Shown here one piece after another: positions 1-64,000 of a DNA stretch of 64,000 bases. The stretch lies in sequence record OQ349392.1. The stretch is one strand, 5' to 3'. Numbering within the stretch: position 1 is the stretch's first letter; each line of letters starts with the position of its first letter. Below the pieces are notes generated by a model. It searched no databases, was not told where the DNA came from, and saw nothing but the letters and a program-made list of their open reading frames with translations. The DNA is from Escherichia phage KIT06. Made by a program: the position numbers and the translations under genes.

Positions 1-246
1 ACTGATATTGAATCTGGCGTAATATTTTTGTTAGTATTAATTCTTCCATTAGTAGTTCCATTTTTATTGGTACCTGTAAATTGGGTAGGATATTGGTATC
101 AAGGAAGGCATTATCGTAAACGTGTACGTGAATGGAAAGCTCAGTGTAAAAAGATTAAAAAGGAACACCAGCTTAAACTAAATATGTATGAATTTAATGA
201 AATTATGAAATTTGTTAAGGAATCACGATGCAAAAGCCAAAACTAA
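1..246 (+). CDS. hypothetical membrane protein, 5' end outside window
   Basis: Frame 1 open from position 1 to stop at 246; hydrophobic stretch LVLILPLVVPFLLVP; lies in e.x region upstream of nudE. Confidence 0.4.
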   Translation, partial: TDIESGVIFLLVLILPLVVPFLLVPVNWVGYWYQGRHYRKRVREWKAQCKKIKKEHQLKLNMYEFNEIMKFVKESRCKSQN

Positions 247-602
247 ATAAAGTCAAATATTCTTTTTCTGAGTCATTTTTAATTTTTGCTGTGGCGTTGG
301 CTGCAGCTCTTGCTGGTAGTCTTATTGGATTAATGATTGACTGTATTATTTTAAACATCCGCAGTAACGTCAGCGGTATAGTAGATATAATAGAAGTTTG
401 GAGTGAACTTCATTATACTATAGCGATTTCATTATTTTCATTCTTTGGTATTATTTTATATTTTCATTATGATAATTTTAAAATAAATTGGCAAAGAAAA
501 AAGGATTACAAAATACAATTAAAAGAATATAATAACTACATGTCTTATATTGAAAATGAATCAATGAAAGAATTCGTGAATGATTGTAGGAAAATCAAAT
601 GA
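228..602 (+). CDS. hypothetical small membrane protein
   Basis: 124-aa ORF, ATG with AAGGA upstream, two hydrophobic segments, overlaps neighbours as in T4 gene packing. Confidence 0.5.
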   Translation: MQKPKLNKVKYSFSESFLIFAVALAAALAGSLIGLMIDCIILNIRSNVSGIVDIIEVWSELHYTIAISLFSFFGIILYFHYDNFKINWQRKKDYKIQLKEYNNYMSYIENESMKEFVNDCRKIK

Positions 603-1087
603 TTTTAAAAACTCGCTGGTATGATTTAGATGATGGGGACGATGGCATTCCAGTTGATAGAGTTGACTGGAATGGCTGTTCCGAAGATATGAAAAATTTG
701 TTAATTAGGGAGTTTAGAATGGGATATCAGCCAGTTAAGCCATCTACTGCAACAGATGATAAGTTTGTATGTATTCAAAATGGCCGCGCTAAGTTAACGA
801 ACGCTGATTGGTTCACAGATAAAATTATGATTCTGTGGTATATTATTAGTCTTCCTGTGACATCATTCGTATTTTACTTTTTTATAAAAAATCCAATGGA
901 CAGAATAGGAGATTGGATTCTTTTAACCATACTTGTTAATATTTTTACAGCAGCAATATTATCTGGGATATGGTACACGTTCATTGAAATGCCATGGCGG
1001 CTACGCAGACAACAAAAGATTTTTGATGAAAAGAAATATACTCAAAATTTAAATAACTTTATCACTGAATGCAGGAAATTAAAATGA
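599..1087 (+). CDS. hypothetical membrane protein
   Basis: 162-aa ORF, ATGA overlap with upstream gene, hydrophobic segments (ILWYIISLPVTSFVFYFFI, ILLTILVNIFTAAILSGIWY). Confidence 0.5.
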   Translation: MILKTRWYDLDDGDDGIPVDRVDWNGCSEDMKNLLIREFRMGYQPVKPSTATDDKFVCIQNGRAKLTNADWFTDKIMILWYIISLPVTSFVFYFFIKNPMDRIGDWILLTILVNIFTAAILSGIWYTFIEMPWRLRRQQKIFDEKKYTQNLNNFITECRKLK

Positions 1088-1524
1088 AAACATTATCAGC
1101 TGGTATTATCTTTATGACAGAAGATAAAGATTTATTCATGGGACGGGTTACTGGTTCTCGTAAGCCTGGAATGATGGCACATCGCTGGGATATCCCAAAG
1201 GGCCGCGTAGAAAATTCTGATTTAAGCGCACTAGATGCAGCACGAAGAGAATGTTTAGAAGAGACTGGTTTTAACAATTATAATCCAGACCTTCTAGAAG
1301 ACCTAGGTGTATTTAAATATTCTAGTAATAAAGACTTACATCTGTTTTATTATACGATTCCAGTAGAGCATGAGATGTTTAGAAATTGCCATTGCGAGTC
1401 TTATTTTGAAAATAAAGATGGCGTTATGATTCCAGAGATGGATGCTTTTGCTCTTATTCCTCGTACTCAGTGGCAATATGTGATGGGTCCTTCACTTTAC
1501 CGAATAATGAACAACCTCTTTTAA
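1069..1524 (+). CDS. nudE: Nudix hydrolase NudE (e.1)
   Basis: 151 aa; Nudix box GRVENSDLSALDAARRECLEETGF (GX5EX7REUXEEXGU); directly upstream of lysozyme as in T4; alternative start ATG 1084. Confidence 0.8.
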   Translation: MQEIKMKTLSAGIIFMTEDKDLFMGRVTGSRKPGMMAHRWDIPKGRVENSDLSALDAARRECLEETGFNNYNPDLLEDLGVFKYSSNKDLHLFYYTIPVEHEMFRNCHCESYFENKDGVMIPEMDAFALIPRTQWQYVMGPSLYRIMNNLF

Positions 1525-2055
<531 letters not shown>

Positions 2056-2059
2056 AGTT

Positions 2060-2089
2060 GTTTACTTTCTCCTAGAACTGTGATAGTAT
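2060..2089 (+). promoter_or_regulatory. T4 early-type promoter
   Basis: GTTTAC at 2060-2065, -10-like ATAGTAT about 17 nt downstream, upstream of ipII. Confidence 0.45.
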
Positions 2090-2126
2090 ATTCATAGTTA
2101 CTAATTAAAATATTTAAAGGAACCAT

Positions 2127-2444
2127 ATGAAAACGTTTAAAGAATTTATTGCAGAATCTGCCCAAGGACAACGTGTAGAAGGCGGTTATATCTGGATTGA
2201 ACAAGTTGAGCCGCCAAGTCGCACTTCTACAGGTAAATGGAAAATTACTGTTGATGGTCCTGGTGGTAAACGTAGGACTCTTAAAGAAATTAATGGGTAC
2301 TATGAAGAAGCTCTTTCGGATGCAGGAACTTACATGATGCAAATCATGATTAAAAACCCTGAAAACCGTTTTGCAGCTAGAGTTTTCCGACGCATCGGTA
2401 ATAAACTTTATGACGCATACTCTAAAAACTTCCCTAAAGAATAA
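2127..2444 (+). CDS. ipII: head internal protein II (CTS-bearing)
   Basis: 105 aa; N-terminal capsid targeting sequence MKTFKEFIAE; basic; adjacent to e as in T4; symbol assigned by size and position. Confidence 0.6.
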   Translation: MKTFKEFIAESAQGQRVEGGYIWIEQVEPPSRTSTGKWKITVDGPGGKRRTLKEINGYYEEALSDAGTYMMQIMIKNPENRFAARVFRRIGNKLYDAYSKNFPKE

Positions 2445-2470
2445 CATGAATTAAAACAATAGGAACAAAA

Positions 2471-3049
2471 ATGAAAACGTATCAAGAATTTATTGCTGAA
2501 GCTTCTGTAGTAAAGGCCAAAGGCATTAATAAGGACGAGTGGAACTATCGTGGTGGAAACGGCTTTGACCCTAAAACAGCCCCTATTGAACGATACTTAG
2601 CTACAAAAGCTTCCGATTTTAAAGCTTTCGCTTGGGAAGGACTTCGCTGGCGTACCGATTTAAATATTGAAGTTGACGGACTTAAATTTGGTCATATTCA
2701 AGATGTTGTTGCTAGTAACTTGGACGCAGCTTTTGTTAAAGCTGACGGTGACCTTCGTCGCTGGAATTTAAAACTATTCTCTAAACAGAAAGGCCCGGTG
2801 TTTGTGCCTAAAGCTGGTAAATGGGTTATTGATAATAAATTAGCTAAGGCTGTCAACTACGCTGGCCTTGAATTCGCCAAGCATAAATCATCATGGAAAG
2901 GTCTTGATGCAATGGCCTTCCGTAAAGAATTTGCTGATGTTATGGCTAAAGGCGGCTTTAAGGCAGAAATAGATACCTCTAAAGGTACGTTTAAGGACGC
3001 TAATGTTCAGTACGCTTATGCCGTTGCTAATGCAGCCCGTGGTAATTAA
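2471..3049 (+). CDS. ipIII: head internal protein III (CTS-bearing)
   Basis: 192 aa; N-terminal CTS MKTYQEFIAE; basic, Lys/Ala-rich; size matches T4 IPIII. Confidence 0.6.
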   Translation: MKTYQEFIAEASVVKAKGINKDEWNYRGGNGFDPKTAPIERYLATKASDFKAFAWEGLRWRTDLNIEVDGLKFGHIQDVVASNLDAAFVKADGDLRRWNLKLFSKQKGPVFVPKAGKWVIDNKLAKAVNYAGLEFAKHKSSWKGLDAMAFRKEFADVMAKGGFKAEIDTSKGTFKDANVQYAYAVANAARGN

Positions 3050-3226
3050 TAAGGCCGATACTTAGGCCTATTTACATTCAAATAACATGGGAACAACCTG
3101 GACCTCATGATTCTATGAGGGATTCCCGCCAACCTGTAATAAGGTCGAGCCCAAGTGCGGTAATGGGTAAATACAGAAATGGACAATTCATGCGCCATGG
3201 AATGGCCCAAATTTAGAGAGAATAAA

Positions 3227-3766
3227 ATGAGAACATTTTTAACTGGTCCTTATCTATCCCTGATGAATGCTTTTACACACCATTCTGATGCTAGAGTAGA
3301 AGAAATTTGTAAAAACGATTATATCCCACCATTTGAAGACTTACTCAAACAGTATTGTACACTTCGTTTAGATGGTGGCAGACAATCTGGTAAATCAACT
3401 GCAGTAACTAATTTTGCCGCTAATTGGTTATATGATGGTGGAACAGTTATTGTTCTTTCTAATACTTCAGCTTATGCTAAAATTTCTGCGGGCCACATTA
3501 AAAAAGAATTTTCTCGTTATTCTAGCGATGATATTCGATTCCGCTTATTTACCGATTCTGTCCGTAGTTTTATCGGTAATAAAGGAAGCAAGTTCAGAGG
3601 TTTATTGCTTTCGCGAATTTTGTATATAATTGATGATCCTGTTAAAGCTCCTGATATGGATAAAATTTACGATATTCATATTGAAACTGTGCACCACTGT
3701 TGCAATAGTAAATGCTGCATTGGTGGTATTACTCGTCCACAGTTTTTCATAATCGGAATGCAATGA
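3227..3766 (+). CDS. hypothetical P-loop NTPase
   Basis: Walker A GGRQSGKST and Walker B-like ILYIIDD; start 3227 chosen for GAGAG SD (ORF track start 3179). Confidence 0.45.
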   Translation: MRTFLTGPYLSLMNAFTHHSDARVEEICKNDYIPPFEDLLKQYCTLRLDGGRQSGKSTAVTNFAANWLYDGGTVIVLSNTSAYAKISAGHIKKEFSRYSSDDIRFRLFTDSVRSFIGNKGSKFRGLLLSRILYIIDDPVKAPDMDKIYDIHIETVHHCCNSKCCIGGITRPQFFIIGMQ

Positions 3767-4092
3767 TGACAGACACGCAACTTTTCGAATATCTTTATTT
3801 TTCGCCAAAAACTGTTAAAAATAAATTGGTGAATCATTTTGAAATTTTGGCAAATAACAACGTCTTGAGCGAATTTTATCCTAAGCAATACAAACTACAA
3901 AAAGGTGTATTCAAAGGATGCAGAGTTTTGTGCACTGCTCCTAATGTAAGATTAATGAATAAAATTCCATATTTTACCATGGAATTTATTGATGGGCCTT
4001 TTAAAGGACTAATCACGCAGAGTTTAATGGCATATGATTCTGAGCCATTTTTAATTAAAGAGCAATCTTGGATAAATTTATTTTCTAATTGA
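3763..4092 (+). CDS. hypothetical protein
   Basis: ATGA overlap with upstream stop; first in-frame ATG of ORF 3712..4092. Confidence 0.45.
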
Positions 4093-4100
4093 GAGGTTAT

Positions 4101-4463
4101 ATGAAAGCATATCAAATTCTTGAAGGCACGCATAAAGGTACTATTTATTTTGAAGACGGTATTCAAGCACGAATTATTGTCTCTAAAACTTTTAAAGAGG
4201 ACTCTTTTGTAGACCCAGAAATTTTCTATGGTTTGCATGCCCGTGAAATTGAAATTGAAACACAACCTACAGTTAAAATTGAAGGTGGTCAACACCTGAA
4301 CGTTAACGTTCTGCGTCGTGAAACTCTGGAAGATGCAGTTAAGCATCCGGAAAAATATCCGCAGCTGACCATCCGTGTATCCGGTTATGCAGTTCGCTTT
4401 AACTCTCTGACTCCGGAACAGCAGCGCGACGTTATCGCTCGTACCTTTACTGAGAGTCTGTAA
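4101..4463 (+). CDS. autonomous glycyl-radical cofactor (GrcA/YfiD-like; T4 Y06I-like)
   Basis: C-terminal 60 aa [59 protein letters not shown] matches E. coli GrcA glycine-radical motif RVSGYAV; SD GAGAGG before ATG 4101. Confidence 0.8.
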
Positions 4464-4684
4464 TGGCAAAGATAATTATTGAAGGTTCTGAAGATGTGTT
4501 AAATGCTTTCGCCGAATGGTTTAGTAATTCAGGCGAACAGCAATTTAATGAAGCGTGGAACATGGGTGATATTAGTGGAATTTATCCTACGACAGAAATT
4601 TCTGTTCAGGGATATGGCATTCATGAGCCTATTCGTTTAATTGAATATGATTTGGGTACTGGTGAGGAAGTAAAATATGATTGA
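4463..4684 (+). CDS. hypothetical protein
   Basis: 73-aa ORF, ATG overlapping upstream stop (TAATG). Confidence 0.45.
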   Translation: MAKIIIEGSEDVLNAFAEWFSNSGEQQFNEAWNMGDISGIYPTTEISVQGYGIHEPIRLIEYDLGTGEEVKYD

Positions 4685-4943
4685 AGATATTAAGGGTTAT
4701 AAGCCACATACTGAAGAGAAAATCGGTAAAGTGAATGCTATCAAAGATGCTGAAGTTCGTTTAGGACTTATCTTTGATGCTTTATATGATGAATTCTGGG
4801 AAGCACTAGATAATTGTGAAGACTGTGAATTCGCGAAGAATTATGCTGAAAGCCTTGATCAGTTAACTATTGCTAAAACTAAACTCAAAGAAGCCAGTAT
4901 GTGGGCTTGTCGTGCTGTGTTCCAACCAGAGGAAAAATATTAA
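4677..4943 (+). CDS. hypothetical protein
   Basis: 88-aa acidic ORF in vs.x region; short overlap with neighbours. Confidence 0.45.
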
Positions 4944-5221
4944 TGGCTCAATTAAGCGCAGGGTTTGGTTATGAGTATTATACTGCCCCTCGTCGTGTAT
5001 CTGTTGCTCCTAAGAAAATTCAAAGTCTTGATGATTTCCAGGAAGTAATTCGTAACGCTTTCCAGGACTATGCGCGTTATCTTAAAGAAGATTCACAGGA
5101 CTGTCTCGAAGAAGATGAAATTGCTTACTATGAGCAGCGTCTTGAACAGCTTAAAAACTTACATGAGGTTCGTGCAGAAGTTTCAAAGTCTATGAATAAA
5201 TTGATTAGATTTAAAGAATAA
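4943..5221 (+). CDS. hypothetical protein
   Basis: 92 aa from first ATG (ORF track 4901 is a non-ATG start); TAATG overlap. Confidence 0.45.
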
Positions 5222-5223
5222 CT

Positions 5224-5253
5224 GTTTACTTTTCCTCTTGACTGTGGTATAAT
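5224..5253 (+). promoter_or_regulatory. T4 early promoter upstream of regB
   Basis: GTTTAC 5224-5229, 18-nt spacer, TGGTATAAT with TATAAT at 5248-5253; SD GAGGAG then ATG 5281. Confidence 0.6.
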
Positions 5254-5280
5254 TTTTCTATCAGTTAAGAGGAGAATAAC

Positions 5281-5742
5281 ATGACTATCAACACAGAAGT
5301 TTTTATCCGTCGAAATAAGCTCCGTCGTCACTTTGAGTCGGAGTTTCGTCAAATTAACAATGAGATTCGTGAGGCATCAAAAGCAGCAGGGGTCTCATCG
5401 TTTCATCTAAAATATTCTCAGCATCTTCTTGATCGTGCAATTCAACGGGAGATTGATGAGACATATGTTTTTGAATTATTCCATAAAATAAAAGACCATG
5501 TTTTAGAAGTTAATGAATTCCTGAATATGCCTCCACGCCCTGACATTGACGAGGATTTTATTGATGGGATTGAATATCGTCCTGGGCGTTTAGAAATCAC
5601 AGATGGAAATCTTTGGCTTGGATTTACAGTTTGTAAACCTAATGCGAAGTTCAAAGACCCGTCGCTTCAATGCAGGATGGCAATTATCAACAGTCGTCGT
5701 TTACCGGGAAAGGCTTCTAAGGCAGTAATTAAAACTCAATGA
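5281..5742 (+). CDS. regB: RegB site-specific endoribonuclease
   Basis: 153 aa, same length as T4 RegB; sequence recognised (MTINTEVFIRRNKLRR...); own early promoter. Confidence 0.9.
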   Translation: MTINTEVFIRRNKLRRHFESEFRQINNEIREASKAAGVSSFHLKYSQHLLDRAIQREIDETYVFELFHKIKDHVLEVNEFLNMPPRPDIDEDFIDGIEYRPGRLEITDGNLWLGFTVCKPNAKFKDPSLQCRMAIINSRRLPGKASKAVIKTQ

Positions 5743-5749
5743 GGTAAGC

Positions 5750-6295
5750 ATGAGAAAAGCACTACTCGCTGGTCTATTGGCCATTTCTATGATGGCACAT
5801 AGCTCCGAGCATACTTTCAGTAATGTCCAACTCGATAACATGCGTTACGCGTATCAATTCGGGGAACAATTTTCTAAGGATGGAAAATATAAAACACACA
5901 AAAATATCCACAAGAGCGGATTAGGTCATATAATGGCTGCTATTTTATGGCAAGAAAGCTCTGCCGGAGTTAATTTAAAATCTAAACCAAAGCATCATGC
6001 CTACGGAATGTTCCAAAATTATTTGCCGACCATGCGCGCAAGAGTTAAGGAACTTGGTTATAATATGACCGATGCCGAAATAAAAAGAATGTTGAATAAA
6101 CGGTCCAATTCAGCTTCCTGGGCGTACATTGAACTTTCTTATTGGTTAAATATACATAAGGGCGATATAAGAAAAGCAATATCCTCTTATAATTCGGGAT
6201 GGAATGTTAAAGCAGGTTCTAAATATGCTTCTGAAGTCCTAGAAAAGGCTAACTACCTTAAAAATAATAAACTGTTGGAAATAGTAAATGACTAA
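5750..6295 (+). CDS. secreted lytic-transglycosylase-like protein (vs.1 position)
   Basis: Signal peptide MRKALLAGLLAISMMAHS; SLT-like motifs WQESS and SYNSGWN. Confidence 0.55.
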   Translation: MRKALLAGLLAISMMAHSSEHTFSNVQLDNMRYAYQFGEQFSKDGKYKTHKNIHKSGLGHIMAAILWQESSAGVNLKSKPKHHAYGMFQNYLPTMRARVKELGYNMTDAEIKRMLNKRSNSASWAYIELSYWLNIHKGDIRKAISSYNSGWNVKAGSKYASEVLEKANYLKNNKLLEIVND

Positions 6296-6629
6296 AATTT
6301 TGGTTTTATGTGTAGGATTAATTTCATTTTCTGCGTTAGCAGATATATCATATTCTGAAGTTAGAGAGTATGTAAACCGTACTGCCGCGGATTATTGTGG
6401 GAAAAATAAAGCATGCCAAGCTGAATTTGCGCAGAAATTAATATATGCATATAAAGACGGAGAAAGAGATAAATCAAGTAGATACAAGAACGATACTTTA
6501 TTAAAACGATATGCTAAAAAGTGGAATACCTTAGAATGTTCAGTTGCGGAGGAGAAAGATAAAGCCGCTTGTCATTCAATGGTTGACCGTTTAGTAGATT
6601 CTTATAATCGAGGATTGAGTACTAGATGA
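6288..6629 (+). CDS. small secreted protein (vs position)
   Basis: 113 aa, signal peptide MTKILVLCVGLISFSALA, several Cys; position corresponds to T4 vs but identity not verified. Confidence 0.45.
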   Translation: MTKILVLCVGLISFSALADISYSEVREYVNRTAADYCGKNKACQAEFAQKLIYAYKDGERDKSSRYKNDTLLKRYAKKWNTLECSVAEEKDKAACHSMVDRLVDSYNRGLSTR

Positions 6630-7105
6630 TTGTAAAATATATCAAGGGCGATATTGTCGCCCTATTTCTTCAAGGTAATATTATTGCGCACGGGTGCAAT
6701 TGTTTTCATACTATGGGTTCAGGTGTAGCAGGTCAATTAGCAAGGGCCTATCCTAAAATTTTAGAAATAGATAAAACTACTACCGAGTACGGTTCTCGCG
6801 ATAAATTAGGCGATATGTCTATTGTTTTTAAACATAGTCCTACGGGATTTGGTATATGCTATAACCTGTATACGCAATACGAACCGGGTCCTAATCTTGA
6901 TTATGGTGCTTTAGTAAACTGCATGATAGAATTAAATCTACAGGCAGAGACCCTTTTGTTTAAACCAGTAATTTACATTCCACGCATAGGTTGCGGTATT
7001 GCTGGCGGTGATTGGGATAAGGTTTCTAAATTAATCGATATGTTTACTCCTGATATTGATTTAATAGTGGTGGATTATGAAAGTACATTACCCGCATCCG
7101 TTTGA
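6626..7105 (+). CDS. macro-domain protein (ADP-ribose binding/hydrolase-like)
   Basis: 159 aa; KGDIVALFLQGNIIAHGCNCFHTMGSGVAGQL and IPRIGCGIAGGDW match macro-domain glycine-rich loops. Confidence 0.6.
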   Translation: MIVKYIKGDIVALFLQGNIIAHGCNCFHTMGSGVAGQLARAYPKILEIDKTTTEYGSRDKLGDMSIVFKHSPTGFGICYNLYTQYEPGPNLDYGALVNCMIELNLQAETLLFKPVIYIPRIGCGIAGGDWDKVSKLIDMFTPDIDLIVVDYESTLPASV

Positions 7106-7289
7106 TCCTAAAAACAAAGCGGAAATTATTCGTCAATGGGAACGCATTTGCCGTACTAAATGCCCAATTAATAGTTCTCATGATGTAGATAAAGATTATA
7201 TTGGAACATTCGTTGAATATACCTTTATTGATAGGAAAGGTCGTAAACAACATGTAGAAGAATATTGCTTAAAGGTTACATGGTTATGA
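7077..7289 (+). CDS. hypothetical protein
   Basis: 70-aa ORF between macro-domain gene and tk, overlaps neighbours. Confidence 0.4.
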   Translation: MKVHYPHPFDPKNKAEIIRQWERICRTKCPINSSHDVDKDYIGTFVEYTFIDRKGRKQHVEEYCLKVTWL

Positions 7290-7471
7290 GTCTGAGTAAA
7301 GAACAAAAAGATAAATTGTTTGAGCTTATCCATGAACTTCTAGATGAGCATACAGAAGCAAACACCTTTTATGATGAATACGGCCCGCTATCTCCCGAAC
7401 AGCAAGAAGAATTTGCTGACCGGTTTGATAAGAAAGAAAACGAATTAATAGCTTATGTGAATACGCTTTAA
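7280..7471 (+). CDS. hypothetical protein
   Basis: 63 aa from ATG 7280 (ORF track 7265 is TTG); acidic. Confidence 0.4.
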   Translation: MVMSLSKEQKDKLFELIHELLDEHTEANTFYDEYGPLSPEQQEEFADRFDKKENELIAYVNTL

Positions 7472-7480
7472 GAAGGTGAT

Positions 7481-8062
7481 ATGGCGAGTTTAATTTTTAC
7501 TTATGCAGCAATGAATGCTGGAAAATCTGCTTCTCTTTTGACTGCTGCGCATAATTATAAAGAACGCGGAATGGGTGTATTAGTTCTTAAACCTGCTATT
7601 GATACTCGCGATTCTGTCTGTGAAGTCGTTTCTCGCATTGGAATTAAGCAGGAAGCGAATATTATTACGGATGATATGGATATTTTTGAGTTCTATAAAT
7701 GGGCTGAAGCACAAAAAGATATTCATTGCGTATTTGTAGATGAAGCTCAGTTTTTAAAAACTGAACAGGTGCATCAATTAAGCCGAATTGTCGATACATA
7801 CAATGTTCCTGTTATGGCTTATGGTCTAAGGACTGATTTCGCTGGAAAATTATTTGAAGGTTCTAAAGAACTTTTGGCGATTGCAGATAAACTTATTGAA
7901 CTAAAGGCAGTTTGTCATTGCGGTAAAAAAGCGATTATGACGGCTCGATTAATGGAAGATGGAACACCAGTTAAAGAAGGTAATCAAATCTGTATTGGTG
8001 ATGAAATTTATGTTTCTTTGTGCAGAAAACATTGGAATGAATTAACTAAAAAGCTCGGTTAG
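7481..8062 (+). CDS. tk: thymidine kinase
   Basis: 193 aa, same as T4 Tk; P-loop AAMNAGKS, zinc-ribbon CHCGKKA...C; SD AAGGTG. Confidence 0.95.
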   Translation: MASLIFTYAAMNAGKSASLLTAAHNYKERGMGVLVLKPAIDTRDSVCEVVSRIGIKQEANIITDDMDIFEFYKWAEAQKDIHCVFVDEAQFLKTEQVHQLSRIVDTYNVPVMAYGLRTDFAGKLFEGSKELLAIADKLIELKAVCHCGKKAIMTARLMEDGTPVKEGNQICIGDEIYVSLCRKHWNELTKKLG

Positions 8063-8104
8063 TGCAAAAGTTATAAATAGGTTTATCTAACTAAAGGGGT
8101 ATAT

Positions 8105-8317
8105 ATGCTACAATTAACTGAAAAGCAACTTCGCAATCTTACTGTTCTTCAATTAGATGAAATTCGTAGGGAAGTTGGAAATATCATTTCAGCTTTGCGT
8201 CGAGAAGTATCACTCAACCAATCTCCGGCAGACTATACTAGATTGCGAAATTTTGAAAAATACCTTGATAAAGTTAAGGCCGTGCATCGGCACAAAGTAA
8301 ATACAGGACAAAAATGA
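8105..8317 (+). CDS. hypothetical protein (rI.1 position)
   Basis: 70-aa ORF between tk and rI; TATAAATA late-promoter-like motif at 8072-8079 upstream. Confidence 0.5.
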
Positions 8318-8329
8318 TAGGAGGCCTTT

Positions 8330-8623
8330 ATGGCCTTAAAAGCAACGGCACTATTTGCCATGCTAGGATTAGCGTTTGCTTTATCTCCACCGATTGAAGC
8401 GAATGTCGATCCTCATTTTGATAAATTTATGGAATCTGGCATTAGACATGTTTATATGCTTTTTGAAAATAAAAGCGTAGAATCATCTGAACAGTTCTAT
8501 AGTTTTATGCGAACGACCTATAAAAATGACCCGTGCTCTTCCGATTTTGAATGTATAGAGCGAGGCGCGGAGATGGCACAATCATACGCTAGAATTATGA
8601 ACATTAAATTGGAGACTGAATGA
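8330..8623 (+). CDS. rI: lysis inhibition regulator RI
   Basis: 97 aa; signal anchor MALKATALFAMLGLAFALSP and remainder near-identical to T4 RI as recalled. Confidence 0.9.
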   Translation: MALKATALFAMLGLAFALSPPIEANVDPHFDKFMESGIRHVYMLFENKSVESSEQFYSFMRTTYKNDPCSSDFECIERGAEMAQSYARIMNIKLETE

Positions 8624-9006
8624 AATTCAGCGACTTTTCACAAAGTGGAAAACCTTCAAAGGCAGATGAATACTTAGGTTTATTAATGGCTGCACAAGCT
8701 TATTTTCATTCTGCACATTTTGAAACTAAAAGTTATGCTAGACACAAAGCATACGATTTTATTTTCTCTGAGTTGCCAGATTTGATTGATAAATTTGGTG
8801 AGCAATATTTGGGGTATTCTGGTAGAAAATACACACCTTCTATTCCAGATGCCAGTAAACTTCCTACCGACACAATTAAAATGATTGATCGCATATTAGA
8901 CCAATCTAACAGCATTTACAAAGAAATGCCTCCAGCCATTCAAAGCACGATAGATGATATTACTGGAATGTTTTATCAAAGTAAATATCTTCTTTCCCTC
9001 GAATAA
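8620..9006 (+). CDS. hypothetical protein (rI.-1 position)
   Basis: 128-aa ORF, ATGA overlap with rI stop, followed by terminator. Confidence 0.55.
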
Positions 9007-9010
9007 CATT

Positions 9011-9034
9011 AGTCTCCTTCGGGAGACTTTTTTC
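9011..9034 (+). terminator. rho-independent terminator (UUCG tetraloop hairpin)
   Basis: AGTCTCC TTCG GGAGACT followed by TTTTTT. Confidence 0.75.
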
Positions 9035-9043
9035 ATTTTACCG

Positions 9044-9074
9044 GTTTACTTTCCATTTGAGCTGTGATACTATA
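9044..9074 (+). promoter_or_regulatory. T4 early-type promoter with conserved leader
   Basis: GTTTAC 9044-9049; -10 region TGATACTATACAACTATC shares the leader motif repeated at 12950, 14869, 40921. Confidence 0.5.
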
Positions 9075-9101
9075 CAACTATCGGATAAAGAGGAGAACAT
9101 C

Positions 9102-9290
9102 ATGAAAATTGAAGCACTTAATCAAGAAGGAAATATCTACGTCATCATTAATGGTGATTTTTTCGTCGACATGGATGAAGTTACCAGTGAAGAACTTGAA
9201 AAACTTCTTAAGAAACGTTATGATATGTGTGATGAAGCTGCAACTCATATGGCGTGTGCAATATTCTCTCTTTCATATGTGGTGGAATAA
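9102..9290 (+). CDS. hypothetical protein
   Basis: 62 aa from ATG 9102 with SD AGAGGAG (ORF track 9057 is a non-ATG start). Confidence 0.5.
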
Positions 9291-9493
9291 TGATTAGTAT
9301 CGAACAAGCAGATAAAATTAAAGAATTGGTAGCTTTAATTCGCAAAGCAGACGAGGAACTTAGTGACTTTGCTTGGTTTTCGGCAGGCATTGCAAATAAA
9401 GGCGCTGAAGAACTTGAAGCTAAAGTTGATAATGCTGTAGAAGCTTTAGATATGTTTCTTGATGAAATTATCGATCATAATACGAGAGTTTAA
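9290..9493 (+). CDS. hypothetical protein
   Basis: 67 aa from ATG 9290; TAATG overlap with upstream gene. Confidence 0.45.
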   Translation: MISIEQADKIKELVALIRKADEELSDFAWFSAGIANKGAEELEAKVDNAVEALDMFLDEIIDHNTRV

Positions 9494-9495
9494 GT

Positions 9496-9690
9496 ATGCT
9501 AACACGTGAACAGTTTGAAAAAATCATTAAATTAGCACGTGATATTGAAATAGATTCATACCAATTGGCAGTTGAGCATTGTGAAGGATATTCATACGAT
9601 GGTATAGAAGCAGCTAAAAAGGATTTGGATAAATCCAAAGCTAAGTTAGTTCAATATCTTGAAATGATTAGGTGGAATAATGAAAACTGA
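9496..9690 (+). CDS. hypothetical protein
   Basis: 64-aa ORF, ATG start. Confidence 0.45.
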   Translation: MLTREQFEKIIKLARDIEIDSYQLAVEHCEGYSYDGIEAAKKDLDKSKAKLVQYLEMIRWNNEN

Positions 9691-9853
9691 AAAGCAGATG
9701 TTTTTAATGAAGCTAATTGAAGAATATGCTAATGCAGTTTCTGACTATGAGTATTCTTCTCGTGAAAGAGGTACAGCTTTCGCAAAGGAAGAAATGAAAA
9801 TCATGGTTGATGCTCACACAAAGCTTCAGAATTTTATTGAAAACGTCATTTAA
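9680..9853 (+). CDS. hypothetical small protein
   Basis: 57-aa ORF below ORF-track threshold; ATG 9680 with SD AGGTGG; ends at TAA 9851-9853. Confidence 0.35.
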   Translation: MKTEKQMFLMKLIEEYANAVSDYEYSSRERGTAFAKEEMKIMVDAHTKLQNFIENVI

Positions 9854-9855
9854 TG

Positions 9856-9885
9856 GTTTACAAGTTGGCAAGGTTATGGTATAGT
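9856..9885 (+). promoter_or_regulatory. T4 early promoter
   Basis: GTTTAC 9856-9861, TGGTATAGT with -10 at 9880-9885. Confidence 0.6.
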
Positions 9886-10066
9886 AATCTTGTCAACTGC
9901 CAAGGAGAAGAGAATGAAAATTTTGTTTGTTGTGTATGTGATGATTCAATATAATTACCCAATGTTTACTTATAATCTAGTGAACAACATTATTGATATT
10001 ATTCAAAGGAGTATGTAATGACAAATGAACAAGCTTTTAAGTTAAGAGAATTAATTGAAACTTTAA

Positions 10067-10345
10067 TTGGTGAATAATGTGAGCTTTCCGAAATTAGAAG
10101 TAGGTGATTTAGTCTTAACAAAATTGTGGAATGATGCTCAATCAGTAGAAATCTGCCAATATCGTGGAGCAACAGGTAATTTGATGTACACGATTTATAA
10201 TCCAGAAATTTTATTAGAGTGTCATTTGGAACGCTTTATAAAAGACACTGATAGTATGCCTTATAGTGTATCGATTGTGCGTAAATCTGATACAAAGGAA
10301 TACTCTAAAATTTTAGAAAAAATTCATGCCAATAAAAAGGATTAA
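10067..10345 (+). CDS. hypothetical protein (start uncertain, non-ATG)
   Basis: 92-aa ORF with TTG/GTG candidate starts only (GTG 10079 has GGTGA upstream). Confidence 0.35.
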   Translation: MVNNVSFPKLEVGDLVLTKLWNDAQSVEICQYRGATGNLMYTIYNPEILLECHLERFIKDTDSMPYSVSIVRKSDTKEYSKILEKIHANKKD

Positions 10346-10346
10346 T

Positions 10347-10877
10347 ATGAAACGATTAGTACTAGAAGTTAGTTCACTTTTTGGTGAATTGGCTATAGAA
10401 AAAGTAAATAATATGTATCGTTTGACGCAAGAAGACGATATGCTGTATTTTACACCTAGTGAAATTATTCATTTAACCCAAATTGAAAAACCTTATACTG
10501 ATAAAATTGTAAGCATTAATGATGAGCATAAAATTCATTTCTATTCTTTATGCCCAGGATTTAACATTGAAAGCGAGTCAATATGCTTATCAATTAATAA
10601 TTGGGATAATTTTATAACTAAAATTAAATATTTTTATTATTCTAACGAAAGAAAACATGGTTTAAAATGGTTTAAAAATTGCAATGCTATTATTACTAAC
10701 GCTTGTAATCAAAATTATGAAACTGTTTTAAATGTATCAAAGTGTTACGAAGAAGGAGATGTCTTAACTATTCGTCAATCGGTAAATGATGTTAATGTTG
10801 TTGTATTAAACAAAGAAGAAGCTGTTTTATTAAAGACTTATCTTGATTCTGTCATTCCAACTATGATTTCAAAGTGA
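10347..10877 (+). CDS. hypothetical protein, paralog of 10884..11405
   Basis: 176 aa from ATG 10347; C-terminus EEAVLLKTYLDSVIPTM resembles downstream neighbour. Confidence 0.5.
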   Translation: MKRLVLEVSSLFGELAIEKVNNMYRLTQEDDMLYFTPSEIIHLTQIEKPYTDKIVSINDEHKIHFYSLCPGFNIESESICLSINNWDNFITKIKYFYYSNERKHGLKWFKNCNAIITNACNQNYETVLNVSKCYEEGDVLTIRQSVNDVNVVVLNKEEAVLLKTYLDSVIPTMISK

Positions 10878-10883
10878 GGAAAT

Positions 10884-11405
10884 ATGTTTATTTCAAGTGA
10901 AAGCGGTTTAATTCGTGTTGAATTTAAAAATGACATCTTCCTTATTCAAGGAGATGATATTATTAAAATGAGTTATGATGAAATTAAGAAAATTTGTAAT
11001 GCTCTTGAAAATCATGGAAAGGTGAATGCTGTCATTGATATTGGCGATTTATGGGTGACACTTTATGAAGTATCCGAAGGATTTAACATTGAAGATGAAA
11101 ACAACATCTTAGCTATTGATAAAAGAAGTGATTTGTTTGATGTGTTAAAAGTTTATGAACAGTCAAACGGTGGAAGAAAAGCTGCATTGATTTATCAAAA
11201 ACCACATTCATGCGGAACTGCTTCAATCATTTCAGATATTGAAGATGAAACTGATACTTATATGTGTATTTTAAAAGCTGGTGGTGACCGTCATCCGGAT
11301 TTTATTTCTATTCGTCAAAACAATGGAGAAATTTCATTATCAAAATCAGAAGCTGAAGCTATGATTAAGTATTTAACAACTGTTACACCTTCAATGAAAG
11401 GATAA
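10884..11405 (+). CDS. hypothetical protein, paralog of 10347..10877
   Basis: 173 aa; SD GAGGAA; C-terminus SEAEAMIKYLTTVTPSM resembles upstream neighbour. Confidence 0.5.
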   Translation: MFISSESGLIRVEFKNDIFLIQGDDIIKMSYDEIKKICNALENHGKVNAVIDIGDLWVTLYEVSEGFNIEDENNILAIDKRSDLFDVLKVYEQSNGGRKAALIYQKPHSCGTASIISDIEDETDTYMCILKAGGDRHPDFISIRQNNGEISLSKSEAEAMIKYLTTVTPSMKG

Positions 11406-11407
11406 TT

Positions 11408-11869
11408 ATGATTATTAATGAAAGCTCTTGGCACTATAAATTATTCAAAATGTTTAACGACGAATGGAAACGACCTAAGACACTGTGTGCATATTTTTGG
11501 TCTATTGTTATCCCTACATTTTTCGTTTCTTTTTTCGGATGTACTATACTCGCAGGTCTAACTATCATCTGCGCAGAAATCATGCAGAAATGGCTTATTT
11601 TTGGTAGTTTATGGACTCTTATTCCATCAGCATTTATACTTGCTATTTTGCTTGTTTTACTTATTATTGGTTCATTTGTTATTCCTGCACAATTGCATGA
11701 AAAATATAAAGATTATAAATGGAAAAAGGATTATGCTTTACATGTAGAAAATATTGATAGAGCGTATAAAGGTTTACCTCCTATTCAACCAAAGAAATCT
11801 ATTATCGTCGAATTTTTAAAAGCGCGTAAAGCTAAAGTATGTCCTGTTATTGAATATAAGGCTGAATGA
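11408..11869 (+). CDS. hypothetical integral membrane protein
   Basis: 153 aa with 3-4 hydrophobic helices. Confidence 0.5.
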   Translation: MIINESSWHYKLFKMFNDEWKRPKTLCAYFWSIVIPTFFVSFFGCTILAGLTIICAEIMQKWLIFGSLWTLIPSAFILAILLVLLIIGSFVIPAQLHEKYKDYKWKKDYALHVENIDRAYKGLPPIQPKKSIIVEFLKARKAKVCPVIEYKAE

Positions 11870-12879
11870 TGAAAACAGTAATGAAAAGCTATTTTGGTAG
11901 TCATCTTTATGGAACTTCTACTCCAGAATCTGATGTAGATTTTAAAGAAATCTTTGTTCCTCCTGCTCGTGATATTCTTATCGGAAATGTTAAAGAGCAT
12001 ATGAGTAAAAACACTAACAACACATCATCTAAAAACACTAAAGATGATATTGACCATGAACTATACAGTCTTAAGTATTTCTTTAAATTAGCAGCAGATG
12101 GTGAAACTGTAGCATTGGATATGCTCCACACTCCACCTGAACTGGTAGTTAAATCTGATTTGCCTGATGTATGGAAGTTTATTCAAGACAATCGTTCTCG
12201 TTTTTATACAACTAACATGAAATCTTATTTAGGATATGTCCGCAAGCAAGCTTCTAAATATGGTGTCAAGGGTTCTCGTTTGGCCGCATTGCGTGATGTA
12301 TTGAAAGTAGTTAATCAAATCCCTGAGCAATGGGTTGATTACCAAGAAGACGGTTCCATTAAGCAGCGTCGAACTAAAGTTGAAGATATTAAGCATCGTC
12401 TTCCAGAGAACGAATTCTGTGAATGGGTATTCCATAATCATGAGAAAACAGGCCCACAAACGTTCTACACTGTGTTGGGCCGTAAATATCAGACAACGCT
12501 TTCTCTTATCGAGCTTAAGCAGTCACTGAACAAATTAGATGCTGAATATGGCGAGCGCGCTCGTAAGGCTGAAGCTAATGAAGGTATTGACTGGAAAGCT
12601 CTGAGTCATGCTTGTCGTGGTGGACTCCAACTATTGGAAATTTACAAAACTGGTGACTTAGTCTATCCACTTCAAGACGCTCCTTTTATTCTCGACGTGA
12701 AGTTGGGTAAACATCCATTTAAAACTGTTCAAGAGTTTTTGGAAGATGTGGTCGATCAAGTAGAAGCAGCATCCATTGAAGCTTCTAAGAACGGTATGCA
12801 GCAAAAAGTAGATATGAGTTTCTGGGATGACTTCCTTGAGAGGGTTTATCTTGAAAACCACCGAAGTTATTATAAATGA
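11866..12879 (+). CDS. predicted nucleotidyltransferase (pol-beta superfamily fold)
   Basis: 337 aa; N-terminal motif YFGSHLYGTSTPESDVDF fits the GS...DxD nucleotidyltransferase signature; ATGA overlap with upstream gene. Confidence 0.55.
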   Translation: MMKTVMKSYFGSHLYGTSTPESDVDFKEIFVPPARDILIGNVKEHMSKNTNNTSSKNTKDDIDHELYSLKYFFKLAADGETVALDMLHTPPELVVKSDLPDVWKFIQDNRSRFYTTNMKSYLGYVRKQASKYGVKGSRLAALRDVLKVVNQIPEQWVDYQEDGSIKQRRTKVEDIKHRLPENEFCEWVFHNHEKTGPQTFYTVLGRKYQTTLSLIELKQSLNKLDAEYGERARKAEANEGIDWKALSHACRGGLQLLEIYKTGDLVYPLQDAPFILDVKLGKHPFKTVQEFLEDVVDQVEAASIEASKNGMQQKVDMSFWDDFLERVYLENHRSYYK

Positions 12880-12880
12880 T

Positions 12881-12906
12881 AGGGAGCCTTCGGGCTCCCT
12901 TTTTTG
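12881..12906 (+). terminator. rho-independent terminator (UUCG tetraloop)
   Basis: AGGGAGCC TTCG GGCTCCCT followed by TTTTTT. Confidence 0.8.
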
Positions 12907-12927
12907 TTTAAATGACGTCACAAAGTT

Positions 12928-12957
12928 GTTTACAAGCATAAAGCTTTGTGGTACTAT
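12928..12957 (+). promoter_or_regulatory. T4 early promoter with conserved leader cassette
   Basis: GTTTAC 12928-12933, TGGTACTAT -10 at 12952-12957, then leader ACAACTATCAACTGATG...GGAATAAAATG. Confidence 0.6.
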
Positions 12958-12991
12958 ACAACTATCAACTGATGTGGATTTGGGGAATAAA

Positions 12992-13141
12992 ATGAAAACT
13001 ACGTTAATTGAAGTAAAAAAGTTGATTGACACAGAAGAGATTTCAGCTTATTTTGAAAATTTCTTAGAAGATGCAACTGAAGATAACGCGGTTTATCTCG
13101 CTCAGAAAATTATAGAAACATATTTGGAGCAGAATCAATGA
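12992..13141 (+). CDS. hypothetical small protein
   Basis: 49 aa from first ATG (ORF track 12827 is a non-ATG start spanning terminator and promoter). Confidence 0.4.
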   Translation: MKTTLIEVKKLIDTEEISAYFENFLEDATEDNAVYLAQKIIETYLEQNQ

Positions 13142-13401
13142 CAGTTTACGTAGATGTTTTAATGAATCATGGATGGAAACTTCGCGGTCATCCAACTAAA
13201 AATTGTCATATGTTCACTGATGGAGATATTGAAGAGCTTCATGAAATGGCAGAAGCAATAGGAATGAAACGTTCTTGGTTTCAAGATAAACGCATTAAAC
13301 ATTATGACTTACACGCGCGGCGACGCCAAAAAGCCGTAGAACTTGGAGCTGTAGAAGTATCTCGTCGCGAAGCAGTAAAAATTTGGCGAACATTAAAATA
13401 A
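13138..13401 (+). CDS. hypothetical protein (DUF4031-like)
   Basis: 87 aa; recalled resemblance to the DUF4031 family (CHMFTDGDIEELHEMAEAIGMKRSWFQ...HYDL); not verified. Confidence 0.45.
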   Translation: MTVYVDVLMNHGWKLRGHPTKNCHMFTDGDIEELHEMAEAIGMKRSWFQDKRIKHYDLHARRRQKAVELGAVEVSRREAVKIWRTLK

Positions 13402-13404
13402 ATT

Positions 13405-13434
13405 GTTTACAGTAGGGTAGTAGTGTGATACTAT
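13405..13434 (+). promoter_or_regulatory. T4 early promoter embedded in inverted repeat
   Basis: GTTTAC 13405-13410, -10 GATACTAT; flanked by AGGGTA (13413-13418) and TACCCT (13435-13440). Confidence 0.5.
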
Positions 13435-13470
13435 TACCCTATCAAAACAAATGTGAAATTGGAGAATAAA

Positions 13471-14439
13471 ATGAAAACTGTAACTATCAATAAGGGTATC
13501 TACTTCGGTAAAGAAATCTCTGGAACTTTTGAGCTTTTAGGCGAATGGTTCCCAGATAATGCTCCGGTAGATGCACAAGGAGATGGTAAAGTTTTTGTTG
13601 AAATTGACGGTAAACGTCGCGGTGTTTGGGTTTACAAATCAGATATTTCATATGATGGTGTAAAAGTTGAAGAAGTTAAAGAATCATATGAAGATATGAA
13701 AACCCGCATTAATAAAAGATTTAATGTTATGGGAATGATGACGAATGGTATTATTAACGGAAATATTCGTTCATTGATTATCTCTGGCGCAGCAGGTATT
13801 GGTAAAACGTATTCTTTAGATAAAGCTTTAAATAAAGCAAATGATATTGGATACATTGAATATAAAAGCATTAATGGTAAAATCTCTGGTATTGGTCTTT
13901 ATGAACAGCTTTGGAATAATCGTGAAGAGAATTCTGTCCTTTTGATTGATGATGTGGATGTTTTCTCTGATATGGACATTCTTAATCTTCTAAAAGCTGC
14001 TCTGGACACTGGAGAGACCCGTAAAGTCTGCTGGAGCACTGCATCTTCTTACTTAGAAGAAAAAGGCATTGACCGTGAGTTTGAATTTAAAGGAACGATT
14101 GTTTTTATCACAAACGTTGACATTGACCGCGAATTAGACCGTGGTACTAAACTTGCCCCACACTTACAAGCATTAGTGTCCCGCTCAGTTTATTTGGATT
14201 TGGGTGTTCACACTAATGAAGAAATTATGGTCAGGGTTGAAGATGTTATTCTTTCAACTGACATGATGCAAAAGCGCGGTCTTTCTGATGAAGAAACTTA
14301 TAAAGCATTATCATGGATGAAAGTTAATGTTAATCGTTTACGCAATGTTTCACTGCGTACTGCTCTTTATCTTGCTGACTTTATTATGACCGACAAAAAC
14401 GGTTGGGAAGAAATTGCTGAGGTTACTCTTCTGAAATAA
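13471..14439 (+). CDS. AAA+-type ATPase
   Basis: 322 aa from ATG 13471; Walker A ISGAAGIGKTYS, Walker B VLLIDDVD; SD GGAGAA. Confidence 0.6.
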   Translation: MKTVTINKGIYFGKEISGTFELLGEWFPDNAPVDAQGDGKVFVEIDGKRRGVWVYKSDISYDGVKVEEVKESYEDMKTRINKRFNVMGMMTNGIINGNIRSLIISGAAGIGKTYSLDKALNKANDIGYIEYKSINGKISGIGLYEQLWNNREENSVLLIDDVDVFSDMDILNLLKAALDTGETRKVCWSTASSYLEEKGIDREFEFKGTIVFITNVDIDRELDRGTKLAPHLQALVSRSVYLDLGVHTNEEIMVRVEDVILSTDMMQKRGLSDEETYKALSWMKVNVNRLRNVSLRTALYLADFIMTDKNGWEEIAEVTLLK

Positions 14440-14540
14440 TTCATAAGAGGACTTCTATGACAAAAAGGCAGTTCAGAAATAGATTATATGGACTGCCATC
14501 AAAAAGATGACTAGAATTAAACTGGTGAATGGAGGTAGTG

Positions 14541-14843
14541 ATGTTATACTCAAAGGCTCGTGAAATTTACGAAACTAAGATTAAAGAAGCTGTATTTCAA
14601 TTCGCAACGACAATGCGATGGACAAATGATTGGGAATATTCAAAAAATCATAAGAAGCCCTTGGTGACAAGAAAGGCTCATATGTTAGTGTTAATAGACC
14701 GTGAGCAGATTAAAGCCCGAGAAGCCCTCCAGAATCATAAAAAGGCTGCCTTTGAATGGTTTATGGATAACACTGCTCCTGAGACTAAGAAAGCAGTGAG
14801 CGCTTGGTTCAGTGGAAAAAATTGTGAAAGAAGTTTCTTTTAG
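14541..14843 (+). CDS. hypothetical protein
   Basis: 100 aa from ATG 14541 with SD GGAGG. Confidence 0.45.
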   Translation: MLYSKAREIYETKIKEAVFQFATTMRWTNDWEYSKNHKKPLVTRKAHMLVLIDREQIKAREALQNHKKAAFEWFMDNTAPETKKAVSAWFSGKNCERSFF

Positions 14844-14845
14844 TG

Positions 14846-14875
14846 GTTTACAAGACTGTTCCTCTGTGGTACTAT
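14846..14875 (+). promoter_or_regulatory. T4 early promoter with conserved leader cassette
   Basis: GTTTAC 14846-14851, TGGTACTAT -10 at 14870-14875; 9-bp inverted repeat CTGTTCCTC/GAGGAACAG at 14856-14864 and 14892-14900. Confidence 0.6.
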
Positions 14876-14903
14876 ACAACTATCAACTACGGAGGAACAG
14901 AAA

Positions 14904-15431
14904 ATGAACGCTAAAGATATTTTCAACTTGGTAAATTACAATGATGGTAAATTTAAATCTGAAGCACAGAGTAAGTTCTTTAATGACATCTCAATCGGAG
15001 GTGAAATCACTGTTGATGGAGGACAAATTTACAAATCCCGTTGGAATTGGATCGTTATTATTGATGAGATTGGTATTGTAGAAATTTACAAGAATACGAA
15101 TAAAAATCGTACATTACACTGGTCTCGTGATACTAACGAACAGTACAAAAAGGATAAAGCATCTAAATTATCTCGTGTAACTCAAGAAGATATTGAGTTC
15201 ATCAAGAAAGATATTTTAATGTATGATAACTTAATTGCTGAAGAGCAAGCTGTTATTGATAAATTTGATGAGATTAAAGCTTCTCGTGAAATTCCTGATT
15301 TTATGAAAGAATCAGTAAATGAACGATACACTCTCATTTCAGAGCGTATTGAAACTTACAAAAAGCAAAGAGCTGAACGCCAAAATACTCTTCGGAAGTT
15401 TGAAGAACGGTTAAAGACGGTACTCGCATAA
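14904..15431 (+). CDS. hypothetical protein
   Basis: 175-aa ORF with SD GGAGGAA, charged coiled-coil-like C-terminus. Confidence 0.5.
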   Translation: MNAKDIFNLVNYNDGKFKSEAQSKFFNDISIGGEITVDGGQIYKSRWNWIVIIDEIGIVEIYKNTNKNRTLHWSRDTNEQYKKDKASKLSRVTQEDIEFIKKDILMYDNLIAEEQAVIDKFDEIKASREIPDFMKESVNERYTLISERIETYKKQRAERQNTLRKFEERLKTVLA

Positions 15432-15486
15432 CCGCTTTATACCAAGGATGGTATAATGGTTCTAAGCCCTTTTAATTGAGATTATT

Positions 15487-15894
15487 ATGAAACAGTTGAT
15501 AATTAAAAGATTGAATTTATTGATATGTTGTTTATGTGTAGTAGTTGCATACGGTTATTATGCTATTAATGATTATATGCATTATAAAGATTATGATGTT
15601 ACTGTAGTTAATACCATTACAGGAACACAAGGAAAAGGGTCTAGTTTATCGTTTATTGCCGTATATGAACTTAAAGACGGTTATAGATTTAGTGAATATA
15701 TTTCCCCAGAGATGTATTCTTCAATAGAAAAAGGTGATAATATTACTGTAAGTTTACGTCCTTTCGACGTAAAACAGACACTGTTTGATAATATTGTTTG
15801 GTTCTTTGGGATGGTATTAGTTCAATCTGTGTGCGGTGCTTATGTAGTCTGTTCCATCTTATTCTGTATATTTAGTAAAATTGAAATTGAGTGA
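15487..15894 (+). CDS. hypothetical membrane protein
   Basis: 135 aa, N-terminal and C-terminal hydrophobic helices. Confidence 0.5.
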   Translation: MKQLIIKRLNLLICCLCVVVAYGYYAINDYMHYKDYDVTVVNTITGTQGKGSSLSFIAVYELKDGYRFSEYISPEMYSSIEKGDNITVSLRPFDVKQTLFDNIVWFFGMVLVQSVCGAYVVCSILFCIFSKIEIE

Positions 15895-15901
15895 GGAAAA
15901 T

Positions 15902-16792
15902 ATGTCAGTAGTAATTAATAATGTCAATGCAGTAATTAAATCTTTAGTTAATAAAAAAATGATGAATGAATGGACTGTATTTCGTCGTGGAGAGCCAGAT
16001 AAATTTTTTCATAGATTTAACCCAACTTTGGATTTGAATGTTATCGACAAAGATGTTCATGCAGAAATTTTAGATAAGTTTAAAGTTGATATTGGATTTG
16101 GATTAGAAAAACATTTACAGCGAACAACCGGGTCTGGAATGAGTTTATCTAATCGCATTATGAAAGCCCTTAATAAAATTGGAGCGTTGTCTCGTATTAA
16201 TGCGAGTGAAATTCTTCGTAATTATAATAAAGGATATGACCTTTATGGTCGACTAATGCCGAAATTATCATTCGATCAAATGATTGCGGATTTGTGGGAA
16301 AATCAACGACGATTATTAGCATTAGGCGCTCGATTAGCTAAAGGTCTAGATAAACAAATGATTTTTAAGACCAATAATACAGAAGACCTTAAATGCTTTA
16401 AATTTAGTATTCGTGGAGATGATTATTACATCAGAGCTCGCTCTACCGATTATATTAATATGGGACATCATCTCTGTTTAGCTTTTGAAGTTTTAAAAGA
16501 AGCTGGAACACTAGAATATTCATCTGGTGCAAAATGCCCTATTGGTTCAAGTTGTATTTTAATTTATCGCCCGGATGAATCTAGTTCAACTAAATTGCCT
16601 ACAAAACCTGTACCGGTTCGTAGTAACGAAAAACATTCTGAACAAATTGATTATTTTAATAAGCAGATTGAAGAGCTGAATATTTCTATTCAACAATATG
16701 ATGATGAAATTTTCAGACTATCTGGATTGAGTAGTAAAGCTAAATCTGAGCGTGAAAAGTTAATTAAAATTGTTGATTTACTTAAATCTTAA
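15902..16792 (+). CDS. hypothetical protein with C-terminal coiled coil (paralog family member 1)
   Basis: 296 aa from ATG 15902, SD GAGGAAAA; C-terminal heptad-like segment. Confidence 0.5.
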   Translation: MSVVINNVNAVIKSLVNKKMMNEWTVFRRGEPDKFFHRFNPTLDLNVIDKDVHAEILDKFKVDIGFGLEKHLQRTTGSGMSLSNRIMKALNKIGALSRINASEILRNYNKGYDLYGRLMPKLSFDQMIADLWENQRRLLALGARLAKGLDKQMIFKTNNTEDLKCFKFSIRGDDYYIRARSTDYINMGHHLCLAFEVLKEAGTLEYSSGAKCPIGSSCILIYRPDESSSTKLPTKPVPVRSNEKHSEQIDYFNKQIEELNISIQQYDDEIFRLSGLSSKAKSEREKLIKIVDLLKS

Positions 16793-16800
16793 GGAACACC

Positions 16801-17829
16801 ATGAAAACTCGTTCTCAAATTGAAGATATGGTTCGTACTGCCAGTGATACTCGTAATGTTATGACATTTTTGTGTGAAAATAATTTAGACCCTGATAAAG
16901 TTAATCGTGTTATTCATCACTTTAAGTATACGAATAGCAGTGAATGGGTGCGTAATTTTAGTAAAGCGGGTTATATTACACAAATGACTGCTCGTGAGCA
17001 ACTCACCGATTTCTGTAAAACTATTGATTATAAAAATCCTCTATTTGTTCAAGGCGTTGGTCAAAGTAAGGTCGATTTATCATCTGGATTTTTCAATCCA
17101 AATCATTATCGTATTGAATGGAGATTTATTGCTCTGTTCCGTAGACAATTAAAGCAAATTTTATCAACTGCGAGTCGATTAAAAGGTTCTGATATTAATT
17201 TAAAGAATCTGAAATTTGATGGTTATACTCTTCAGATGGAAGTAAGACCATTAAAAGAAAATAATAGAACTGCACGAATTAGCTTTAAACCTAATACAAA
17301 AAATTCTCTTTCAATTTGCGAATGCCTTAAATCGCAGTTGACAGAAGCATTTAAGTATATGGATGTTGTTGCCGCTGTTCAGTCTAAGATTTTACCTCGT
17401 TTTGAGCGATTTAAATTAGACACAACAACATATGAACTTGATATGATCGTTTCATTTAAATACGATTTTTTGAGAAAGGATGAAGTCACGCAAGAGAAAA
17501 AGCAAGAAGTGCAAGATAACTTAAATTTAAATTTATCCAATTACTCATCAAACGACCCTAAATTTTGGATGTATAGCTCAAGCAATATAGATGCATGTAA
17601 ACTTAATAAAGTGAGTTTTCTTCCTACTGAAAATTCAAATTTTAAACCTGTAGAAAAATGGCACGCTGACGCGATTGAGAAGTCTCTTGAGGCAGTAGAT
17701 GATGAACTCGTTAAAGCGACCAATGAAGTGCTAGAAGCTGAAAAGGTGTTAGAACAAGCTCAGTCAAGGGTTCAAAATCTGACAAAGCAACGTTCTAAAC
17801 TGAACAATGCACTAAATGCACTGAACTAG
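16801..17829 (+). CDS. hypothetical protein with C-terminal coiled coil (paralog family member 2)
   Basis: 342 aa; C-terminus EAEKVLEQAQSRVQNLTKQRSKLNNALNALN. Confidence 0.5.
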   Translation: MKTRSQIEDMVRTASDTRNVMTFLCENNLDPDKVNRVIHHFKYTNSSEWVRNFSKAGYITQMTAREQLTDFCKTIDYKNPLFVQGVGQSKVDLSSGFFNPNHYRIEWRFIALFRRQLKQILSTASRLKGSDINLKNLKFDGYTLQMEVRPLKENNRTARISFKPNTKNSLSICECLKSQLTEAFKYMDVVAAVQSKILPRFERFKLDTTTYELDMIVSFKYDFLRKDEVTQEKKQEVQDNLNLNLSNYSSNDPKFWMYSSSNIDACKLNKVSFLPTENSNFKPVEKWHADAIEKSLEAVDDELVKATNEVLEAEKVLEQAQSRVQNLTKQRSKLNNALNALN

Positions 17830-17858
17830 TTTACTTTGCCACAAGGATGTGGTATAAT
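17829..17858 (+). promoter_or_regulatory. T4 early promoter
   Basis: GTTTAC 17829-17834, TGGTATAAT with TATAAT 17853-17858; near-identical copy at 63946-63975. Confidence 0.65.
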
Positions 17859-17886
17859 GTTCTTACTTTCTACTGAGGAGATTAAT

Positions 17887-18888
17887 ATGACTCGTAACGA
17901 ATATATCAAATCATTCAATAGTGTTATTGATGATAAAGCTATACCGATGTTTGGCCAAAATAGCGTTCTTTCTATTATCAATCAATGGCTCAATAGTGTT
18001 GATGCAGGTATTGTTTCTTCTACTAAATTTATTCATGAAATTCGTAAAATTTCTAGTCGTGTAGATAAAGATGTTATCAAGAAAACCTTTAAAGAGTCTC
18101 GTCTTCTTTCATATTTGGTTAATCGGGATATTCTTGGTAATTTTGGGAAAGAAATTAAACGAACCAAAGATGTAGTAGGATATAATTGGTTCGGTGATGT
18201 TAATTCTTATCATCTTAATAATAAAGAAGACCCTGAGAATATTTTTACTCGTCGTTGGATTAGTAATTTCAGACTTTTCAAAGGACAGATTCTAAAATCA
18301 GCTTCTAAATTATGTTATGGCGATTATCGTCAAATTCATCCTTTGGCTTCTGATATGATTATCATAAAAGAATATGAACTTGATAAAAATAAAGTATCTA
18401 TTTTTGTGAATTATGGATTTTTTACACCAGAAACTAACCAAAAGAATATTAATAAATTTTTCTCAATTGCTAGCACTATAACTCGTCAATTAGAAACCGC
18501 ATTACTTTGTATGGAAACGGTAGAAAATATTCATACTTATCCTTTTAAGAATATGTGTGGTTGGGAAGGATATAAAATTATAATTAGCCTTCGTGAAGTG
18601 AAATGCGCTTATTCACCGACTGATAAAGAAATTTACCAACAAAAATGTGATGAAATTGTGAATACTCCTAAAGAAGAAACTACCCTTGAAGAACTAATGG
18701 ATAATCTTGACGATTCGCCTGAACCGATAGAAATTCGTCCAGAAGTTATTGCACTAGAAAAAGCTTATAAAGAAGTTCTAGAAATTTCTAATAAAGCGCA
18801 GAAAGAATATGAGAAGGCTAAAAGGATTTGGGAAGAATCTGTTAATCGTCTGGATCGTCTTGAACAAGCTTTACAGCTAATTAAGTAA
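17887..18888 (+). CDS. hypothetical protein with C-terminal coiled coil (paralog family member 3)
   Basis: 333 aa from ATG 17887, SD GAGGAG; ORF track 17836 start lies inside the promoter. Confidence 0.5.
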   Translation: MTRNEYIKSFNSVIDDKAIPMFGQNSVLSIINQWLNSVDAGIVSSTKFIHEIRKISSRVDKDVIKKTFKESRLLSYLVNRDILGNFGKEIKRTKDVVGYNWFGDVNSYHLNNKEDPENIFTRRWISNFRLFKGQILKSASKLCYGDYRQIHPLASDMIIIKEYELDKNKVSIFVNYGFFTPETNQKNINKFFSIASTITRQLETALLCMETVENIHTYPFKNMCGWEGYKIIISLREVKCAYSPTDKEIYQQKCDEIVNTPKEETTLEELMDNLDDSPEPIEIRPEVIALEKAYKEVLEISNKAQKEYEKAKRIWEESVNRLDRLEQALQLIK

Positions 18889-18940
18889 TTTAAAGCCAAG
18901 GATGGCTCGGAGTATAAATCATTAACCAAATGAGAAGAAC

Positions 18941-19870
18941 ATGAAAACTCGTAAACATTATATTGATTATTTTGATAGTCTTATTACTAAACACCGTAAT
19001 TATCAGATCGGACACAGAGCAGTAATCAATAATATTCTTCGTGATTTCCTTCAATATGTTGGCCAGGAAAATCATATCTGTAAAGATACACAGAACGCTT
19101 ATTCTCATTCGTTGGGCAATTTGCTTCAATGGTTTAAACGTTCTCGTATGTTATCTTCTACTGTAGCTCGCGATAACATTAAAAACTTTATGAAGCCGAG
19201 TTTTATTAAATCTGCGACATCTATAACTGATTTGGTTGAATTTACTATTGTTAACGATGTTAAAAAGACCCATTTGGCTGATTGGCTATCTACCATTCCT
19301 GAAACTAAATTTGCTGATAAATTTGCCTGTCAATTTAATGACCAAGTGAATATGCTTTTTAAGCATGCTCGTAAACTATTTACCGCAGGCGATGACCGTA
19401 CAAATACAGTTCATGTTAAGGACTGGGTTATTGCTGATGAAGTAACACACAAGCCAGGTGGTTCATCAGTATTAATTAATATCCAGGTTCCTTATTATTA
19501 CTCACGTAATCTCGGCACCATGACAGCTAGAGAAATTAATAAGCACAACAAAACTATTCGTTCGTTGTCTTATAAACTCCGCATGATGCTAAAAATTATG
19601 GACGTAGTGGAAATGTATGACGAAACCGAAGATAACGGTTCAATGTTATACAGTTCACGCATTCTAATTAAACTGAAGAACCCTAATACATATAAGACAG
19701 TTGTAAAAGAGCCTAAAGTAGAAAAGATTGATAACTTGAGCGAAGAACGTGAATATCTCAATGCTCGCTTAATTGAAGTTGAATCCCAGATTGCCGAACA
19801 CACCAAATTGTTAAAAGCTCTTAATGCAAAAGCAAATGGTTTACGCAATGCTATTGAGGTATTGAAATGA
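18941..19870 (+). CDS. hypothetical protein with C-terminal coiled coil (paralog family member 4)
   Basis: 309 aa; C-terminus [37 protein letters not shown]. Confidence 0.5.
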   Translation: MKTRKHYIDYFDSLITKHRNYQIGHRAVINNILRDFLQYVGQENHICKDTQNAYSHSLGNLLQWFKRSRMLSSTVARDNIKNFMKPSFIKSATSITDLVEFTIVNDVKKTHLADWLSTIPETKFADKFACQFNDQVNMLFKHARKLFTAGDDRTNTVHVKDWVIADEVTHKPGGSSVLINIQVPYYYSRNLGTMTAREINKHNKTIRSLSYKLRMMLKIMDVVEMYDETEDNGSMLYSSRILIKLKNPNTYKTVVKEPKVEKIDNLSEEREYLNARLIEVESQIAEHTKLLKALNAKANGLRNAIEVLK

Positions 19871-20184
19871 AAAAGCGTCTATTAGAAGATATTGCAGCTT
19901 CAAGTAATTCCAGTCTAATTAAAATTATTATGGCTGGTGAAGAAGACGATCTGGAAATGCGTGGAAAGATTCATGGTTGCGATGATTTAGACTTTAAACC
20001 TCCAGCCTGGGATGCCATTATGGTTATGGTTGAACGCCGCGAAAGGGCTTCTAAGAATGTTCCGAACTGCCCAAAATGTGGTACTGAACAGGTTCAATTA
20101 ATTCATTGGCAGACTAGTAATCTTCGTTATAAATGTCGTCATTGCAAACACCGATTTAACCGAGAAGAAAATGACCAAGCGTAA
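19867..20184 (+). CDS. zinc-ribbon protein
   Basis: 105 aa; CPKCG...18 aa...CRHCKH four-Cys zinc ribbon. Confidence 0.5.
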
Positions 20185-20413
20185 AGAATATATGGAGATT
20201 GCTGAAAAGGCAGTCCGCGAATTAGCAATAGCTTATTATTATGAACATGGTAAATTTCCTGATAGATACAGCGTGCTTAAATCTGCTTTAACTCGTTCAT
20301 ATAAAAATATGCTATCAGAAGTAAGTGATATTATATACAAACATAAAGAACAAACAGGTCAAAGTCTTGATTACGACGAGACTTTTAAACAAGTACTAGG
20401 AATTAAGGAATAA
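20171..20413 (+). CDS. hypothetical protein (nrdC.1 position)
   Basis: 80-aa ORF immediately upstream of nrdC. Confidence 0.45.
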
Positions 20414-20414
20414 T

Positions 20415-20678
20415 ATGTTTAAAGTATATGGTTATGATAGCAGCATCCATAAATGTGTGTATTGCGATAATGCAAAACGTCTTTTGACTGTGAAGAAACA
20501 GCCGTTTGAATTTATCAACATTATGCCGGAAAAAGGTGTTTTTGATGATGAGAAAATCGCTGAGCTTCTAACTAAACTGGGTCGTGATACTCAAATTGGT
20601 TTGACAATGCCACAAGTATTTGCTCCTGATGGAAGTCATATTGGTGGATTTGACCAATTGCGGGAATACTTTAAATGA
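20415..20678 (+). CDS. nrdC: phage thioredoxin/glutaredoxin NrdC
   Basis: 87 aa, same as T4 NrdC; active site CVYC in MFKVYGYDSSIHKCVYCDNAKRLL. Confidence 0.88.
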   Translation: MFKVYGYDSSIHKCVYCDNAKRLLTVKKQPFEFINIMPEKGVFDDEKIAELLTKLGRDTQIGLTMPQVFAPDGSHIGGFDQLREYFK

Positions 20679-20890
20679 TGCTCGAAGGAACTGATTATAT
20701 CCATGACTACCGCGGAAGCTCGGTATATGTAGGTGATGAGGTTGCAGTTTATTACGGGTATGGAACTTTGATGACAGCAAAGGTTATTCAAATTAAAAAT
20801 AATCGTGCTAAACTCGAAGTTTATTATTCTAACGGTGAAAAGTCTATTTCTAAATGGAAATACGGCGATTGCATGGTCAAACTGGGGTAA
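20675..20890 (+). CDS. hypothetical protein
   Basis: 71-aa ORF, ATGA overlap with nrdC. Confidence 0.45.
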   Translation: MMLEGTDYIHDYRGSSVYVGDEVAVYYGYGTLMTAKVIQIKNNRAKLEVYYSNGEKSISKWKYGDCMVKLG

Positions 20891-20892
20891 AT

Positions 20893-21063
20893 ATGATTTA
20901 CGATATTAGTGTATCAAGAACTCCGTCAATGGTTACTATTCCAGCCGAAGAATTAGATCGTCTTCAGAAAATTGAAGAGCTTCTTTGGGAAATTGAATCT
21001 GATTTGCCATCAGGATTAGAATCCTGGATTGATTATGAAGAACTTAATAAATTGCGAAATTAA
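20893..21063 (+). CDS. hypothetical small protein
   Basis: 56 aa from ATG 20893 (ORF track 20854 is a non-ATG start). Confidence 0.4.
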   Translation: MIYDISVSRTPSMVTIPAEELDRLQKIEELLWEIESDLPSGLESWIDYEELNKLRN

Positions 21064-21074
21064 AGTGGTGAAAA

Positions 21075-21395
21075 ATGAATATTGAAAATAAATTAGATGT
21101 TGATGCAGTTCTGAGTGAAATCATCGAAGACCATGATGCATTTTCAGAAAATTATGATTTCGATTTTTCGGATTATCTTAAACCTGTCGAAATAGAAGAT
21201 TGGGTACAAGATGGCAAATGCCAATATCGGAAGTGCGTTTATTTTAGTCCGAAACATAATGTACATGTTTCCGTAAATGAATCTCGCTCAGGTTCTTACC
21301 ATTCTGACTGGTATTATGCAGTTCCAACTGTTGAACTAGTCGAGCCTCGTGAACGCGTAGTAACTCAGACAATACGAGAATGGATTACGCTATAA
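21075..21395 (+). CDS. hypothetical protein
   Basis: 106-aa ORF, SD GGTGA. Confidence 0.45.
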   Translation: MNIENKLDVDAVLSEIIEDHDAFSENYDFDFSDYLKPVEIEDWVQDGKCQYRKCVYFSPKHNVHVSVNESRSGSYHSDWYYAVPTVELVEPRERVVTQTIREWITL

Positions 21396-21518
21396 AACCT
21401 TGGTGGGCGGCTAGATGGGAAACTGTAGAGCCAGAGCCGGAAGAACCGGTTTACACTGATGAAGAAACAGTATATAATGAACCTACGATAAATGACTTAA
21501 TTGATATGGAGATGGGAC

Positions 21519-21965
21519 ATGATTACAGTAGATAAGTGGTTTAGAATTAATCGTGCTGATACAGGGCTGTGTAATTATTGGCCGGAACTTAGTGCAGGTA
21601 CTGTCTTTAAAGTTCGTGAACTTACAAAAGAATGCGAAGATGATATAGAACCTGATACTGGAATTATTGAAATTGAACTTTCTGATGGAAAGATTATTAA
21701 CATCTACGATAAGCCAATTACGTATTGGTGCTTATGGAATACTGAATCAGTAGAAAATGGCGAAATTGAAGAGGTCGTAGAACGAGTTGATCAAGCTATT
21801 CATAAACCTAAAGCCGCTTTTCAAGGTGAACGTATTTCATATGCATTAGCTAAATTAGCTGCGCAAGAAAACAACGATGGCTATGAAGGAAATTTGATGC
21901 AAGCTGCGGCAGAATATATTGAATGGCTTGAAACTCAAATTTCTTTTTCTGACCGAGCATTTTAA
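21519..21965 (+). CDS. hypothetical protein (pin/49.x region)
   Basis: 148 aa from ATG 21519 with SD GGAGATGGGA; position corresponds to T4 pin region but identity not verified. Confidence 0.45.
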   Translation: MITVDKWFRINRADTGLCNYWPELSAGTVFKVRELTKECEDDIEPDTGIIEIELSDGKIINIYDKPITYWCLWNTESVENGEIEEVVERVDQAIHKPKAAFQGERISYALAKLAAQENNDGYEGNLMQAAAEYIEWLETQISFSDRAF

Positions 21966-21983
21966 TACTTGAAAATAATAAAT

Positions 21984-22014
21984 ACCCTTATCTATTCAAG
22001 GTAAGGGTTTTATT
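21984..22014 (+). terminator. hairpin plus U-tract immediately upstream of gene 49
   Basis: ACCCTTA ... TAAGGGT 7-bp stem (21984-21990 / 22002-22008) followed by TTTATT; may also regulate gene 49 translation. Confidence 0.5.
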
Positions 22015-22488
22015 ATGTTATTGACTGGCAAATTATACAAAGAAGAAAAACAAAAATTTTATGATGCACAAAACGGTAAATGCTTAATTTGCCAACGAGA
22101 ACTAAATCCTGATGTTCAAGCTAATCACCTTGACCATGACCATGAATTAAATGGACCAAAAGCAGGAAAGGTACGTGGGTTGCTATGTAATCTCTGTAAT
22201 GCTGCAGAAGGTCAAATGAAGCATAAATTCAATCGTTCTGGCTTAAAGGGACAAGGTGTTGATTATCTTGAATGGCTAGAAAATTTACTTACTTATTTAA
22301 AATCCGATTACACCCAAAATAATATTCACCCTAACTTCGTTGGAGATAAATCAAAGGAATTTTCTCGTTTAGGAAAAGAGGAAATGATGGCTGAGATGCT
22401 TCAAAGAGGATTTGAATATAATGAATCTGACACTAAAACACAATTAATAGCTTCATTTAAGAAGCAGCTTAGAAAGAGTTTAAAATGA
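22015..22488 (+). CDS. 49: endonuclease VII (Holliday junction resolvase, gp49)
   Basis: 157 aa, same as T4 gp49; MLLTGKLYKEEKQKFYDAQNGKCLICQRELNP... with Cys4 zinc site and HDH motif. Confidence 0.92.
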   Translation: MLLTGKLYKEEKQKFYDAQNGKCLICQRELNPDVQANHLDHDHELNGPKAGKVRGLLCNLCNAAEGQMKHKFNRSGLKGQGVDYLEWLENLLTYLKSDYTQNNIHPNFVGDKSKEFSRLGKEEMMAEMLQRGFEYNESDTKTQLIASFKKQLRKSLK

Positions 22489-24302
22489 CAATTGAAAAAG
22501 AAATTGAAGGATTGATTCATAAAACTAATAAAGACCTTTTAAACGAGAATGCTAATAAAGATTCTCGTGTTTTTCCAACTCAACGGGACCTTATGGCTGG
22601 TATTGTGTCTAAACACATTGCCAAAAATATGGTCCCGTCTTTTATTATGAAAGCGCATGAAAGCGGAATTATTCATTTCCATGATATTGATTATTCCCCT
22701 GCTCTTCCATTTACTAATTGCTGTTTAGTAGATTTAAAAGGAATGCTTGAGAACGGATTTAAGCTCGGTAATGCACAGATTGAAACTCCTAAATCAATCG
22801 GTGTTGCTACTGCAATTATGGCACAAATTACTGCACAGGTTGCTTCCCATCAATATGGTGGAACGACTTTTGCGAATGTAGATAAAGTACTTTCTCCTTA
22901 TGTTAAACGCACCTATGCAAAACATATTGAGGACGCAGAAAAATGGCAAATCGCTGATGCGTTGAATTATGCCCAATCTAAAACAGAAAAAGATGTATAC
23001 GATGCATTCCAAGCTTATGAATACGAAGTAAATACTCTCTTTAGTTCAAACGGACAAACGCCTTTTGTAACAATTACATTTGGTACGGGAACTGACTGGA
23101 CTGAACGAATGATTCAGAAAGCAATTCTGAAAAATCGTATTAAAGGCCTTGGTCGCGACGGGATAACTCCTATTTTCCCTAAACTTGTTATGTTCGTTGA
23201 AGAAGGTGTTAATCTTTATAAAGACGATCCGAACTATGATATTAAGCAGCTTGCTCTAGAATGTGCAAGTAAAAGAATGTATCCTGACATCATTTCGGCT
23301 AAGAACAATAAAGCTATCACCGGTTCATCTATTCCTGTTTCTCCAATGGGTTGTCGTAGTTTCTTGGGTGTATGGAAAGATTCGACTGGTAATGAAATTC
23401 TTGATGGACGTAATAATCTTGGTGTTGTAACACTGAATCTTCCTCGCATTGCACTAGATTCTTATATTGGAACACAGTTCAATGAACAGAAATTTGCCGA
23501 ATTGTTCAATGAGAGAATGGATTTATGTTTTGAAGCATTGATGTGTAGAATTAGTTCATTAAAAGGAGTTAAAGCTACTGTTGCTCCTATTCTTTACCAA
23601 GAAGGTGCATTCGGGGTTCGTCTTAAACCTGATGACGATATAATTGAGTTATTTAAAAACGGTAGAAGTTCAGTGTCTTTGGGATACATTGGTATTCACG
23701 AATTGAATATTCTTGTCGGTCGTGATATTGGACAAGAAATTTTAACTAAAATGAATGCTCATCTTAAGCAGTGGACTGAAAGAACTGGTTTTGCTTTTAG
23801 TTTGTATTCGACACCTGCTGAAAACCTGTGCTATCGCTTCTGTAAACTTGATACCGAAAAATATGGAAGTGTAAAAGATGTTACCGATAAAGGCTGGTAC
23901 ACTAACAGTTTCCACGTTTCAGTAGAAGAAAATATCACTCCGTTTGAAAAGATTTCTCGTGAAGCACCATATCATTTCATTGCGACAGGTGGTCACATTT
24001 CTTATGTTGAACTTCCTGATATGAAAAATAACCTAAAAGGTCTTGAGGCTGTATGGGATTATGCTGCGCAACATTTAGATTATTTTGGCGTTAACATGCC
24101 AGTAGATAAATGTTTTACGTGTGGAAGTACCCATGAAATGACTCCTACTGAAAACGGATTTGTTTGTTCTATTTGTGGAGAAACTGATCCTAAAAAGATG
24201 AACACAATAAGAAGAACATGCGGATATCTTGGAACTCCTAGCGTTGTTCCATGGAATTTAGGTAAAATGAAAGAAATGGTAAAACGAGTAAAACATGCAT
24301 AG
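22485..24302 (+). CDS. nrdD: anaerobic ribonucleoside-triphosphate reductase NrdD (intronless)
   Basis: Continuous 605-aa ORF; C-terminal zinc ribbon CFTCGS...CSICGE and glycyl-radical region RRTCGYLG; no intron interruption unlike T4. Confidence 0.95.
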   Translation: MTIEKEIEGLIHKTNKDLLNENANKDSRVFPTQRDLMAGIVSKHIAKNMVPSFIMKAHESGIIHFHDIDYSPALPFTNCCLVDLKGMLENGFKLGNAQIETPKSIGVATAIMAQITAQVASHQYGGTTFANVDKVLSPYVKRTYAKHIEDAEKWQIADALNYAQSKTEKDVYDAFQAYEYEVNTLFSSNGQTPFVTITFGTGTDWTERMIQKAILKNRIKGLGRDGITPIFPKLVMFVEEGVNLYKDDPNYDIKQLALECASKRMYPDIISAKNNKAITGSSIPVSPMGCRSFLGVWKDSTGNEILDGRNNLGVVTLNLPRIALDSYIGTQFNEQKFAELFNERMDLCFEALMCRISSLKGVKATVAPILYQEGAFGVRLKPDDDIIELFKNGRSSVSLGYIGIHELNILVGRDIGQEILTKMNAHLKQWTERTGFAFSLYSTPAENLCYRFCKLDTEKYGSVKDVTDKGWYTNSFHVSVEENITPFEKISREAPYHFIATGGHISYVELPDMKNNLKGLEAVWDYAAQHLDYFGVNMPVDKCFTCGSTHEMTPTENGFVCSICGETDPKKMNTIRRTCGYLGTPSVVPWNLGKMKEMVKRVKHA

Positions 24303-25125
24303 GTATTATATAATTTATAAAATAACAAATATAATTAATTCAAAGGAATATATCGGTGCGCATAGCACCGATAACATAAATGACGGTTATATGGGGTCAG
24401 GAACATTGATTCGTGCCGCTTTATTAAAATATGGTAGAAAAAATTTTAATAAAGAAATTTTACATGTTTTTGATAATGAAAAACAAATGTATGATAAAGA
24501 AGCTGAACTCGTAACCGAAGAGTATTGTCTAAAAGAAAATACATATAATATTAAACCTGGTGGAAAAGGTGGAACTGCCTATGAACAGACACTTGAACAT
24601 CGCCGCAAAAATAGTTTAGCAAATAAAGGTAAAAAGAGAACAGAAGAAACTAAAATAGCTATTTCACGTGCTTTAAAGAAATATAAACGTACGCCAGAGC
24701 ATCAAGCAAATTTAAATAAAGCCGTAAGCATAGCTATGAAGCGAAAAGATGTTAGAAGTAAATTAGCTGGAGAGCGGTCTGAGAAAGATAAATTATCTAT
24801 ATCAAACGGTGTTAAAAAATATTACAATTCTTTGAGTGAAGAAGAACGCGAACTTCATCGCAAGCGAATTATTGAAGGTAAAAAGAATTCTCCCATGTCA
24901 TTGGAATCTAGACAAAAGCTTTCAAAAGCTTTAAAAGGACTTCAAGTTGGTTCAAAAAATCCAATGTATGGAAAAATTTCTCCAACTAGCAAAACCGTTT
25001 CAGTTGACGGTATTAAATATGATTCAATTAAAAAGTGCTCAAATGCCATAAAAGTTTCTAGACATCTTATACTAAAACGCTGTAATTCTACTGATGAAGC
25101 TTGGAAAAATTGGATATTATTATGA
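24295..25125 (+). CDS. GIY-YIG homing endonuclease (Seg/Mob-like), free-standing between nrdD and nrdG
   Basis: 276 aa; GIY-YIG motifs YIIYKITN...EYIGAHS...GSG...NTYNIKPGG; repeated NUMOD3-like DNA-binding repeats (KNSLANKGKKRTEETK, SRQKLSKALKG). Confidence 0.85.
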   Translation: MHRYYIIYKITNIINSKEYIGAHSTDNINDGYMGSGTLIRAALLKYGRKNFNKEILHVFDNEKQMYDKEAELVTEEYCLKENTYNIKPGGKGGTAYEQTLEHRRKNSLANKGKKRTEETKIAISRALKKYKRTPEHQANLNKAVSIAMKRKDVRSKLAGERSEKDKLSISNGVKKYYNSLSEEERELHRKRIIEGKKNSPMSLESRQKLSKALKGLQVGSKNPMYGKISPTSKTVSVDGIKYDSIKKCSNAIKVSRHLILKRCNSTDEAWKNWILL

Positions 25126-25592
25126 ATTATGACAGAATATACCCGTGTTGCTTTGTTAACGGTCCTGGGTGCCGAACTGTTCTTTTCGTTACAGGTTGTT
25201 TGCATAAATGTGAAGGGTGTTATAATAAATCAACATGGAATGCTAGAAATGGCGTTCCATTCACTGGTGAAACACTAGAACAATTAATTAAATGTTTGAA
25301 TAATGATTATATAGAAGGATTAACTATAACTGGAGGAGACCCTCTCTATCCAGATAACCGAGATGTTGTTCATTGCATTGTTCAAACAGTAAAAAATCTT
25401 TATCCGAATAAAAGCATTTGGTTGTGGACAGGATATAAGTTTGAAGATATTAAACAACTAGAAATGCTTAAATATGTTGATGTTATTATTGATGGGAAGT
25501 ATGAGAAAAATCTTCCGACCAAAAAGCTGTGGCGAGGTTCAGATAATCAGCGACTTTGGTCAAATACCGATGGGGTGTGGAAACATGATTAA
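25122..25592 (+). CDS. nrdG: anaerobic ribonucleotide reductase activating protein NrdG
   Basis: 156 aa from ATG 25122; radical-SAM-like cysteine motifs CCFVNGPGC and CLHKCEGC. Confidence 0.9.
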   Translation: MNYDRIYPCCFVNGPGCRTVLFVTGCLHKCEGCYNKSTWNARNGVPFTGETLEQLIKCLNNDYIEGLTITGGDPLYPDNRDVVHCIVQTVKNLYPNKSIWLWTGYKFEDIKQLEMLKYVDVIIDGKYEKNLPTKKLWRGSDNQRLWSNTDGVWKHD

Positions 25593-25706
25593 ACTGAATT
25601 ATATTATTGATACTATAAATGATATGATTTTTCATTTTGGTCCAGAATTTTATTCGCAGTATAGTTTAGTACTTATCAATGCTTGGTTAATCAATTAAGG
25701 GTAAAT

Positions 25707-25922
25707 ATGTATAAATTTCGTAAAGGTTTAGCTGATTTTCTTACAACTGTAACATTCTTTTTGTTTATGGCAGTTGGTGCTATTTTTCTTATTCCTTTTA
25801 TTGCTATATTTTTCGTGATTAGCTTAATTTCTCCAGAAAAAGGACTATCTTCTAGCGAGTTCAATGAGCGTCTGGATAAAATTACTAACAAACTGAATGC
25901 TGTTCTTGATAAAAAGGCTTAA
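25707..25922 (+). CDS. hypothetical small membrane protein
   Basis: 71 aa from ATG 25707; one hydrophobic helix FLFMAVGAIFLIPFIAIFFVISLI. Confidence 0.45.
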   Translation: MYKFRKGLADFLTTVTFFLFMAVGAIFLIPFIAIFFVISLISPEKGLSSSEFNERLDKITNKLNAVLDKKA

Positions 25923-25924
25923 TT

Positions 25925-26236
25925 ATGATTAGTTTTGAGCGGTATGTGGTAGAGAGTTGGAAGGGTTTTGATATGTTCGGTAATGACTATTATTTCTATG
26001 AATGTAGTCTAAATCCTAGTTTTTGGGCTGGACGAGAACGAGAACTTGAAGAAATTAATAACCGCGCTGAATTGTTAGGTGAATTACCTACGGTTTATTT
26101 TACCTTTGATGCATCTGGATTTGTTATCCAGGTTTATTTTCCTGAAGAAAATTCTGGCGATGATTCTGTTAACCCGCCATACTGGGCTTATCAAGGAATT
26201 ATTTCTCGTGGAACAAAACTCGAACTTAAAGAATAA
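25925..26236 (+). CDS. hypothetical protein
   Basis: 103-aa ORF, TAATTATG start context. Confidence 0.5.
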   Translation: MISFERYVVESWKGFDMFGNDYYFYECSLNPSFWAGRERELEEINNRAELLGELPTVYFTFDASGFVIQVYFPEENSGDDSVNPPYWAYQGIISRGTKLELKE

Positions 26237-26531
26237 GATTGAAGTCTATGGAATTCCAGATGAAGTAGGTCGTTGTCCTGGATGTCAATCAGTTACAAAA
26301 CTTCTAAAGGAGCTCAATGCTCCTTTTACTTTCTATAAAGTTCTTACAAATAATGGTAAGATTGAGTATGATCGCCCACTGATTGTATCTCTTGCTAAAC
26401 GTGCTGGATTCACATCTCTTAACATTCGTTATCCAGTCATTTTCATCAATGATTCTAGACAAAAGAACATTAAACACTTCAAAGAAACTCTCATTTCACT
26501 TGGATATGATAGAGATATCATAGAAGATTAA
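26208..26531 (+). CDS. glutaredoxin-like protein (NrdH position), probable GTG start
   Basis: Glutaredoxin-like pattern KIEVYGIPDEVGRCPGCQ...RYPVIFIND; no in-frame ATG near N-terminus; GTG 26208 preceded by AAGGA; overlaps upstream gene by 29 nt. Confidence 0.5.
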   Translation: MEQNSNLKNKIEVYGIPDEVGRCPGCQSVTKLLKELNAPFTFYKVLTNNGKIEYDRPLIVSLAKRAGFTSLNIRYPVIFINDSRQKNIKHFKETLISLGYDRDIIED

Positions 26532-26533
26532 GA

Positions 26534-26556
26534 CGGGCCCTCTGGGCCTTTCTTTC
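26534..26556 (+). terminator. rho-independent terminator
   Basis: GGGCCC TCT GGGCCT hairpin followed by TTCTTTCT. Confidence 0.5.
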
Positions 26557-26629
26557 TCGCATTCTGTATATTACCATTCTAAGCTATCGTTCCCTTCTTA
26601 TCATTCCCTAAAATAATTTTCACAAAGTT

Positions 26630-26659
26630 GTTTACAAGAAGTTCAAACTGTGGTATTAT
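26630..26659 (+). promoter_or_regulatory. T4 early promoter
   Basis: GTTTAC 26630-26635, 18-nt spacer, TGGTATTAT with -10 at 26654-26659. Confidence 0.6.
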
Positions 26660-26689
26660 TAACATATGAATTGCCTTTGAGGATTTGAT

Positions 26690-26866
26690 ATGGTTGATAA
26701 AGAGATTAAAAGGGATCAGTATTATCGTGTTAACGGACATATTGTTATTGTTACAGCAGTAGATGATCTAGATGTTCATTATACTGTACTTAAATGGAAC
26801 AAACACATGATTTGTGACCGTGCTGTATTTAGTTCAGTTGCTAAGGAAATTAAACTCCATGGGTAA
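26690..26866 (+). CDS. hypothetical small protein
   Basis: 58-aa ORF below track threshold; SD GAGGA before ATG 26690; overlaps next gene by ATGGGTAA. Confidence 0.4.
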   Translation: MVDKEIKRDQYYRVNGHIVIVTAVDDLDVHYTVLKWNKHMICDRAVFSSVAKEIKLHG

Positions 26867-27152
26867 AACGTATCGTCGTAAAGATTTAAAAGTACGTGAT
26901 TATGACTATTTCGGAAAGCGTAAAGCTCCTGATGGTGTAAGTCATAAAGATATGGTTGAAAACATTTTTCGCTCTGATAAATGGCGTAGAATGAAAGGCA
27001 TTGATTCAGAAGTTAAAGATGAGCTAAATCGTCAATTACGTAGTGAAGTAAGAAAGTTGAAAAAATCAGTTTACATTGATGACGATTTTGATTATAATAC
27101 TTCTCAACGAGTTGCTAAACGTAAATCAAACGAGTGCTATCGTTACAGCTGA
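26859..27152 (+). CDS. hypothetical basic protein
   Basis: 97 aa from ATG 26859; Lys/Arg-rich. Confidence 0.45.
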   Translation: MGKTYRRKDLKVRDYDYFGKRKAPDGVSHKDMVENIFRSDKWRRMKGIDSEVKDELNRQLRSEVRKLKKSVYIDDDFDYNTSQRVAKRKSNECYRYS

Positions 27153-27159
27153 GGAAAAT

Positions 27160-27291
27160 ATGAATATCAAACGTATGCTTTTTAAACAAGGATTATACAC
27201 TTTAAATGTTGCTCCAAAAGGCGATACGACCAAGTGGTCAGTAAATGACTGGATTAAATTCATTGATGAAAATGGCAATTGGAAAATTTAA
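27160..27291 (+). CDS. hypothetical small protein
   Basis: 43 aa; SD GAGG 4-5 nt before ATG 27160; stop abuts next ATG. Confidence 0.35.
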   Translation: MNIKRMLFKQGLYTLNVAPKGDTTKWSVNDWIKFIDENGNWKI

Positions 27292-27492
27292 ATGAATCCT
27301 GAATCTAAATTATCACAACGAATTGCCGAAGCTCGTCGTCAGTTCTTTGAAAATATGATAGCCCAAGGTATTGATGACGAAGTTTTTCTGAACTGGTTTT
27401 GGAATCACAAATATTCAAGTTGTTCAGGGGCAATATTAATATCAGCCGCAATGATGTATGAAGGCTGGAAGGGTGCCAAACAGTTTAGCTAA
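27292..27492 (+). CDS. hypothetical protein
   Basis: 66-aa ORF, TAAATG start, terminator follows. Confidence 0.45.
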   Translation: MNPESKLSQRIAEARRQFFENMIAQGIDDEVFLNWFWNHKYSSCSGAILISAAMMYEGWKGAKQFS

Positions 27493-27510
27493 GGGCTTCG
27501 GCCCTTTTTG
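27491..27510 (+). terminator. rho-independent terminator (UUCG tetraloop)
   Basis: AGGGC TTCG GCCCT followed by TTTTT. Confidence 0.75.
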
Positions 27511-27544
27511 GATAATAAAATTTTAACGCAATTGAGGATAATGT

Positions 27545-27871
27545 ATGACTATTCAAATTAAAAACGCCATCAATTCTTATGCATATGATAAAGTAGTTTC
27601 TCTGCTAGAAAAAGGCGATATTGTAACTCCTCAAATTTTGGATAAATGGGAAAAAGAGCTTCATCAGATGATGAAACAGAATGATCAGAAAATTGGACGA
27701 AATACTATTCGTGAATTGTTGGTTCAATATATCTTGTCAGAATTTGATGTTAAAGCTTTTGGTGTAGAATCTAAAGCTTATCAAAAGCATGAAATTTCTG
27801 ATAAAACTATTCGTCGTATGAAAAATCAACGCAAGAAAAAATTTGCTGATCTGAAAATTACTAAGGTATAA
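27545..27871 (+). CDS. hypothetical protein
   Basis: 108-aa ORF, SD GAGGATAA. Confidence 0.5.
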   Translation: MTIQIKNAINSYAYDKVVSLLEKGDIVTPQILDKWEKELHQMMKQNDQKIGRNTIRELLVQYILSEFDVKAFGVESKAYQKHEISDKTIRRMKNQRKKKFADLKITKV

Positions 27872-27873
27872 TT

Positions 27874-28089
27874 ATGAATGAATCTCTTATCAATGATTTG
27901 CGTCTTGCCGGATATGAAGTAAATACAAATGGCATTGGTTTAACTCAAATTGAAGGAAATGGATTTATCCTTGAGTATGAATTTAGCCAATGGTGGTTAT
28001 ATGCTAATTACGGCGAATTGATTGAATATGCCGATCAATTTGATTCACTAGATGCAGCTCTTGAAGCGGCTAAGTTGATGAATGCATGA
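27874..28089 (+). CDS. hypothetical protein
   Basis: 71-aa acidic ORF. Confidence 0.45.
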   Translation: MNESLINDLRLAGYEVNTNGIGLTQIEGNGFILEYEFSQWWLYANYGELIEYADQFDSLDAALEAAKLMNA

Positions 28090-28355
28090 AATTTATTAAT
28101 ATTTCTATTACTATTGAAAATTATGGAATTTTCTATGTTGACCAATATATGAAAATTTCATTTTTCCCAAATAAGACTGGTGTTGGATATTGGGAAAGCC
28201 ATGTTTCTGAATTAAATGAAAGCGAATATGTTAGCACACATGAAAAGTTTTTAGACTTTTTATATCATGCTGATTTAACTAGTCATTATATAGATATTCA
28301 TGAATTTAAAAAGATGATGGAGAAAGTATTCCAAGCATACTGTTTACTTAGATAG
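28086..28355 (+). CDS. hypothetical protein
   Basis: 89-aa ORF, ATGA overlap. Confidence 0.45.
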   Translation: MKFINISITIENYGIFYVDQYMKISFFPNKTGVGYWESHVSELNESEYVSTHEKFLDFLYHADLTSHYIDIHEFKKMMEKVFQAYCLLR

Positions 28356-28368
28356 CTGATTTATCCTC

Positions 28369-28398
28369 TATGCTTTAAGATAGATCTTCAAATATTAT
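28369..28398 (+). promoter_or_regulatory. possible MotA-dependent middle promoter upstream of gene 55
   Basis: MotA-box-like TATGCTTTA at 28369-28377, -10-like TATTAT about 15 nt downstream; flanking inverted repeat TAGATCT...AGATCTA. Confidence 0.4.
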
Positions 28399-28435
28399 GA
28401 TATAATAGATCTATGAATTGAGCTAAGAGGTGAAA

Positions 28436-28993
28436 ATGTCAGAAACTAAGCCTAAATATAATTACGTAAACAATAAAGAGCTTTTACAAGCTATTATTGA
28501 TTGGAAAACAGAATTAGCAAATAATAAAGACCCAAATAAAGTAGTTCGTCAGAATGATACTATCGGATTAGCCATTATGCTTATTGCAGAAGGCTTATCT
28601 AAACGTTTCAACTTTTCAGGATACACCCAATCCTGGAAACAAGAAATGATTGCAGATGGTATAGAAGCTTCTATTAAGGGGCTTCATAATTTTGATGAAA
28701 CGAAATATAAAAACCCACATGCATATATAACTCAAGCTTGTTTTAATGCATTCGTCCAACGTATTAAAAAAGAACGTAAGGAAGTTGCAAAGAAATATAG
28801 TTACTTCGTTCACAATGTCTATGACAGTCGTGACGACGATATGGTTGCGTTAGTAGATGAAACTTTTATTCAAGACATCTACGATAAAATGACGCATTAC
28901 GAAGAATCAACCTATAGAACACCGGGGGCTGAAAAGAAAAGTGTTGTAGACGATTCTCCTAGTTTGGATTTTTTATATGAGGCTAACGATTAA
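28436..28993 (+). CDS. 55: late-transcription sigma factor gp55
   Basis: 185 aa from ATG 28436, same length as T4 gp55; [35 protein letters not shown]... recognised. Confidence 0.93.
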
Positions 28994-29195
28994 CCTCTCC
29001 GGATTCTTGGAAGAAATACCTGAAGTTGAAGCTATTCCCTATTTACTTAAAATGTATCTCAGGGAAGTTTTAGCTCTTGACATTGATATTGATCCAGAAA
29101 ATCCGTATGATACCGCTTTTAAATCTAATGGTGTAGAATTAAACTATCGGTATCATTTAACAGATGATGATTTTTATTTTATATTAGAGAAATAA
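28977..29195 (+). CDS. hypothetical protein
   Basis: 72-aa ORF overlapping end of gene 55. Confidence 0.45.
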
Positions 29196-29196
29196 T

Positions 29197-29514
29197 ATGA
29201 CTGATAAACCCGAAATTAATGATGAAGTGGAAAAGCTTATTTCTTCTATTGAAGAAAAGAACCGTCTTGAAGCAGAAAGAAAAGCAAATAAGTTATTGTC
29301 TAAAAACAAACGCGAACTGAACCGTCTTTATAAGCACGCTCAGATTGCAGCTGAAAACAATAATTTTGCTCAATACGAATATGCTATCAAGAAAAGTCGG
29401 GATATTCTAAAACAGCCATATAACGATGAACTTATTAGTATTCTTTGGAAGACTACTAGATCGCAGATTGAGGATATGATTGATGCTTACACACGTAAAA
29501 TTCAAGCGTCTTAA
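29197..29514 (+). CDS. hypothetical protein (coiled-coil)
   Basis: 105-aa ORF, charged helical sequence. Confidence 0.5.
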   Translation: MTDKPEINDEVEKLISSIEEKNRLEAERKANKLLSKNKRELNRLYKHAQIAAENNNFAQYEYAIKKSRDILKQPYNDELISILWKTTRSQIEDMIDAYTRKIQAS

Positions 29515-29686
29515 AATTAACGCAGGATTTACTGAATCTTTGAATGGTCATCTTTGTGTGAAAATTTCTGAAAAAGAATACCATGATAGTTCAATTAAAG
29601 AAGTTAATCCTCCTATTGTAAGAGCAGACCCTAATATGAAAGTGTGGGTTGATTCTTATCAAGTCAAAAAATGGTGGCAACTGTGA
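29483..29686 (+). CDS. hypothetical protein
   Basis: 67 aa from ATG 29483 (track start 29480 is TTG); overlaps upstream gene. Confidence 0.4.
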   Translation: MLTHVKFKRLKINAGFTESLNGHLCVKISEKEYHDSSIKEVNPPIVRADPNMKVWVDSYQVKKWWQL

Positions 29687-29862
29687 AAGATGAACACCAG
29701 ACTTCTGAAATAGATTATAATAAAATTCGTTCCTCTAAAGTAGAAATGATGAGACGCTTTAAAGAGGCTCATGATAAAGCTAAAGCAGAAGGAACTATAA
29801 CGTATAAGCGTATTAAATTTAGAAGCTCTAATGAGCCTCTGTACGGTGTATTATGCGGATAG
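29671..29862 (+). CDS. hypothetical protein
   Basis: 63-aa ORF followed by terminator. Confidence 0.45.
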   Translation: MVATVKDEHQTSEIDYNKIRSSKVEMMRRFKEAHDKAKAEGTITYKRIKFRSSNEPLYGVLCG

Positions 29863-29880
29863 GAGCTTCGGCTCCTATAT
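29860..29880 (+). terminator. rho-independent terminator (UUCG tetraloop), weak U-tract
   Basis: TAGGAGC TTCG GCTCCTA followed by TATATTG. Confidence 0.5.
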
Positions 29881-29928
29881 TGCTTTATAAATTTTTGGTA
29901 AAATAAACCAAAACAATGAGGATATTAA

Positions 29929-31131
29929 ATGAAAGTATGTATTTTTATGGCTCGAGGTCTTGAAGGTTGCGGTGTAACTAAATTTTCTCTTGAGCAGCGT
30001 GATTGGTTTATTAAAAATGGTCATGAAGTAACTTTGGTTTATGCTAAAGATAAATCATTTACTCGTAATTGCGCGCATGATTATAAATCATTTTCAATTC
30101 CGGTTTTATTGGCAAAAGAATACGATAAAACGCTTAAGCTGGTAAATGATTGTGATATTCTAGTTATCAATTCAGTTCCTGCTACTTCAGTCGAAGAAGA
30201 CACAATTAATAACTATAAAAAAATTATTGATAACATTAAACCTTCGGTTCGTGTTGTAGTTTATCAGCATGACCATTCTTCTCTTTCTTTGCGTCGAAAT
30301 TTGGGATTAGAAGAAACTGTTCGTCGAGCTGATGTTATTTTTAGCCATTCTGATAATGGCGATTTTAATAAAGTTTTAATGAAAGAATGGTATCCAGAAA
30401 CTGTTTCACTGTTTGATGATATTGAAGAAGCACCGACTGTATATAACTTTCAGCCTCCTATGGATATTGCGAAGGTTCGATCAACTTACTGGAAAGATGT
30501 TTCTGAAATTAACATGAATATCAACCGTTGGATTGGTCGTACTACTACATGGAAAGGCTTTTATCAGATGTTTGATTTTCACGAAAAACATCTTAAACCT
30601 GCAGGACTAAGTACTATTATGGAAGGTCTGGAACGTTCTCCAGCGTTCATTCCTATTAAAGAAAAAGGAATTCCATACGAGTATTATCGTCTTCATCAAG
30701 TAGACCAAATTAAAATTGCTCCTAATTTGCCGACGCAAATTCTCGACCGTTATGTAAATAGCGAAATGCTTGAACGCATGAGTAAATCCGGATTTGGTTA
30801 TCAGCTGAGTAAATTAGATAAAAAATATCTACAGCGTTCTTTAGAATATACTCATCTCGAGCTTGGTGCGTGTGGAACAATTCCGGTATTTTGGAAATCT
30901 ACTGGCGAAAATTTAAAATTCCGTGTTGATAATACTCCGTTAATTTCACATGATAGTGGTATCGTTTGGTTTGATGAAAATGACATGGAATCAACATTTG
31001 AACGTATTAAAGAACTGTCATCTGATCGAGCTCTTTATGACCGTGAACGTGAAAAAGCTTATGAATTTTTGTATCAGCATCAAGATTCAAGCTTCTGCTT
31101 TAAAGAACAGTTTGACATTATTACAAAATAA
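29929..31131 (+). CDS. a-gt: DNA alpha-glucosyltransferase
   Basis: 400 aa, same as T4 alpha-gt; sequence recognised along whole length. Confidence 0.9.
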   Translation: MKVCIFMARGLEGCGVTKFSLEQRDWFIKNGHEVTLVYAKDKSFTRNCAHDYKSFSIPVLLAKEYDKTLKLVNDCDILVINSVPATSVEEDTINNYKKIIDNIKPSVRVVVYQHDHSSLSLRRNLGLEETVRRADVIFSHSDNGDFNKVLMKEWYPETVSLFDDIEEAPTVYNFQPPMDIAKVRSTYWKDVSEINMNINRWIGRTTTWKGFYQMFDFHEKHLKPAGLSTIMEGLERSPAFIPIKEKGIPYEYYRLHQVDQIKIAPNLPTQILDRYVNSEMLERMSKSGFGYQLSKLDKKYLQRSLEYTHLELGACGTIPVFWKSTGENLKFRVDNTPLISHDSGIVWFDENDMESTFERIKELSSDRALYDREREKAYEFLYQHQDSSFCFKEQFDIITK

Positions 31132-31150
31132 AGGGCTTCGGCCCTTTAGC
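31131..31150 (+). terminator. rho-independent terminator (UUCG tetraloop)
   Basis: AAGGGC TTCG GCCCTT followed by TAGCTTTAT. Confidence 0.65.
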
Positions 31151-31170
31151 TTTATACGGAGTTTGATATA

Positions 31171-31311
31171 ATGATATTTCTTGGATATGTGATACTTTTT
31201 CTTGCATTTTATCTATTTGCTAGAGCATGTTGGATTGGGTTCTTTAGCACTCCAGATGGATTTATTTCAATAATTTTATTTTGCATTTCAATGACGGTTC
31301 TTGATATATGA
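31171..31311 (+). CDS. hypothetical small hydrophobic peptide
   Basis: 46 aa (MIFLGYVILFLAFYLFARACWIGFF...), ATG 31171, stop overlaps gene 47 start (ATGA). Confidence 0.35.
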   Translation: MIFLGYVILFLAFYLFARACWIGFFSTPDGFISIILFCISMTVLDI

Positions 31312-32327
31312 AAATTTTAAATTTAGGTGATTGGCATTTAGGCGTTAAAGCTGATGATGAGTGGATTCAATCAATCCAGTTGGATGGAATTAAGCAAGCG
31401 ATAGAATATTCTAAGAAAAACGGAATTACTACATGGATTCAATACGGCGATATTTTTGATGTGCGAAAAGCAATCACACATAAAACTATGGAGTTCGCCC
31501 GTGAAATAGTTCAAATGCTTGATGATGCTGGTATTACCCTGCATACTGTTGTAGGAAACCATGATATGCACTTTAAAAATACTTTAACTCCAAATGCTTC
31601 TACTGAGCTTTTGGCTAAATATTCTAATGTTAAAGTATATGATAAGCCTACTACAGTAGATTTTGACGGATGTTTGATTGATTTAATTCCTTGGATGTGT
31701 GAAGAAAATACTGGTGAAATTCTTGAACACATCAAAACTTCATCTGCTTCTTTTTGTGTCGGTCACTGGGAACTGAATGGATTTTATTTTTATAAAGGAA
31801 TGAAATCTCACGGTCTTGAACCTGATTTCCTTAAGACTTATAAAGAGGTGTGGTCTGGTCACTTCCATACTATCTCTGAGGCTGCTAACGTCAGATATAT
31901 TGGGACACCATGGACACTAACTGCAGGTGACGAGAATGACCCTCGTGGGTTCTGGATGTTTGATACAGAAACAGAACGAATGGAATTTATTCCAAACAAC
32001 ACTACCTGGCATCGTCGAATTCAATATCCATTTAAGGGAAAAATTGACTATAAAGATTTTACAAATCTATCAGTACGTGTTATAGTAACTGAGGTAGACA
32101 AAAATCTGACGAAGTTCGAATCTGAACTAGAAAAAGTTGTGCATTCATTACGAGTTGTGTCAAAGATTGATAACTCTGTCGAGTCAGATGATAGTGAAGA
32201 AGTTGAAGTTCAATCTCTTCAGACGTTAATGGAAGAATACATTAATGCAATTCCAGACATCACTGATTCTGACCGCGAAGCACTTATTCAATATGCAAAT
32301 CAGTTATATGTAGAGGCAACACAATGA
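31308..32327 (+). CDS. 47: recombination endonuclease subunit gp47 (Mre11-like)
   Basis: 339 aa as in T4; phosphoesterase motifs LGDWHLG, GDIFD, GNHD, GHWE, GHFH. Confidence 0.93.
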   Translation: MKILNLGDWHLGVKADDEWIQSIQLDGIKQAIEYSKKNGITTWIQYGDIFDVRKAITHKTMEFAREIVQMLDDAGITLHTVVGNHDMHFKNTLTPNASTELLAKYSNVKVYDKPTTVDFDGCLIDLIPWMCEENTGEILEHIKTSSASFCVGHWELNGFYFYKGMKSHGLEPDFLKTYKEVWSGHFHTISEAANVRYIGTPWTLTAGDENDPRGFWMFDTETERMEFIPNNTTWHRRIQYPFKGKIDYKDFTNLSVRVIVTEVDKNLTKFESELEKVVHSLRVVSKIDNSVESDDSEEVEVQSLQTLMEEYINAIPDITDSDREALIQYANQLYVEATQ

Positions 32328-32587
32328 CTTTTGATGAATTTAAAAATGTTATGATGAGTCAGCATTTTGAATGCGAAGTAAAAGATGATATTGGGCATAA
32401 AGAAATTATTGAATATTGGTTTGAACCGCTAGAGGTTGAAGATAATTGTATTAAAAAGGTCACGGTCTGCACTGACTGGGCTGTATCTTTTAACTTCAAC
32501 ATTTTAGATAATGACACACCTAAATCATTACAAGATATGGCTGTATCTTGTATTAAGGATGCATACTGTGAAGTTTTCGACATTTGA
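32324..32587 (+). CDS. hypothetical protein
   Basis: 87-aa ORF, ATGA overlap with gene 47. Confidence 0.45.
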   Translation: MTFDEFKNVMMSQHFECEVKDDIGHKEIIEYWFEPLEVEDNCIKKVTVCTDWAVSFNFNILDNDTPKSLQDMAVSCIKDAYCEVFDI

Positions 32588-32774
32588 CATTAATGATGAA
32601 TTCATAGCAAATATTGATTACACCGAAGAAGATTCTAGATATGTTGGAATAATTTATATCACATCAAAAGCAGCACAAGGTGTTGTTTGCATGGCTGAAT
32701 TTGATGAATACTTTTTAGATTATGACGATATGATAGAATGGTCTAAAAGATACATTAAAAGGAATCTTTTGTGA
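32559..32774 (+). CDS. hypothetical protein (start uncertain)
   Basis: ORF 32511..32774; first ATG 32559, possible GTG 32568 with AAGGA upstream. Confidence 0.35.
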   Translation: MHTVKFSTFDINDEFIANIDYTEEDSRYVGIIYITSKAAQGVVCMAEFDEYFLDYDDMIEWSKRYIKRNLL

Positions 32775-34453
32775 AGAATTTTAAACTAAACCGAGTTAGG
32801 TATCAAAATATAATGTCAGTAGGTGGAAATCCTATTGACATTCAACTAGATAAGGTTCAAAAAACTCTTATTACTGGACGAAATGGCGGTGGTAAGTCTA
32901 CTATGTTAGAAGCCATCACATTTGGGCTTTTCGGCAAGCCATTCCGTGATGTAAAGAAAGGTCAATTAATAAACAGCACAAATAAGAAAGAACTTTTAGT
33001 TGAACTGTGGATGGAATATGATGAGAAAAAGTACTATATCAAAAGAGGACAAAAACCAAACGTTTTCGAAATCACCGTTAACGGTACACGTCTTAATGAA
33101 TCTGCCAGCAGTAAAGATTTCCAAGCAGAATTTGAACAGCTTATCGGAATGTCATATGCCAGTTTCAAGCAGATTGTTGTCCTTGGTACAGCAGGGTATA
33201 CCCCTTTCATGGGTTTGTCGACCCCTGCGCGAAGAAAGCTTGTGGAAGACCTGCTTGAGGTAGGAACATTAGCTGAAATGGATAAGCTTAATAAAGCACT
33301 AATACGTGAATTAAATTCACAAAACCAAGTGCTTGATGTTAAAAAAGATAGTATTATCCAACAAATTAAAATATATAATGATAACGTTGAACGCCAGAAA
33401 AAATTAACTGGTGATAATCTTACTCGTCTGCAGAATATGTATGATGATTTAGCAAAAGAAGCTAGAACGTTAAAATCGGAAATAGAAGAAGCTAATGAAA
33501 GATTAGTTAATATTGTTTTGGATGAAGACCCGACTGATGCATTTAATAAAATCGGTCAAGAAGCATTTTTAATTAAATCAAAAATTGACTCGTATAATAA
33601 AGTTATTAATATGTATCACGAAGGTGGATTATGTCCAACCTGTTTGTCACAATTAAGTTCCGGTGATAAAGTTGTTTCTAAAATTAAAGATAAAGTTTCT
33701 GAATGCACGCATTCATTTGAACAGCTTTCAACACATCGTGATAATTTAAAAGTTCTTGTTGATGAATACCGAGATAATATTAAAACCCAACAGACGTTGG
33801 CAAATGATATTCGCAATAAAAAGCAATCTCTAATCACGACTGTAGATAAAGCTAAAAAGGTTAAAGCGGCTATAGAAAAAGCATCATCTGAGTTTATTGA
33901 CCATGCTGATGAAATAGCACTGCTTCAAGAAGAACTTGATAAAATTGTTAAGACAAAAACTAATTTAGTAATGGAAAAATACCACAGAGGAATTTTGACT
34001 GACATGCTCAAAGATTCTGGTATTAAAGGTGCTATTATTAAAAAGTACATTCCATTATTTAATAAGCAAATTAACCATTATCTTAAAATAATGGAAGCGG
34101 ATTATGTGTTTACATTAGATGAAGAATTTAATGAGACAATTAAATCCCGTGGTCGTGAAGATTTTAGTTATGCTTCATTTAGTCAAGGTGAAAAAGCACG
34201 AATTGATATTGCTCTTTTATTTACTTGGCGTGATATTGCTGAAAAAGTTTCAGGTGTTAAAATAAACACACTAATTCTTGATGAAGTTTTTGATTCAGCA
34301 ACTGATGTTGAAGGCGTAAAAGCTATTTCAACTATTTTAGATAGTTTAAAAAATACTAATGTTTTTGTTATTTCGCATAGAGACCATGACCCACAAGCAT
34401 ATGGTCAGCATCTTCAAATGAAGAAAGTTGGTCGATTTACTGTAATGGTTTAA
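32771..34453 (+). CDS. 46: recombination endonuclease subunit gp46 (Rad50/SbcC-like ATPase), GTG start
   Basis: 560 aa as in T4; Walker A GRNGGGKST, zinc hook CPTC, signature SQGE, Walker B LILDEVFD; GTG start with AAGGA. Confidence 0.93.
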   Translation: MKNFKLNRVRYQNIMSVGGNPIDIQLDKVQKTLITGRNGGGKSTMLEAITFGLFGKPFRDVKKGQLINSTNKKELLVELWMEYDEKKYYIKRGQKPNVFEITVNGTRLNESASSKDFQAEFEQLIGMSYASFKQIVVLGTAGYTPFMGLSTPARRKLVEDLLEVGTLAEMDKLNKALIRELNSQNQVLDVKKDSIIQQIKIYNDNVERQKKLTGDNLTRLQNMYDDLAKEARTLKSEIEEANERLVNIVLDEDPTDAFNKIGQEAFLIKSKIDSYNKVINMYHEGGLCPTCLSQLSSGDKVVSKIKDKVSECTHSFEQLSTHRDNLKVLVDEYRDNIKTQQTLANDIRNKKQSLITTVDKAKKVKAAIEKASSEFIDHADEIALLQEELDKIVKTKTNLVMEKYHRGILTDMLKDSGIKGAIIKKYIPLFNKQINHYLKIMEADYVFTLDEEFNETIKSRGREDFSYASFSQGEKARIDIALLFTWRDIAEKVSGVKINTLILDEVFDSATDVEGVKAISTILDSLKNTNVFVISHRDHDPQAYGQHLQMKKVGRFTVMV

Positions 34454-34508
34454 TTTATAAGAGATTATGCTTTAATTTATTAGAGTATAATCTCTATGGA
34501 GGAAAAAC

Positions 34509-34697
34509 ATGGAATATTCAACTGGACAGCATCTATTAACTATTCCTGAAATAAAACGATATATTCTGAGAAATAATTTTTCTAATGAAGAGCATATAGT
34601 TACTGAATCTATGCTTAAGAATGCATTTAAATCAGAATATACGAAAATAATGTCCAACAGAAATGAAGCTTGGACTGTTACTGATTATTATGACTAA
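34509..34697 (+). CDS. hypothetical protein
   Basis: 62-aa ORF, SD GGAGGAAA. Confidence 0.45.
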   Translation: MEYSTGQHLLTIPEIKRYILRNNFSNEEHIVTESMLKNAFKSEYTKIMSNRNEAWTVTDYYD

Positions 34698-34706
34698 AGG
34701 TGTATT

Positions 34707-35096
34707 ATGACTAAAATTACCGTGAATTATACTGTTGATGTAAAAGATATTCAGCCAAAACACGTGCGTTCTGAATCAAATCCACAAAACCAAAATAAAA
34801 TTCGTCGAGCATGGGTTTTGTCTCTTTCTGATAACGCGATGGAAGTTATTCAGAACAAAATTAAATCTGCACCTGCTCGTCATGCGTATTATGAAGCTAT
34901 CGATCGTGAAGTTAGTGATAAATGGATTGAACTGATGCGCAAACATACGGCAGAATCTCTAAATGCTGGTGCTAAATTTATTATGACTTCATGCGGTGAA
35001 CGCCTTGAAGATGATTATTGCGGTAATGCAGATGAACGTCTAATTGTTGCTGCTCAAATTGTTGCGGAAACAATTGCTGCTGATTTTAATCGTTAA
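34707..35096 (+). CDS. rpbA: RNA polymerase binding protein RpbA
   Basis: 129 aa as in T4 RpbA; located immediately upstream of gene 45; sequence recognised from memory. Confidence 0.8.
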
Positions 35097-35151
35097 TTGC
35101 TTTATTAAATTAGTTATAAAATTAAATCTCATTTGAATTGAAGGAAATTAC

Positions 35152-35838
35152 ATGAAACTGTCTAAAGATACTACTGCTCTGCTTAAAAATTTCGCTACTA
35201 TTAACTCTGGTATTATGCTTAAATCCGGTCAATTTATTATGACTCGCGCGGTTAATGGTACCACTTATGCGGAAGCAAATATTTCTGACACTATTGATTT
35301 TGATGTAGCAATTTACGATTTGAACGGTTTTCTCGGTATTCTGTCTCTAGTTAATGACGATGCAGAAATTTCCCAGTCAGAAGATGGAAATATTAAAATT
35401 GCTGATGCCCGTTCAACAATTTTTTGGCCAGCAGCCGATCCGAGTACAGTAGTTGCTCCTAATAAACCAATTCCATTCCCGGTAGCATCTGTTGTTACTG
35501 AAATTAAAGCTGAAGACCTTCAACAGCTGTTGCGTGTATCTCGTGGTCTGCAGATTGATACAATTGCTATCACAGTAAAAGAAGGTAAAATCGTAATTAA
35601 CGGTTTTAATAAAGTAGAAGATTCTGCTTTGACTCGTGTTAAATATTCTTTGACTCTTGGTGATTATGATGGTGAAAATACATTTAATTTCATTATCAAT
35701 ATGGCAAATATGAAAATGCAACCAGGAAATTATAAACTTCTTCTCTGGGCAAAAGGTAAACAAGGCGCTGCTAAATTTGAAGGTGAACACGCGAATTATG
35801 TAGTAGCTCTTGAAGCTGATTCTACCCACGATTTTTAA
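35152..35838 (+). CDS. 45: sliding clamp gp45
   Basis: 228 aa as in T4; MKLSKDTTALLKNFATINSGIMLKSGQFIMTRAVNGTTYAEANISDT... recognised. Confidence 0.95.
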   Translation: MKLSKDTTALLKNFATINSGIMLKSGQFIMTRAVNGTTYAEANISDTIDFDVAIYDLNGFLGILSLVNDDAEISQSEDGNIKIADARSTIFWPAADPSTVVAPNKPIPFPVASVVTEIKAEDLQQLLRVSRGLQIDTIAITVKEGKIVINGFNKVEDSALTRVKYSLTLGDYDGENTFNFIINMANMKMQPGNYKLLLWAKGKQGAAKFEGEHANYVVALEADSTHDF

Positions 35839-35840
35839 TA

Positions 35841-35862
35841 GAGGGCTTCGGCCCTTTATAAT
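35841..35862 (+). terminator. hairpin (UUCG tetraloop) between 45 and 44
   Basis: AGGGC TTCG GCCCT followed by TTATAATTT. Confidence 0.55.
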
Positions 35863-35889
35863 TTACACTAAAACTTGAATGAGGAAATT

Positions 35890-36849
35890 ATGATTACTGT
35901 AAATGAAAAAGAACACATTCTTGAACAGAAATATCGTCCATCTACTATCGATGAATGTATTCTTCCCGCCTTTGATAAAGAAACCTTTAAATCTATTACA
36001 AGTAAAGGTAAGATTCCACATATTATTCTTCATTCTCCTTCTCCAGGAACAGGTAAAACAACTGTAGCAAAAGCATTGTGTCATGATGTAAATGCTGATA
36101 TGATGTTTGTGAATGGATCAGATTGTAAAATTGATTTCGTTCGTGGTCCTTTGACTAATTTTGCCAGTGCAGCTTCATTTGATGGTCGTCAAAAAGTAAT
36201 CGTTATTGATGAATTTGACCGTTCAGGGTTAGCAGAGTCTCAGCGACATCTTCGTTCCTTTATGGAAGCTTATAGTTCAAACTGTAGTATTATTATTACT
36301 GCTAACAATATTGATGGTATTATTAAACCGCTTCAGTCACGCTGCCGAGTTATTACGTTCGGTCAACCGACCGATGAAGATAAAATTGAAATGATGAAGC
36401 AGATGATTCGTCGATTGACTGAAATCTGTAAGCATGAAGGAATTGCTATAGCTGATATGAAAGTTGTAGCAGCTTTGGTTAAAAAGAATTTTCCTGATTT
36501 TCGTAAAACTATTGGCGAGCTCGATAGTTATTCATCTAAAGGTGTTTTGGATGCTGGTATTTTATCACTGGTTACTAACGATCGTGGTGCTATTGATGAT
36601 GTTCTTGAGTCTCTCAAAAATAAAGATGTTAAACAACTCAGAGCTTTAGCACCAAAATATGCGGCTGATTATTCGTGGTTCGTTGGTAAACTTGCCGAAG
36701 AAATTTATACACGCGTAACTCCGCAAAGTATTATTCGTATGTATGAAATTGTTGGTGAAAATAACCAGTATCATGGAATTGCGGCTAATACGGAATTACA
36801 TTTAGCATATCTTTTCATTCAATTGGCATGTGAAATGCAGTGGAAGTGA
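35890..36849 (+). CDS. 44: clamp loader large subunit gp44
   Basis: 319 aa from ATG 35890; Walker [11 protein letters not shown], Walker B VIVIDEFD; matches T4 gp44. Confidence 0.95.
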
Positions 36850-36850
36850 T

Positions 36851-37414
36851 ATGAGCTTATTTGAAGATGATATTCAATTAAACGAGCATCAAGTTGCTTG
36901 GTATTCAAAAGATTGGACAGCTGTCCAATCTGCTGCTGATTCTTTTAAAGAAAAAGCTGAAAATGAATTTTTTGAAATAATTGGAGCTATTAATAATAAA
37001 ACTAAATGCTCTATTGCTCAAAAAGATTATTCAAAATACATGGTTGAGAATGCATTATCACAATTTCCTGAATGTATGCCAGCTGTATATGCTATGAATT
37101 TAATTGGATCAGGTTTAAGCGATGAAGCCCATTTTAATTATCTAATGGCTGCTGTTCCTCGGGGTAAAAGATATGGTAAATGGGCAAAACTGGTAGAAGA
37201 TTCTACCGAAGTATTGATTATTAAGTTACTTGCTAAGCGGTATCAAGTTAATACAAATGATGCAATTAACTATAAATCAATTCTTACTAAAAATGGAAAA
37301 CTCCCTTTAGTATTAAAAGAACTAAAAGGTTTAGTCACGGATGATTTTTTGAAAGAAGTGACTAAGAACGTAAAAGAACAGAAACAACTCAAAAAACTAG
37401 CATTGGAATGGTAA
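36851..37414 (+). CDS. 62: clamp loader small subunit gp62
   Basis: 187 aa from ATG 36851; position between 44 and regA. Confidence 0.9.
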
Positions 37415-37415
37415 A

Positions 37416-37784
37416 ATGATTGAAATTACTCTTAAAAAACCTGAAGATTTTCTGAAAGTTAAAGAAACTCTGACTCGTATGGGAATTGCTAATAATAAAG
37501 ATAAAGTTCTATATCAGTCCTGTCATATTCTTCAGAAAAAAGGACTATACTATATCGTTCATTTTAAAGAAATGCTTCGTATGGATGGTCGCCAGGTTGA
37601 AATGACAGAAGAAGATGAAGTTCGTCGTGATTCGATTGCATGGCTGTTAGAAGATTGGGGACTGATTGAAATCGTTCCTGGTCAAAGAACTTTTATGAAA
37701 GATTTAACCAATAACTTCCGAGTTATTTCTTTTAAACAAAAACATGAATGGAAACTCGTTCCAAAATATACGATTGGTAATTAA
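37416..37784 (+). CDS. regA: translational repressor RegA
   Basis: 122 aa as in T4 RegA; MIEITLKKPEDFLKVKETLTRMGIANNKDKVLYQSCHILQKKGLYYIVHFKEM recognised. Confidence 0.93.
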   Translation: MIEITLKKPEDFLKVKETLTRMGIANNKDKVLYQSCHILQKKGLYYIVHFKEMLRMDGRQVEMTEEDEVRRDSIAWLLEDWGLIEIVPGQRTFMKDLTNNFRVISFKQKHEWKLVPKYTIGN

Positions 37785-37785
37785 T

Positions 37786-38007
37786 ATGACTGCTATAACC
37801 CCACAAGAATACATGGCGTCTCTTAAAGAAAAATATAATCTTTCTGCAACAGAAACACTTTTTGATTTACCAGAAAATCTCCAACTAAAATTTCAGGTAG
37901 AATTTCAAAAATTAGTTCACCCAGAACAAAAACACTTTACCGCAGTGGTTAAGTCAATTAATGCAGATGGATTGACAATTTTTCACCGACAAATGGTATT
38001 AATTTAA
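37786..38007 (+). CDS. hypothetical protein
   Basis: 73 aa from ATG 37786 overlapping regA stop. Confidence 0.45.
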   Translation: MTAITPQEYMASLKEKYNLSATETLFDLPENLQLKFQVEFQKLVHPEQKHFTAVVKSINADGLTIFHRQMVLI

Positions 38008-38009
38008 GC

Positions 38010-38033
38010 AAGGGGCTTCGGCCCCTTATTTGG
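38010..38033 (+). terminator. rho-independent terminator (UUCG tetraloop)
   Basis: AGGGGC TTCG GCCCCT followed by TATTTGG. Confidence 0.6.
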
Positions 38034-38085
38034 AGTATAATATATCAAGAGCCTAATAACTCGGGCTATAAACTAAGGAATATCT

Positions 38086-40782
38086 ATGAAAGAATTTTAT
38101 ATCTCTATCGAAACAGTCGGAAATAATATTGTTGAGCGTTATATTGATGAAAACGGAAAGGAACGTACTCGTGAAGTAGAATATCTTCCGACTATGTTTA
38201 GGCATTGTAAGGAAGAGTCAAAGTACAAAGACATTTACGGTAAAAATTGCGCTCCTCAAAAATTTCCATCAATGAAAGATGCACGAGACTGGATGAAGCG
38301 AATGGAAGACATCGGTCTCGAAGCTCTTGGTATGAACGATTTTAAACTCGCTTATATCAGTGATACATATGGTTCAGAAATTGTTTATGACCGAAAATTT
38401 GTTCGTGTAGCTAACTGTGACATTGAGGTTACTGGTGATAAATTTCCTGACCCAATGAAAGCAGAATATGAAATTGATGCTATCACTCATTATGATTCAA
38501 TTGACGACCGTTTTTACGTCTTTGATTTGTTGAATTCAATGTACGGTTCAGTATCAAAATGGGATGCAAAGTTAGCTGCTAAGCTTGACTGTGAAGGTGG
38601 TGATGAAGTTCCTCAAGAAATTCTTGACCGAGTAATTTATATGCCATTTGATAATGAGCGCGATATGCTCATGGAATATATTAATCTCTGGGAACAGAAA
38701 CGACCTGCTATTTTTACTGGTTGGAATATTGAGGGATTTGACGTTCCGTATATCATGAATCGTGTTAAAATGGTTCTCGGTGAACGTAGTATGAAACGTT
38801 TCTCTCCAATCGGTCGAGTAAAATCTAAACTAATTCAAAATATGTACGGTAGCAAAGAAATTTATTCTATTGATGGCGTATCTATTCTTGATTATTTAGA
38901 TTTGTACAAGAAGTTCGCATTTACTAATTTGCCATCGTTCTCTTTGGAATCAGTTGCTCAACACGAAACCAAAAAAGGTAAATTGCCGTACGATGGTCCT
39001 ATTAATAAACTTCGTGAGACTAATCATCAACGATACATTAGTTATAACATCATTGACGTAGAATCAGTTCAAGCAATTGATAAAATTCGTGGGTTTATCG
39101 ATCTAGTTTTAAGTATGTCTTATTACGCTAAAATGCCTTTTTCTGGTGTAATGAGTCCTATTAAAACTTGGGATGCTATTATTTTTAACTCATTGAAAGG
39201 TGAACATAAGGTTATTCCTCAACAAGGTTCGCACGTTAAACAGAGTTTTCCAGGTGCATTTGTATTTGAACCTAAACCGATTGCTCGTCGATACATTATG
39301 AGTTTTGACTTGACGTCTCTGTATCCTAGCATTATTCGTCAGGTTAACATTAGTCCTGAGACTATTCGTGGACAGTTTAAAGTTCATCCAATTCATGAAT
39401 ATATCGCAGGAACAGCTCCTAAGCCAAGTGATGAATATTCTTGTTCTCCGAATGGATGGATGTATGATAAGCATCAAGAAGGTATCATTCCAAAGGAAAT
39501 CGCTAAAGTATTTTTCCAACGTAAAGATTGGAAAAAGAAAATGTTCGCTGAAGAAATGAATGCCGAAGCTATTAAAAAGATTATTATGAAAGGTGCAGGG
39601 TCTTGTTCAACTAAACCAGAAGTTGAACGATATGTTAAGTTCAATGATGATTTCTTAAACGAATTATCGAATTACACTGAATCTGTTCTTAATAGTCTGA
39701 TCGAAGAATGTGAAAAAGCAGCTACACTTGCTAACACAAATCAGCTGAACCGTAAAATTCTTATTAACAGTCTTTATGGTGCTCTTGGTAATATTCATTT
39801 CCGTTACTATGATTTGCGAAATGCTACTGCTATCACAATTTTTGGTCAAGTTGGTATTCAGTGGATTGCTCGTAAAATTAATGAATACCTAAATAAAGTA
39901 TGTGGAACTGATGGTGAAGATTTCATCGCGGCGGGTGATACTGATTCGGTATATGTTTGTGTAGATAAAGTTATTGAAAAAGTAGGTCTTGACCGCTTTA
40001 AAGAACAAAATGATTTAGTTGAATTCATGAATCAGTTTGGTAAGAAAAAGATGGAACCTATGATTGATGTTGCATATCGTGAGTTATGTGATTATATGAA
40101 TAACCGCGAGCATCTGATGCATATGGACCGTGAAGCTATTTCTTGCCCTCCACTTGGTTCAAAGGGTGTTGGTGGATTTTGGAAAGCGAAAAAACGTTAT
40201 GCTCTGAACGTTTATGATATGGAAGATAAACGATTTGCTGAACCGCATCTAAAAATCATGGGTATGGAAACTCAACAAAGTTCAACACCAAAAGCAGTAC
40301 AAGAAGCTCTCGAAGAAAGTATTCGTCGTATTCTTCAGGAAGGTGAAGAGTCTGTCCAAGAATACTATAAGAACTTTGAGAAAGAATACCGTCAACTTGA
40401 CTATAAAGTTATTGCTGAAGTAAAAACCGCGAACGATATAGCGAAATATGATGATAAAGGTTGGCCAGGGTTTAAATGCCCGTTCCATATTCGTGGTGTA
40501 CTAACTTATCGTCGAGCTGTTAGTGGTTTAGGTGTAGCTCCAATTTTGGATGGAAATAAGGTAATGGTTCTTCCATTACGTGAGGGAAATCCATTTGGTG
40601 ACAAGTGCATTGCTTGGCCGTCGGGTACGGAACTTCCAAAAGAAATTCGTTCTGATGTACTGTCTTGGATTGACTACTCAACTTTGTTCCAAAAATCGTT
40701 TGTTAAACCGCTTGCGGGCATGTGTGAATCGGCAGGTATGGACTATGAGGAAAAAGCTTCGTTAGACTTCTTGTTTGGCTGA
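38086..40782 (+). CDS. 43: DNA polymerase gp43 (family B)
   Basis: 898 aa as in T4; exonuclease and polymerase motifs (DIE, YGDTDS, KxxxNSxYG) recognised. Confidence 0.97.
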   Translation: MKEFYISIETVGNNIVERYIDENGKERTREVEYLPTMFRHCKEESKYKDIYGKNCAPQKFPSMKDARDWMKRMEDIGLEALGMNDFKLAYISDTYGSEIVYDRKFVRVANCDIEVTGDKFPDPMKAEYEIDAITHYDSIDDRFYVFDLLNSMYGSVSKWDAKLAAKLDCEGGDEVPQEILDRVIYMPFDNERDMLMEYINLWEQKRPAIFTGWNIEGFDVPYIMNRVKMVLGERSMKRFSPIGRVKSKLIQNMYGSKEIYSIDGVSILDYLDLYKKFAFTNLPSFSLESVAQHETKKGKLPYDGPINKLRETNHQRYISYNIIDVESVQAIDKIRGFIDLVLSMSYYAKMPFSGVMSPIKTWDAIIFNSLKGEHKVIPQQGSHVKQSFPGAFVFEPKPIARRYIMSFDLTSLYPSIIRQVNISPETIRGQFKVHPIHEYIAGTAPKPSDEYSCSPNGWMYDKHQEGIIPKEIAKVFFQRKDWKKKMFAEEMNAEAIKKIIMKGAGSCSTKPEVERYVKFNDDFLNELSNYTESVLNSLIEECEKAATLANTNQLNRKILINSLYGALGNIHFRYYDLRNATAITIFGQVGIQWIARKINEYLNKVCGTDGEDFIAAGDTDSVYVCVDKVIEKVGLDRFKEQNDLVEFMNQFGKKKMEPMIDVAYRELCDYMNNREHLMHMDREAISCPPLGSKGVGGFWKAKKRYALNVYDMEDKRFAEPHLKIMGMETQQSSTPKAVQEALEESIRRILQEGEESVQEYYKNFEKEYRQLDYKVIAEVKTANDIAKYDDKGWPGFKCPFHIRGVLTYRRAVSGLGVAPILDGNKVMVLPLREGNPFGDKCIAWPSGTELPKEIRSDVLSWIDYSTLFQKSFVKPLAGMCESAGMDYEEKASLDFLFG

Positions 40783-40794
40783 TAGAATAAATCT

Positions 40795-40818
40795 AGGGAC
40801 CTCCGGGTCCCTTTTTCA
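40795..40818 (+). terminator. rho-independent terminator
   Basis: GGGACC TCCG GGTCCC followed by TTTTTC. Confidence 0.8.
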
Positions 40819-40899
40819 TACAAGTAATATAAATCTATACTTAGGAAAAATAGATGATTCTGGGCCCTTTGAATTCATTAAAAATTTTTTCACAAAATG

Positions 40900-40929
40900 G
40901 TTTACATCCCGGTTCCTTTATGGTACTAT
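40900..40929 (+). promoter_or_regulatory. T4 early promoter with conserved leader cassette
   Basis: GTTTAC 40900-40905, TGGTACTAT -10 at 40924-40929, leader ACAACTATCAACTGATG...GGAGAATGAAATG. Confidence 0.6.
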
Positions 40930-40963
40930 ACAACTATCAACTGATGCGGATTTGGAGAATGAA

Positions 40964-41344
40964 ATGAAAATCGCTATTTTGGTTATTGCATTGGGTCTTA
41001 CTGGTTGTGTAGCTCAAGGACCAGTAGTAAATCAGTCTGATGTAGGAAAAATTGTAAACTGTTCAAGCAAATTTTATAATCCTAATGTTAAGTGTTATAA
41101 AGAAGCTCCAAAACAGACAGTAGAACAAATGCAGGCGAATTTTGACGAAGCTATTCGTCCAGATGAATCTGCCCAAGCATATCGTAATTCAGATGTAATT
41201 ACACGCGAAGAAAAAATTGAAAGCTACTGCGCTGAACTTTGGGCAAATTGGGCTAATAATTACCAATGGCGTACTGGTAAAAATGCTCCGATGGAGTATG
41301 TAGTAAATTCTTATAATTCATGTGTAAAAAATTTAACTAAGTGA
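40964..41344 (+). CDS. lipoprotein (imm.1 position)
   Basis: 126 aa from ATG 40964; signal peptide with lipobox LTGC. Confidence 0.55.
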   Translation: MKIAILVIALGLTGCVAQGPVVNQSDVGKIVNCSSKFYNPNVKCYKEAPKQTVEQMQANFDEAIRPDESAQAYRNSDVITREEKIESYCAELWANWANNYQWRTGKNAPMEYVVNSYNSCVKNLTK

Positions 41345-41351
41345 GGAAAAC

Positions 41352-41603
41352 ATGGAAACTTTAGTAGCAGGTTCAATTTTTATGGTTTTAGTTTCAGGCG
41401 TGTTGGCTATTATTATATACATGCTTCCATGGTTCATCGCCTTGATGCGTGGGTCAAAATCTACAGTAGGAATCTTTTTCACATCTTTACTGTTTAACTG
41501 GTCAATTATTGGTTGGTTTATTACATTTATTTGGTCAATTGCCGGTGAAACTAAAAAATCTGCACAGCAAAACCAAGTAATTATCATCAGAGAGAAGGAA
41601 TGA
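41352..41603 (+). CDS. imm: superinfection immunity protein Imm
   Basis: 83 aa as in T4 Imm; two TM helices; located between 43 and 42. Confidence 0.85.
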   Translation: METLVAGSIFMVLVSGVLAIIIYMLPWFIALMRGSKSTVGIFFTSLLFNWSIIGWFITFIWSIAGETKKSAQQNQVIIIREKE

Positions 41604-41749
41604 AAAGCAAAATTATAGCAGTGCTGCTTTTAATCTTGATGATTATAATAAGTATATACTATAGTGTAACGGTTCCTCTTATGATTCCAACGCTTATTAT
41701 AGGGTGGAGTTTATTACTGTTACAAGTTAAATATGAATGTATCAATTGA
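41600..41749 (+). CDS. hypothetical small membrane peptide
   Basis: 49 aa hydrophobic (MKSKIIAVLLLILMIIISIYY...), ATGA overlap with imm stop. Confidence 0.35.
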   Translation: MKSKIIAVLLLILMIIISIYYSVTVPLMIPTLIIGWSLLLLQVKYECIN

Positions 41750-41756
41750 GGTTTAA

Positions 41757-42497
41757 ATGATTAATGACTCTATGACAGTTGAAGAAATTCGTCTTCATTT
41801 GGGAATTGCATTAAAGGAAAAAGATTTTGTAATTGACAAAACCGGGGTTAAAACTATTGAAATTATTGGTGCATCATTTGTAGCAGATGAACCTTTTATT
41901 TTTGGTGCTCTTAATGACGAATACATTCAGCGTGAACTTGAATGGTATAAATCTAAAAGCTTGTTTGTTAAAGATATTCCAGGTGAAACACCGAAGATTT
42001 GGCAACAAGTAGCATCTTCTAAAGGTGAAATTAACTCGAATTATGGTTGGGCTATCTGGTCAGAAGATAACTATGCTCAGTATGATATGTGTTTAGCTGA
42101 ACTTTGTCAAAATCCTGATTCTCGACGTGGTATCATGATTTATACTCGTCCATCCATGCAATTTGACTACAATAAAGATGGTATGTCAGATTTCATGTGT
42201 ACTAATACAGTACAGTACCTGATTCGTGATAAGAAAGTCAATGCAGTCGTTAACATGAGAAGCAATGATTGCTGGGCAGGCTATCGTAATGATTATGCAT
42301 GGCAAAAATACGTATTAGATAAATTAGTATCTGATTTGAATGCAGGCGACCCATCGCGGCAATATAAAGCAGGTTCTATTATATGGAACGTTGGAAGTCT
42401 TCATGTGTACGAAAATCAGTTTTATTTAGTTGACCATTGGTGGAACACTGGTGAAACTCATATTGCTAAAAAGGATTATACTGGAAAATGGAAGTAA
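41757..42497 (+). CDS. 42: dCMP hydroxymethylase gp42
   Basis: 246 aa as in T4; thymidylate-synthase-like fold; sequence recognised. Confidence 0.95.
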   Translation: MINDSMTVEEIRLHLGIALKEKDFVIDKTGVKTIEIIGASFVADEPFIFGALNDEYIQRELEWYKSKSLFVKDIPGETPKIWQQVASSKGEINSNYGWAIWSEDNYAQYDMCLAELCQNPDSRRGIMIYTRPSMQFDYNKDGMSDFMCTNTVQYLIRDKKVNAVVNMRSNDCWAGYRNDYAWQKYVLDKLVSDLNAGDPSRQYKAGSIIWNVGSLHVYENQFYLVDHWWNTGETHIAKKDYTGKWK

Positions 42498-43129
42498 ATG
42501 TGCCACATGTTTATAAGTATAAACATCCTAAAACTAAAAAGTGGTATATAGGAAGTCATGATGGTCACAACCCGAATTATGATGGTTCGGGTGTAGTTTG
42601 GCAACATGCTAAAAAGAAATATGGAATAAAATCCTTTAATAAAGAAATATTATATGAAGGACCAATGTTTAGACAAGTTGAAGAAATTATTTTAACTTGT
42701 TTAGATGCTGCTAATTGTCCGGATTCATATAATTTAAAGAATGAAGCATGGGGAGGAAGTTTTCCAGGCAAATTAAATGGAATGTACGGTAAAAAACTAT
42801 CTCCAGAAGAAAGATATAAGTGCGGAAATGCCTTTCGTGGAATCAAGCGTCCTGATCATTCTAAAAGAATGAAAGGCGAAGGTAATCCAATGTATGGTAA
42901 AAATGAGCAGGCATATGGAATTATAAATCGAGCAAAGGAAAATTCTGGTAAAACTTATGAAGAAATTTTTGGCGCAGAAAAAGCTAAAATAATTAAAGAA
43001 ACGATGTCTAAAAATCGTAAAGGAAAACCTCATAATTTGATAGAAAAAATATGTCCGCATTGCGGACTAAAAGGACGTGGGCCAAATATGACAAGATACC
43101 ATTTTGACAAATGTAAGGCACTTAAATGA
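42488..43129 (+). CDS. GIY-YIG homing endonuclease (Seg-like), free-standing
   Basis: 213 aa; GIY-YIG motifs VYKYKHP...KWYIGSH...GSG...YNLKNEAWGG; NUMOD3-like GEGNPMYGK; C-terminal zinc finger CPHCG...HFDKC. Confidence 0.8.
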   Translation: MEVNVPHVYKYKHPKTKKWYIGSHDGHNPNYDGSGVVWQHAKKKYGIKSFNKEILYEGPMFRQVEEIILTCLDAANCPDSYNLKNEAWGGSFPGKLNGMYGKKLSPEERYKCGNAFRGIKRPDHSKRMKGEGNPMYGKNEQAYGIINRAKENSGKTYEEIFGAEKAKIIKETMSKNRKGKPHNLIEKICPHCGLKGRGPNMTRYHFDKCKALK

Positions 43130-43968
43130 TTCAATTTGTAATTCCAAGTTATCAACGCGTAGGGGCAGTTTCTGCCCTTGATATGTTTCCGACTGATTAT
43201 GAACCTCATATTGTAGTACGTGAACACGAAGAAAAAGCTTATTTTGACGCTTACGGGTCTAGAGCTAAAATTATAACTATTCCTGATGATGTTAATGGAA
43301 TTGCTGGAACTCGTAAAGCAATTACTGATATGTATGCAGGTCAACGAATTTGGATGATCGATGATGATACTACTATTCGTATGAGTTCAATGCGAAAGAA
43401 AGATGATCGTCGCTGCGTAGATAAAATTAATCAGTTAACTCGTGAACAGTTCTATGAATTGATTCAATATGTTGAAGATGCCATGGATTGCGGATATTAT
43501 CATGGCCATGCTCGTTTACCAATTTTTAAAATTACTTCATCTTGGGGTAATTATCGTGAAAATTCATATGGATTCACGAATACATGGTATGACCTTGGAA
43601 AACTTACGACAGAACAAATTGGGTATGGAAAAATTGATTTATGCGAAGATATGTATGCATTTCTCAATTTAATTAATCAAGGTTATCCGCATTTGGCCTT
43701 GTTCAAATATCTGGTTGTGTCTGGAAAAGCACAAGCTCCAGGTGGATGTAGTTCAATTCGTAGTAATTCAAAACATAATAGAGCTCTTGAGCAAATCAAT
43801 AGAGAGTTTCCAGAGCAAGCTCGTTGGAAAACATCGAATATTGAAAAGAGAAAATCGTTGGGTGAAGAAGACGAGCCATTAAAGGTTCTTCGCATGTGTG
43901 TTTCGCGCAAAGAAAAATCAGAAGCGTTTCATAAGTTTAATGCTATTCATCCAATAGCAGTCGATTAA
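43126..43968 (+). CDS. GT-A-fold glycosyltransferase at the beta-gt locus (candidate beta-glucosyl-HMC-alpha-glucosyltransferase)
   Basis: 280 aa; GT2-like N-terminus FVIPSYQR and DXD motif WMIDDDT; not similar to T4 beta-gt (351 aa) by recall. Confidence 0.55.
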   Translation: MIQFVIPSYQRVGAVSALDMFPTDYEPHIVVREHEEKAYFDAYGSRAKIITIPDDVNGIAGTRKAITDMYAGQRIWMIDDDTTIRMSSMRKKDDRRCVDKINQLTREQFYELIQYVEDAMDCGYYHGHARLPIFKITSSWGNYRENSYGFTNTWYDLGKLTTEQIGYGKIDLCEDMYAFLNLINQGYPHLALFKYLVVSGKAQAPGGCSSIRSNSKHNRALEQINREFPEQARWKTSNIEKRKSLGEEDEPLKVLRMCVSRKEKSEAFHKFNAIHPIAVD

Positions 43969-44045
43969 TGCCTAAATTTATTGTGTTATAATTACTTTAT
44001 CTTTAACCAGTGAGGAAAATATAATGATGCCTATGGAAAAAATGA

Positions 44046-45227
44046 ATGTCTATTGCAGATTTAAAATCCCGTTTGATTAAAGCTTCCACTTCTAAAATGA
44101 CTGCTGAACTGACTACATCTAAATTCTTTAATGAAAAGGATGTAATCCGTACAAAAATCCCAATGCTTAATATCGCTATTTCTGGTGCGATTGATGGTGG
44201 TATGCAGTCTGGTTTAACCATTTTTGCAGGTCCTTCTAAACACTTTAAATCAAATATGTCTTTGACTATGGTTGCGGCGTATTTGAACAAATATCCTGAT
44301 GCGGTTTGTTTATTTTATGATAGCGAATTTGGTATTACTCCAGCTTATTTGCGATCCATGGGAGTTGACCCGGAACGAGTAATTCATACACCAATTCAGT
44401 CAGTTGAACAGCTGAAAATTGATATGGTGAATCAGCTTGAAGCTATTGAGCGCGGTGAAAAAGTTATTGTATTCATCGACTCAATCGGTAATATGGCTTC
44501 TAAGAAAGAAACGGAAGATGCCTTGAATGAAAAATCTGTGGCAGATATGACTCGTGCTAAATCACTGAAGTCATTATTCCGTATTGTTACTCCTTATTTT
44601 AGTATTAAAAACATTCCGTGTGTTGCGGTTAACCACACAATTGAAACAATTGAAATGTTTAGTAAAACCGTGATGACAGGTGGTACAGGCGTAATGTATT
44701 CGGCTGATACTGTATTCATTATCGGTAAGCGCCAGATTAAAGATGGTTCTGATCTTCAGGGGTATCAATTTGTTCTAAATGTAGAAAAATCTCGTACCGT
44801 TAAAGAAAAAAGTAAATTCTTTATTGATGTTAAATTTGACGGTGGTATCGATCCTTATTCTGGATTGTTAGATATGGCTCTTGAATTAGGATTTGTAGTA
44901 AAACCTAAAAATGGTTGGTATGCTCGTGAATTTCTTGACGAAGAAACCGGCGAGATGATTCGCGAAGAAAAATCTTGGCGTGCAAAAGATACCAATTGCA
45001 CTACATTCTGGGGTCCTTTATTTAAGCATCAACCATTCCGAGATGCTATTAAACGTGCTTATCAGTTAGGTGCTATTGATAGTAATGAAATTGTTGAAGC
45101 TGAAGTTGATGAATTGATTAACTCAAAGGTTGAAAAATTTAAATCTCCAGAAAGTAAAAGTAAATCAGCCGCTGATTTAGAAACTGACCTAGATCAGTTA
45201 AGTGATATGGAAGAATTTAATGAATAA
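44046..45227 (+). CDS. uvsX: RecA-like recombinase UvsX
   Basis: 393 aa; Walker A GPSKHFKS, near-identical to T4 UvsX along length with small N-terminal indel. Confidence 0.97.
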   Translation: MSIADLKSRLIKASTSKMTAELTTSKFFNEKDVIRTKIPMLNIAISGAIDGGMQSGLTIFAGPSKHFKSNMSLTMVAAYLNKYPDAVCLFYDSEFGITPAYLRSMGVDPERVIHTPIQSVEQLKIDMVNQLEAIERGEKVIVFIDSIGNMASKKETEDALNEKSVADMTRAKSLKSLFRIVTPYFSIKNIPCVAVNHTIETIEMFSKTVMTGGTGVMYSADTVFIIGKRQIKDGSDLQGYQFVLNVEKSRTVKEKSKFFIDVKFDGGIDPYSGLLDMALELGFVVKPKNGWYAREFLDEETGEMIREEKSWRAKDTNCTTFWGPLFKHQPFRDAIKRAYQLGAIDSNEIVEAEVDELINSKVEKFKSPESKSKSAADLETDLDQLSDMEEFNE

Positions 45228-45564
45228 AGATGATTTAGATTTAGATCTAGAAATTATCGATGAATCCCCCTCTTCGGAGGGGGAAGAAGAAAGAAAAGAA
45301 CGTCTTTTTAATGAATCTCTTAAGATAATTAAATCTGCCATGGAAAATGTTATCCAGGAGATTGTCATTAAACTAGAAGACGGTTCTACACACATTGTGT
45401 ATGTGACAAAATTAGATTGGGTTGATGGAAAAGTCGTAATGGACTTTGCTGTTCTTGACCAAGAAAGAGGAGCTGAGTTAGCTCCTCATGTAGAAAAATG
45501 TATTACAATGCAACTACAAGATGCATTTAATAAAAGGTCAAAGAAAAAATTTAAATTCTTTTAA
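45220..45564 (+). CDS. 40: head vertex assembly chaperone gp40
   Basis: 114 aa from ATG 45220 overlapping uvsX stop; position between uvsX and 41. Confidence 0.75.
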   Translation: MNKDDLDLDLEIIDESPSSEGEEERKERLFNESLKIIKSAMENVIQEIVIKLEDGSTHIVYVTKLDWVDGKVVMDFAVLDQERGAELAPHVEKCITMQLQDAFNKRSKKKFKFF

Positions 45565-45573
45565 GGAGTAAGT

Positions 45574-47001
45574 GTGGTAGAAATTATTCTTTCTCATCTC
45601 ATATTTGATCAAGCTTATTTTTCAAAAGTTTGGCCATATATGGATTCAGAATATTTTGAAAGTGGTCCGGCTAAAAATACGTTCAAATTAATTAAATCTC
45701 ATGTTAATGAGTATCATAGCGTTCCATCCATTAATGCGTTAAATGTTGCATTAGAAAATAGTTCATTTACTGAAACAGAATATTCTGGTGTAAAAACACT
45801 TATTTCAAAACTAGCCGATTCTCCGGAAGACCACAGCTGGTTAGTAAAAGAAACAGAAAAATATGTTCAGCAAAGGGCAATGTTTAATGCCACGTCTAAA
45901 ATAATTGAAATTCAAACTAATGCTGAGCTTCCTCCGGAAAAACGAAATAAGAAAATGCCAGATGTAGGTGCTATTCCTGACATCATGCGCCAAGCATTAT
46001 CAATTTCATTTGATAGTTACGTTGGTCATGATTGGATGGATGACTACGAAGCACGTTGGCTATCTTATATGAATAAAGCTCGTAAGGTTCCATTTAAACT
46101 CAAAATTCTAAATAAAATTACTAAAGGCGGAGCTGAGACTGGAACACTGAACGTTTTAATGGCTGGTGTTAACGTTGGTAAGTCATTAGGTCTGTGTTCA
46201 TTGGCAGCAGATTATTTACAGCTTGGACATAATGTTCTTTACATTTCCATGGAAATGGCAGAAGAAGTCTGTGCTAAGCGTATTGACGCTAATATGCTTG
46301 ATGTTTCTCTTGATGACATTGATGATGGGCATATTTCTTACGCTGAGTATAAAGGAAAAATGGAAAAATGGCGTGAGAAATCTACTCTCGGTCGTTTAAT
46401 CGTTAAACAGTATCCTACTGGTGGAGCAGACGCTAATACATTTCGATCGCTTTTAAACGAATTAAAGCTCAAGAAGAATTTTGTTCCAACAATCATTATT
46501 GTTGACTATCTAGGTATTTGTAAATCTTGCCGCATCAGAGTTTACTCAGAAAATAGTTACACAACTGTTAAAGCTATCGCAGAGGAATTGCGTGCTCTGG
46601 CTGTTGAAACCGAAACTGTTCTTTGGACTGCAGCACAGGTTGGTAAGCAAGCTTGGGATTCTTCTGATGTTAACATGAGCGATATTGCAGAATCTGCCGG
46701 TCTTCCAGCAACAGCCGATTTTATGCTTGCGGTCATTGAAACCGAGGAGTTAGCAGCTGCTGAACAACAACTCATTAAGCAAATCAAATCACGATATGGT
46801 GATAAGAATAAATGGAATAAGTTTTTGATGGGTGTTCAAAAAGGAAATCAGAAATGGGTAGAAATTGAACAAGATTCTACTCCAACTGAAGTGAACGAAG
46901 TAGCAGGTTCACAGCAGATTCAGGCTGAGCAGAATCGCTATCAAAGAAACGAATCTACTCGAGCCCAGTTAGATGCTTTGGCAAATGAATTAAAATTTTA
47001 G
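45574..47001 (+). CDS. 41: replicative DNA helicase gp41 (DnaB-like), GTG start
   Basis: 475 aa as in T4; Walker A GVNVGKS; GTG start with SD AAGGAG. Confidence 0.97.
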   Translation: MVEIILSHLIFDQAYFSKVWPYMDSEYFESGPAKNTFKLIKSHVNEYHSVPSINALNVALENSSFTETEYSGVKTLISKLADSPEDHSWLVKETEKYVQQRAMFNATSKIIEIQTNAELPPEKRNKKMPDVGAIPDIMRQALSISFDSYVGHDWMDDYEARWLSYMNKARKVPFKLKILNKITKGGAETGTLNVLMAGVNVGKSLGLCSLAADYLQLGHNVLYISMEMAEEVCAKRIDANMLDVSLDDIDDGHISYAEYKGKMEKWREKSTLGRLIVKQYPTGGADANTFRSLLNELKLKKNFVPTIIIVDYLGICKSCRIRVYSENSYTTVKAIAEELRALAVETETVLWTAAQVGKQAWDSSDVNMSDIAESAGLPATADFMLAVIETEELAAAEQQLIKQIKSRYGDKNKWNKFLMGVQKGNQKWVEIEQDSTPTEVNEVAGSQQIQAEQNRYQRNESTRAQLDALANELKF

Positions 47002-47030
47002 TTTACAAGCTGACAGGACTATGGTATAGT
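47001..47030 (+). promoter_or_regulatory. T4 early promoter
   Basis: GTTTAC 47001-47006, TGGTATAGT with -10 at 47025-47030. Confidence 0.65.
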
Positions 47031-47059
47031 AGTCTTGTTGGTTAAATGAGGAGATTGTT

Positions 47060-47242
47060 ATGGAATTGGTAAAGGTAGTTTTTATGGGGTGGTTTAAGAA
47101 TGAAAGCATGTTTACTAAAGAAATCACAATGATGAAAGACGACGTTCAATGGGCTACTACTCAATATGCTGAAGTTAATAAAGCATTAGTTAAAGCTTTC
47201 ATTGATGACAAGAAAGTATGCGAAGTGGATTGCCGAGGGTAA
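47060..47242 (+). CDS. dmd: Dmd-like antitoxin (61.5 position)
   Basis: 60 aa, same size and position as T4 Dmd; SD GAGGAG; identity from recall, not verified. Confidence 0.55.
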   Translation: MELVKVVFMGWFKNESMFTKEITMMKDDVQWATTQYAEVNKALVKAFIDDKKVCEVDCRG

Positions 47243-47243
47243 T

Positions 47244-47486
47244 ATGCATATCGTTTTATTTAAACCTACTCCGTATAATGTCAGGAAAAATACTCAATTC
47301 AAAGCACTTATTGCAGATACGTGGGAATTGGTGTTAGATATTCCAGCAGAAGAAAGTCCTCCATTTGGTCGAGTGGAATTTATTAAGTTTGCTGTGCGCC
47401 CTACGAAGCGGCAGATTCGCCAATGCAAAAGATACTTTCGTAAAATCGTCAAGTTAAAGAAACAGTTATTGATGCTAGTAAAATAG
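47244..47486 (+). CDS. hypothetical basic protein
   Basis: 80 aa from ATG 47244. Confidence 0.45.
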   Translation: MHIVLFKPTPYNVRKNTQFKALIADTWELVLDIPAEESPPFGRVEFIKFAVRPTKRQIRQCKRYFRKIVKLKKQLLMLVK

Positions 47487-47488
47487 TA

Positions 47489-47518
47489 GTTTACAAGCTG
47501 ATAGAGTTGTGTTATAGT
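47489..47518 (+). promoter_or_regulatory. T4 early promoter embedded in 10-bp inverted repeat
   Basis: GTTTAC 47489-47494, TGTTATAGT -10 at 47513-47518; inverted repeat AGCTGATAGA (47496-47505) / TCTATCAGCT (47522-47531). Confidence 0.6.
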
Positions 47519-47549
47519 AATTCTATCAGCTAATCGCGGAGAAAAGAAA

Positions 47550-47804
47550 ATGATGCTAGTTAATAGAGAATATCAGTTTAAATCAGAAGAAGATTTGGAA
47601 AAATTCGCAAGTGGTTGTGAACTGAATAGACGCACAGCTAAAGTCATAGGATTAAAACCCTTTACAGTTCTAGATTGTGAAGTTTCTAAATTCCGCAGAG
47701 GGTGTTCTATTAGCGGTCATGCTCTGGTTGATGGGAACACATTTTTCTTTGTTTTTAGCGTCAGAGAACTTTTATTGATTAACGAACTTGAGGAAATAAA
47801 ATAG
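47550..47804 (+). CDS. hypothetical protein
   Basis: 84-aa ORF. Confidence 0.45.
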   Translation: MMLVNREYQFKSEEDLEKFASGCELNRRTAKVIGLKPFTVLDCEVSKFRRGCSISGHALVDGNTFFFVFSVRELLLINELEEIK

Positions 47805-47862
47805 TTTACTTTTGTTAGAAATTGAGATACTATTATAAACATAAACTACTGAGGAGATTATC

Positions 47863-48156
47863 ATGAAAAAATTTGTTTTTGCTGCAATTTTTGCTTTGGC
47901 TTCTTGTGCTGCTCAGCCTGCTATGGCGGGTTATGATAAAGATTTGTGCGAATGGTCTATGACTGCAGATCAGACTGAGGTTGAAACTCAGATTGAAGCA
48001 GATATTATGAATATCGTTGAGCGTGATCGCCCTGAAATGAAAGCTGAAGTACAAAAACAGCTTAAGTCTGGTGGTGTAATGCAGTATAATTACGTTCTGT
48101 ATTGTGATAAAAACTTCAATAATAAAAATATCATCGCTGAAGTAGTAGGTGAATAA
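47863..48156 (+). CDS. sp: spackle periplasmic protein (superinfection exclusion)
   Basis: 97 aa; signal peptide MKKFVFAAIFALASCAAQPAMA; near-identical to T4 Sp as recalled. Confidence 0.85.
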   Translation: MKKFVFAAIFALASCAAQPAMAGYDKDLCEWSMTADQTEVETQIEADIMNIVERDRPEMKAEVQKQLKSGGVMQYNYVLYCDKNFNNKNIIAEVVGE

Positions 48157-48782
48157 TGCTCTATCAAATGCACAAGTGTAAAGACACGTACAATTATAAA
48201 GGTGCCCAGTGTTATATCATCAATCGTGAAAACGTGGGTCCAGGTCATTCGCATCAATCACGGTTTGTATTCGTTAAAAATAATGAAATTATAGCAGTTG
48301 CTAATTACATGCTTGTGACTAATGATGTTAATCCGGTGCCTTTTACGTATTATAATCTAATGGATTTGGCGTACGATTATAATTGGTTTAATCATGATAA
48401 TTTGGCTCATATTGAAGGCGTAGGATTTGACATCTCTTATTCTAGTTACTCGTTGTGTCCTATGAGCCGAGCTCATAAAGAGCCTGAATATTTTTCATTT
48501 CGTCGGCGTGTAGACTTTGAACGCAGCACAGAGTATATCGGTGGAATTTTTGTTAAAGATAATCGAATTACTCGCATTATTTATCCTTTGGGCTGTGGTC
48601 AAAAAGATATTGATGTTGATTTAGACTTTACTGAAAACATCATTAATCATATTGCTTCTGTGTATTTTGATATTGATCATAAAATTGTAATATGTGGATA
48701 TGAATTACCATCAGAAAAACAGTCTAAAGTGAATGTTTCTATTGATGACCAAATTTTTAATGCTTTTATGAATAGAGGTTAA
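48156..48782 (+). CDS. hypothetical protein
   Basis: 208-aa ORF, ATGA overlap with sp. Confidence 0.5.
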   Translation: MLYQMHKCKDTYNYKGAQCYIINRENVGPGHSHQSRFVFVKNNEIIAVANYMLVTNDVNPVPFTYYNLMDLAYDYNWFNHDNLAHIEGVGFDISYSSYSLCPMSRAHKEPEYFSFRRRVDFERSTEYIGGIFVKDNRITRIIYPLGCGQKDIDVDLDFTENIINHIASVYFDIDHKIVICGYELPSEKQSKVNVSIDDQIFNAFMNRG

Positions 48783-48783
48783 T

Positions 48784-48948
48784 ATGAAAACGTTTAAAGA
48801 ATTTATCAAAGAAGATATGGTCGCTGGAGATTCAGGTGGTAATCCTGAAAATATCTCTACTGGAACAACGTCAGGCGCTGTAGTAAATAAAGGTCCTGAA
48901 CAGATTCCTAAAAAGAAAAAAGAGGAATCTAAAGAAAAAGAAGAGTAA
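48784..48948 (+). CDS. small CTS-bearing protein (candidate capsid internal peptide)
   Basis: 54 aa; N-terminus MKTFKEFIKE resembles capsid targeting sequence of ipII/ipIII in this window; Lys/Glu-rich tail; tightly packed between neighbours. Confidence 0.45.
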   Translation: MKTFKEFIKEDMVAGDSGGNPENISTGTTSGAVVNKGPEQIPKKKKEESKEKEE

Positions 48949-48950
48949 AA

Positions 48951-49979
48951 ATGTCATCAATACCTTGGATTGATAATGAGTTTGCATACCGTGCGCTAGC
49001 TCATTTACCTAAATTCACACAAGTAAATAATAGTTCAACTTTTAAATTACGGTTTAGATGCCCTGTTTGTGGAGATTCAAAAACCGACCAAAATAAAGCC
49101 CGTGGATGGTATTATGGTGATAATAATGAAGGAAATATTCATTGTTATAACTGTAACTATCATGCACCAATCGGAATATATTTAAAGGAGTTTGAACCTG
49201 ATTTATATCGTGAGTATATCTTTGAAATAAGAAAAGAAAAAGGTAAAAGTCGTCCAGTAGAAAAACCTAAAGAACTTCCTAAACAACCTGAGAAGAAAAT
49301 AATTAAATCTCTTCCGTCATGTATTAGATTAGATAAACTGGCGGAAGACCATCCAATTATAAAATACGTAAAAGCTCGCTGTATTCCAAAGGATAAATGG
49401 AAATATCTTTGGTTTACAACCGAATGGCCTAAATTAGTTAATAGTATAGCACCAGGAACATACAAAAAGGAAATACCTGAGCCCCGTCTTGTTATTCCAA
49501 TTTATAATGCTAATGGAAAAGCTGAGTCTTTTCAAGGACGTGCATTAAAGAAAGATGCTCCCCAAAAATATATCACAATCAAAGCTTATCCTGAGGCAAC
49601 AAAAATCTATGGAGTCGAACGAGTCAAAGATGGTGATGTATATGTTCTAGAAGGACCTATAGATTCACTTTTTATTGAAAACGGTATAGCTATTACGGGT
49701 GGTCAATTAGACCTAGAAATTGTTCCATTTAAAGATAGACGTGTATGGGTTTTAGATAATGAACCTCGTCACCCTGACACTATTAAACGAATGACTAAAT
49801 TAGTTGATGCAGGAGAAAGGGTTATGTTTTGGGACAAATCTCCCTGGAAATCAAAAGATGTTAATGATATGATTAGAAAGGAAGGTGCAACCCCTGAACA
49901 AATTATGGAATATATGAAAAATAATATTGCACAGGGGTTGATGGCTAAAATGCGGCTATCTAAATATGCTAAGATTTAA
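48951..49979 (+). CDS. 61: DNA primase gp61
   Basis: 342 aa as in T4; zinc-binding CPVCGDS...CYNC and TOPRIM-like region. Confidence 0.95.
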   Translation: MSSIPWIDNEFAYRALAHLPKFTQVNNSSTFKLRFRCPVCGDSKTDQNKARGWYYGDNNEGNIHCYNCNYHAPIGIYLKEFEPDLYREYIFEIRKEKGKSRPVEKPKELPKQPEKKIIKSLPSCIRLDKLAEDHPIIKYVKARCIPKDKWKYLWFTTEWPKLVNSIAPGTYKKEIPEPRLVIPIYNANGKAESFQGRALKKDAPQKYITIKAYPEATKIYGVERVKDGDVYVLEGPIDSLFIENGIAITGGQLDLEIVPFKDRRVWVLDNEPRHPDTIKRMTKLVDAGERVMFWDKSPWKSKDVNDMIRKEGATPEQIMEYMKNNIAQGLMAKMRLSKYAKI

Positions 49980-50176
49980 ATTAACCCAACTAAAGCAAAT
50001 GCTAAATCTACGAATGTATCAAGAGTAATTACTGGAATACTAACGCCATGAGCAATAGCAACTGGCGATAAAACAAAATTCCAAAGTAAAATTCCTATCA
50101 TAGCAGAAATAGTAAAAGCTATACGTTTTTTATTACCTTTGATGGCATTAACAAGTGCCATTAATTTTTGTACCAT
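49976..50176 (-). CDS. hypothetical small membrane protein (convergent with gene 61)
   Basis: 66 aa, two hydrophobic segments; minus-strand SD AAGGAGG 5 nt upstream of ATG; fills otherwise ORF-free 270-nt gap between 61 and 56. Confidence 0.45.
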   Translation of the reverse strand: MVQKLMALVNAIKGNKKRIAFTISAMIGILLWNFVLSPVAIAHGVSIPVITLDTFVDLAFALVGLI

Positions 50177-50187
50177 ATGTCCTCCTT

Positions 50188-50213
50188 ATTGCTTTATATA
50201 TTTATTGTATAAT
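50188..50213 (+). promoter_or_regulatory. possible MotA-dependent middle promoter upstream of gene 56
   Basis: MotA-box-like ATTGCTTTA 50188-50196, TATAAT at 50208-50213. Confidence 0.35.
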
Positions 50214-50249
50214 TAATCTACTAACCCATGAATTGAAAGGAAAAATAAC

Positions 50250-50768
50250 ATGCCACATTTTAACGAATGTAGTCATCTGATCGAAGGCGCTGATAAAGCT
50301 CAAAATGAATACTGGGATATTCTCGGTGATGAAAAAGACCCGCTGCAGGTTATGCTTGATATGCAGAAATCTTTGCAGGTTCGTTTAGCTAAAGATAAAC
50401 CTGAATATAACCGTCATCCTGATGATTTGGCTACTGCTGGTGAAGTTGTTGATTGGCTGCGTAATCAGAAAGATTATATTGATGATGAATTCCGCGAACT
50501 TCTGACTTCTCTTGGCGGTATGAGCAATGGCGAAAAAGATGCATCTGCTGTATGGAAACCTTGGAAGTCACAGCACGGTGAACGCCGTGAAACTCTAATT
50601 ACTGATTTGTCTCCACAAGACCAGTTAGAAATTAAATTCGAAATGATTGATATTCTTCATTTCGTTCTGAATATGTTCCAAGGTCTCGGTCTTACGGCTG
50701 AAGAAATCTTTAAACTTTATTATCTGAAAAATGCTGAAAACTTCGCTCGTCAAGATCGAGGTTATTAA
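50250..50768 (+). CDS. 56: dCTP pyrophosphatase gp56
   Basis: 172 aa, MazG-like; MPHFNECSHLIEGADKAQNEYWDILGDEKDP... matches T4 gp56 as recalled. Confidence 0.92.
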   Translation: MPHFNECSHLIEGADKAQNEYWDILGDEKDPLQVMLDMQKSLQVRLAKDKPEYNRHPDDLATAGEVVDWLRNQKDYIDDEFRELLTSLGGMSNGEKDASAVWKPWKSQHGERRETLITDLSPQDQLEIKFEMIDILHFVLNMFQGLGLTAEEIFKLYYLKNAENFARQDRGY

Positions 50769-50977
50769 TGGCTCGTTTAAATAAACGCCAGCTTAAGAAA
50801 GCCCGCAAGAAACGTATTGACCAGCTATTTAAAAATTATGACAAAGAGCTCGTATGTGAGCTCTTATCTAATCAGCTTCGTGTGGTTGATTGGGTTGATT
50901 GGGTTGTAGAAGAAGGTCCTGATGAAATTTTTGTCAGCGAAGAAGCCTTAAAATTAATTATAGAACATTCAAAATGA
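50768..50977 (+). CDS. hypothetical protein
   Basis: 69-aa basic ORF, overlap with gene 56 stop. Confidence 0.45.
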   Translation: MARLNKRQLKKARKKRIDQLFKNYDKELVCELLSNQLRVVDWVDWVVEEGPDEIFVSEEALKLIIEHSK

Positions 50978-51183
50978 AATTTGATTTTTATGCATGGCAA
51001 AAAGCCGGGAGACCGGCTAGTCGAGCATTTGGTTCTGATGGATATAATATTAGAGCCCATTGGAAATTTAATGCTCCAGAAGATTATTCTCCGGTAATTA
51101 TTAACGGCGATGTTGTTATATTAACTAAAATCGGGTATTTTAACGTTCCGCGAGAATTTATTATAAATAATCATGTAATTTAA
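50974..51183 (+). CDS. hypothetical protein
   Basis: 69-aa ORF, ATGA overlap. Confidence 0.45.
   Translation: MKFDFYAWQKAGRPASRAFGSDGYNIRAHWKFNAPEDYSPVIINGDVVILTKIGYFNVPREFIINNHVI
51162..51169 (+). promoter_or_regulatory. T4 late promoter motif upstream of soc
   Basis: TATAAATA about 30 nt upstream of soc ATG; soc is a late gene. Confidence 0.55.
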
Positions 51184-51199
51184 ATAAAAGGAGAATTAC

Positions 51200-51457
51200 A
51201 TGGCTAGTACTCGCGGTTATGTTAATATCAAAACATTTGACCAAGCAGTTGATGGTGGTACAATTCAGGGTAAAGAAATTTCTGTAGCTTTCCCTCTTTA
51301 TTCTGATGTTCACAAAATTTCTGGTGCTCATTATCAGACATTCCCTTCTGAAAAAGCAGCATATTCTACAGTATATGAAGAAAATCAGCGTACTGAATGG
51401 ATCACTGCTAATGAAGGTCTTTGGACTGTTACACCTACACCAGGTGTAGGTGGTTAA
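51200..51457 (+). CDS. soc: small outer capsid protein Soc
   Basis: 85 aa; MASTRGYVNIKTF...GKEISVAFPLYSDVHKISGAHYQTFPSEKAAYSTVYEENQRTEWI near-identical to T4 Soc. Confidence 0.92.
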   Translation: MASTRGYVNIKTFDQAVDGGTIQGKEISVAFPLYSDVHKISGAHYQTFPSEKAAYSTVYEENQRTEWITANEGLWTVTPTPGVGG

Positions 51458-51464
51458 ATAATTT

Positions 51465-51490
51465 AAGGAATCCTTCGGGGTTCCTTTTTC
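51465..51490 (+). terminator. rho-independent terminator (UUCG tetraloop)
   Basis: AAGGAATCC TTCG GGGTTCCTT followed by TTTTC. Confidence 0.8.
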
Positions 51491-51499
51491 GTTTTTGCA

Positions 51500-51529
51500 G
51501 TTTACATATCAAAATGAGTGTGGTATAAT
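51500..51529 (+). promoter_or_regulatory. T4 early promoter
   Basis: GTTTAC 51500-51505, TGGTATAAT with TATAAT 51524-51529. Confidence 0.65.
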
Positions 51530-51555
51530 AGAATTATCTTATAGAGGAGAACACT

Positions 51556-51768
51556 ATGTTAAATCGTTGGATTAAACCAAATGAAGACCTCCAGAAGGTT
51601 CTTGATAAAGCTATCGCTGATAAATGGGGTATGAAAAGCTGGGATTGTGATGTCGTCACGCATTCATTCATGATGCATGCAGATGGTTCAGTCGAGTTCA
51701 ATGCTGAAATGCGATACACTGACTGGGGTGGATTTCAAAGAGTCGAATTTCAAAGAGGCTTTTTGTAA
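51556..51768 (+). CDS. hypothetical protein
   Basis: 70-aa ORF with SD GAGGAGAA. Confidence 0.5.
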   Translation: MLNRWIKPNEDLQKVLDKAIADKWGMKSWDCDVVTHSFMMHADGSVEFNAEMRYTDWGGFQRVEFQRGFL

Positions 51769-52109
51769 TGTTTATCTTTAATTGGTTTAAAAGTTTCTTT
51801 ACGGATTTTTTCTCTACAACTCCCGGAGAAGGTGTAGTTCCTATTTCAAACGACTACCTTCCTTTAACTGTAGTTGAATATGTTTATATGGGAGATGGAA
51901 CAGTAGAAGCAGTTACTATGACTTATGAAGAAGCCCAAGAATATTATAAAAATCCTTGGCGCTGGTCAACACCTACTACATCATCTAATACACAGAATAC
52001 GCAGTCTAGTTCTGATTCATATGATACTAATGTTCCTGTTCATGTATGGACGGGCGATTCATGTGGAAGTTCTTGTGATTCTAGTTGTTCATCTACATCT
52101 TGTGATTGA
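51768..52109 (+). CDS. hypothetical protein with Ser/Cys-rich C-terminal tail
   Basis: 113 aa; tail [16 protein letters not shown]...[18 protein letters not shown]. Confidence 0.5.
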
Positions 52110-52117
52110 GGAAAATT

Positions 52118-52603
52118 ATGGAAGCGATTTTGTTTGAAATGTATATTAGCAGTAATAGTATGTCGTTTGCTAAAGACGTTCCAATTACTGTAGCAGTAAT
52201 GATTGATAAAAGATATGATAATAGCATGTATCTAGTAGAAGATTTTATTTCAATGCCAGTTCCAGAAGATGCTGAAATAAAACTTAAAAAGATTGGTATT
52301 ATTGAAACTGTACGAAATTCTCCATTTATGTCAATTCAAGCATTTACTAAATCTAACTATATTGATGTTGCTGAAGCATATTATAACAATAAACCGTTGC
52401 CATTATATTCATATGATTCAATATATGACTGGAAAGTAGATAAGGGAAATAAATTTATAATTACGGAAGAAAATGCGCTATCATATTTTATTACCTCTTT
52501 ATGGAATAATTTAAATCCAAATTTGCTAAAAATTCATAAATTCGATGATGCTCCTACTGTTGTTTTAGGTAAAATAAATGAAAGTTCTGAAGAAAATGTT
52601 TGA
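52118..52603 (+). CDS. hypothetical protein
   Basis: 161 aa from ATG 52118 with SD GAGGAAAA (track start 52106 is TTG). Confidence 0.5.
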
Positions 52604-52781
52604 ATGGTTCAATAGACCAAACTCAATGTACATTGATGATGGTTGGGTTGAACAAGCAAATAAAGAAATACAGAATGAATCAGAAGAATGGATGAAATCA
52701 ATGATTAGTGCTGAGAAAGAAAAGAAATTAGAACGCTCAGCGCTTAAATTGATGAGAGACATCTATGGGGATAAATCATGA
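52578..52781 (+). CDS. hypothetical protein (start uncertain)
   Basis: 67-aa ORF; alternative ATG 52596 overlaps upstream stop. Confidence 0.4.
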
Positions 52782-52938
52782 ACAGAGATATGACGCTAGA
52801 AGAGGCCAAGGCTAAAGCAAATGAAGCATTGGATTTGCTTCTTAAAATCGGTAGTAAAATGATGAAAGAAAATGAGAAATATATCCAGGAAAACAAAATT
52901 CCTGACGGCCCGTTAGTAGGCAAGAGGAAATCACATGA
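52777..52938 (+). CDS. hypothetical small protein
   Basis: 53-aa ORF with ATGA overlaps at both ends. Confidence 0.35.
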
Positions 52939-53405
52939 TTGAAGTAGCAAAACATTATTCAATAGAATTTATGTCTAAAGAAGGTAAATCGGTAAATACA
53001 CTTGATAAAGAGTGCTCATTAATTATTCCTTTAGCAGAAAATCCGGATATTTTAATTAAAGATATAAAAGAAAGAAAATATCCAGAAAATGTTATTCTAA
53101 TTATAAAGCATACTGAAGATATTTTGCAGAATACTGATTCACCGTTTTCTTCTTCCGAAGCTTTAACTATTAAAGGCTATAAAAGAGCCCATGAATATGG
53201 TCTTTTTGACCTGTTTGAAGACGATAAAGTTAAATTAGCGAGTCAACCTTCTAAAAGTAAAACATTCATTATTGAAGATATTAAAGATATAAATGCATTT
53301 GTTAAGATGGTCTGGGCTCATTTTGATGTTGGACTACGCTGGAGAATGTCCGAAGAAGAAAGAAAAATTATTGAAGCTAATCGTTATTTTGGTTTTTATC
53401 GCTAG
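52935..53405 (+). CDS. hypothetical protein
   Basis: 156-aa ORF. Confidence 0.5.
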
Positions 53406-53413
53406 GAATTAAT

Positions 53414-53596
53414 ATGGATTTATTTGAGATGTTAGAAGATAATCATTCTACGAATATCCAGAATGATTCTAGTGATTATAAGAAAGAGTACCGTATAGTA
53501 TTACAGAATTATGGAATTGAAGCCCCAGATGCTCTTCTAGAAGAACTAGCTTCATACCATCTTGACCCTCCGCCCTGGGCTCCCTGGGCAAAATAA
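53414..53596 (+). CDS. hypothetical protein
   Basis: 60-aa acidic ORF. Confidence 0.4.
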   Translation: MDLFEMLEDNHSTNIQNDSSDYKKEYRIVLQNYGIEAPDALLEELASYHLDPPPWAPWAK

Positions 53597-53607
53597 TTCA
53601 AAAAGTT

Positions 53608-53637
53608 GTTTACTTTCCTTCCTAACAATGATATGAT
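53608..53637 (+). promoter_or_regulatory. T4 early-type promoter
   Basis: GTTTAC 53608-53613, -10-like ATATGAT about 17 nt downstream; upstream of modB. Confidence 0.5.
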
Positions 53638-53663
53638 AGCTTCTGAAGTATATGGAGGCTATC

Positions 53664-54287
53664 ATGATTATTAATCTTGCAGATGTTGAACAGTTATCTA
53701 TAAAAGCTGAAAGCGTTGATTTTCAATATGATATGTATAAAAAGGTCTGTGAAAAATTTACTGACTTTGAACAATCAGTTCTTTGGCAATGTATGGAAGC
53801 CAAAAAGAATGAATCTCTTCATCGGCAGTTGAATAAAATCATTAAAAAGCATTTAACTAAATCACCTTATCAGCTATATCGTGGTATATCAAAATCGACA
53901 AAAGAACTCATTAAAGATTTACAAGTTGGAGAAGTGTTTTCAACGAATAGAGTAGATTCATTTACTACTAGTTTGCACACAGCATGTGGTTTTTCTTATG
54001 TTGAGTATTTCACTGAAATAATATTTCGCTTAAAAACTGATAAAGCTTTTAATTATTCTGACCATATCAGCGATATTATACTTTCTTCTCCTAATACTGA
54101 GTTTAAGTATACATATGAAGATACTGATGGATTAGATTCAGAACGTACTGATAACTTAATGATGATTGTGCGTGAACAAGAATGGATGATTCCAATTGGA
54201 AAGTATAAAATAACTTCTATTTCAAAAGAAAAATTACACGATTCGTTTGGAACATTTAAAGTGTATGATATTGAGGTAGTTGAATGA
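53664..54287 (+). CDS. modB: ADP-ribosyltransferase ModB
   Basis: 207 aa from ATG 53664 with SD GGAGG; R-S-E motifs (LYRG, STS-like FTTS, EQEWMIP); paralog of downstream gene. Confidence 0.75.
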   Translation: MIINLADVEQLSIKAESVDFQYDMYKKVCEKFTDFEQSVLWQCMEAKKNESLHRQLNKIIKKHLTKSPYQLYRGISKSTKELIKDLQVGEVFSTNRVDSFTTSLHTACGFSYVEYFTEIIFRLKTDKAFNYSDHISDIILSSPNTEFKYTYEDTDGLDSERTDNLMMIVREQEWMIPIGKYKITSISKEKLHDSFGTFKVYDIEVVE

Positions 54288-54886
54288 AATATTCAGCAAT
54301 GCAATTAAAAGATTTTAAAATCAAATCAATGGATGCATCGGTGCGTGCTTCTATTCGTGAAGAATTACTTTCTGAAGGATTTAATTTATCCGAAATTGAA
54401 CTTTTAATTCATTGTATTACTAATAAGCCAGACGATCATTCTTGGTTAAATGAAATAATCAAATCTCGTTTGGTTCCAAACGATAAACCTCTTTGGAGAG
54501 GTGTTCCAGTTGAGACTAAGCAGGCGTTAAATCAAGGAATTGATATTATTACATTTGATAAAGTAGTATCAGCTTCATATGATAAAAATATAGCTTTACA
54601 TTTTGCTTCTGGATTAGAATACAATACACAAGTTATTTTTGAATTCAAAGCTCCTATGGTATTTAATTTCCAGGAGTATGCTATAAAAGCTTTACGTTGT
54701 AAAGAATATAGTCCGAGTTTTAAATTTCCAGATAGCCATCGCTATCGTAATATGGAATTAGTTTCAGATGAACAAGAAGTAATGATACCAGCTGGAAGTG
54801 TATTTAGAATTGCGGATAGATATGAATATAAAAAGTATTCAACATACACTATCTATACTCTTGATTTTGAAGGATTTAATCTATAA
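54284..54886 (+). CDS. modA: ADP-ribosyltransferase ModA
   Basis: 200 aa as in T4 ModA; R-S-E motifs (LWRG, SAS, EQEVMIP). Confidence 0.75.
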   Translation: MKYSAMQLKDFKIKSMDASVRASIREELLSEGFNLSEIELLIHCITNKPDDHSWLNEIIKSRLVPNDKPLWRGVPVETKQALNQGIDIITFDKVVSASYDKNIALHFASGLEYNTQVIFEFKAPMVFNFQEYAIKALRCKEYSPSFKFPDSHRYRNMELVSDEQEVMIPAGSVFRIADRYEYKKYSTYTIYTLDFEGFNL

Positions 54887-54942
54887 TGGAAGGACTTAGA
54901 TTCATTATACCATGAAAGTTTTAAAGCATTTTTCATAAAGTT

Positions 54943-54972
54943 GTTTACAAGCTGAAGTAAAAATGTTATAGT
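54943..54972 (+). promoter_or_regulatory. T4 early promoter
   Basis: GTTTAC 54943-54948, TGTTATAGT with -10 at 54967-54972. Confidence 0.6.
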
Positions 54973-55002
54973 ATAAGTAGTTAACCCGTCCGTGAGAAAA
55001 AT

Positions 55003-55749
55003 ATGAAACTGTCTAAAAATCAAATTCGTAAAATTACACGTCGTTTAGAGCATACTCAGGCATCTGCCAAAAGACGTTCTAAAGATTTTAACTTAGACTT
55101 CAATTACATTAAGAACATTTTAGATCAGAAAGTTTGCGCTTACTCGGGAGAACCTTTTGATAATCGTATTGAAGGAGAGAAATTATCGTTAGAACGTTTT
55201 GATAATAACGTTGGATACATTAAAGGGAATGTTATTGCAGTAAAGAAAAAGTATAATACATTTCGTTCTGATTATACTTTAGAAGAGTTGATTGAAAAGC
55301 GTGATTTATTTGCTTTGCGAATTGGTCGTTCATCTGCGAAAAAAGTTCATAAACTAAATTTAGATGAAAAGAAATGGGCTAAAATCAAAAAGACTTATAA
55401 TCAAATTAAAGCTATACAGAAAAAACGTGAAAACCGAATTGAGCACATTTCTCAGCTTTCTAAATCAAAACAAACTTCTGACGTTAAGCTAACGATTATA
55501 GCACTCAAAGCTCGTATTGATGGTTCTCGTATAGCAGAAGGCGCTGAAGTTGTTAAATTGAACGTTCTTCTTAAAGGCTCGGATTGGAAAACTGTGAAAA
55601 AGTTGTCAGAAGCAGAAATGCAATATGATATGTGTGATAAAATTATTCAAGGTGTAGAGCGGTATCAAAACTTGTCTTTTATTGATAAACTTAAACTGAA
55701 AAGAGGATACCCGCTAAATTGTTCAATTTTTAAACTTATCCGAGGATAA
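55003..55749 (+). CDS. hypothetical protein (srd position)
   Basis: 248-aa basic ORF between modA and dda.1; identity as Srd suggested only by position and size. Confidence 0.45.
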   Translation: MKLSKNQIRKITRRLEHTQASAKRRSKDFNLDFNYIKNILDQKVCAYSGEPFDNRIEGEKLSLERFDNNVGYIKGNVIAVKKKYNTFRSDYTLEELIEKRDLFALRIGRSSAKKVHKLNLDEKKWAKIKKTYNQIKAIQKKRENRIEHISQLSKSKQTSDVKLTIIALKARIDGSRIAEGAEVVKLNVLLKGSDWKTVKKLSEAEMQYDMCDKIIQGVERYQNLSFIDKLKLKRGYPLNCSIFKLIRG

Positions 55750-55750
55750 T

Positions 55751-56062
55751 ATGTTTTATGTATATGCGATAGTGTATAGAGATAAAGATGGATTTGCGGT
55801 GCCTGTTCCTCTTGATGAACATCGTCCTGCTGTATTTTTTGAAAGGGAGATTGCTGATAAAGTATTTACTACTCTTAAAGAGCAGTATCGACTAGCTTTA
55901 GGTATGGGAATTCCGAGATTAGTTGAGACTCCACGCAAGTTTTGGTTTAATAAAATAGAAGTTAAACATGTTAAGCCTGATGTAGACACACAAAGATTAT
56001 ATCGGCGAATTTTAGATACTGGGCGTATTGTTAGTATACCAATTGCAGGGAATTTACGATGA
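55751..56062 (+). CDS. hypothetical protein (dda.1 position)
   Basis: 103-aa ORF immediately upstream of dda, SD GAGGATAA. Confidence 0.5.
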   Translation: MFYVYAIVYRDKDGFAVPVPLDEHRPAVFFEREIADKVFTTLKEQYRLALGMGIPRLVETPRKFWFNKIEVKHVKPDVDTQRLYRRILDTGRIVSIPIAGNLR

Positions 56063-57378
56063 CATTTGATGATTTGACAGAAGGCCAGAAAAATGCCTTT
56101 AACATCGTTATGAGGGCTATTAAAGAAAAGAAACATCATGTAACTATTAATGGACCTGCTGGTACTGGTAAGACTACTCTTACTAAGTTCATCATTGAAG
56201 CCTTAATATCTACAGGCGAAACTGGCATTATTTTAGCAGCTCCTACTCATGCAGCTAAAAAGATTCTTTCAAAACTGTCAGGGAAAGAAGCGAGTACTAT
56301 TCACAGTATTCTTAAAATTAACCCAGTAACATACGAAGAAAACGTTCTTTTTGAGCAAAAAGAAGTACCGGATTTGGCTAAATGCAGAGTACTAATCTGC
56401 GACGAAGTGTCAATGTATGATAGAAAGCTATTTAAAATTCTGCTTTCAACTATTCCACCTTGGTGTACTATAATTGGAATAGGCGATAATAAGCAAATTA
56501 GACCTGTTGACCCAGGAGAAAATACTGCTTATATCAGTCCATTCTTTACGCACAAAGACTTTTATCAGTGTGAACTCACTGAAGTTAAACGCAGTAATGC
56601 TCCTATTATTGATGTAGCTACTGATGTTCGTAACGGTAAGTGGATTTATGATAAAATTGTTGACGGACATGGAGTACGTGGATTTACTGGTGATACCGCT
56701 TTACGCGATTTTATGGTAAATTATTTTTCAATCGTCAAATCACTAGATGATTTGTTTGAAAATCGCGTAATGGCATTTACGAATAAATCTGTTGATAAGT
56801 TAAATAGCATTATTCGCAAAAAGATTTTTGAAACCGATAAAGATTTTATCGTTGGTGAAATTATTGTAATGCAGGAACCATTAATTAAAACATATAAAAT
56901 TGATGGAAAGCCTGTGTCAGAAATTATTTTTAATAACGGGCAATTAGTTCGTATTATAGAAGCAGAATATACATCAACATTTGTTAAAGCTCGTGGTGTT
57001 CCTGGAGAATATCTAATTCGTCATTGGGATTTAACAGTAGAAACTTACGGCGATGATGAATATTATCGTGAAAAGATTAAAATAATTTCATCTGATGAAG
57101 AGCTGTATAAGTTTAACTTATTTTTAGGTAAAACTGCAGAAACTTACAAAAATTGGAATAAAGGCGGAAAGGCTCCATGGAGTGATTTTTGGGATGCTAA
57201 ATCACAGTTTAGTAAAGTGAAAGCACTTCCTGCATCAACATTCCACAAAGCTCAGGGCATGTCTGTAGATCGTGCTTTCATCTATACACCTTGTATTCAT
57301 TATGCAGATGCTGAACTAGCTCAGCAGCTTCTTTATGTTGGTGTAACACGTGGTCGTTATGATGTGTTTTATGTATGA
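56059..57378 (+). CDS. dda: DNA helicase Dda (SF1B)
   Basis: 439 aa as in T4 Dda; Walker A GPAGTGKTT, Walker B ICDEVSM. Confidence 0.95.
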   Translation: MTFDDLTEGQKNAFNIVMRAIKEKKHHVTINGPAGTGKTTLTKFIIEALISTGETGIILAAPTHAAKKILSKLSGKEASTIHSILKINPVTYEENVLFEQKEVPDLAKCRVLICDEVSMYDRKLFKILLSTIPPWCTIIGIGDNKQIRPVDPGENTAYISPFFTHKDFYQCELTEVKRSNAPIIDVATDVRNGKWIYDKIVDGHGVRGFTGDTALRDFMVNYFSIVKSLDDLFENRVMAFTNKSVDKLNSIIRKKIFETDKDFIVGEIIVMQEPLIKTYKIDGKPVSEIIFNNGQLVRIIEAEYTSTFVKARGVPGEYLIRHWDLTVETYGDDEYYREKIKIISSDEELYKFNLFLGKTAETYKNWNKGGKAPWSDFWDAKSQFSKVKALPASTFHKAQGMSVDRAFIYTPCIHYADAELAQQLLYVGVTRGRYDVFYV

Positions 57379-57399
57379 TTAAATTTGAGGAAGCTATTC

Positions 57400-57645
57400 G
57401 TGGAAATAACTAAAGACCAGTTTTATCTGCTTCAAGATAAAGTAAGCGAAATTTATGAAATAGCTTATAGTAAAAATCGTAAAAACGTGAAAATTGAATC
57501 AGGCAAGTTAATGCTTCAATTGGAAGAAATTGAACGAGATTTGATTGCGTTAGAATTCTTTTGTGGTGAAGTGAAAACTGTTACAATCAGTGATTACGTT
57601 TTAGGTGAAATTAGCCATCTTTATAAGGCGGTTATTAATGATTGA
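57400..57645 (+). CDS. hypothetical protein (dexA.2 position), probable GTG start
   Basis: ORF track 57385..57645 begins TTG; GTG 57400 has GAGG 9 nt upstream; paralog of next gene. Confidence 0.4.
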   Translation: MEITKDQFYLLQDKVSEIYEIAYSKNRKNVKIESGKLMLQLEEIERDLIALEFFCGEVKTVTISDYVLGEISHLYKAVIND

Positions 57646-57880
57646 ATTAAGTTTGCATCAGTTTAAATCTCTTATGACAAATGTTAAAGCTGTCATTCAA
57701 GAAAATTCAGGACCTGATAATGTTACTATTCGCGAAAAAGCTTTAAAGATAGTATACAGTCTTGAAGAGATACAAAAAGATATTGAATCTATGGCAAAAT
57801 TTATTGATGAGCCCATTAATAAAGTTTATATCCAGGATTATACTGTAGGTCAAATTCGCGATTTAGCGAGGAAAATTTAA
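57638..57880 (+). CDS. hypothetical protein (dexA.1 position)
   Basis: 80 aa from ATG 57638; shares LEEI..D...Y.QDY.VGQI pattern with upstream gene. Confidence 0.45.
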   Translation: MIELSLHQFKSLMTNVKAVIQENSGPDNVTIREKALKIVYSLEEIQKDIESMAKFIDEPINKVYIQDYTVGQIRDLARKI

Positions 57881-58563
57881 TGTTTGATTTTATTATAGAT
57901 TTTGAAACAATGGGAAGCGGTGAAAAAGCAGCTGTTATTGACTTAGCTGTTATTGCCTTTGACCCTAACCCAGAAGTAGTTGAATCCTTTGATGAATTAG
58001 TTTCACGCGGCATTAAAATCAAGTTTGATTTAAAAAGCCAAAAAGGACATCGTCTTTTTACTAAAAGCACTATCGAATGGTGGAAAAATCAATCTCCTGA
58101 AGCTCGAAAAAATATTGCACCATCAGATGAAGATGTAAGCACTATCGATGGTATTGCAAAATTTAATGATTACATCAATGCACATAACATCGATCCTTGG
58201 AAATCTCAAGGCTGGTGCCGTGGAATGTCATTTGATTTTCCAATTTTAGTCGATCTCATTCGCGATATTCAGCGTCTCAACGGCGTTTCTGAGAATGAAC
58301 TTGACACATTTAAGTTAGAACCATGTAAATTCTGGAATCAACGTGATATTCGTACCAGAATTGAAGCACTTCTGCTTGTTCGTGATATGACCACGTGTCC
58401 TCTTCCAAAGGGAACTTTAGATGGATTCGTTGCACATGATTCTATTCATGACTGTGCGAAAGACATCTTGATGATGAAGTATGCTTTGCGATATGCTATG
58501 GGTCTTGAAGACGCTCCGTCAGAGGAAGAGTGCGATCCTCTATCTCTTCCAACAAAACGATAA
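57880..58563 (+). CDS. dexA: exonuclease A (DEDDh 3'-5' exonuclease)
   Basis: 227 aa as in T4 DexA; MFDFIIDFETMG exo motif I. Confidence 0.92.
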   Translation: MFDFIIDFETMGSGEKAAVIDLAVIAFDPNPEVVESFDELVSRGIKIKFDLKSQKGHRLFTKSTIEWWKNQSPEARKNIAPSDEDVSTIDGIAKFNDYINAHNIDPWKSQGWCRGMSFDFPILVDLIRDIQRLNGVSENELDTFKLEPCKFWNQRDIRTRIEALLLVRDMTTCPLPKGTLDGFVAHDSIHDCAKDILMMKYALRYAMGLEDAPSEEECDPLSLPTKR

Positions 58564-58569
58564 AAAGTT

Positions 58570-58599
58570 GTTTACTTCCTCGGTTAGTTGTGGTATTAT
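58570..58599 (+). promoter_or_regulatory. T4 early promoter
   Basis: GTTTAC 58570-58575, TGGTATTAT with -10 at 58594-58599. Confidence 0.6.
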
Positions 58600-58626
58600 A
58601 ACACCATAGCTACTGAGGATAATAAA

Positions 58627-59127
58627 ATGAAAATTTATCGTGTTGAATCATCGTTTAGTATTCTTGATTATGAAGATGCTATAACAATACGTCGAAATCT
58701 TTGTGTTCAAATAACGCCGTACAGGAGTATAATAGATTCATGGAGCGAAGAGTGGTTATTACACGTAGGTTATGACAGACCTAATTTTATGCATCATAGC
58801 GATAATAATAAAAGAATTCCTTTACCACACGAAGATAAACTATTAGTTAAAAACACTAATATAGTAATTAATACTAAGTTCAAGAAAGATTATGTTGGAG
58901 TAGAATATCATATTCCAGGATGGTTTATAGCTCTTTATCATTTTGCTTTCGCTAGTGAATATGATATGATGAGATGGTTCACACGAGAAGAGCGGGAAGA
59001 ATTATCTTCTAAAGGATTTTATCTCGCTGTATACGAAGTTCCTGAAGATGAAGTTATCATTGGCGGGCACCAAGTAATGTTCCGCAAATCGCATGCTGAA
59101 CTCATAGATTTTATTGAAATGAGATAA
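58627..59127 (+). CDS. hypothetical protein (motB position)
   Basis: 166 aa from ATG 58627 with SD GAGGATAA; size/position similar to T4 MotB, not verified. Confidence 0.45.
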   Translation: MKIYRVESSFSILDYEDAITIRRNLCVQITPYRSIIDSWSEEWLLHVGYDRPNFMHHSDNNKRIPLPHEDKLLVKNTNIVINTKFKKDYVGVEYHIPGWFIALYHFAFASEYDMMRWFTREEREELSSKGFYLAVYEVPEDEVIIGGHQVMFRKSHAELIDFIEMR

Positions 59128-59129
59128 TT

Positions 59130-59672
59130 ATGAAATTTAATTATAATCCTGAATACATACCAAATCCGGTAGCTAAACTGATTGATTTTGATGTTGTAAG
59201 CACTTATGTATGCCCTGTTAAACCACTGGAAATTAAGGAACCTACTATGACTACCGCTATTGAAATCGGCAAAACCTACAAACTGGTTGAACCTGAAATT
59301 AAAACCAATGCCTTGATTTCCGGCTATAAAACTTTGACTGATGTTTTTGGCGAAGGCGAATTTACCGTTGAAGACTTTGAAAAAAGTAAATGGTTTACTA
59401 AATCTTATATTGTCCACGGTCGTCGTTTAGACAATAACAAAATAGAGAAAATCCTGGTTTATGAAGCAGAGTTCATCCTGTTCCAAGAAGTTGAAGAACA
59501 AGACCCTACCGACCTTCTAACTCGTGCAGTAGCTATCAAGACTCCATTTATTTCGGTCTGTGGTTGGGTAACAGACCAATGGATTGAAGATGGCGTTGAA
59601 CTTCTGAACGTTGTTCATGCAGGTGATTTTAGCGTAGTACCTCGTAGTGCAGTGGTAGCTATTTTGAATTAA
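59130..59672 (+). CDS. hypothetical protein, paralog of 59749..60240
   Basis: 180 aa; C-terminus VTDQWIEDGVELLNVVHAGDFSVVP shared with downstream gene. Confidence 0.5.
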   Translation: MKFNYNPEYIPNPVAKLIDFDVVSTYVCPVKPLEIKEPTMTTAIEIGKTYKLVEPEIKTNALISGYKTLTDVFGEGEFTVEDFEKSKWFTKSYIVHGRRLDNNKIEKILVYEAEFILFQEVEEQDPTDLLTRAVAIKTPFISVCGWVTDQWIEDGVELLNVVHAGDFSVVPRSAVVAILN

Positions 59673-59674
59673 TA

Positions 59675-59704
59675 GTTTACAAACTCTTGGGACCAGAGTA
59701 TAAT
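59675..59704 (+). promoter_or_regulatory. T4 early promoter with flanking inverted repeat
   Basis: GTTTAC 59675-59680, GAGTATAAT with TATAAT 59699-59704; inverted repeat GGGACCA (59689-59695) / TGGTCCC (59704-59710). Confidence 0.6.
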
Positions 59705-59748
59705 GGTCCCGCGGAGTATAAAATCTTTTTAACAAGTGAGAGATAACT

Positions 59749-60240
59749 ATGATTATTAATATTGGTGAAATTGCTCGTGTATCTGATAAATCCCGTTCTA
59801 AAGCAGCAGGAAAATTGGTCGAAATTGTAAGCATTCAGCTTAAACATGGTGTTAAAGATGAAGATTCTGAAGTAAAAGTGCGTATCATTCCTAAAGATGG
59901 AAAGTCTAAACCTCAGTTTGGCTATGTTCGTGCGAAATTTCTTGAATCTGCGTTTTTGAAAGCTGTTCCTGCTAAAGGAATTGAAACAATTGATACTTCG
60001 CATGTAGGTGTAGACTTTAAGTGGAAACTCGGTCAGGCTATTAAGTTCGTTGCTCCTTGTGAATTCGAATTTACCGAAGGTGAGGAAGGGGTTGTTCACC
60101 GTACCCGCGCTATGTGTGCATACATTACCGATCAATGGGTAGAAGATGGCGTTAAGTTGTACAACGCAGTATTTTTAGGAACATACAAAGTCATTCCCGA
60201 AAGTTGGATTAAACACTATAGCAAAGCCCGCTATGCATAA
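59749..60240 (+). CDS. hypothetical protein, paralog of 59130..59672
   Basis: 163 aa; SD GAGAGA; C-terminus ITDQWVEDGVKLYNAVFLGTYKVIP. Confidence 0.5.
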   Translation: MIINIGEIARVSDKSRSKAAGKLVEIVSIQLKHGVKDEDSEVKVRIIPKDGKSKPQFGYVRAKFLESAFLKAVPAKGIETIDTSHVGVDFKWKLGQAIKFVAPCEFEFTEGEEGVVHRTRAMCAYITDQWVEDGVKLYNAVFLGTYKVIPESWIKHYSKARYA

Positions 60241-60270
60241 AATTTAAATTTTTTTCATAAAACTATATAC

Positions 60271-60313
60271 ATCAGTAGTTGATTATGGTACTATATCAAT
60301 ATCAACTACTGAT
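60271..60313 (+). repeat. 13-bp perfect inverted repeat around a -10-like element (promoter stem-loop)
   Basis: ATCAGTAGTTGAT (60271-60283) and ATCAACTACTGAT (60301-60313) flank TATGGTACTATATCAAT; no GTTTAC -35 upstream. Confidence 0.6.
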
Positions 60314-60337
60314 ACAGAAAACAACTTGGAGAATAAA

Positions 60338-60607
60338 ATGGAAAACTTAATTATCATCGAACAATCTTTCAACGATTATGGTATGGCTTACGGTTATCGT
60401 GCGATAATGGAAGATTCTCGTGGATGTGTTATCGATATTGCTGAATGTAAAGATTTACTGCAGCTTTTGAAGACTGTTCGCAAAAATTGGGATTGTGAAA
60501 ACATTAAAGTTCGTGTTGTAACGGAAGAAAAAACTGTTTTTCATGATGTAAAATTTGCCAAAGGTGCTGCTACTCTTCTGAAACGCATCGCTCCACTGTT
60601 CAATTAA
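60338..60607 (+). CDS. hypothetical protein
   Basis: 89 aa from ATG 60338 with leader GGAGAATAAAATG shared with other cassettes. Confidence 0.5.
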   Translation: MENLIIIEQSFNDYGMAYGYRAIMEDSRGCVIDIAECKDLLQLLKTVRKNWDCENIKVRVVTEEKTVFHDVKFAKGAATLLKRIAPLFN

Positions 60608-60620
60608 TGAGGAAATTGTA

Positions 60621-60836
60621 ATGAAACGTAAAATTGTTCAGAACTGCACTAATGACGAATTTGAAGATGTATTATTCGATCCAGATTTGGTAGTAGTTCA
60701 AAAGGAACACACCATTAAGTTTACTCACTTGACTTCGGTTTATGTTTATGAAAAGGTTGGTGATAAACAGCCAATTTACGGTGTATTTCGTGAAATTACT
60801 GAAGATGGCACAACTTACTGGAAGGAAATTTATTAA
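60621..60836 (+). CDS. hypothetical protein
   Basis: 71-aa ORF, SD GAGGAAA. Confidence 0.5.
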
Positions 60837-61240
60837 TGGCTATTAAATTTGAAGTTAATAAATGGTATCAATTTAAAAATAAACAAGCTCAAGAAAATTT
60901 TATTAAAGACCATACTGATAACGGAATCTATGCACGACGTTTAGGTATGGAACCTTTTAAAATTTTAGATGCTGATTATCTTGGGCGTCCTACTAAAATT
61001 GTGACATCCACAGGTGTACTCAAACGTTGTGCCGGCGCTGATATCCTTGACGAAAACTTTATCTGGCTCTCTACTAACGAAGCTGGGTTCTTTGATGAAG
61101 TGGAAAATCCATACCAAGCTTCTGAAGAGCAAGAACAAATAGAAGATTTCACAGAATTCCCTGTCATGAAAGTTACTATTGAAAATAATGAACAGGCATG
61201 GTCTTTGTATCAGATGTTGAAAGCACACTTTAAGGAATAA
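60836..61240 (+). CDS. hypothetical protein
   Basis: 134-aa ORF, TAATGG overlap. Confidence 0.5.
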
Positions 61241-61242
61241 TT

Positions 61243-61419
61243 ATGCCAATGTATGATTATAAATGCCAATCCGAAGATTGTGGGCATGAATATGAAAAAA
61301 TTAAAAAGATTTCTGAACGAGAAAATGATGTTTGCCCTAAATGTCATCGTTTGTCTACTCGTCGGCCTTCTGCTCCTAAGCATGTGAATGGCGGATTTTA
61401 CGACTTACTTAAAGGGTGA
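61243..61419 (+). CDS. small zinc-ribbon protein (FmdB-like)
   Basis: 58 aa below track threshold; MPMYDYKCQSEDCGHEYE...CPKCH two CxxC pairs; SD AAGGAA. Confidence 0.45.
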   Translation: MPMYDYKCQSEDCGHEYEKIKKISERENDVCPKCHRLSTRRPSAPKHVNGGFYDLLKG

Positions 61420-61421
61420 TT

Positions 61422-61793
61422 ATGTTTAAAATCGGTAAGAAATATCGTGTTCGCGAAGGTGAAGAAAAGAAATATCTACTTTCTTCTATTTATAGGAATG
61501 GTTCTATTAATGCCGTAATATCTACAAGTGAATTTATCGTTGAAGATATGAAAGGTAATAATGTTACAATGATTAGTACAGCATCTGGAAATGATGGAAA
61601 AATTCTTCATAGTTTTCAGGGTAATGTTCTAATTTATGATGAAGAATTTGACTTCTTCGAAGAAGTTACAGAAGATTTTGATTTTGAATGCACTATCACT
61701 ATGAAATCTGGTGACCCTCTTTCTTTTACAGTTAAAGATGAAAGAAGTCGCTTGAGAATTATTAGTCTCCTTCAAGCCATTAAATTTAAGTGA
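61422..61793 (+). CDS. hypothetical protein
   Basis: 123 aa from ATG 61422 (track start 61416 is GTG). Confidence 0.5.
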   Translation: MFKIGKKYRVREGEEKKYLLSSIYRNGSINAVISTSEFIVEDMKGNNVTMISTASGNDGKILHSFQGNVLIYDEEFDFFEEVTEDFDFECTITMKSGDPLSFTVKDERSRLRIISLLQAIKFK

Positions 61794-62059
61794 AAATTAT
61801 GAAATATGTTAATCGTTCTATCGCAGCATTAGTATTAGCAGTATCTTTAGTAGGATGTACTGATGCTGATAATGCAACCAAAGTTTTGTCTTCAAGTGGT
61901 TTTACTAATATTGAAATCACTGGATATAATTGGTTCGGTTGCTCTGAAAATGATTTCCAGCATACTGGATTTCGTGCTATTGGACCTACCGGGCAGAAAG
62001 TAGAAGGAACAGTATGTTCTGGTCTATTCTTCAAGGATTCGACTATCCGTTTTAAATAA
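61790..62059 (+). CDS. lipoprotein
   Basis: 89 aa; signal peptide with lipobox LVGC. Confidence 0.55.
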   Translation: MKIMKYVNRSIAALVLAVSLVGCTDADNATKVLSSSGFTNIEITGYNWFGCSENDFQHTGFRAIGPTGQKVEGTVCSGLFFKDSTIRFK

Positions 62060-62083
62060 AAGGCCTTCGGGCCTTTAGCTTTA
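62060..62083 (+). terminator. rho-independent terminator (UUCG tetraloop)
   Basis: AGGCC TTCG GGCCT followed by TTAGCTTTAT. Confidence 0.65.
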
Positions 62084-62128
62084 TGATTACCGGAGTATAA
62101 TATTCCCGAAACCAAACGAGGATAAGTG

Positions 62129-63946
62129 ATGATTAAGAATGAAATTAAAATTCTGAGCGATATTGAACATATCAAAAAGCGTAGCGGCATGTATATTGGC
62201 TCTTCTGCTAATGAAATGCATGAGCGCTTTCTGTTTGGTAAATGGGAAAGTGTTCAGTATGTACCTGGTCTTGTTAAGCTTATTGATGAAATTATCGATA
62301 ACTCAGTAGATGAAGGTATTCGTACTAAGTTTAAATTCGCAAATAAAATTAATGTTACTATCAAAAACAATCAAGTAACAGTTGAAGATAACGGTCGTGG
62401 TATTCCACAAGCGATGGTTAAAACACCTACTGGTGAAGAAATTCCTGGTCCTGTTGCTGCCTGGACTATTCCAAAAGCAGGTGGTAACTTTGGTGATGAT
62501 AAAGAACGCGTCACTGGCGGTATGAACGGTGTTGGTTCTAGTTTAACTAACATTTTTTCTGTGATGTTTGTCGGTGAAACTGGCGATGGTCAAAATAATA
62601 TTGTAGTTCGTTGTTCAAATGGCATGGAAAATAAATCATGGGAAACTATTCCTGGAAAATGGAAAGGAACACGTGTTACTTTCATTCCTGATTTTATGTC
62701 ATTTGAAACTAATGAGCTATCTCAAGTTTATCTTGACATTACACTAGATCGTCTCCAGACACTTGCAGTAGTTTATCCTGATATTCAATTTACCTTTAAT
62801 GGTAAAAAGGTTCAGGGTAATTTTAAGAAATATGCACGCCAATATGATGAACATGCTATCGTTCAAGAACAAGAAAATTGTTCTATTGCGGTTGGTCGTT
62901 CACCTGATGGTTTTCGTCAATTAACATACGTCAATAACATTCATACTAAGAATGGTGGCCATCATATTGACTGTGTTATGGATGATATTTGTGAAGACCT
63001 TATTCCACAAATCAAACGTAAGTTCAAAATTGATGTAACTAAAGCACGCGTTAAAGAATGTTTGACTATCGTTATGTTTGTTCGTGATATGAAAAACATG
63101 CGATTTGATTCTCAGACTAAAGAGCGTTTGACTTCTCCATTTGGTGAAATTCGTAGTCATATTCAGCTTGATGCTAAAAAGATTTCACGTGCTATTTTAA
63201 ATAATGAAGCAATTTTAATGCCAATTATTGAAGCTGCCTTGGCTCGTAAATTGGCGGCAGAAAAAGCAGCAGAAACTAAAGCAGCTAAAAAGGCTTCTAA
63301 AGCTAAGGTTCATAAACATATTAAAGCGAATCTTTGCGGTAAAGATGCTGACACTACTCTTTTCTTGACTGAGGGTGATTCTGCTATTGGATATCTTATT
63401 GATGTTCGTGATAAAGAACTTCATGGTGGTTATCCATTGCGTGGTAAAGTTCTTAACAGTTGGGGTATGTCATATGCTGATATGCTTAAAAACAAAGAAC
63501 TGTTTGATATTTGCGCAATCACTGGATTAGTTCTTGGTGAAAAAGCCGAAAACTTGAATTATCATAATATTGCTATTATGACCGATGCTGACCATGATGG
63601 TCTAGGAAGCATTTATCCTTCTTTGCTCGGATTTTTTAGTAATTGGCCAGAACTGTTTGAACAAGGAAGAATTCGCTTTGTTAAAACTCCTGTAATCATC
63701 GCTCAGGTCGGTAAAAAACAAGAATGGTTTTATACAGTCGCTGAATATGAGAGTGCTAAAGATGCTCTACCTAAACATAGCATCCGTTATATTAAGGGAC
63801 TTGGCTCTTTGGAAAAATCTGAATATCGTGAGATGATTCAAAATCCAGTATATGATGTTGTTAAACTTCCTGAGAACTGGAAAGAGCTTTTTGAAATGCT
63901 CATGGGAGATAATGCTGACCTTCGCAAAGAATGGATGAGCCAGTAG
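62129..63946 (+). CDS. 39: DNA topoisomerase II large (ATPase) subunit gp39, unsplit form
   Basis: 605 aa from ATG 62129; GyrB-like ATPase motifs (EHIKKRSGMYIGS, DNGRGIP) and TOPRIM region in one ORF; no gene-60 split. Confidence 0.93.
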   Translation: MIKNEIKILSDIEHIKKRSGMYIGSSANEMHERFLFGKWESVQYVPGLVKLIDEIIDNSVDEGIRTKFKFANKINVTIKNNQVTVEDNGRGIPQAMVKTPTGEEIPGPVAAWTIPKAGGNFGDDKERVTGGMNGVGSSLTNIFSVMFVGETGDGQNNIVVRCSNGMENKSWETIPGKWKGTRVTFIPDFMSFETNELSQVYLDITLDRLQTLAVVYPDIQFTFNGKKVQGNFKKYARQYDEHAIVQEQENCSIAVGRSPDGFRQLTYVNNIHTKNGGHHIDCVMDDICEDLIPQIKRKFKIDVTKARVKECLTIVMFVRDMKNMRFDSQTKERLTSPFGEIRSHIQLDAKKISRAILNNEAILMPIIEAALARKLAAEKAAETKAAKKASKAKVHKHIKANLCGKDADTTLFLTEGDSAIGYLIDVRDKELHGGYPLRGKVLNSWGMSYADMLKNKELFDICAITGLVLGEKAENLNYHNIAIMTDADHDGLGSIYPSLLGFFSNWPELFEQGRIRFVKTPVIIAQVGKKQEWFYTVAEYESAKDALPKHSIRYIKGLGSLEKSEYREMIQNPVYDVVKLPENWKELFEMLMGDNADLRKEWMSQ

Positions 63947-63975
63947 TTTACTTTACCACAAGGATGTGGTAAAAT
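63946..63975 (+). promoter_or_regulatory. T4 early promoter (near-duplicate of 17829-17858)
   Basis: GTTTAC 63946-63951, ACAAGGATGTGGTAAAAT; differs from the 17829 promoter at two positions. Confidence 0.6.
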
Positions 63976-64000
63976 TAATTGGGCAAATGAGGATATTGAA

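Follow-up and report, generated by a model that had tools for sequence, protein, structure and literature searches.

The segH homing endonuclease gene at the nrdD–nrdG junction of Escherichia phage KIT06 and comparative signatures of its mobility

The locus analysed here lies in a 64,000-nt stretch of the genome of Escherichia phage KIT06 (OQ349392.1), hereafter referred to as the window. Its genes occur in the order gp49, nrdD, segH and nrdG, and the last three are arranged as follows:

22485..24302, + strand: nrdD, large subunit of the class III (anaerobic) ribonucleotide reductase, 605 aa, uninterrupted (list of open reading frames, Pfam)
24295..25125, + strand: segH, 276 aa, homing endonuclease gene of the GIY-YIG type, free-standing (identical to RB3 segH in nucleotides and amino acids)
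25122..25592, + strand: nrdG, NrdD activase (radical SAM), 156 aa (Fer4_12, 3.4e-48)

NrdD matches the Pfam families NRDD (4.8e-171, over residues 21-604) and Gly_radical (6.9e-25), and its gene is 93-97% identical to the exons of T4 nrdD. The reading of nrdD as a single continuous ORF of 605 aa, made in the initial annotation, is borne out by both the ORF list and the raw sequence from 22485 to 24302. Equally exact was its placing of a 276-aa GIY-YIG/NUMOD3 ORF that overlaps the nrdD stop (ATG at 24295) as well as the nrdG start (ATGA at 25122). The ATG of this ORF is embedded in the last codons of nrdD (cATGcaTAG), giving an overlap of 8 nt in which the two frames differ, while its TGA shares the sequence ATGA (25122-25125) with the ATG of nrdG.

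The middle ORF is identical to segH of phage RB3 (AY262138.2, ABI48949.1) over 276 of 276 amino acids and 819 of 819 nucleotides, and the former record annotates this gene as 'SegH homing endonuclease' between a partial nrdD and nrdG. The product shares 98.2% amino acid identity with SegH of T6, in which the gene order is nrdD, segH, nrdG, and segH is found at the nrdD/nrdG position in the records of LZ2 (AY262139.2), T6 and PP01. Additionally, the ORF matches PHROG 314, 'homing endonuclease' (2.4e-60), and its family matches taken together greatly exceed chance level. Judging from these sequence matches, it is very probably segH, the known T-even free-standing GIY-YIG homing endonuclease gene at the nrdD/nrdG junction, so that its presence here is an already known, correct but ordinary finding. 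Position, overlaps and length are the same as for SegH of RB3, LZ2 and T6, and the gene itself does not differ from that of RB3. On the other hand, nrdD and nrdG on either side of it diverge from those of RB3 by about 5% and from those of T6 by about 3%, so that the window has this cassette in a different Tequatrovirus background. Sandegren, Nord and Sjöberg reportedly described SegH in 2005 (Nucleic Acids Res 33:6203), in a paper whose title is said to name it as a free-standing homing endonuclease replacing T4 mobC.

Between 21900 and 25800, no Rfam family, including the group I intron, was found at E ≤ 1; the same search detected Intron_gpI inside nrdD of T4, RPN226 and SYGD1, the SYGD1 intron being missed in Rfam gathering mode and scoring 74 bits in a more sensitive run. 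As segH moreover lies in another frame than nrdD, with an ATG and stop of its own, it is free-standing and neither intron- nor intein-encoded. These observations bear on an alternative identity, according to which the ORF would be an orthologue of T4 segD or an intron- or intein-borne endonuclease left by a degenerate intron. The label 'segD: homing endonuclease' in the genome records of RB3, RB5, RB6, RB7, RB9 and RB10 (KM606994-KM606999) speaks for the former, and a match to the TIGR01453 profile 'group I intron endonuclease' (3.3e-13) for the latter. However, the score of that match, 50.2 bits, is below the cut-off of 56.05 bits, no in-frame fusion joins the ORF to nrdD or nrdG, and RNA families are absent around it at the above threshold. 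T4 SegD, encoded at T4 coordinates 106588-107181, is only 29.5% identical to the ORF, and the T4 segD locus lies between genes 23 and 24 (PMC2988022). Furthermore, the name segH was given to this same sequence by the laboratory that described SegH. Both a segD identity and an intron or intein origin were consequently rejected on the low identity, the different locus and the lack of an RNA family, and we assign them practically no probability.

A separate matter is the intron-less state of nrdD, which is explained by an empty I-TevII homing-site allele, as in T2 and T6. Anchored comparison placed the site as follows:

23009..23045, + strand: empty group I intron insertion site, 23022^23023 (TATGAAT^ACGAAG), I-TevII homing-site allele

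In this region, the window differs by one base (23024) from the intron-less phages T2, EcNP1 and RB3, whereas in T4 and RPN226, which contain the intron, exon 2 is synonymously changed at +8, +11, +14, +15, +17 and +20. In the 50-nt bin at the intron site, mismatches number 6-8 where the compared phage has the intron and 1-2 where it has none. Occurrence of segH together with the nrdD intron was checked in RPN226, SYGD1 and LH2, and five more matches have the same insertion-sized span. Because several relatives have both, the intron and segH are independent elements. Hence the initial proposal that the endonuclease gene stands in nrdD instead of the intron fails, since these three phages possess both and T4 has the intron as well as mobC. 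That T4 nrdD contains a group I intron is confirmed by Rfam, but the enzyme encoded in it is I-TevII according to the T4 annotation and not, as had been assumed, I-TevIII. In T4, the nrdD intron encodes the GIY-YIG enzyme I-TevII and the nrdB intron the HNH enzyme I-TevIII (Edgell et al. 2010, PMC2988022). Like SegH, I-TevII belongs to the GIY-YIG enzymes and has nrdD as its target (PMC2988022), but it resides within a group I intron, some 1.3 kb on the 5' side of the segH site; this intron is missing from the window, which retains the uncut homing-site allele.

The SegH protein can be divided into three predicted parts, based on profile matches, an AF2 model and Foldseek:

24295..24573, + strand: GIY-YIG catalytic domain, SegH residues 1-93, with Y8, Y19, G21, E69 and N85 (profile, AF2, Foldseek)
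24592..24978, + strand: helical linker, SegH residues ~100-228, with a NUMOD3 repeat at 200-228 (Pfam, AF2)
24970..25113, + strand: C-terminal module similar to the DNA-binding domain of I-TevI, SegH residues 226-273 (Pfam, Foldseek)

The NUMOD3 match (3.1e-8) exceeds the Pfam cut-off, while those to I-TevI_DNA-bd at the C-terminus (3e-4) and to SegE_GIY-YIG (18.6 bits against a cut-off of 25 bits) fall below their curated thresholds. Single-sequence phmmer of SegH against the PDB gave chance-level matches only; with a profile of 31 sequences, the only matches were 1MK0 and 1LN0, both of the catalytic domain of I-TevI. The AF2 model has a pLDDT of 82.7 overall and above 90 in residues 1-93, with strands at residues 4-12 and 18-25 and helices between 100 and 213. 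I-TevI accounts for each of the four best Foldseek matches (catalytic domain, three; DNA-binding domain, one), with a probability of 1.00 for 1MK0 (TM 0.63 over the target), 0.99 for 1LN0 and 0.92 for 1I3J. The modelled fold is thus that of a GIY-YIG α/β domain, and the predicted build is I-TevI-like and two-part, with an N-terminal GIY-YIG nuclease joined through the NUMOD3/helical linker to a C-terminal DNA-binding module. I-TevI, the T4 td intron endonuclease (1MK0, 1LN0, 1I3J), shares this modular build and is the best and sole meaningful match to SegH by profile and fold. It differs in being intron-encoded, whereas SegH is free-standing, and the catalytic domains are about 25% identical; the helical linker, which includes the NUMOD3 repeat, is longer in SegH, whose Pfam matches include no zinc-finger family.

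The catalytic residues of I-TevI are E75, N90 and R27. The IIY (Y8) and YIG (Y19, G21) motifs of SegH align with Y6, Y17 and G19 of I-TevI, and in the HMM alignment N85 falls on the YN of I-TevI and E69 within one residue of E75. The segment of I-TevI containing R27 is an insertion in the profile alignment; in the next helix SegH has R40, a position taken by K in many homologues and by H in LH2. All 17 columns that are invariant among 31 homologues are conserved in SegH, including Y8, Y19, G21, E69 and N85. The full 276-aa frame is open in five of five alleles compared, including those annotated as shorter, and dN/dS values of segH are 0.32, 0.16 and 0.11. By these data the gene is intact and under purifying selection. 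Mutated catalytic residues, named at the outset as the mark of a pseudogene, were not seen at any position that can be placed.

Comparison with other phages revealed a set of features at and around segH that set it apart from its surroundings:

24192..25147, + strand: zero-mismatch block of 956 nt against RB3, from the nrdD tail through segH to nucleotide 26 of nrdG, the mobile cassette (mismatch count)
24218..24302, + strand: segH-linked recoded 3' end of nrdD, 34 of 85 nt different from T2 (alignments)
25133..25178, + strand: hypervariable patch near the 5' end of nrdG, linked to segH, with 18 of 46 nt different from T2 (alignments)

Against RB3, the flanks of the block show 71 mismatches in 1394 nt upstream (5.1%) and 22 in 369 nt downstream (6.0%), so that about 50 would be expected within it and none was observed. 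The ends of the blocks shared with other segH-carrying phages vary, from 24089 to 24251 on the left and from 25148 to 25241 on the right. The recoded 3' end of nrdD is common to all segH-carrying phages examined, and megablast alignments with the nearest genomes that have no segH break off at 24238. At the protein level, the NrdD tail reads TPSVVPWNLGKMKEMVKRVKHA in place of NPNERGFNLGKNKEIMHRVKHQ, the two being of equal length. Downstream of the nrdG 5' patch, identity to empty-site alleles is restored. The wider divergence of nrdG from T4 (80%) was also considered as segH-linked and rejected: T2 and EcNP1 match the window beyond approximately position 25178, and the outlier is therefore the mobC-linked nrdG of T4. 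Taken at the level of sequence comparison, these signatures fit a recent homing of segH. The core of the initial reading, a free-standing GIY-YIG endonuclease with intronless homing near the nrdD-nrdG junction, holds, in agreement with the AY262138.2 annotation, with PMC2988022 and with the mosaic and co-conversion signatures.

A decaying or inactive segH might nevertheless be retained if its deletion were to break translational coupling along nrdD-segH-nrdG. The gene overlaps both neighbours, and a clean loss would be constrained because of these two overlaps; in some records, an ORF of 244 aa starting at M33 is the sole annotation, and T4 keeps defunct endonucleases such as I-TevIII (PMC2988022). 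Besides, a promoter of its own was not found for segH: between 23900 and 25700 neither the T4 late promoter TATAAATA nor a full MotA box occurs, and a generic σ70-like scan returned fewer sites than in shuffled sequence. Set against this reading are the open frame of every allele compared, the low dN/dS and conserved family positions described above, and the RB3-identical block within flanks that differ by about 5%, pointing to recent transfer and not to passive retention. We consider such a remnant very unlikely.

With regard to RNA structure, a hairpin over the start codon, as in intron endonucleases, is not present in segH, and the region of the nrdG start is no more stably folded than shuffled sequences (z = +0.60). 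One hairpin was found inside the codons of the YIG motif:

24351..24373, + strand: perfect 9-bp hairpin, TATCGGTGC-GCATA-GCACCGATA

For a region of 124 nt around it, z = -2.06, and according to the mismatch list the stem is unaltered in LH2, the most divergent segH allele.

The following mechanism is inferred from established knowledge of Seg endonucleases together with the 2005 SegH paper, which reportedly shows site-specific DNA cleavage by SegH near its own locus as well as homing in mixed infections. In a mixed infection, SegH would introduce a double-strand break near the nrdD/nrdG junction of a segH-less phage. T4-type recombination-dependent repair would then copy the donor segH with its adjacent flanks into the recipient, turning the empty ATGA junction into nrdD-segH-nrdG and excluding the recipient's local markers. 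The target probably includes the DNA for the glycyl-radical loop and tail of NrdD, because alleles with and without segH differ systematically there, and do so in two phage genera. Expression of segH is probably low-level, the promoter-less cassette being read from the upstream 49/nrdD transcript. Translation would likely re-initiate at the ATG located 5 nt before the nrdD stop, and nrdG may in turn be coupled to the segH stop through the ATGA.

At the nrdD/nrdG locus, segH is present in 69-70 phage records, a share of about 9% among those of the Tequatrovirus type, and 32 records have mobC. Of 60 evenly sampled records, 43 have an empty site spanning 1070 bp; in this state, which is that of most records, the stop codon of nrdD overlaps the start codon of nrdG in the sequence ATGA. 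segH is thus polymorphic for presence or absence at a fixed site, with co-conversion of the flanks. In T4, the annotated order is nrdD-mobC-nrdG, and MobC occupies the same slot, likewise overlapping both neighbours. It is, however, an HNH protein of 210 aa belonging to a nuclease family unrelated to SegH, and its start consists of seven codons duplicated from nrdG, whereas segH starts inside the nrdD tail. The activity of MobC is given as ND in a review table (PMC2988022). Phage 235Ecol030PP has a 279-aa HNH gene as a third endonuclease gene at this junction, and the HNH endonucleases showed no similarity to SegH in blastp. One junction between two genes of an essential pathway is used by segH, mobC and the second HNH gene, and so by no fewer than three endonuclease genes that are unrelated, and the same nrdD additionally holds the intron/I-TevII site. 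The value of the locus lies in its being a clean, annotated example in which the boundaries of the cassette can be read to the nucleotide by comparison.

This patchy distribution also bears on whether an active segH is kept mainly for a benefit to the phage, by excluding nrdD/nrdG alleles of competitors or by regulating the operon, with homing being secondary. Seg endonucleases cause marker exclusion (PMC2790892), I-TevI doubles as a repressor of its own transcription (PMC2988022), host promoters can be brought along or displaced by free-standing endonucleases (PMC2988022), and variants of the NrdD tail and the nrdG 5' end travel with segH. Presence in so small a share of the records, on the other hand, looks like a selfish element in flux and not like a selected function. 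Moreover, a phage benefit overlaps the homing interpretation and does not replace it; as the main reason for the persistence of segH, we regard it as highly unlikely.

Returning to homing and its possible target, the segH-linked variants include synonymous changes in a short stretch of nrdD:

24210..24233, + strand: codons of the NrdD glycyl-radical loop RRTCGYLG, candidate SegH recognition region (segH-linked synonymous variants)

Here the window reads TGC GGA TAT CTT and empty-site alleles TGT GGT TAT TTG, with mismatches at 24218, 24221, 24224, 24228 and 24230. A parallel is offered by Slopekvirus, in which 19 of 185 records, patchily distributed, contain a SegH-like gene (e.g., Klebsiella phage KLB27). 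Its product of 283 aa is 47% identical to SegH over 94% of the length. The gene lies directly 3' of nrdD, but is separated from it by a gap of 53 nt, whereas segH overlaps nrdD, and nrdG is located about 2 kb beyond. In Slopekvirus carriers the NrdD tail is diverged, and the glycine loop shows the same synonymous changes as in Tequatrovirus carriers, with GGATATCT in carriers against GG(T/C)TATTT in non-carriers. We tentatively propose, while thinking it may well prove incorrect, that SegH-family endonucleases recognise glycyl-radical-loop DNA across genera, that carriers are marked by TGC GGA TAT CTx and a replaced NrdD tail, and that the coupling relay makes segH hard to delete in Tequatrovirus. 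As for the position of the cleavage site, part of this proposal may already be contained in the 2005 SegH paper. If carriers are protected, TGCGGATATCTTGG DNA would be cut less or not at all; SegH reportedly also cuts the DNA of its own phage, and this weakens the case for carrier protection by the recoded loop and tail.

[quoted passage not shown]

The following genes are encoded at the locus (positions in the window):

22015-22488, + strand: gp49, endonuclease VII (ORF list, raw sequence)
22485-24302, + strand: nrdD, 605 aa, one uninterrupted frame (ORF list; Pfam NRDD 4.8e-171, Gly_radical 6.9e-25)
24295-25125, + strand: segH, 276 aa (ORF list, raw sequence)
25122-25592, + strand: nrdG, 156 aa (ORF list; Pfam Fer4_12 3.4e-48)

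The segH start codon is the ATG within ...AAA CATG CATAG, located 8 nt before the end of nrdD in a different frame, and its stop codon is the TGA of an ATGA at whose ATG nrdG starts. The encoded protein matches NUMOD3 (3.1e-8) as well as I-TevI_DNA-bd (3e-4) and SegE_GIY-YIG (2.4e-3) in Pfam, the latter two being weaker than the cut-offs. It also matches PHROG 314 'homing endonuclease' (2.4e-60) and, slightly below the cut-off, TIGR01453 (3.3e-13). An Rfam search of 21900-25800 (E ≤ 1) returned no RNA family, group I introns included. Together with the ORF and Pfam data, this supports as written the layout proposed in the initial annotation: an intronless 605-aa nrdD and a 276-aa GIY-YIG/NUMOD3 ORF overlapping both neighbours.

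The middle ORF is the known element SegH; the observation is correct and already known. A megablast search with 22000-25700 matched 996 phage records, of which nearly all are T4-like (Tequatrovirus and relatives) and 68 cover the whole query including segH; a search with segH alone found 70 full-length copies. The gene between nrdD and nrdG is named segH in the T6 and PP01 records. Moreover, window segH is 100.0% identical, in both DNA and protein, to AY262138.2 ('Bacteriophage RB3 NrdD, partial; SegH, complete; NrdG, partial'; product 'SegH homing endonuclease'), of which AY262139.2 is the sister record from LZ2. The SegH paper (2005) is reported to describe a GIY-YIG motif in SegH, cleavage near its own locus, cutting of DNA with and without segH, and homing in mixed infections. 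The window, a Tequatrovirus sequence, has no exact match among deposited genomes, the best showing ~96-97% identity over 25 kb. Annotation of the gene varies: segH is mislabelled segD in RB genome records KM606994-KM606999 (RB3, 5, 6, 7, 9 and 10), product names at the locus in T6 record AP018814 are unrelated to it, and in SYGD1 (MW883059) and LH2 (OQ378934) a 244-aa ORF from Met33, lacking the GIY motif, is annotated though the 276-aa frame is open.

In each of T6, RPN226, RB3, SYGD1 and LH2 this 276-aa frame is uninterrupted, and the products differ from window SegH by 0-13 amino acids; dN/dS values relative to the window allele are 0.32, 0.16 and 0.11. When aligned with 30 homologues of as little as ~32% identity, window SegH keeps 17 of 17 invariant positions, including Y8, Y19, G21, E69 and N85. 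The sole PDB match of the SegH profile is the I-TevI catalytic domain (1MK0, E = 0.012; 1LN0, 0.033), aligning Y8, Y19, G21 and N85 with I-TevI Y6, Y17, G19 and N90, respectively, and placing E69 within one residue of E75, while I-TevI R27 has no confident counterpart. As to mutated catalytic residues, which the initial annotation had named as counting against its proposal, all positions that could be placed are thus intact, R27 standing apart. In an AlphaFold2 model (mean pLDDT 82.7; residues 1-90 above 90), a beta-beta-alpha-beta-alpha N-domain is followed by a long helical region and a small module at the C-terminus. I-TevI accounts for the model's top four Foldseek hits, with the catalytic domain matched in three (1MK0 and two chains of 1LN0; probability 1.00-0.99) and the DNA-binding domain in one (1I3J; 0.92). 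The YIG-motif codons contain a perfect 9-bp hairpin (24351-24373; TATCGGTGC GCATA GCACCGATA), its stem identical in LH2, the most divergent allele; the surrounding 124-nt region has a folding z of -2.06, and no T-run follows the hairpin on the + strand.

Occupancy of the junction was surveyed in an even sample of 60 from the 764 records matching 23700-25592. In 43 of these 60, a 1070-bp span represents an empty site, the nrdD stop overlapping the nrdG start. segH is present in 69-70 records and mobC in 32, and in the T4 record nrdD, whose intron encodes I-TevII, is followed by mobC and then nrdG. A third junction gene, found in 235Ecol030PP (L007, 2400-3239), encodes a 279-aa HNH protein that is distantly related to MobC (38% identity over 60 aa). 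The start of this gene duplicates 13 nrdG codons, that of T4 mobC (L003, 3907-4539) seven (MNYDRIY). Over its first ~300 nt, T4 nrdG shares only ~80% identity with the window (25122-25420), T2, T6 and EcNP1, the last third being nearly identical; mobC in T4 therefore seems to be linked to a long, diverged stretch of nrdG of its own.

The 956 nt of 24192-25147 are free of mismatches to RB3, where ~50 would be expected at the flank rate; 71 occur in the 1394 nt upstream of this block and 22 in the 369 nt after it. Comparison with other segH carriers places the closest mismatches at 24089-24251 on the left side of the gene and at 25148-25241 on the right. Relative to empty-site alleles, 34 positions out of 85 are changed in 24218-24302 and 18 out of 46 in 25133-25178, and outside these recoded stretches mismatches fall back to the background level (1-3 per 50 nt); alignments with the closest segH-less genomes end at 24238. 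The NrdD tail has the same length in both, reading TPSVVPWNLGKMKEMVKRVKHA in the window and NPNERGFNLGKNKEIMHRVKHQ in empty-site alleles. Judging from sequence, such flanks would be expected after double-strand-break repair in which a diverged donor is co-converted. The 9-mer ATGCATAGG at the beginning of segH (24295-24303; M-H-R) is also present within the NrdD tail in empty-site phages (T2, L005, ~2379-2387); there it specifies the M-H-R of ...EIMHRVKHQ, shifted out of register by 16 nt, and may be either left over from the original insertion or due to chance.

Carriers and empty-site phages first diverge at synonymous positions in the codons for the glycyl-radical loop, which read ACA TGC GGA TAT CTT GGA in the window and all segH carriers versus AC(G/T/A) TGT GGT TAT TTG GGA in T2, EcNP1 and T4. 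A SegH-like gene follows nrdD in 19 of 185 Slopekvirus-type records, as in Klebsiella phage KLB27 (L010, 2959-3810; 283 aa, 47% identity, 53 nt after nrdD). The loop codons are TGC GGA TAT CTG GGC in Slopekvirus carriers versus TGC GGC TAT TTG GGT in non-carrier KP15 (L011, 1720-1812). These carriers and the window share the same synonymous changes in the glycine-loop codons (GGATATCT), and in both the NrdD tail diverges directly after the loop. This parallel suggests that the SegH family recognizes the DNA encoding the glycine loop, or DNA close to it, as a candidate target, with the caveat that 235Ecol030PP has the carrier-type loop haplotype without segH. SegH is also reported to cleave the DNA of its own phage, which speaks against the recoding being protective.

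Neither a T4 late promoter nor a MotA box was found in 23900-25700, and a sigma-70-like scan gave fewer sites than shuffled sequence. The segH start codon lies within predicted unstructured AU-rich RNA, and GC content is 31.0% for segH and 36.4% for nrdD. On these features, segH looks like a promoter-less cassette transcribed from the upstream operon. Its translation would involve re-initiation close to the nrdD stop, as also discussed for segC, segF, mobA and mobC (Edgell et al. 2010; PMC2988022). nrdG would be coupled to segH here and directly to nrdD in empty-site phages.

The initial annotation attributed I-TevIII to the T4 nrdD intron and regarded segH as taking its place; both points are wrong. 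According to the T4 record and Edgell et al. (2010; PMC2988022), this intron encodes I-TevII (GIY-YIG), I-TevIII (HNH) belonging to the nrdB intron. The nrdD intron and segH are independent elements, since RPN226, SYGD1 and LH2 carry both. RPN226 has a 1033-nt nrdD insertion that matches the T4 intron at 99.5% identity, and SYGD1 and LH2 have, at the same site, a divergent intron (~68% identity to the T4 intron region) that still scores as group I (74 bits in sensitive Rfam mode; missed by gathering-mode filters). This second intron version, with an I-TevII-like ORF, occurs in SYGD1 (L008, 1147-2310), LH2 (L009) and 235Ecol030PP (L007). The window has an empty intron site (TATGAAT^ACGAAG, 23022/23023) differing by a single base from T2, EcNP1 and RB3, and lacks the six synonymous exon-2 changes of intron-containing alleles. 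As the I-TevII cleavage position is 13-15 nt 3' to the intron insertion point, window nrdD appears to be an ordinary, susceptible allele of the homing site. The BYEP01 (OR757453.1) match to 22000-25700 spans 4045 bp in two pieces, 344 bp longer than the query and of neither intron-less nor full-intron length; it may represent a partly deleted nrdD insertion.

Follow-up and report, generated by a model that had tools for sequence, protein, structure and literature searches.

In the T-even modification pathway, gp42 produces hmdCMP and α-gt yields α-glucosyl-hmC, and in T2 and T6 a second enzyme forms a β-1,6 linkage to give gentiobiosyl-hmC (PMC13216743, PMC13160076, PMC11078745, PMC6024577). 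The contribution of this second enzyme (βα-gt, also called ggt or TAGT) is documented by T6 deletion mutants: the DNA of T6 Δba-gt is degraded by Brig1, from which the authors infer that only α-glucosyl-hmC is left (PMC11078745), and BapA frees glucose from the DNA of T6 Δg-gt, yet not from that of wild-type T6 (PMC13160076). Moreover, LC-MS of Tequatrovirus phages (Durham) that carry α-GT and TAGT and no β-GT detected hmdC, α-glucosyl-mdC and α-gentiobiosyl-mdC, and no β-glucosyl-mdC; in NR1, one of these phages, about two thirds was gentiobiosyl-mdC (PMC13390438). The gentiobiosyl share varies between phages, amounting to about 5% in T2, about 72% in T6 and roughly 40% in EL, BGP and Geo (PMC13390438). 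A limited literature search returned no paper on the activity of the purified recombinant βα-gt protein, while classical enzymology is cited in the literature consulted.

The other close point of comparison is the β-gt of T4 (PF09198), with which TAGT is reported to be syntenic (PMC13390438). Both enzymes occupy a slot beside gene 42, use UDP-glucose as donor, form a β linkage and act on phage DNA after replication; they differ in their acceptor, which is hmC itself for T4 β-gt and α-glucosyl-hmC for βα-gt. The gene, its GT-A fold, its slot opposite T4 β-gt and its function have all been published, and nothing presented here on the enzyme family is new. Here we describe how the corresponding locus of Escherichia phage KIT06 (OQ349392.1) compares with these systems, using a stretch of 64,000 nucleotides (hereafter, the window), in which we located the following genes:

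29929..31131 (+): α-gt, DNA alpha-glucosyltransferase, 400 aa (Pfam PF11440 AGT, E 5.2e-236)
41757..42497 (+): gene 42, dCMP hydroxymethylase, 246 aa (Pfam Thymidylat_synt, E 9e-15; syntenic with the annotated gp42 of T4, T2, T6 and NR1)
42488..43129 (+): GIY-YIG (Seg-like) homing endonuclease ORF, 213 aa (PHROG 314, E 1.8e-31; 32% identical to T4 SegA, E 2.5e-10)
43126..43968 (+): βα-gt (ggt / TAGT), 280 aa, ATG start (ORF, PHROG 842, PF20691, T2/T6 orthologues, GT-A model)
44046..45227: uvsX (T4_UVSX_C, E 4.7e-39)

The 280-aa ORF that a first-pass annotation of this DNA had placed at 43126-43968 is indeed present on the plus strand and starts with ATG. The same ORF is carried by 478 phage records at a nucleotide identity of at least 90%, the protein being at least 95% identical in 471 records, and codon changes between the window gene and its counterparts are very largely synonymous (NR1: 40 synonymous, 4 non-synonymous; T2: 41 and 5). 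It is therefore a genuine gene and no chance ORF. The gene order around it runs from the imm-region ORFs through gene 42, the homing endonuclease ORF, βα-gt and uvsX to two ORFs that stand where T4 has genes 40 and 41; T2, T6 and NR1 show this same order minus the endonuclease, with gene 42 and βα-gt overlapping directly. This gene order and a 24-kb region around βα-gt that is 95-97% identical to many Tequatrovirus genomes mark the window, by sequence, as T-even phage DNA in an orientation opposite to the standard T4 numbering. An alpha-gt had also been called at 29929, and its match to the AGT family confirms it. Hence α-gt and gp42 co-occur with βα-gt within the 64 kb, and a T4-type β-gt is absent.

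Several lines of evidence bear on the identity of the enzyme. PHROG 842, ‘beta-glucosyl-HMC-alpha-glucosyltransferase’, matched residues 1-275 of the window protein (E 3.9e-88), and Pfam PF20691 TAGT (TET-associated glycosyltransferase), the sole Pfam family matched, aligned with aa 3-207 over model positions 2-205 of 205, exceeding its gathering threshold (37.9 bits; cut-off 27.5). The protein is 98% identical over 280 aa to the ORFs of T2 (AP018813, LC348380) and T6 (AP018814), and differs from NR1 TAGT at 4/280 residues. T2 (AP018813, LC348380) and T6 (AP018814, MH550421) have an ORF of equal size between gene 42 and uvsX, which LC348380 and MH550421 annotate as beta-glucosyl-HMC-alpha-glucosyl-transferase (gene names b-gt, ggt), a name common to many other records. 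Sequence, synteny and partner genes thus all place the window protein in the T2/T6 βα-gt orthologue group. The first-pass annotation had suggested a beta-glucosyl-HMC-alpha-glucosyltransferase of the T2/T6 type, which is what PHROG 842, PF20691, the T2/T6 identity, the synteny and the partner genes support, and we consider it highly probable that the ORF encodes a T2/T6-type βα-glucosyltransferase, with α-gt and then βα-gt acting sequentially to form α-gentiobiosyl-hmC. The published support for this function, namely that gentiobiosyl-hmC needs the gene in T6 and that phages with this gene set contain the modification, was obtained by others on proteins 98-99% identical to that of the window. 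By analogy, the DNA of this phage is expected to be di-glucosylated; since di-glucosylation varies widely among phages with near-identical enzymes, its amount here is not predictable.

The ORF had also been described as standing where T4 has its β-gt and as being unlike that 351-aa protein, and both statements held. T4 β-gt is located between gene 42 and segA/uvsX, and the window ORF holds the equivalent slot; when the two proteins were compared by BLASTP, the best E was 5.9, over 8 residues. A tblastn search for T4 β-gt across the whole 64-kb window gave no match (best E 0.67), and alongside this lack of sequence similarity the folds differ, being GT-B in T4 β-gt and predicted GT-A in the window protein. 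The shared slot could nonetheless be taken to mean that the window enzyme fills the functional role of T4 β-gt, placing a single β-glucose directly on unmodified hmC, all the more so as some phages have TAGT homologues together with β-GT or with no other GT, and acceptor specificity may vary (NAR 2026, PMC13216743). We regard this as very improbable. In phages with α-GT and a 98.6%-identical TAGT, no β-glucosyl-mdC was found by LC-MS, although about one third of hmC was unmodified (PMC13390438), and T6 Δba-gt, in the authors’ reading, loses gentiobiosyl and keeps α-glucosyl-hmC, pointing to an enzyme that acts on the α-glucosylated base (PMC11078745, PMC13160076). For annotation, βα-gt assigns this phage to the T2/T6 modification type (α-glucosyl- and gentiobiosyl-hmC, no β-glucosyl-hmC) and not to the T4 type. 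Such a type predicts that the phage is likely sensitive to GmrSD/BrxU-type enzymes, partly protected from Brig1 and resistant to de-glucosylation by BapA.

In order to characterize the protein family, we searched 1.84 billion representative proteins exhaustively with HMMER, which yielded 321 relatives (a word-indexed search yielded 11), and we aligned 80 full-length homologues out of these 321, from which all conservation figures below derive. Pfam TAGT was matched by all 80 aligned homologues. The AlphaFold2 model built from this alignment (mean pLDDT 95.1, pTM 0.92) consists of one Rossmann-like α/β/α domain, which superposes on known GT-A enzymes and has no membrane segment, and its Foldseek neighbours were WrtF, AvpGT, K4CP, TarS and TarP (E from about 2e-6 to 1e-5). 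Model and structural neighbours agree with the GT-A fold claimed earlier and portray the window protein as a predicted single-domain GT-A enzyme. A GT-A assignment and a grouping beside GT2 have already been published for the T6 protein (PMC13216743). Searches of PDB sequences with the single protein and with the 80-sequence profile returned nothing significant (best E 0.41-0.75, to unrelated proteins); in the profile search the GT2 enzyme AvpGT appeared at E 1.6 only, and no solved TAGT-family structure was detectable by sequence. The fold assignment therefore rests on the predicted model. Most of the structural neighbours are inverting enzymes, which would fit a β-linked product made from UDP-α-glucose.

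How the protein relates to the two families nearest to it can be stated more closely. With PF20691 TAGT it has in common the GT-A core and the DDD motif, and it appears as a divergent member, its 37.9 bits contrasting with E values of up to 2.6e-27 in other members. The TAGT name derives from a genomic association with TET/JBP dioxygenase, which is not a Pfam criterion. In T-even phages, gp42 supplies hmC as a nucleotide, in place of a TET/JBP dioxygenase that acts on DNA (PMC6024577); the acceptor differs as well, being a sugar on the base and not the hydroxymethyl group. As for GT2, Pfam PF00535 Glycos_transf_2 gave no match to the window protein at E up to 1 and matched 1 of the 80 homologues only (E 0.0078), and the inverting GT-A enzymes of GT2 (WrtF, TarS/TarP, AvpGT, SpsA, BcsA) are only 8-16% identical to it. 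Judged by its sequence, the protein is a structural neighbour of GT2 and not a member. It further differs from the GT2 enzymes in its acceptor, a modified base in duplex DNA, and in being without a membrane or carrier-lipid domain.

The structural neighbours include polysaccharide, teichoic-acid and glycan GT-A enzymes, and many GenBank names were transferred by similarity alone, so that one might ask whether the encoded enzyme glycosylates something other than DNA, for instance a host envelope polysaccharide or a protein, under a name merely copied between records. This reading, which we find barely credible, is largely refuted by the T6 deletion mutants, in which the DNA modification itself is altered (PMC13160076, PMC11078745). 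It is also at odds with the sole Pfam match being to a family of DNA-base glycosyltransferases, with the position of the gene within a DNA replication/modification block and with a model free of membrane segments.

Returning to βα-gt as a DNA-modifying enzyme, the residues that were invariant or near-invariant among the 80 homologues are I6, P7, R11, R63, D79-D80-D81, D175, G186, G206-G207, R212 and P229, and the window protein keeps every family-invariant residue. Two motifs had been named beforehand, FVIPSYQR and WMIDDDT, and we located them at 43135..43158 (aa 4-11) and 43351..43371 (aa 76-82), respectively. The conserved motifs are:

43141..43158 (+): IPSYQR motif (aa 6-11), where strand β1 ends (E3-7 in the model); I6 96%, P7 95%, R11 100%
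43360..43368 (+): DDD (aa 79-81), the DXD motif, directly after model strand E74-78; D79 99%, D80 100%, D81 99%
43645..43650 (+): ED (aa 174-175), where helix 174-184 of the model begins; E174 84%, D175 100%
43741..43761 (+): GGCSSIR (aa 206-212), a C-terminal TAGT-family motif; G206 99%, G207 100%, C208 81%, R212 96%

In GT-A enzymes, the DXD motif coordinates a divalent metal and the UDP diphosphate. From the predicted fold, DDD would be the metal-binding site of the window protein, and the IPSYQR motif would form the nucleotide-sugar binding loop. Fold and conservation together make the ED pair a candidate for the catalytic base of an inverting mechanism, and GGCSSIR could possibly take part in acceptor or DNA binding.

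These elements can be assembled into a proposed pathway. In this phage, gp42 would make hmdCMP, which the phage polymerase would put into DNA as hmC, and α-gt would then add an α-linked glucose to hmC in the duplex, creating the acceptor for βα-gt. Drawing on host UDP-α-D-glucose, βα-gt would attach a second glucose through a β-1,6 linkage to the 6-OH of the first, producing α-gentiobiosyl-hmC. During this step, DDD would hold the divalent metal and the UDP diphosphate, and the IPSYxR loop would hold the nucleotide. The acceptor hydroxyl would lose its proton to an acidic residue, for which D175 in the ED pair is the likeliest candidate, in a single-displacement, inverting reaction (from α-donor to β-product). 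The resulting gentiobiosyl disaccharide would shield the phage DNA from enzymes recognising mono-α-glucosyl-hmC, for example Brig1, a glycosylase, and BapA, a glucosyl hydrolase.

What sets this locus apart from those of T2, T6 and NR1 is the GIY-YIG ORF, which is not present at the gene 42/βα-gt junction of these three phages. It sits exactly between the two genes and shares 10 nt with the end of gene 42; its TGA stop and the ATG of βα-gt together form an ATGA, which replaces the direct ATGA overlap of gene 42 with βα-gt. Only 77 phage records contain this ORF, with an identity of at least 99% in 71 cases, while the genes flanking it are 91-95% identical to NR1; this disparity suggests an element that has moved recently. 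Next to the ORF, gene 42 departs from NR1 at its 3′ end, and this may be a co-conversion tract. T4 differs again: its β-gt has another GIY-YIG gene, segA, on the opposite flank. The endonuclease ORF is context and lies outside the modification pathway; by separating βα-gt from gene 42, it may alter the translation of βα-gt.

Beyond the likeness to the T2 and T6 enzymes in identity, length, position between gene 42 and uvsX, α-gt and gp42 partners and invariant residues, the window protein differs from them by 4-6 substitutions, comprising F40, K92 and I101 against both, plus lineage-specific changes in T2 and in T6; its gene, moreover, is preceded by the GIY-YIG ORF in place of a direct overlap with gene 42. 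One of the differences falls on an invariant position: T2 has His at codon 11, where the window has R11 (43156..43158). This His (CAT) is found in all T2 records (codon 11 lying at 8093..8095 in the T2 sequence L002 and at 5105..5107 in the T2 sequence L007) and in SV76, as opposed to Arg in 80/80 TAGT homologues. We surveyed this codon by searching the phage collection with the first 75 nt of the gene (442 records), and an exact match to T2 was returned by only 8, these being the T2 records and SV76; RB33 and Bas44, each with one mismatch to T2 over the 75 nt, encode Arg. Two IMG/VR pattern scans that targeted codon 11 as His or as Arg returned 0 and 3 matches, too few to be of use. T2 contains about 5% gentiobiosyl-hmC against 72% in T6, and R11H, as a change at a family-invariant Arg, may be a hypomorphic allele that explains this classical difference. 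No mention of R11H in T2 was found in a limited search of the literature.

The T6 records carry lesions of their own. MH550421 has a CAG-to-TAG amber at βα-gt codon 10, its annotated CDS running from an internal Met (261 aa), and AP018814 lacks 3 nt, in frame, within the GATGATGAT run of codons 79-81, so that the invariant DDD becomes DD. These could be either stock mutations or sequencing errors, and the window gene has neither of the lesions seen in the two T6 records examined. DDD-to-DD as the cause of the high gentiobiosyl level of T6 was considered and rejected: MH550421 has DDD, and so does NR1, at about two thirds gentiobiosyl.

The T2 example raises the question of whether the window gene, though intact, is weakly active or weakly expressed, so that the DNA would be mostly mono-α-glucosylated, with a few percent gentiobiosyl. 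The T2 gene is 98% identical and yet accompanies only about 5% gentiobiosyl-hmC (PMC13390438, PMC11078745), and the endonuclease ORF that precedes βα-gt in place of gene 42 could alter its expression. We hold this to be unlikely, if well within consideration: the window allele retains all family-invariant residues, among them the R11 that is His in all T2 records, and the DDD and ED motifs; it is free of stop codons and of the DDD deletion, it keeps the ATGA coupling, and an AAGG precedes its ATG by 8 nt. Such weakness would in any case bear on the amount of product and not on the identity of the enzyme as a βα-glucosyltransferase. A broader proposal, to which we give a rather low probability, is that the extent of di-glucosylation is set by small lineage-specific changes at this locus (e.g., R11H or the endonuclease insertion) and not by gene presence or absence. 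Were it true, the window allele, with R11, DDD and ED intact, would be the fully active form, its output possibly modulated by the endonuclease insertion, and an intermediate ratio of mono- to di-glucosyl-hmC would be possible, resembling the 1:2:2 class that some Tequatrovirus phages are reported to form.

Lastly, scans for promoters and terminators around βα-gt gave counts that were not above those in shuffled sequence. The terminator scan picked up a G+C-rich hairpin of 9 pairs, TAGGGGCAG-TTT-CTGCCCTTG, at 43160..43180 (+), 35 nt into the βα-gt coding region (codons 12-18), though such sites are no rarer in shuffled sequence. Its nucleotides are conserved in T2, T6 and NR1, and it could possibly have a regulatory role or be merely conserved coding sequence. 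Elsewhere in the window, a second GIY-YIG homing-endonuclease-like region lies at 24301..24639 (+), far from the position of segA in T4, and is the closest match to T4 SegA in the window (49% over 115 aa, tblastn E 2e-26).

Follow-up and report, generated by a model that had tools for sequence, protein, structure and literature searches.

Inverted repeats around early promoters of the T4-like Escherichia phage KIT06 resemble PeSL elements

Described promoter-associated stem-loops and the focal promoter

Promoter-early stem-loop (PeSL) cassettes have been described in T4-type phages (Arbiol et al. 2010, PMC2839356; Comeau et al. 2014, PMC4122927), and PeSL-like elements are known from the internal-protein loci of T-even phages (Repoila et al. 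1994, as cited in PMC2839356). In the two PeSL papers, the stem-loops are positioned between the −35 and −10 elements or overlap the −10 element, contain G-T pairs, attenuate a lacZ reporter, and are linked to PeSL-PeSL recombination (PMC2839356, PMC4122927). Another described arrangement is that of the T4 genes e, soc, 49, and I-TevI, in which the promoter is located inside a hairpin; the long transcripts are masked and the promoter-proximal ones are open (PMC3014915). Hairpins at early promoters go unmentioned in reviews covering early transcription in T4 and the genomes of five T4-like phages, but earlier descriptions may exist. The T4 RefSeq record annotates neither promoter nor stem-loop features, and no T4 start-site map was found in the literature.

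The DNA analysed here, referred to as the window, is a 64,000-nucleotide stretch from Escherichia phage KIT06 (OQ349392.1). The phage is a Tequatrovirus with early genes on the plus strand, which carries all the features described below. The focal T4-type early promoter (47490–47518) is formed of the −35 element TTTACA (47490–47495), a 17-nt spacer with a TGn motif, and the −10 element TATAGT (47513–47518). It matches 10 of the 12 consensus positions and has the TG. The organization GTTTACA, 17 nt, and TGnTATAGT at 47489–47518, with AAAATAGTA directly upstream, agrees with that of a PeSL promoter. The GTTTACA motif occurs 21 times in the window, compared with 11.3 expected. The preliminary description of this DNA reported that a 10-bp inverted repeat brackets the −10 element, and the repeat was recovered as perfect arms AGCTGATAGA (47496–47505) and TCTATCAGCT (47522–47531), extendable to 13 nt with 92% complementarity. 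As RNA, the region is predicted to fold into a hairpin (47496–47531) with a 14-bp stem, 47496–47509 paired to 47518–47531 with two G.U pairs, and an 8-nt loop that includes most of the −10 element. Its energy is −18.0 kcal/mol, which none of 200 shuffles reached (z −4.3). Transcription is predicted to start near A47525, within the right arm, as deduced from the usual distance of 7 nt. The translation start region (47538–47552) has the Shine-Dalgarno (SD) sequence GGAG at 47538–47541, an A-rich tract, and the ATG at 47550, and GGAGAAAAGAA is similar to the RegB/S1 target consensus GGAGAAUAAAA (PMC1702504). With its 3′ end at 47531, the hairpin leaves the SD, located 6 nt further downstream, unpaired; the predicted accessibility of the SD is 0.56 in the promoter's own transcript and 0.74 in read-through RNA.

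The focal promoter and the similar promoters described below share with PeSLs an AT-rich upstream region, an early promoter, a stem-loop with G-T pairs between the −35 and −10 elements or over the −10 element, and, after it, a small ORF with its SD and start codon. The stem-loops are predicted to be stable and lie within or overlap the promoter, as in the definition of the element (PMC2839356), and the SD and start codon are at the 3′ end of intergenic elements in variable regions. The sites adjoin indels between close relatives, and promoter and ORF form a cassette-like unit. The elements match published PeSLs, a class of element known before from phages of the T4 type. However, the stems of phages RB49 and phi1 are G/C-rich (GGGG...CCCC) and their promoters match TTGACA/TATAAT, whereas the stems in the window are AT-rich and promoter-specific and the promoters are of the GTTTAC type. 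A legend in the 2014 paper positions the stem-loops of PST and T4 "just upstream" of the promoter (PMC4122927), which fits the terminators with UUCG loops at 9012, 12884, and 51467 of the window better than it fits hairpins that bracket a promoter.

In the gene e type of leader, the 5′ arm is upstream of the start site, the loop or its surroundings contain the promoter core, and the SD or AUG forms the 3′ arm. The genes e, soc, and 49 of the window have a late promoter inside a hairpin that masks the SD or AUG, and the predicted hairpins at the regB, nrdC.8, and motB.2 promoters copy this geometry. At every site the predicted start of transcription is 3′ of the 5′ arm. The 3′ arm holds the SD or start codon at 5225, 14847, and 58571, but not at the focal site. 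Such hairpins, in which the 3′ arm is predicted to be the SD sequence, are called class A here (regB, nrdC.8, and motB.2 in the window; denV in T4). In class B (focal, dmd, mobD.2, 13406, and motB), the predicted stem is close around the −10 element and ends 4–20 nt before a free SD. The known cases of the gene e type have late promoters (TATAAATA) inside the hairpin and postpone expression to late infection, whereas the promoters described here are sigma-70 early promoters, whose hairpins would limit expression to the early burst driven by the promoter itself. The free SD of the focal and other class-B sites is a further difference from the gene e type.

Hairpins resemble intrinsic terminators in being stable intergenic stem-loops on the sense RNA, but the stems are AT-rich, the loops are 5–15 nt long, and no U-tract follows any stem. 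An intrinsic terminator has a G+C-rich stem, a short loop, and a U-tract, whereas A-rich sequence follows the stems here. Lacking a U-tract, the stems do not conform to the rules for intrinsic terminators, which lend no support to the terminator role put forward by the PeSL authors, and the label "terminator" is unfit for the T-even versions. A terminator scan of 46900–47950 identified zero terminator-like sites. Since the interval from the dmd promoter to the focal promoter contains none, read-through is expected at the focal promoter.

Hairpin promoters elsewhere in the window

The preliminary description listed three similar arrangements, two of which were reproduced as given: a 9-bp repeat at 14856–14900 with the SD in its right arm and a 7-bp repeat at 59689–59710. 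The nrdC.8 promoter (14847–14906) has arms CTGTTCCTC (14856–14864) and GAGGAACAG (14892–14900), and the SD GGAGG is within the right, 3′ arm. Its SD-sequestering hairpin has a stem of 14856–14870 and 14886–14900, with the −10 element TACTAT at 14870–14875 and the ATG at 14904, and folds as RNA with −23.2 kcal/mol (z −6.3). In the motB promoter hairpin (59676–59751), the perfect arms GGGACCA (59689–59695) and TGGTCCC (59704–59710) belong to a stem of 59683–59695 and 59704–59717, with the −10 element TATAAT (59699–59704) in the loop (−24.4 kcal/mol, z −4.6). The outer stem pairs the leader GGAG (59713–59716), which corresponds to a published RegB cleavage site in T4, and a second small hairpin at 59723–59744 covers the motB SD. 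The third site, described as a 6-bp repeat at 13413–13440, is at the correct position but is 7 bp long and ends at 13441. It is part of the promoter upstream of a nrdC.10-like ORF (13406–13441), with arms TAGGGTA (13413–13419) and TACCCTA (13435–13441); the extended repeat of 12 nt at 92% complementarity (13413–13424 and 13430–13441) is tight around the −10 element TACTAT at 13429–13434 (z −4.5).

The same arrangement is present at at least five further early promoters, at 5225, 9857, 47002, 58571, and 60286. The regB promoter (5225–5283) has TTTTCCTCTTGACTG (5230–5244) and CAGTTAAGAGGAGAA (5262–5276) around the −10 element at 5248–5253, forming an SD-sequestering hairpin upstream of the ATG at 5281 (−22.4 kcal/mol, z −5.8). 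At the mobD.2 promoter (9857–9898), a 15-bp stem (9863–9877 and 9884–9898) encloses a 6-nt loop in the −10 element (z −4.3), and the T4 counterpart is a perfect 14-bp repeat. The dmd promoter (47002–47043), a paralog of the mobD.2 and focal promoters, also has a 15-bp stem (47008–47022 and 47029–47043; z −3.6). The motB.2 promoter (58571–58629), which by its map position we take to be the T4 promoter P8.1, has an SD-sequestering hairpin of 58577–58594 and 58603–58619 with the SD GAGGAU in the 3′ arm and the ATG at 58627 (−23.7 kcal/mol, z −5.5); its RB69 ortholog retains a 13-bp repeat of different sequence. The ninth case (60271–60313) is a perfect 13-bp repeat, ATCAGTAGTTGAT and ATCAACTACTGAT, around TGGTACTAT, with a weak −35 element TATACA and a small ORF starting at 60339. 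At every site the 5′ arm is in the spacer between the −35 and −10 elements, and it precedes the predicted start position. The ORFs downstream of the hairpin promoters encode 34–322 amino acids and begin within 55–75 nt. The promoters are located in the mobD-nrdC, dmd-61.x, and motB regions, outside the core replication block. An Rfam search of the whole window yielded nothing at the gathering threshold.

Perfect repeats of at least 9 bp with loops of 3–40 nt number 32 in the window, compared with about 16 in Markov shuffles. A single 9–10-bp repeat is thus not rare, but the placement around the −10 element is far beyond chance. The duplex energy of the spacer with the 30 nt downstream was calculated for 19 promoters of the form GTTTAC..TAnnnT. 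Energies of −15 kcal/mol or better were obtained for 7 of the 19 promoters when the spacer was paired with its own downstream sequence, compared with 4 of 342 mismatched pairs (1.2%) and 0.26% of shuffles, and none of 20,000 permutations matched the observed value. At the same threshold, T4 itself gives 8 of 26 own pairs against 5 of 650 mismatched ones, and RB69 5 of 29 against 28 of 812. About 40% of the strong early promoters in the phage sit within a conserved inverted repeat, which is a real, selected feature.

The predicted RNA hairpins have stems of 13–18 bp that begin 1–4 nt after GTTTAC, right after the −35 element, and the −10 element is in or near the loop of 5–15 nt. The preliminary description had suggested that the repeats could form hairpins or regulatory structures, and had named energies no better than shuffled controls and unconserved arms as signs against this. 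All eight promoter segments tested fold better as RNA than dinucleotide shuffles (z −3.6 to −6.3; 0–1 of 200 shuffles as good), DNA folds at the four originally described sites also exceed shuffles on both strands (z −2.1 to −5.0), and the arms are conserved or co-vary in homologous promoters. Neither sign against it was seen, and the repeats are supported as hairpin-forming elements that look regulatory.

In a gapless alignment of 13 class-B promoters, 89% of the cells pair compared with 81% after shuffling (0 of 500 shuffles reach the value), although related sequences may beat such controls in the absence of any structure. Seven of the 15 pairs in this alignment are changed on both sides, and controls in which the arms were slid pair at 24–63%. 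The search of IMG/VR with RegB provided 11 loci in three clades, whereas ORF84 (1 locus) and Dmd (5 loci) gave only close relatives. The stem of the regB promoter contains six compensatory columns over the three clades in an alignment anchored on the SD, which a MAFFT/RNAalifold alignment placed out of register. The motB core GGGACC/GGTCCC is replaced by GAGAGC/GCTCTC in an RB69 homolog, the flanks of which are identical. The regB, motB.2, and denV promoters keep a hairpin across genera with different stem sequences; the hand alignments of motB.2 and denV, in which the register is unreliable, are left out of the co-variation evidence. Pair-breaking changes also exist, namely an A.C in T6 dmd and the loss of outer pairs in nrdC.8 of T4 and T6. 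Because the focal cassette is at least 99% identical in 73 of 74 records, the focal arms provide no co-variation, and their support comes from the paralogs.

The internal positions of the stems that are not Watson-Crick pairs comprise 12 G.U, 0 A.C, and 1 other mismatch. One promoter is counted in both T4 and the window, and the ratio of G.U to A.C is 10:0 when the duplicate is removed (p approximately 0.002, an estimate). For the eight window hairpins, the RNA folds of the sense strand are more stable than those of the antisense strand by a mean of about 8 kcal/mol. The excess of G.U over A.C suggests that the sense strand folds by itself, most likely as RNA, and not in a cruciform. The class-A repeats of RB69 are perfect palindromes with equally good antisense folds, and the strand bias is therefore not universal.

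Proposed folding of read-through RNA and alternative explanations

The sites are probably T4-type PeSL elements in which a strong sigma-70 early promoter is located inside a hairpin that closes on read-through RNA. The 5′ arm would be positioned in the spacer, which is largely free to vary as far as promoter function is concerned, the −10 element in or beside the loop, and the 3′ arm among the first 10–30 transcribed bases. Since transcription is predicted to start between or within the arms, the promoter's own RNA would have no 5′ arm and its leader would be open. RNA from upstream promoters, the read-through or "delayed-early" RNA, would contain both arms and could fold in vivo. In class A, translation of read-through copies would be inefficient and RegB, a nuclease specific for GGAG, would have little access to them, and the logic of genes e, soc, 49, and I-TevI would be transferred to early promoters. 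The predicted SD accessibility decreases from own to read-through RNA from 0.52 to 0.23 for regB and from 0.37 to 0.23 for nrdC.8.

At class-B sites, the predicted SD accessibility is unchanged or higher in read-through RNA. Because the SD is not occluded, translational masking fails to explain the focal site, and masking of the SD as the sole explanation was rejected for class B. The nrdC.8 promoter belongs to class A in T4, whereas its RB69 counterpart belongs to class B, which suggests that the shared function may not be SD masking. The class-B hairpin on read-through RNA would most likely be a punctuation between genes, through downstream attenuation or stabilization of an RNA end. The 3′ arm of the focal hairpin is not the ribosome-binding site, and any effect of this hairpin is putative. 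Promoters with a terminator just upstream do not lack bracketing hairpins (Fisher p = 1), in a comparison with too few terminators to be decisive.

RegB of T4 efficiently cuts the motB leader and the SDs of regB and motB.2, cuts the SD of nrdC.8 moderately, and is inhibited by secondary structure (PMC1702504, PMC3014915). It is possible, though we propose it only tentatively and consider it less probable than its negation, that hairpin-embedded sigma-70 promoters constitute a general transcript-form switch in Tevenvirinae, serving at least a third of the early genes. The leader would be open, and thus translatable and cleavable by RegB, on its own immediate-early RNA and closed on read-through RNA; output would be confined to the first minutes, and RegB and its targets would be buffered. 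Such a switch would extend to a whole class of promoters what is known from e, soc, 49, and I-TevI, the four textbook examples among late genes. The class would include the promoter of regB itself, for which compensatory conservation extends over at least three clades. The proposal gives a testable reason for the presence of such leaders in the RegB targets regB, motB.2, and nrdC.8. If the hairpins work in this way, the expression of an early gene would depend on the promoter of origin of the RNA in addition to promoter strength, and the relocation of a promoter and ORF cassette would relocate its insulation too. This would matter for the reading of phage transcriptomes, the annotation of hundreds of T4-like genomes, and the engineering of therapeutic phages. 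In practice the gain is modest, since both this class of element and its connection with genome shuffling have already been published.

The alternatives that assign the hairpins to RNA differ in what happens to the read-through message. The class-B hairpin might guard its upstream part from 3′ exonucleases after RegB or RNase E cuts at the downstream GGAG, which is unlikely. Consistent with such protection, class-B hairpins end 4–11 nt before a GGAG whose A-rich continuation conforms to the RegB consensus (focal and mobD.2), SD accessibility is not lowered at class-B sites, and delayed-early read-through RNA is reportedly sensitive to nucleases and dependent on protection (PMC2988021). The gap from hairpin to GGAG is 20 nt at 13406, and the dmd tract is not A-rich. 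The argument proceeds entirely by inference and leaves class A unexplained. The products of RegB may already be poor substrates of exonucleases, which also weighs against RNA-end protection. The published reading of PeSLs, in which the stem-loop stops or strongly reduces upstream transcription and isolates each promoter and ORF cassette, is distinctly unlikely for these sites. It suits both geometries, and with them the change of class of nrdC.8 between T4 and RB69, and the hairpins do occupy short intergenic gaps in variable regions. When a PeSL stem-loop was inserted upstream of lacZ, behind the promoter, expression was lowered about as much as by rrnB T1 (PMC2839356). However, that assay used a G/C-rich stem of the RB49 type, and termination is not separable in it from effects on RNA or translation. 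The stems of the window are followed by A-rich sequence instead of U-tracts, in agreement with the empty scan around the focal site, whereas true UUCG-loop terminators with T-runs are present upstream of other early promoters (9012, 12884, and 51467), which indicates that canonical terminators are available to the phage and employed where termination is required. Furthermore, T4 middle-gene expression depends on the extension of early transcripts (PMC2988021).

The remaining alternatives place the function in the DNA or dispense with it. Inverted repeats that form cruciforms are substrates of T4 endonuclease VII, and the preliminary description had suggested cruciforms and recombination hotspots. 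Cruciforms or strand hairpins in supercoiled phage DNA could create sites of recombination or cleavage, or alter promoter melting with the −10 element single-stranded in the loop, but this is quite improbable. The repeats are present in double-stranded DNA and both strands fold better than shuffles at the four sites described above, perfect palindromes exist (60271–60313, T4 mobD.2, and the RB69 class-A promoters), and the class-B −10 element is within a loop of 6–8 nt. A cruciform would have equal hairpins on both strands and arms that are long relative to the spacer. However, the arms are short relative to their spacing, with perfect Watson-Crick arms 8–27 nt apart, and the DNA hairpins reach just −7 to −11 kcal/mol, the template strand being weaker at all four sites. 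Extrusion of such weak hairpins with spaced arms is energetically unfavourable. The G.T pairs are confined to the sense strand (12 to 0), so that the template strand has A.C mismatches and folds worse. Cruciforms are not supported on these grounds. A purely DNA-level role also offers no reason why the class-A 3′ arm is always the SD, and in a class-B stem the final bases of the −10 element would be hidden, including the T at −7, which sigma-70 has to capture. Cassette junctions are in direct repeats and not in the inverted repeat. An absence of function, with the palindromes arising by chance or as a by-product of an extended early-promoter consensus and of duplicated modules, is very improbable. 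It would agree with the abundance of 9–10-bp repeats, with arms that are partly consensus-like (AAGCTGA in the spacer and CTATCAACT downstream), with the ATAGGACTA..TAGTCCTAT shared by at least six RB69 promoters, among which mismatched pairs score well, and with the near-identical copies of the focal module in 74 genomes. Nevertheless, it is largely refuted by the pairing test in the window, which was repeated in T4, by the G.U bias, and by compensatory double changes among paralogs and orthologs; the regB, motB.2, and denV hairpins, moreover, persist across genera despite their different stems. It is extremely improbable that the palindromes are operators at which a dimeric phage or host protein shuts off the early promoters. 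The repeats are centred on the −10 element with arms 9–10 bp apart, similar to a repressor operator, and how early promoters are shut off is described as incompletely understood (PMC3014915). However, the arm sequences are wholly different between promoters (AGCTGATAGA, CTGTTCCTC, GGGACCA, TAGGGTA, TTCCTCTTGACTG, and ATCAGTAGTTGAT), their spacing varies from 5 to 27 nt, they co-vary without holding a half-site consensus, and the G.T positions would fail to preserve a double-stranded half-site.

Promoter and ORF cassettes

The focal promoter is part of a 330-bp cassette (47468–47796) with ORF84 (47550–47804) that is absent from T4 and T6. The cassette is flanked by direct repeats AAAATAG(TA)GTTTAC, one from its own −35 region and the other from the −35 region of the sp promoter at 47805. 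The 13406 promoter is also within a cassette (approximately 13000–13459) absent from T4, and promoter or SD sequence, directly repeated, marks the boundaries of both cassettes. The linkage of PeSLs to indels and cassette behaviour is thus seen at two of the nine sites, focal and 13406. The junctions are in the −35 and the SD/ATG regions, outside the inverted repeat. Breakpoints between the window and T4 fall at early promoters in 4 of 48 cases, compared with about 5% expected from a rough count, an enrichment that is not significant; the evidence connecting promoters with recombination is therefore anecdotal.

The structure of the focal cassette fits a shuffling of modules via the direct repeats rather than via the inverted repeat, in line with the shuffling model published for PeSLs. 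Promoter modules of about 50–65 bp, repeated through the variable regions, would supply short direct homology by which promoter and ORF cassettes could be gained, lost, or swapped. The direct repeats around ORF84 would also allow mini-circles between flanking PeSLs. The suggestion of recombination hotspots is thus sustained in part, by cassettes that are absent from T4 and by an identical module driving a different ORF in two phages, but the inverted repeat itself is not the junction. The focal cassette was found in 74 records, and the same 65-bp promoter module is fused to a different ORF of 60 amino acids in ECP2301 and Hafnia phage IsaacDaniel.

Inverted repeats at early promoters

The region around the focal early promoter, which is located at 47489 and precedes ORF84, shares 98% identity with Tequatrovirus genomes, vB_EcoM_G4498 among them, and is matched by 585 phage records. 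Early genes are located on the + strand of the window, where the gene order is gene e, regB, mobD/nrdC ORFs, 49, 55, 47-41, dmd, sp, 61, 56, soc, modA/B, dda, motB, and gene 39. The sequence GTTTACA occurs 21 times in the window (11.3 expected), and the pattern TTTAC[AT], 15–17 nt, TAnnnT identifies 20 + strand sites that resemble early promoters. At most of them, a Shine-Dalgarno sequence (SD) and ATG follow 55–75 nt downstream.

The preliminary description placed inverted repeats at four early promoters. The arms AGCTGATAGA (47496-47505) and TCTATCAGCT (47522-47531) indeed surround the -10 TATAGT (47513-47518) of the focal promoter. The repeats 14856-14864/14892-14900, with the SD inside the right arm, and 59689-59695/59704-59710 are also as described, and the fourth (13413-13419/13435-13441) was correctly positioned but is 7 bp rather than 6 bp long. 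One perfect repeat of this size is unremarkable on its own, because the window contains 32 perfect repeats of at least 9 bp with loops of 3–40 nt, compared to approximately 16 in first-order Markov shuffles. The remarkable feature is the placement of the repeats relative to the promoters. Perfect 11–12 bp repeats are also found away from early promoters (24419-24454, 34050-34096, and 61600-61649, e.g. CTTTATTAAAAT/ATTTTAATAAAG), and all three are AT-rich.

The pairing of each spacer (from the end of TTTAC to the -10) with the 30 nt 3' of the -10 was evaluated as a duplex energy. A promoter's own spacer and downstream segment reach −15 kcal/mol or lower in 7 of 19 window promoters, compared to 4 of 342 mismatched pairs and 0.26% of shuffles, and none of 20,000 permutations attained the observed value. 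The same test in T4 gives 8/26 own pairs and 5/650 mismatched ones. As RNA, eight window promoter segments form hairpins of 13–18 bp, with the -10 in or adjoining the loop. The hairpins begin right after the -35, in four cases at the eighth base of GTTTACA-N, and have energies of −18 to −24 kcal/mol (z −3.6 to −6.3; zero or one of 200 shuffles equally stable). The bracketing of early promoters is thus confirmed and extends beyond the sites originally reported. A looser scan identified a ninth hairpin promoter with the longest perfect promoter repeat, ATCAGTAGTTGAT/ATCAACTACTGAT (13 bp, 60271-60313) around TGGTACTAT. It has a weak, degenerate -35 (TATACA), is absent from both the GTTTAC-based promoter search and the preliminary description, and precedes a small ORF (start at 60339) located between motB and cef. 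The unrelated promoters before nrdC.4 and rIIA.1 (17830-17858 and 63947-63975) share the nearly identical core GTTTACTTT(G/A)CCACAAGGATGTGGTA(T/A)AAT, in which a small hairpin CCACA-AGGA-TGTGG lies entirely within the spacer, unlike the bracketing repeats.

The hairpins have two geometries. In class A, the 5' arm (TTCCTC...) begins immediately after the -35, and the SD serves as the 3' arm. This class includes regB (5225), nrdC.8 (14847), and motB.2 (58571) in the window, denV in T4, and regB, denV, motB.2, ORF041c, and the promoter upstream of mobD.2a in RB69. In class B, the stem is tight around the -10, the 3' arm covers approximately +1 to +12, and the SD is 4–20 nt beyond. Class B comprises the focal promoter, dmd (47002), mobD.2 (9857), 13406, and motB (59676) in the window, and ipI in T4. 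At least six class-B early promoters of RB69 (NC_004928; 76797, 76444, 69239, 67944, 57674, and 19005) have ATAGGACTA..TAGTCCTAT in common, as the bracketing repeat ATAGGACTA-TGTTATAG-TAGTCCTATCAAAAC, and the hairpin therefore belongs to the consensus of a promoter subfamily in RB69. The nrdC.8 promoter falls into class A in T4 but into class B in RB69, which hints that what the two classes have in common functionally may be the hairpin as such and not the masking of an SD.

Conservation of pairing and the folding strand

Variation of the stems within Tequatrovirus is slight: five changes preserve pairing, each converting A-U or G-C to G.U, and three break pairs (T6 dmd and the outer pairs of nrdC.8). 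The focal cassette alone is uninformative about co-variation, because it is at least 99% identical in 73 of 74 records. Three window promoters, those of dmd and mobD.2 and the focal one, are paralogous (GTTTACAAGYTGA...). The dmd and mobD.2 promoters (47001-47038 and 9856-9893; T4 57990-57953), approximately 37 kb apart, are 89% identical over 38 nt with compensatory stem differences; judging from this pair, promoter modules have apparently been copied to different places in the genome. The three paralogs and the RB69 family were aligned without gaps over a common 15-bp helix. In these class-B promoters 89.2% of cells are paired, compared to 81.0% in shuffles, both-sided changes occur in 7 of the 15 pairs, and there are 20 double-change cells where 9.1 are expected (0/500 shuffles for both pairing and double changes). 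Slid controls give 24–63% pairing.

In the regB promoter, each of three clades has a different stem (TTTTCCTCTTGACTG/CAGTTAAGAGGAGAA, TTCTCCTCTAGTTG/CAACTAGAGGAGAA, and TCTCCTGTAAG/CTTACAGGAGA), with six fully compensatory stem columns. One RB69 promoter matches the T4 motB promoter exactly except for GAGAGC/GCTCTC in place of GGGACC/GGTCCC, which corresponds to two compensatory pairs. The motB.2 and denV promoters of RB69 keep SD-containing repeats of different sequence. Conserved pairing of the arms in homologous promoters is supported by the compensatory changes in regB, motB, and the paralogs, but not by the three pair-breaking changes in Tequatrovirus.

At the four sites in the preliminary description, DNA folds of either strand are more stable than shuffles (z −2.1 to −5.0), and the non-template strand is better in every case. 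Internal helix positions with Watson-Crick pairs on both sides include 12 G.U on the sense strand, no A.C, and one other mismatch; one promoter is counted twice (T4 and window), and its removal leaves 10:0 (estimated p ~0.002). The sense strand folds better than the antisense strand by approximately 8 kcal/mol in the eight window hairpins, compared to a difference of approximately 1.5 kcal/mol at promoters without hairpins. The G.U bias and the sense advantage point to a fold acting on the sense strand, most simply as RNA. Both argue against a symmetrical cruciform, and likewise against protein binding to a palindrome in double-stranded DNA, for which, moreover, the arms of different promoters have no half-site in common. 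A strand bias is absent from the class-A repeats of RB69, since these are perfectly palindromic. The earlier interpretation as hairpins and as regulatory or recombination modules is retained, whereas that as cruciforms is disfavored by the sense-strand bias.

Possible function in read-through RNA

Since the 5' arm sits in the spacer, it would be missing from RNA begun at that promoter, and folding would be possible only for read-through RNA arriving from upstream. The scan detected no terminator-like site between the dmd and focal promoters, and read-through is therefore expected at the focal site. The early promoters 9045, 12929, and 51501 are each directly preceded by a canonical terminator with a UUCG tetraloop and T-run (9012-9035, 12884-12905, and 51467-51490, e.g. 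GTCTCCTTCGGGAGACTTTTTT). None of the three is bracketed by a hairpin, but this association does not reach significance (Fisher p = 1).

Gene e is the textbook promoter-in-hairpin design, and soc and 49 are similar (PMC3014915). The window has the classical T4 hairpins masking the SD or AUG of gene e (1531-1560), soc (51172-51202), and gene 49 (~21975-22016), which served as positive controls and fold as expected. The late promoter TATAAATA is in or beside such hairpins at 1540 and 51162; in gene e it occupies the loop, and the SD makes up the 3' arm.

Predicted SD accessibility decreases from own transcript to read-through RNA for regB (0.52 to 0.23) and nrdC.8 (0.37 to 0.23). In T4, RegB, a nuclease cutting GGAG, cleaves the regB and motB.2 SDs efficiently, the nrdC.8 SD moderately, and the motB leader at GGAGUAUAAAA; inhibition of RegB by secondary structure is also reported (PMC1702504, PMC3014915). 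Given the reduced accessibility and the targeting of these SDs by RegB, class-A read-through copies are plausibly both untranslatable and RegB-resistant. In the window, the outer stem of the motB promoter hairpin includes this leader GGAG (59713-59716) among its paired bases. The SDs of class B are unmasked in the predictions, and accessibility at the focal site rises from 0.56 to 0.74 in read-through RNA. The class-B hairpin could attenuate downstream expression, as was reported in a lacZ assay for the stem-loop of an RB49 promoter-early stem-loop (PeSL), although no U-tract follows the focal or other class-B hairpins in the folded segments and terminator scan. It is also possible that it protects RNA ends near the RegB-type site GGAGAAAAGAA (47538-47548) at the focal site.

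Relation to PeSLs and promoter cassettes

PeSLs were described by Arbiol et al. 2010 as early promoters with a stem-loop, mostly between the -35 and -10 or over the -10 and with G-T pairs; weaker AT-rich analogues on T4 early promoters were noted for T-even phages, citing Repoila 1994 (PMC2839356). Comeau et al. 2014 extended PeSLs to the PST/T4 pair (PMC4122927). The hairpin promoters of the window therefore belong to an already described kind. The T4 literature covered, outside which two key older sources lie, contains neither the statistical and co-variation evidence, nor the sense-strand bias, nor a subclass of early promoters, regB among them, with SD masking, nor a remark that T-even stems are without terminator features.

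The focal promoter lies within an insertion of 330 bp that T4 and T6 do not have (47468-47796: promoter, SD, and ORF84), present in 74 of approximately 830 related records. The insertion is bounded by direct repeats AAAATAG(TA)GTTTAC, which coincide with the -35 regions of the focal and sp promoters. The 65-bp focal module (to GCGGAGAA) recurs unchanged in ECP2301 and Hafnia phage IsaacDaniel, where it drives an unrelated 60-aa ORF. Promoter 13406, similar to the T4 trna.4 promoter, is likewise in a cassette missing from T4, together with a 49-aa ORF. This cassette is flanked by the 19-nt direct repeat GG(A/G)GAATAAAATGAAAACT (12982-13000 and 13461-13479), which spans the SD, ATG, and first codons. 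Both cassettes match the published behaviour of PeSL cassettes. By a rough count, early promoters coincide with only 4 of 48 breakpoints between the window and T4. The proposal of recombination hotspots is partly supported by these two cassettes of promoter and ORF, but not with the inverted repeat as the junction, since the junctions are in direct repeats.

ORF84 (47550-47804) weakly resembles the N-terminal end of T4 GoF (37% over 41 aa; E 6e-8 in a comparison with four proteins), so that a short GoF-like paralog adjoins dmd, another RNA-metabolism gene. The RefSeq name of ORF84 is 'goF mRNA metabolism modulator', and the true goF is at 60836-61237.
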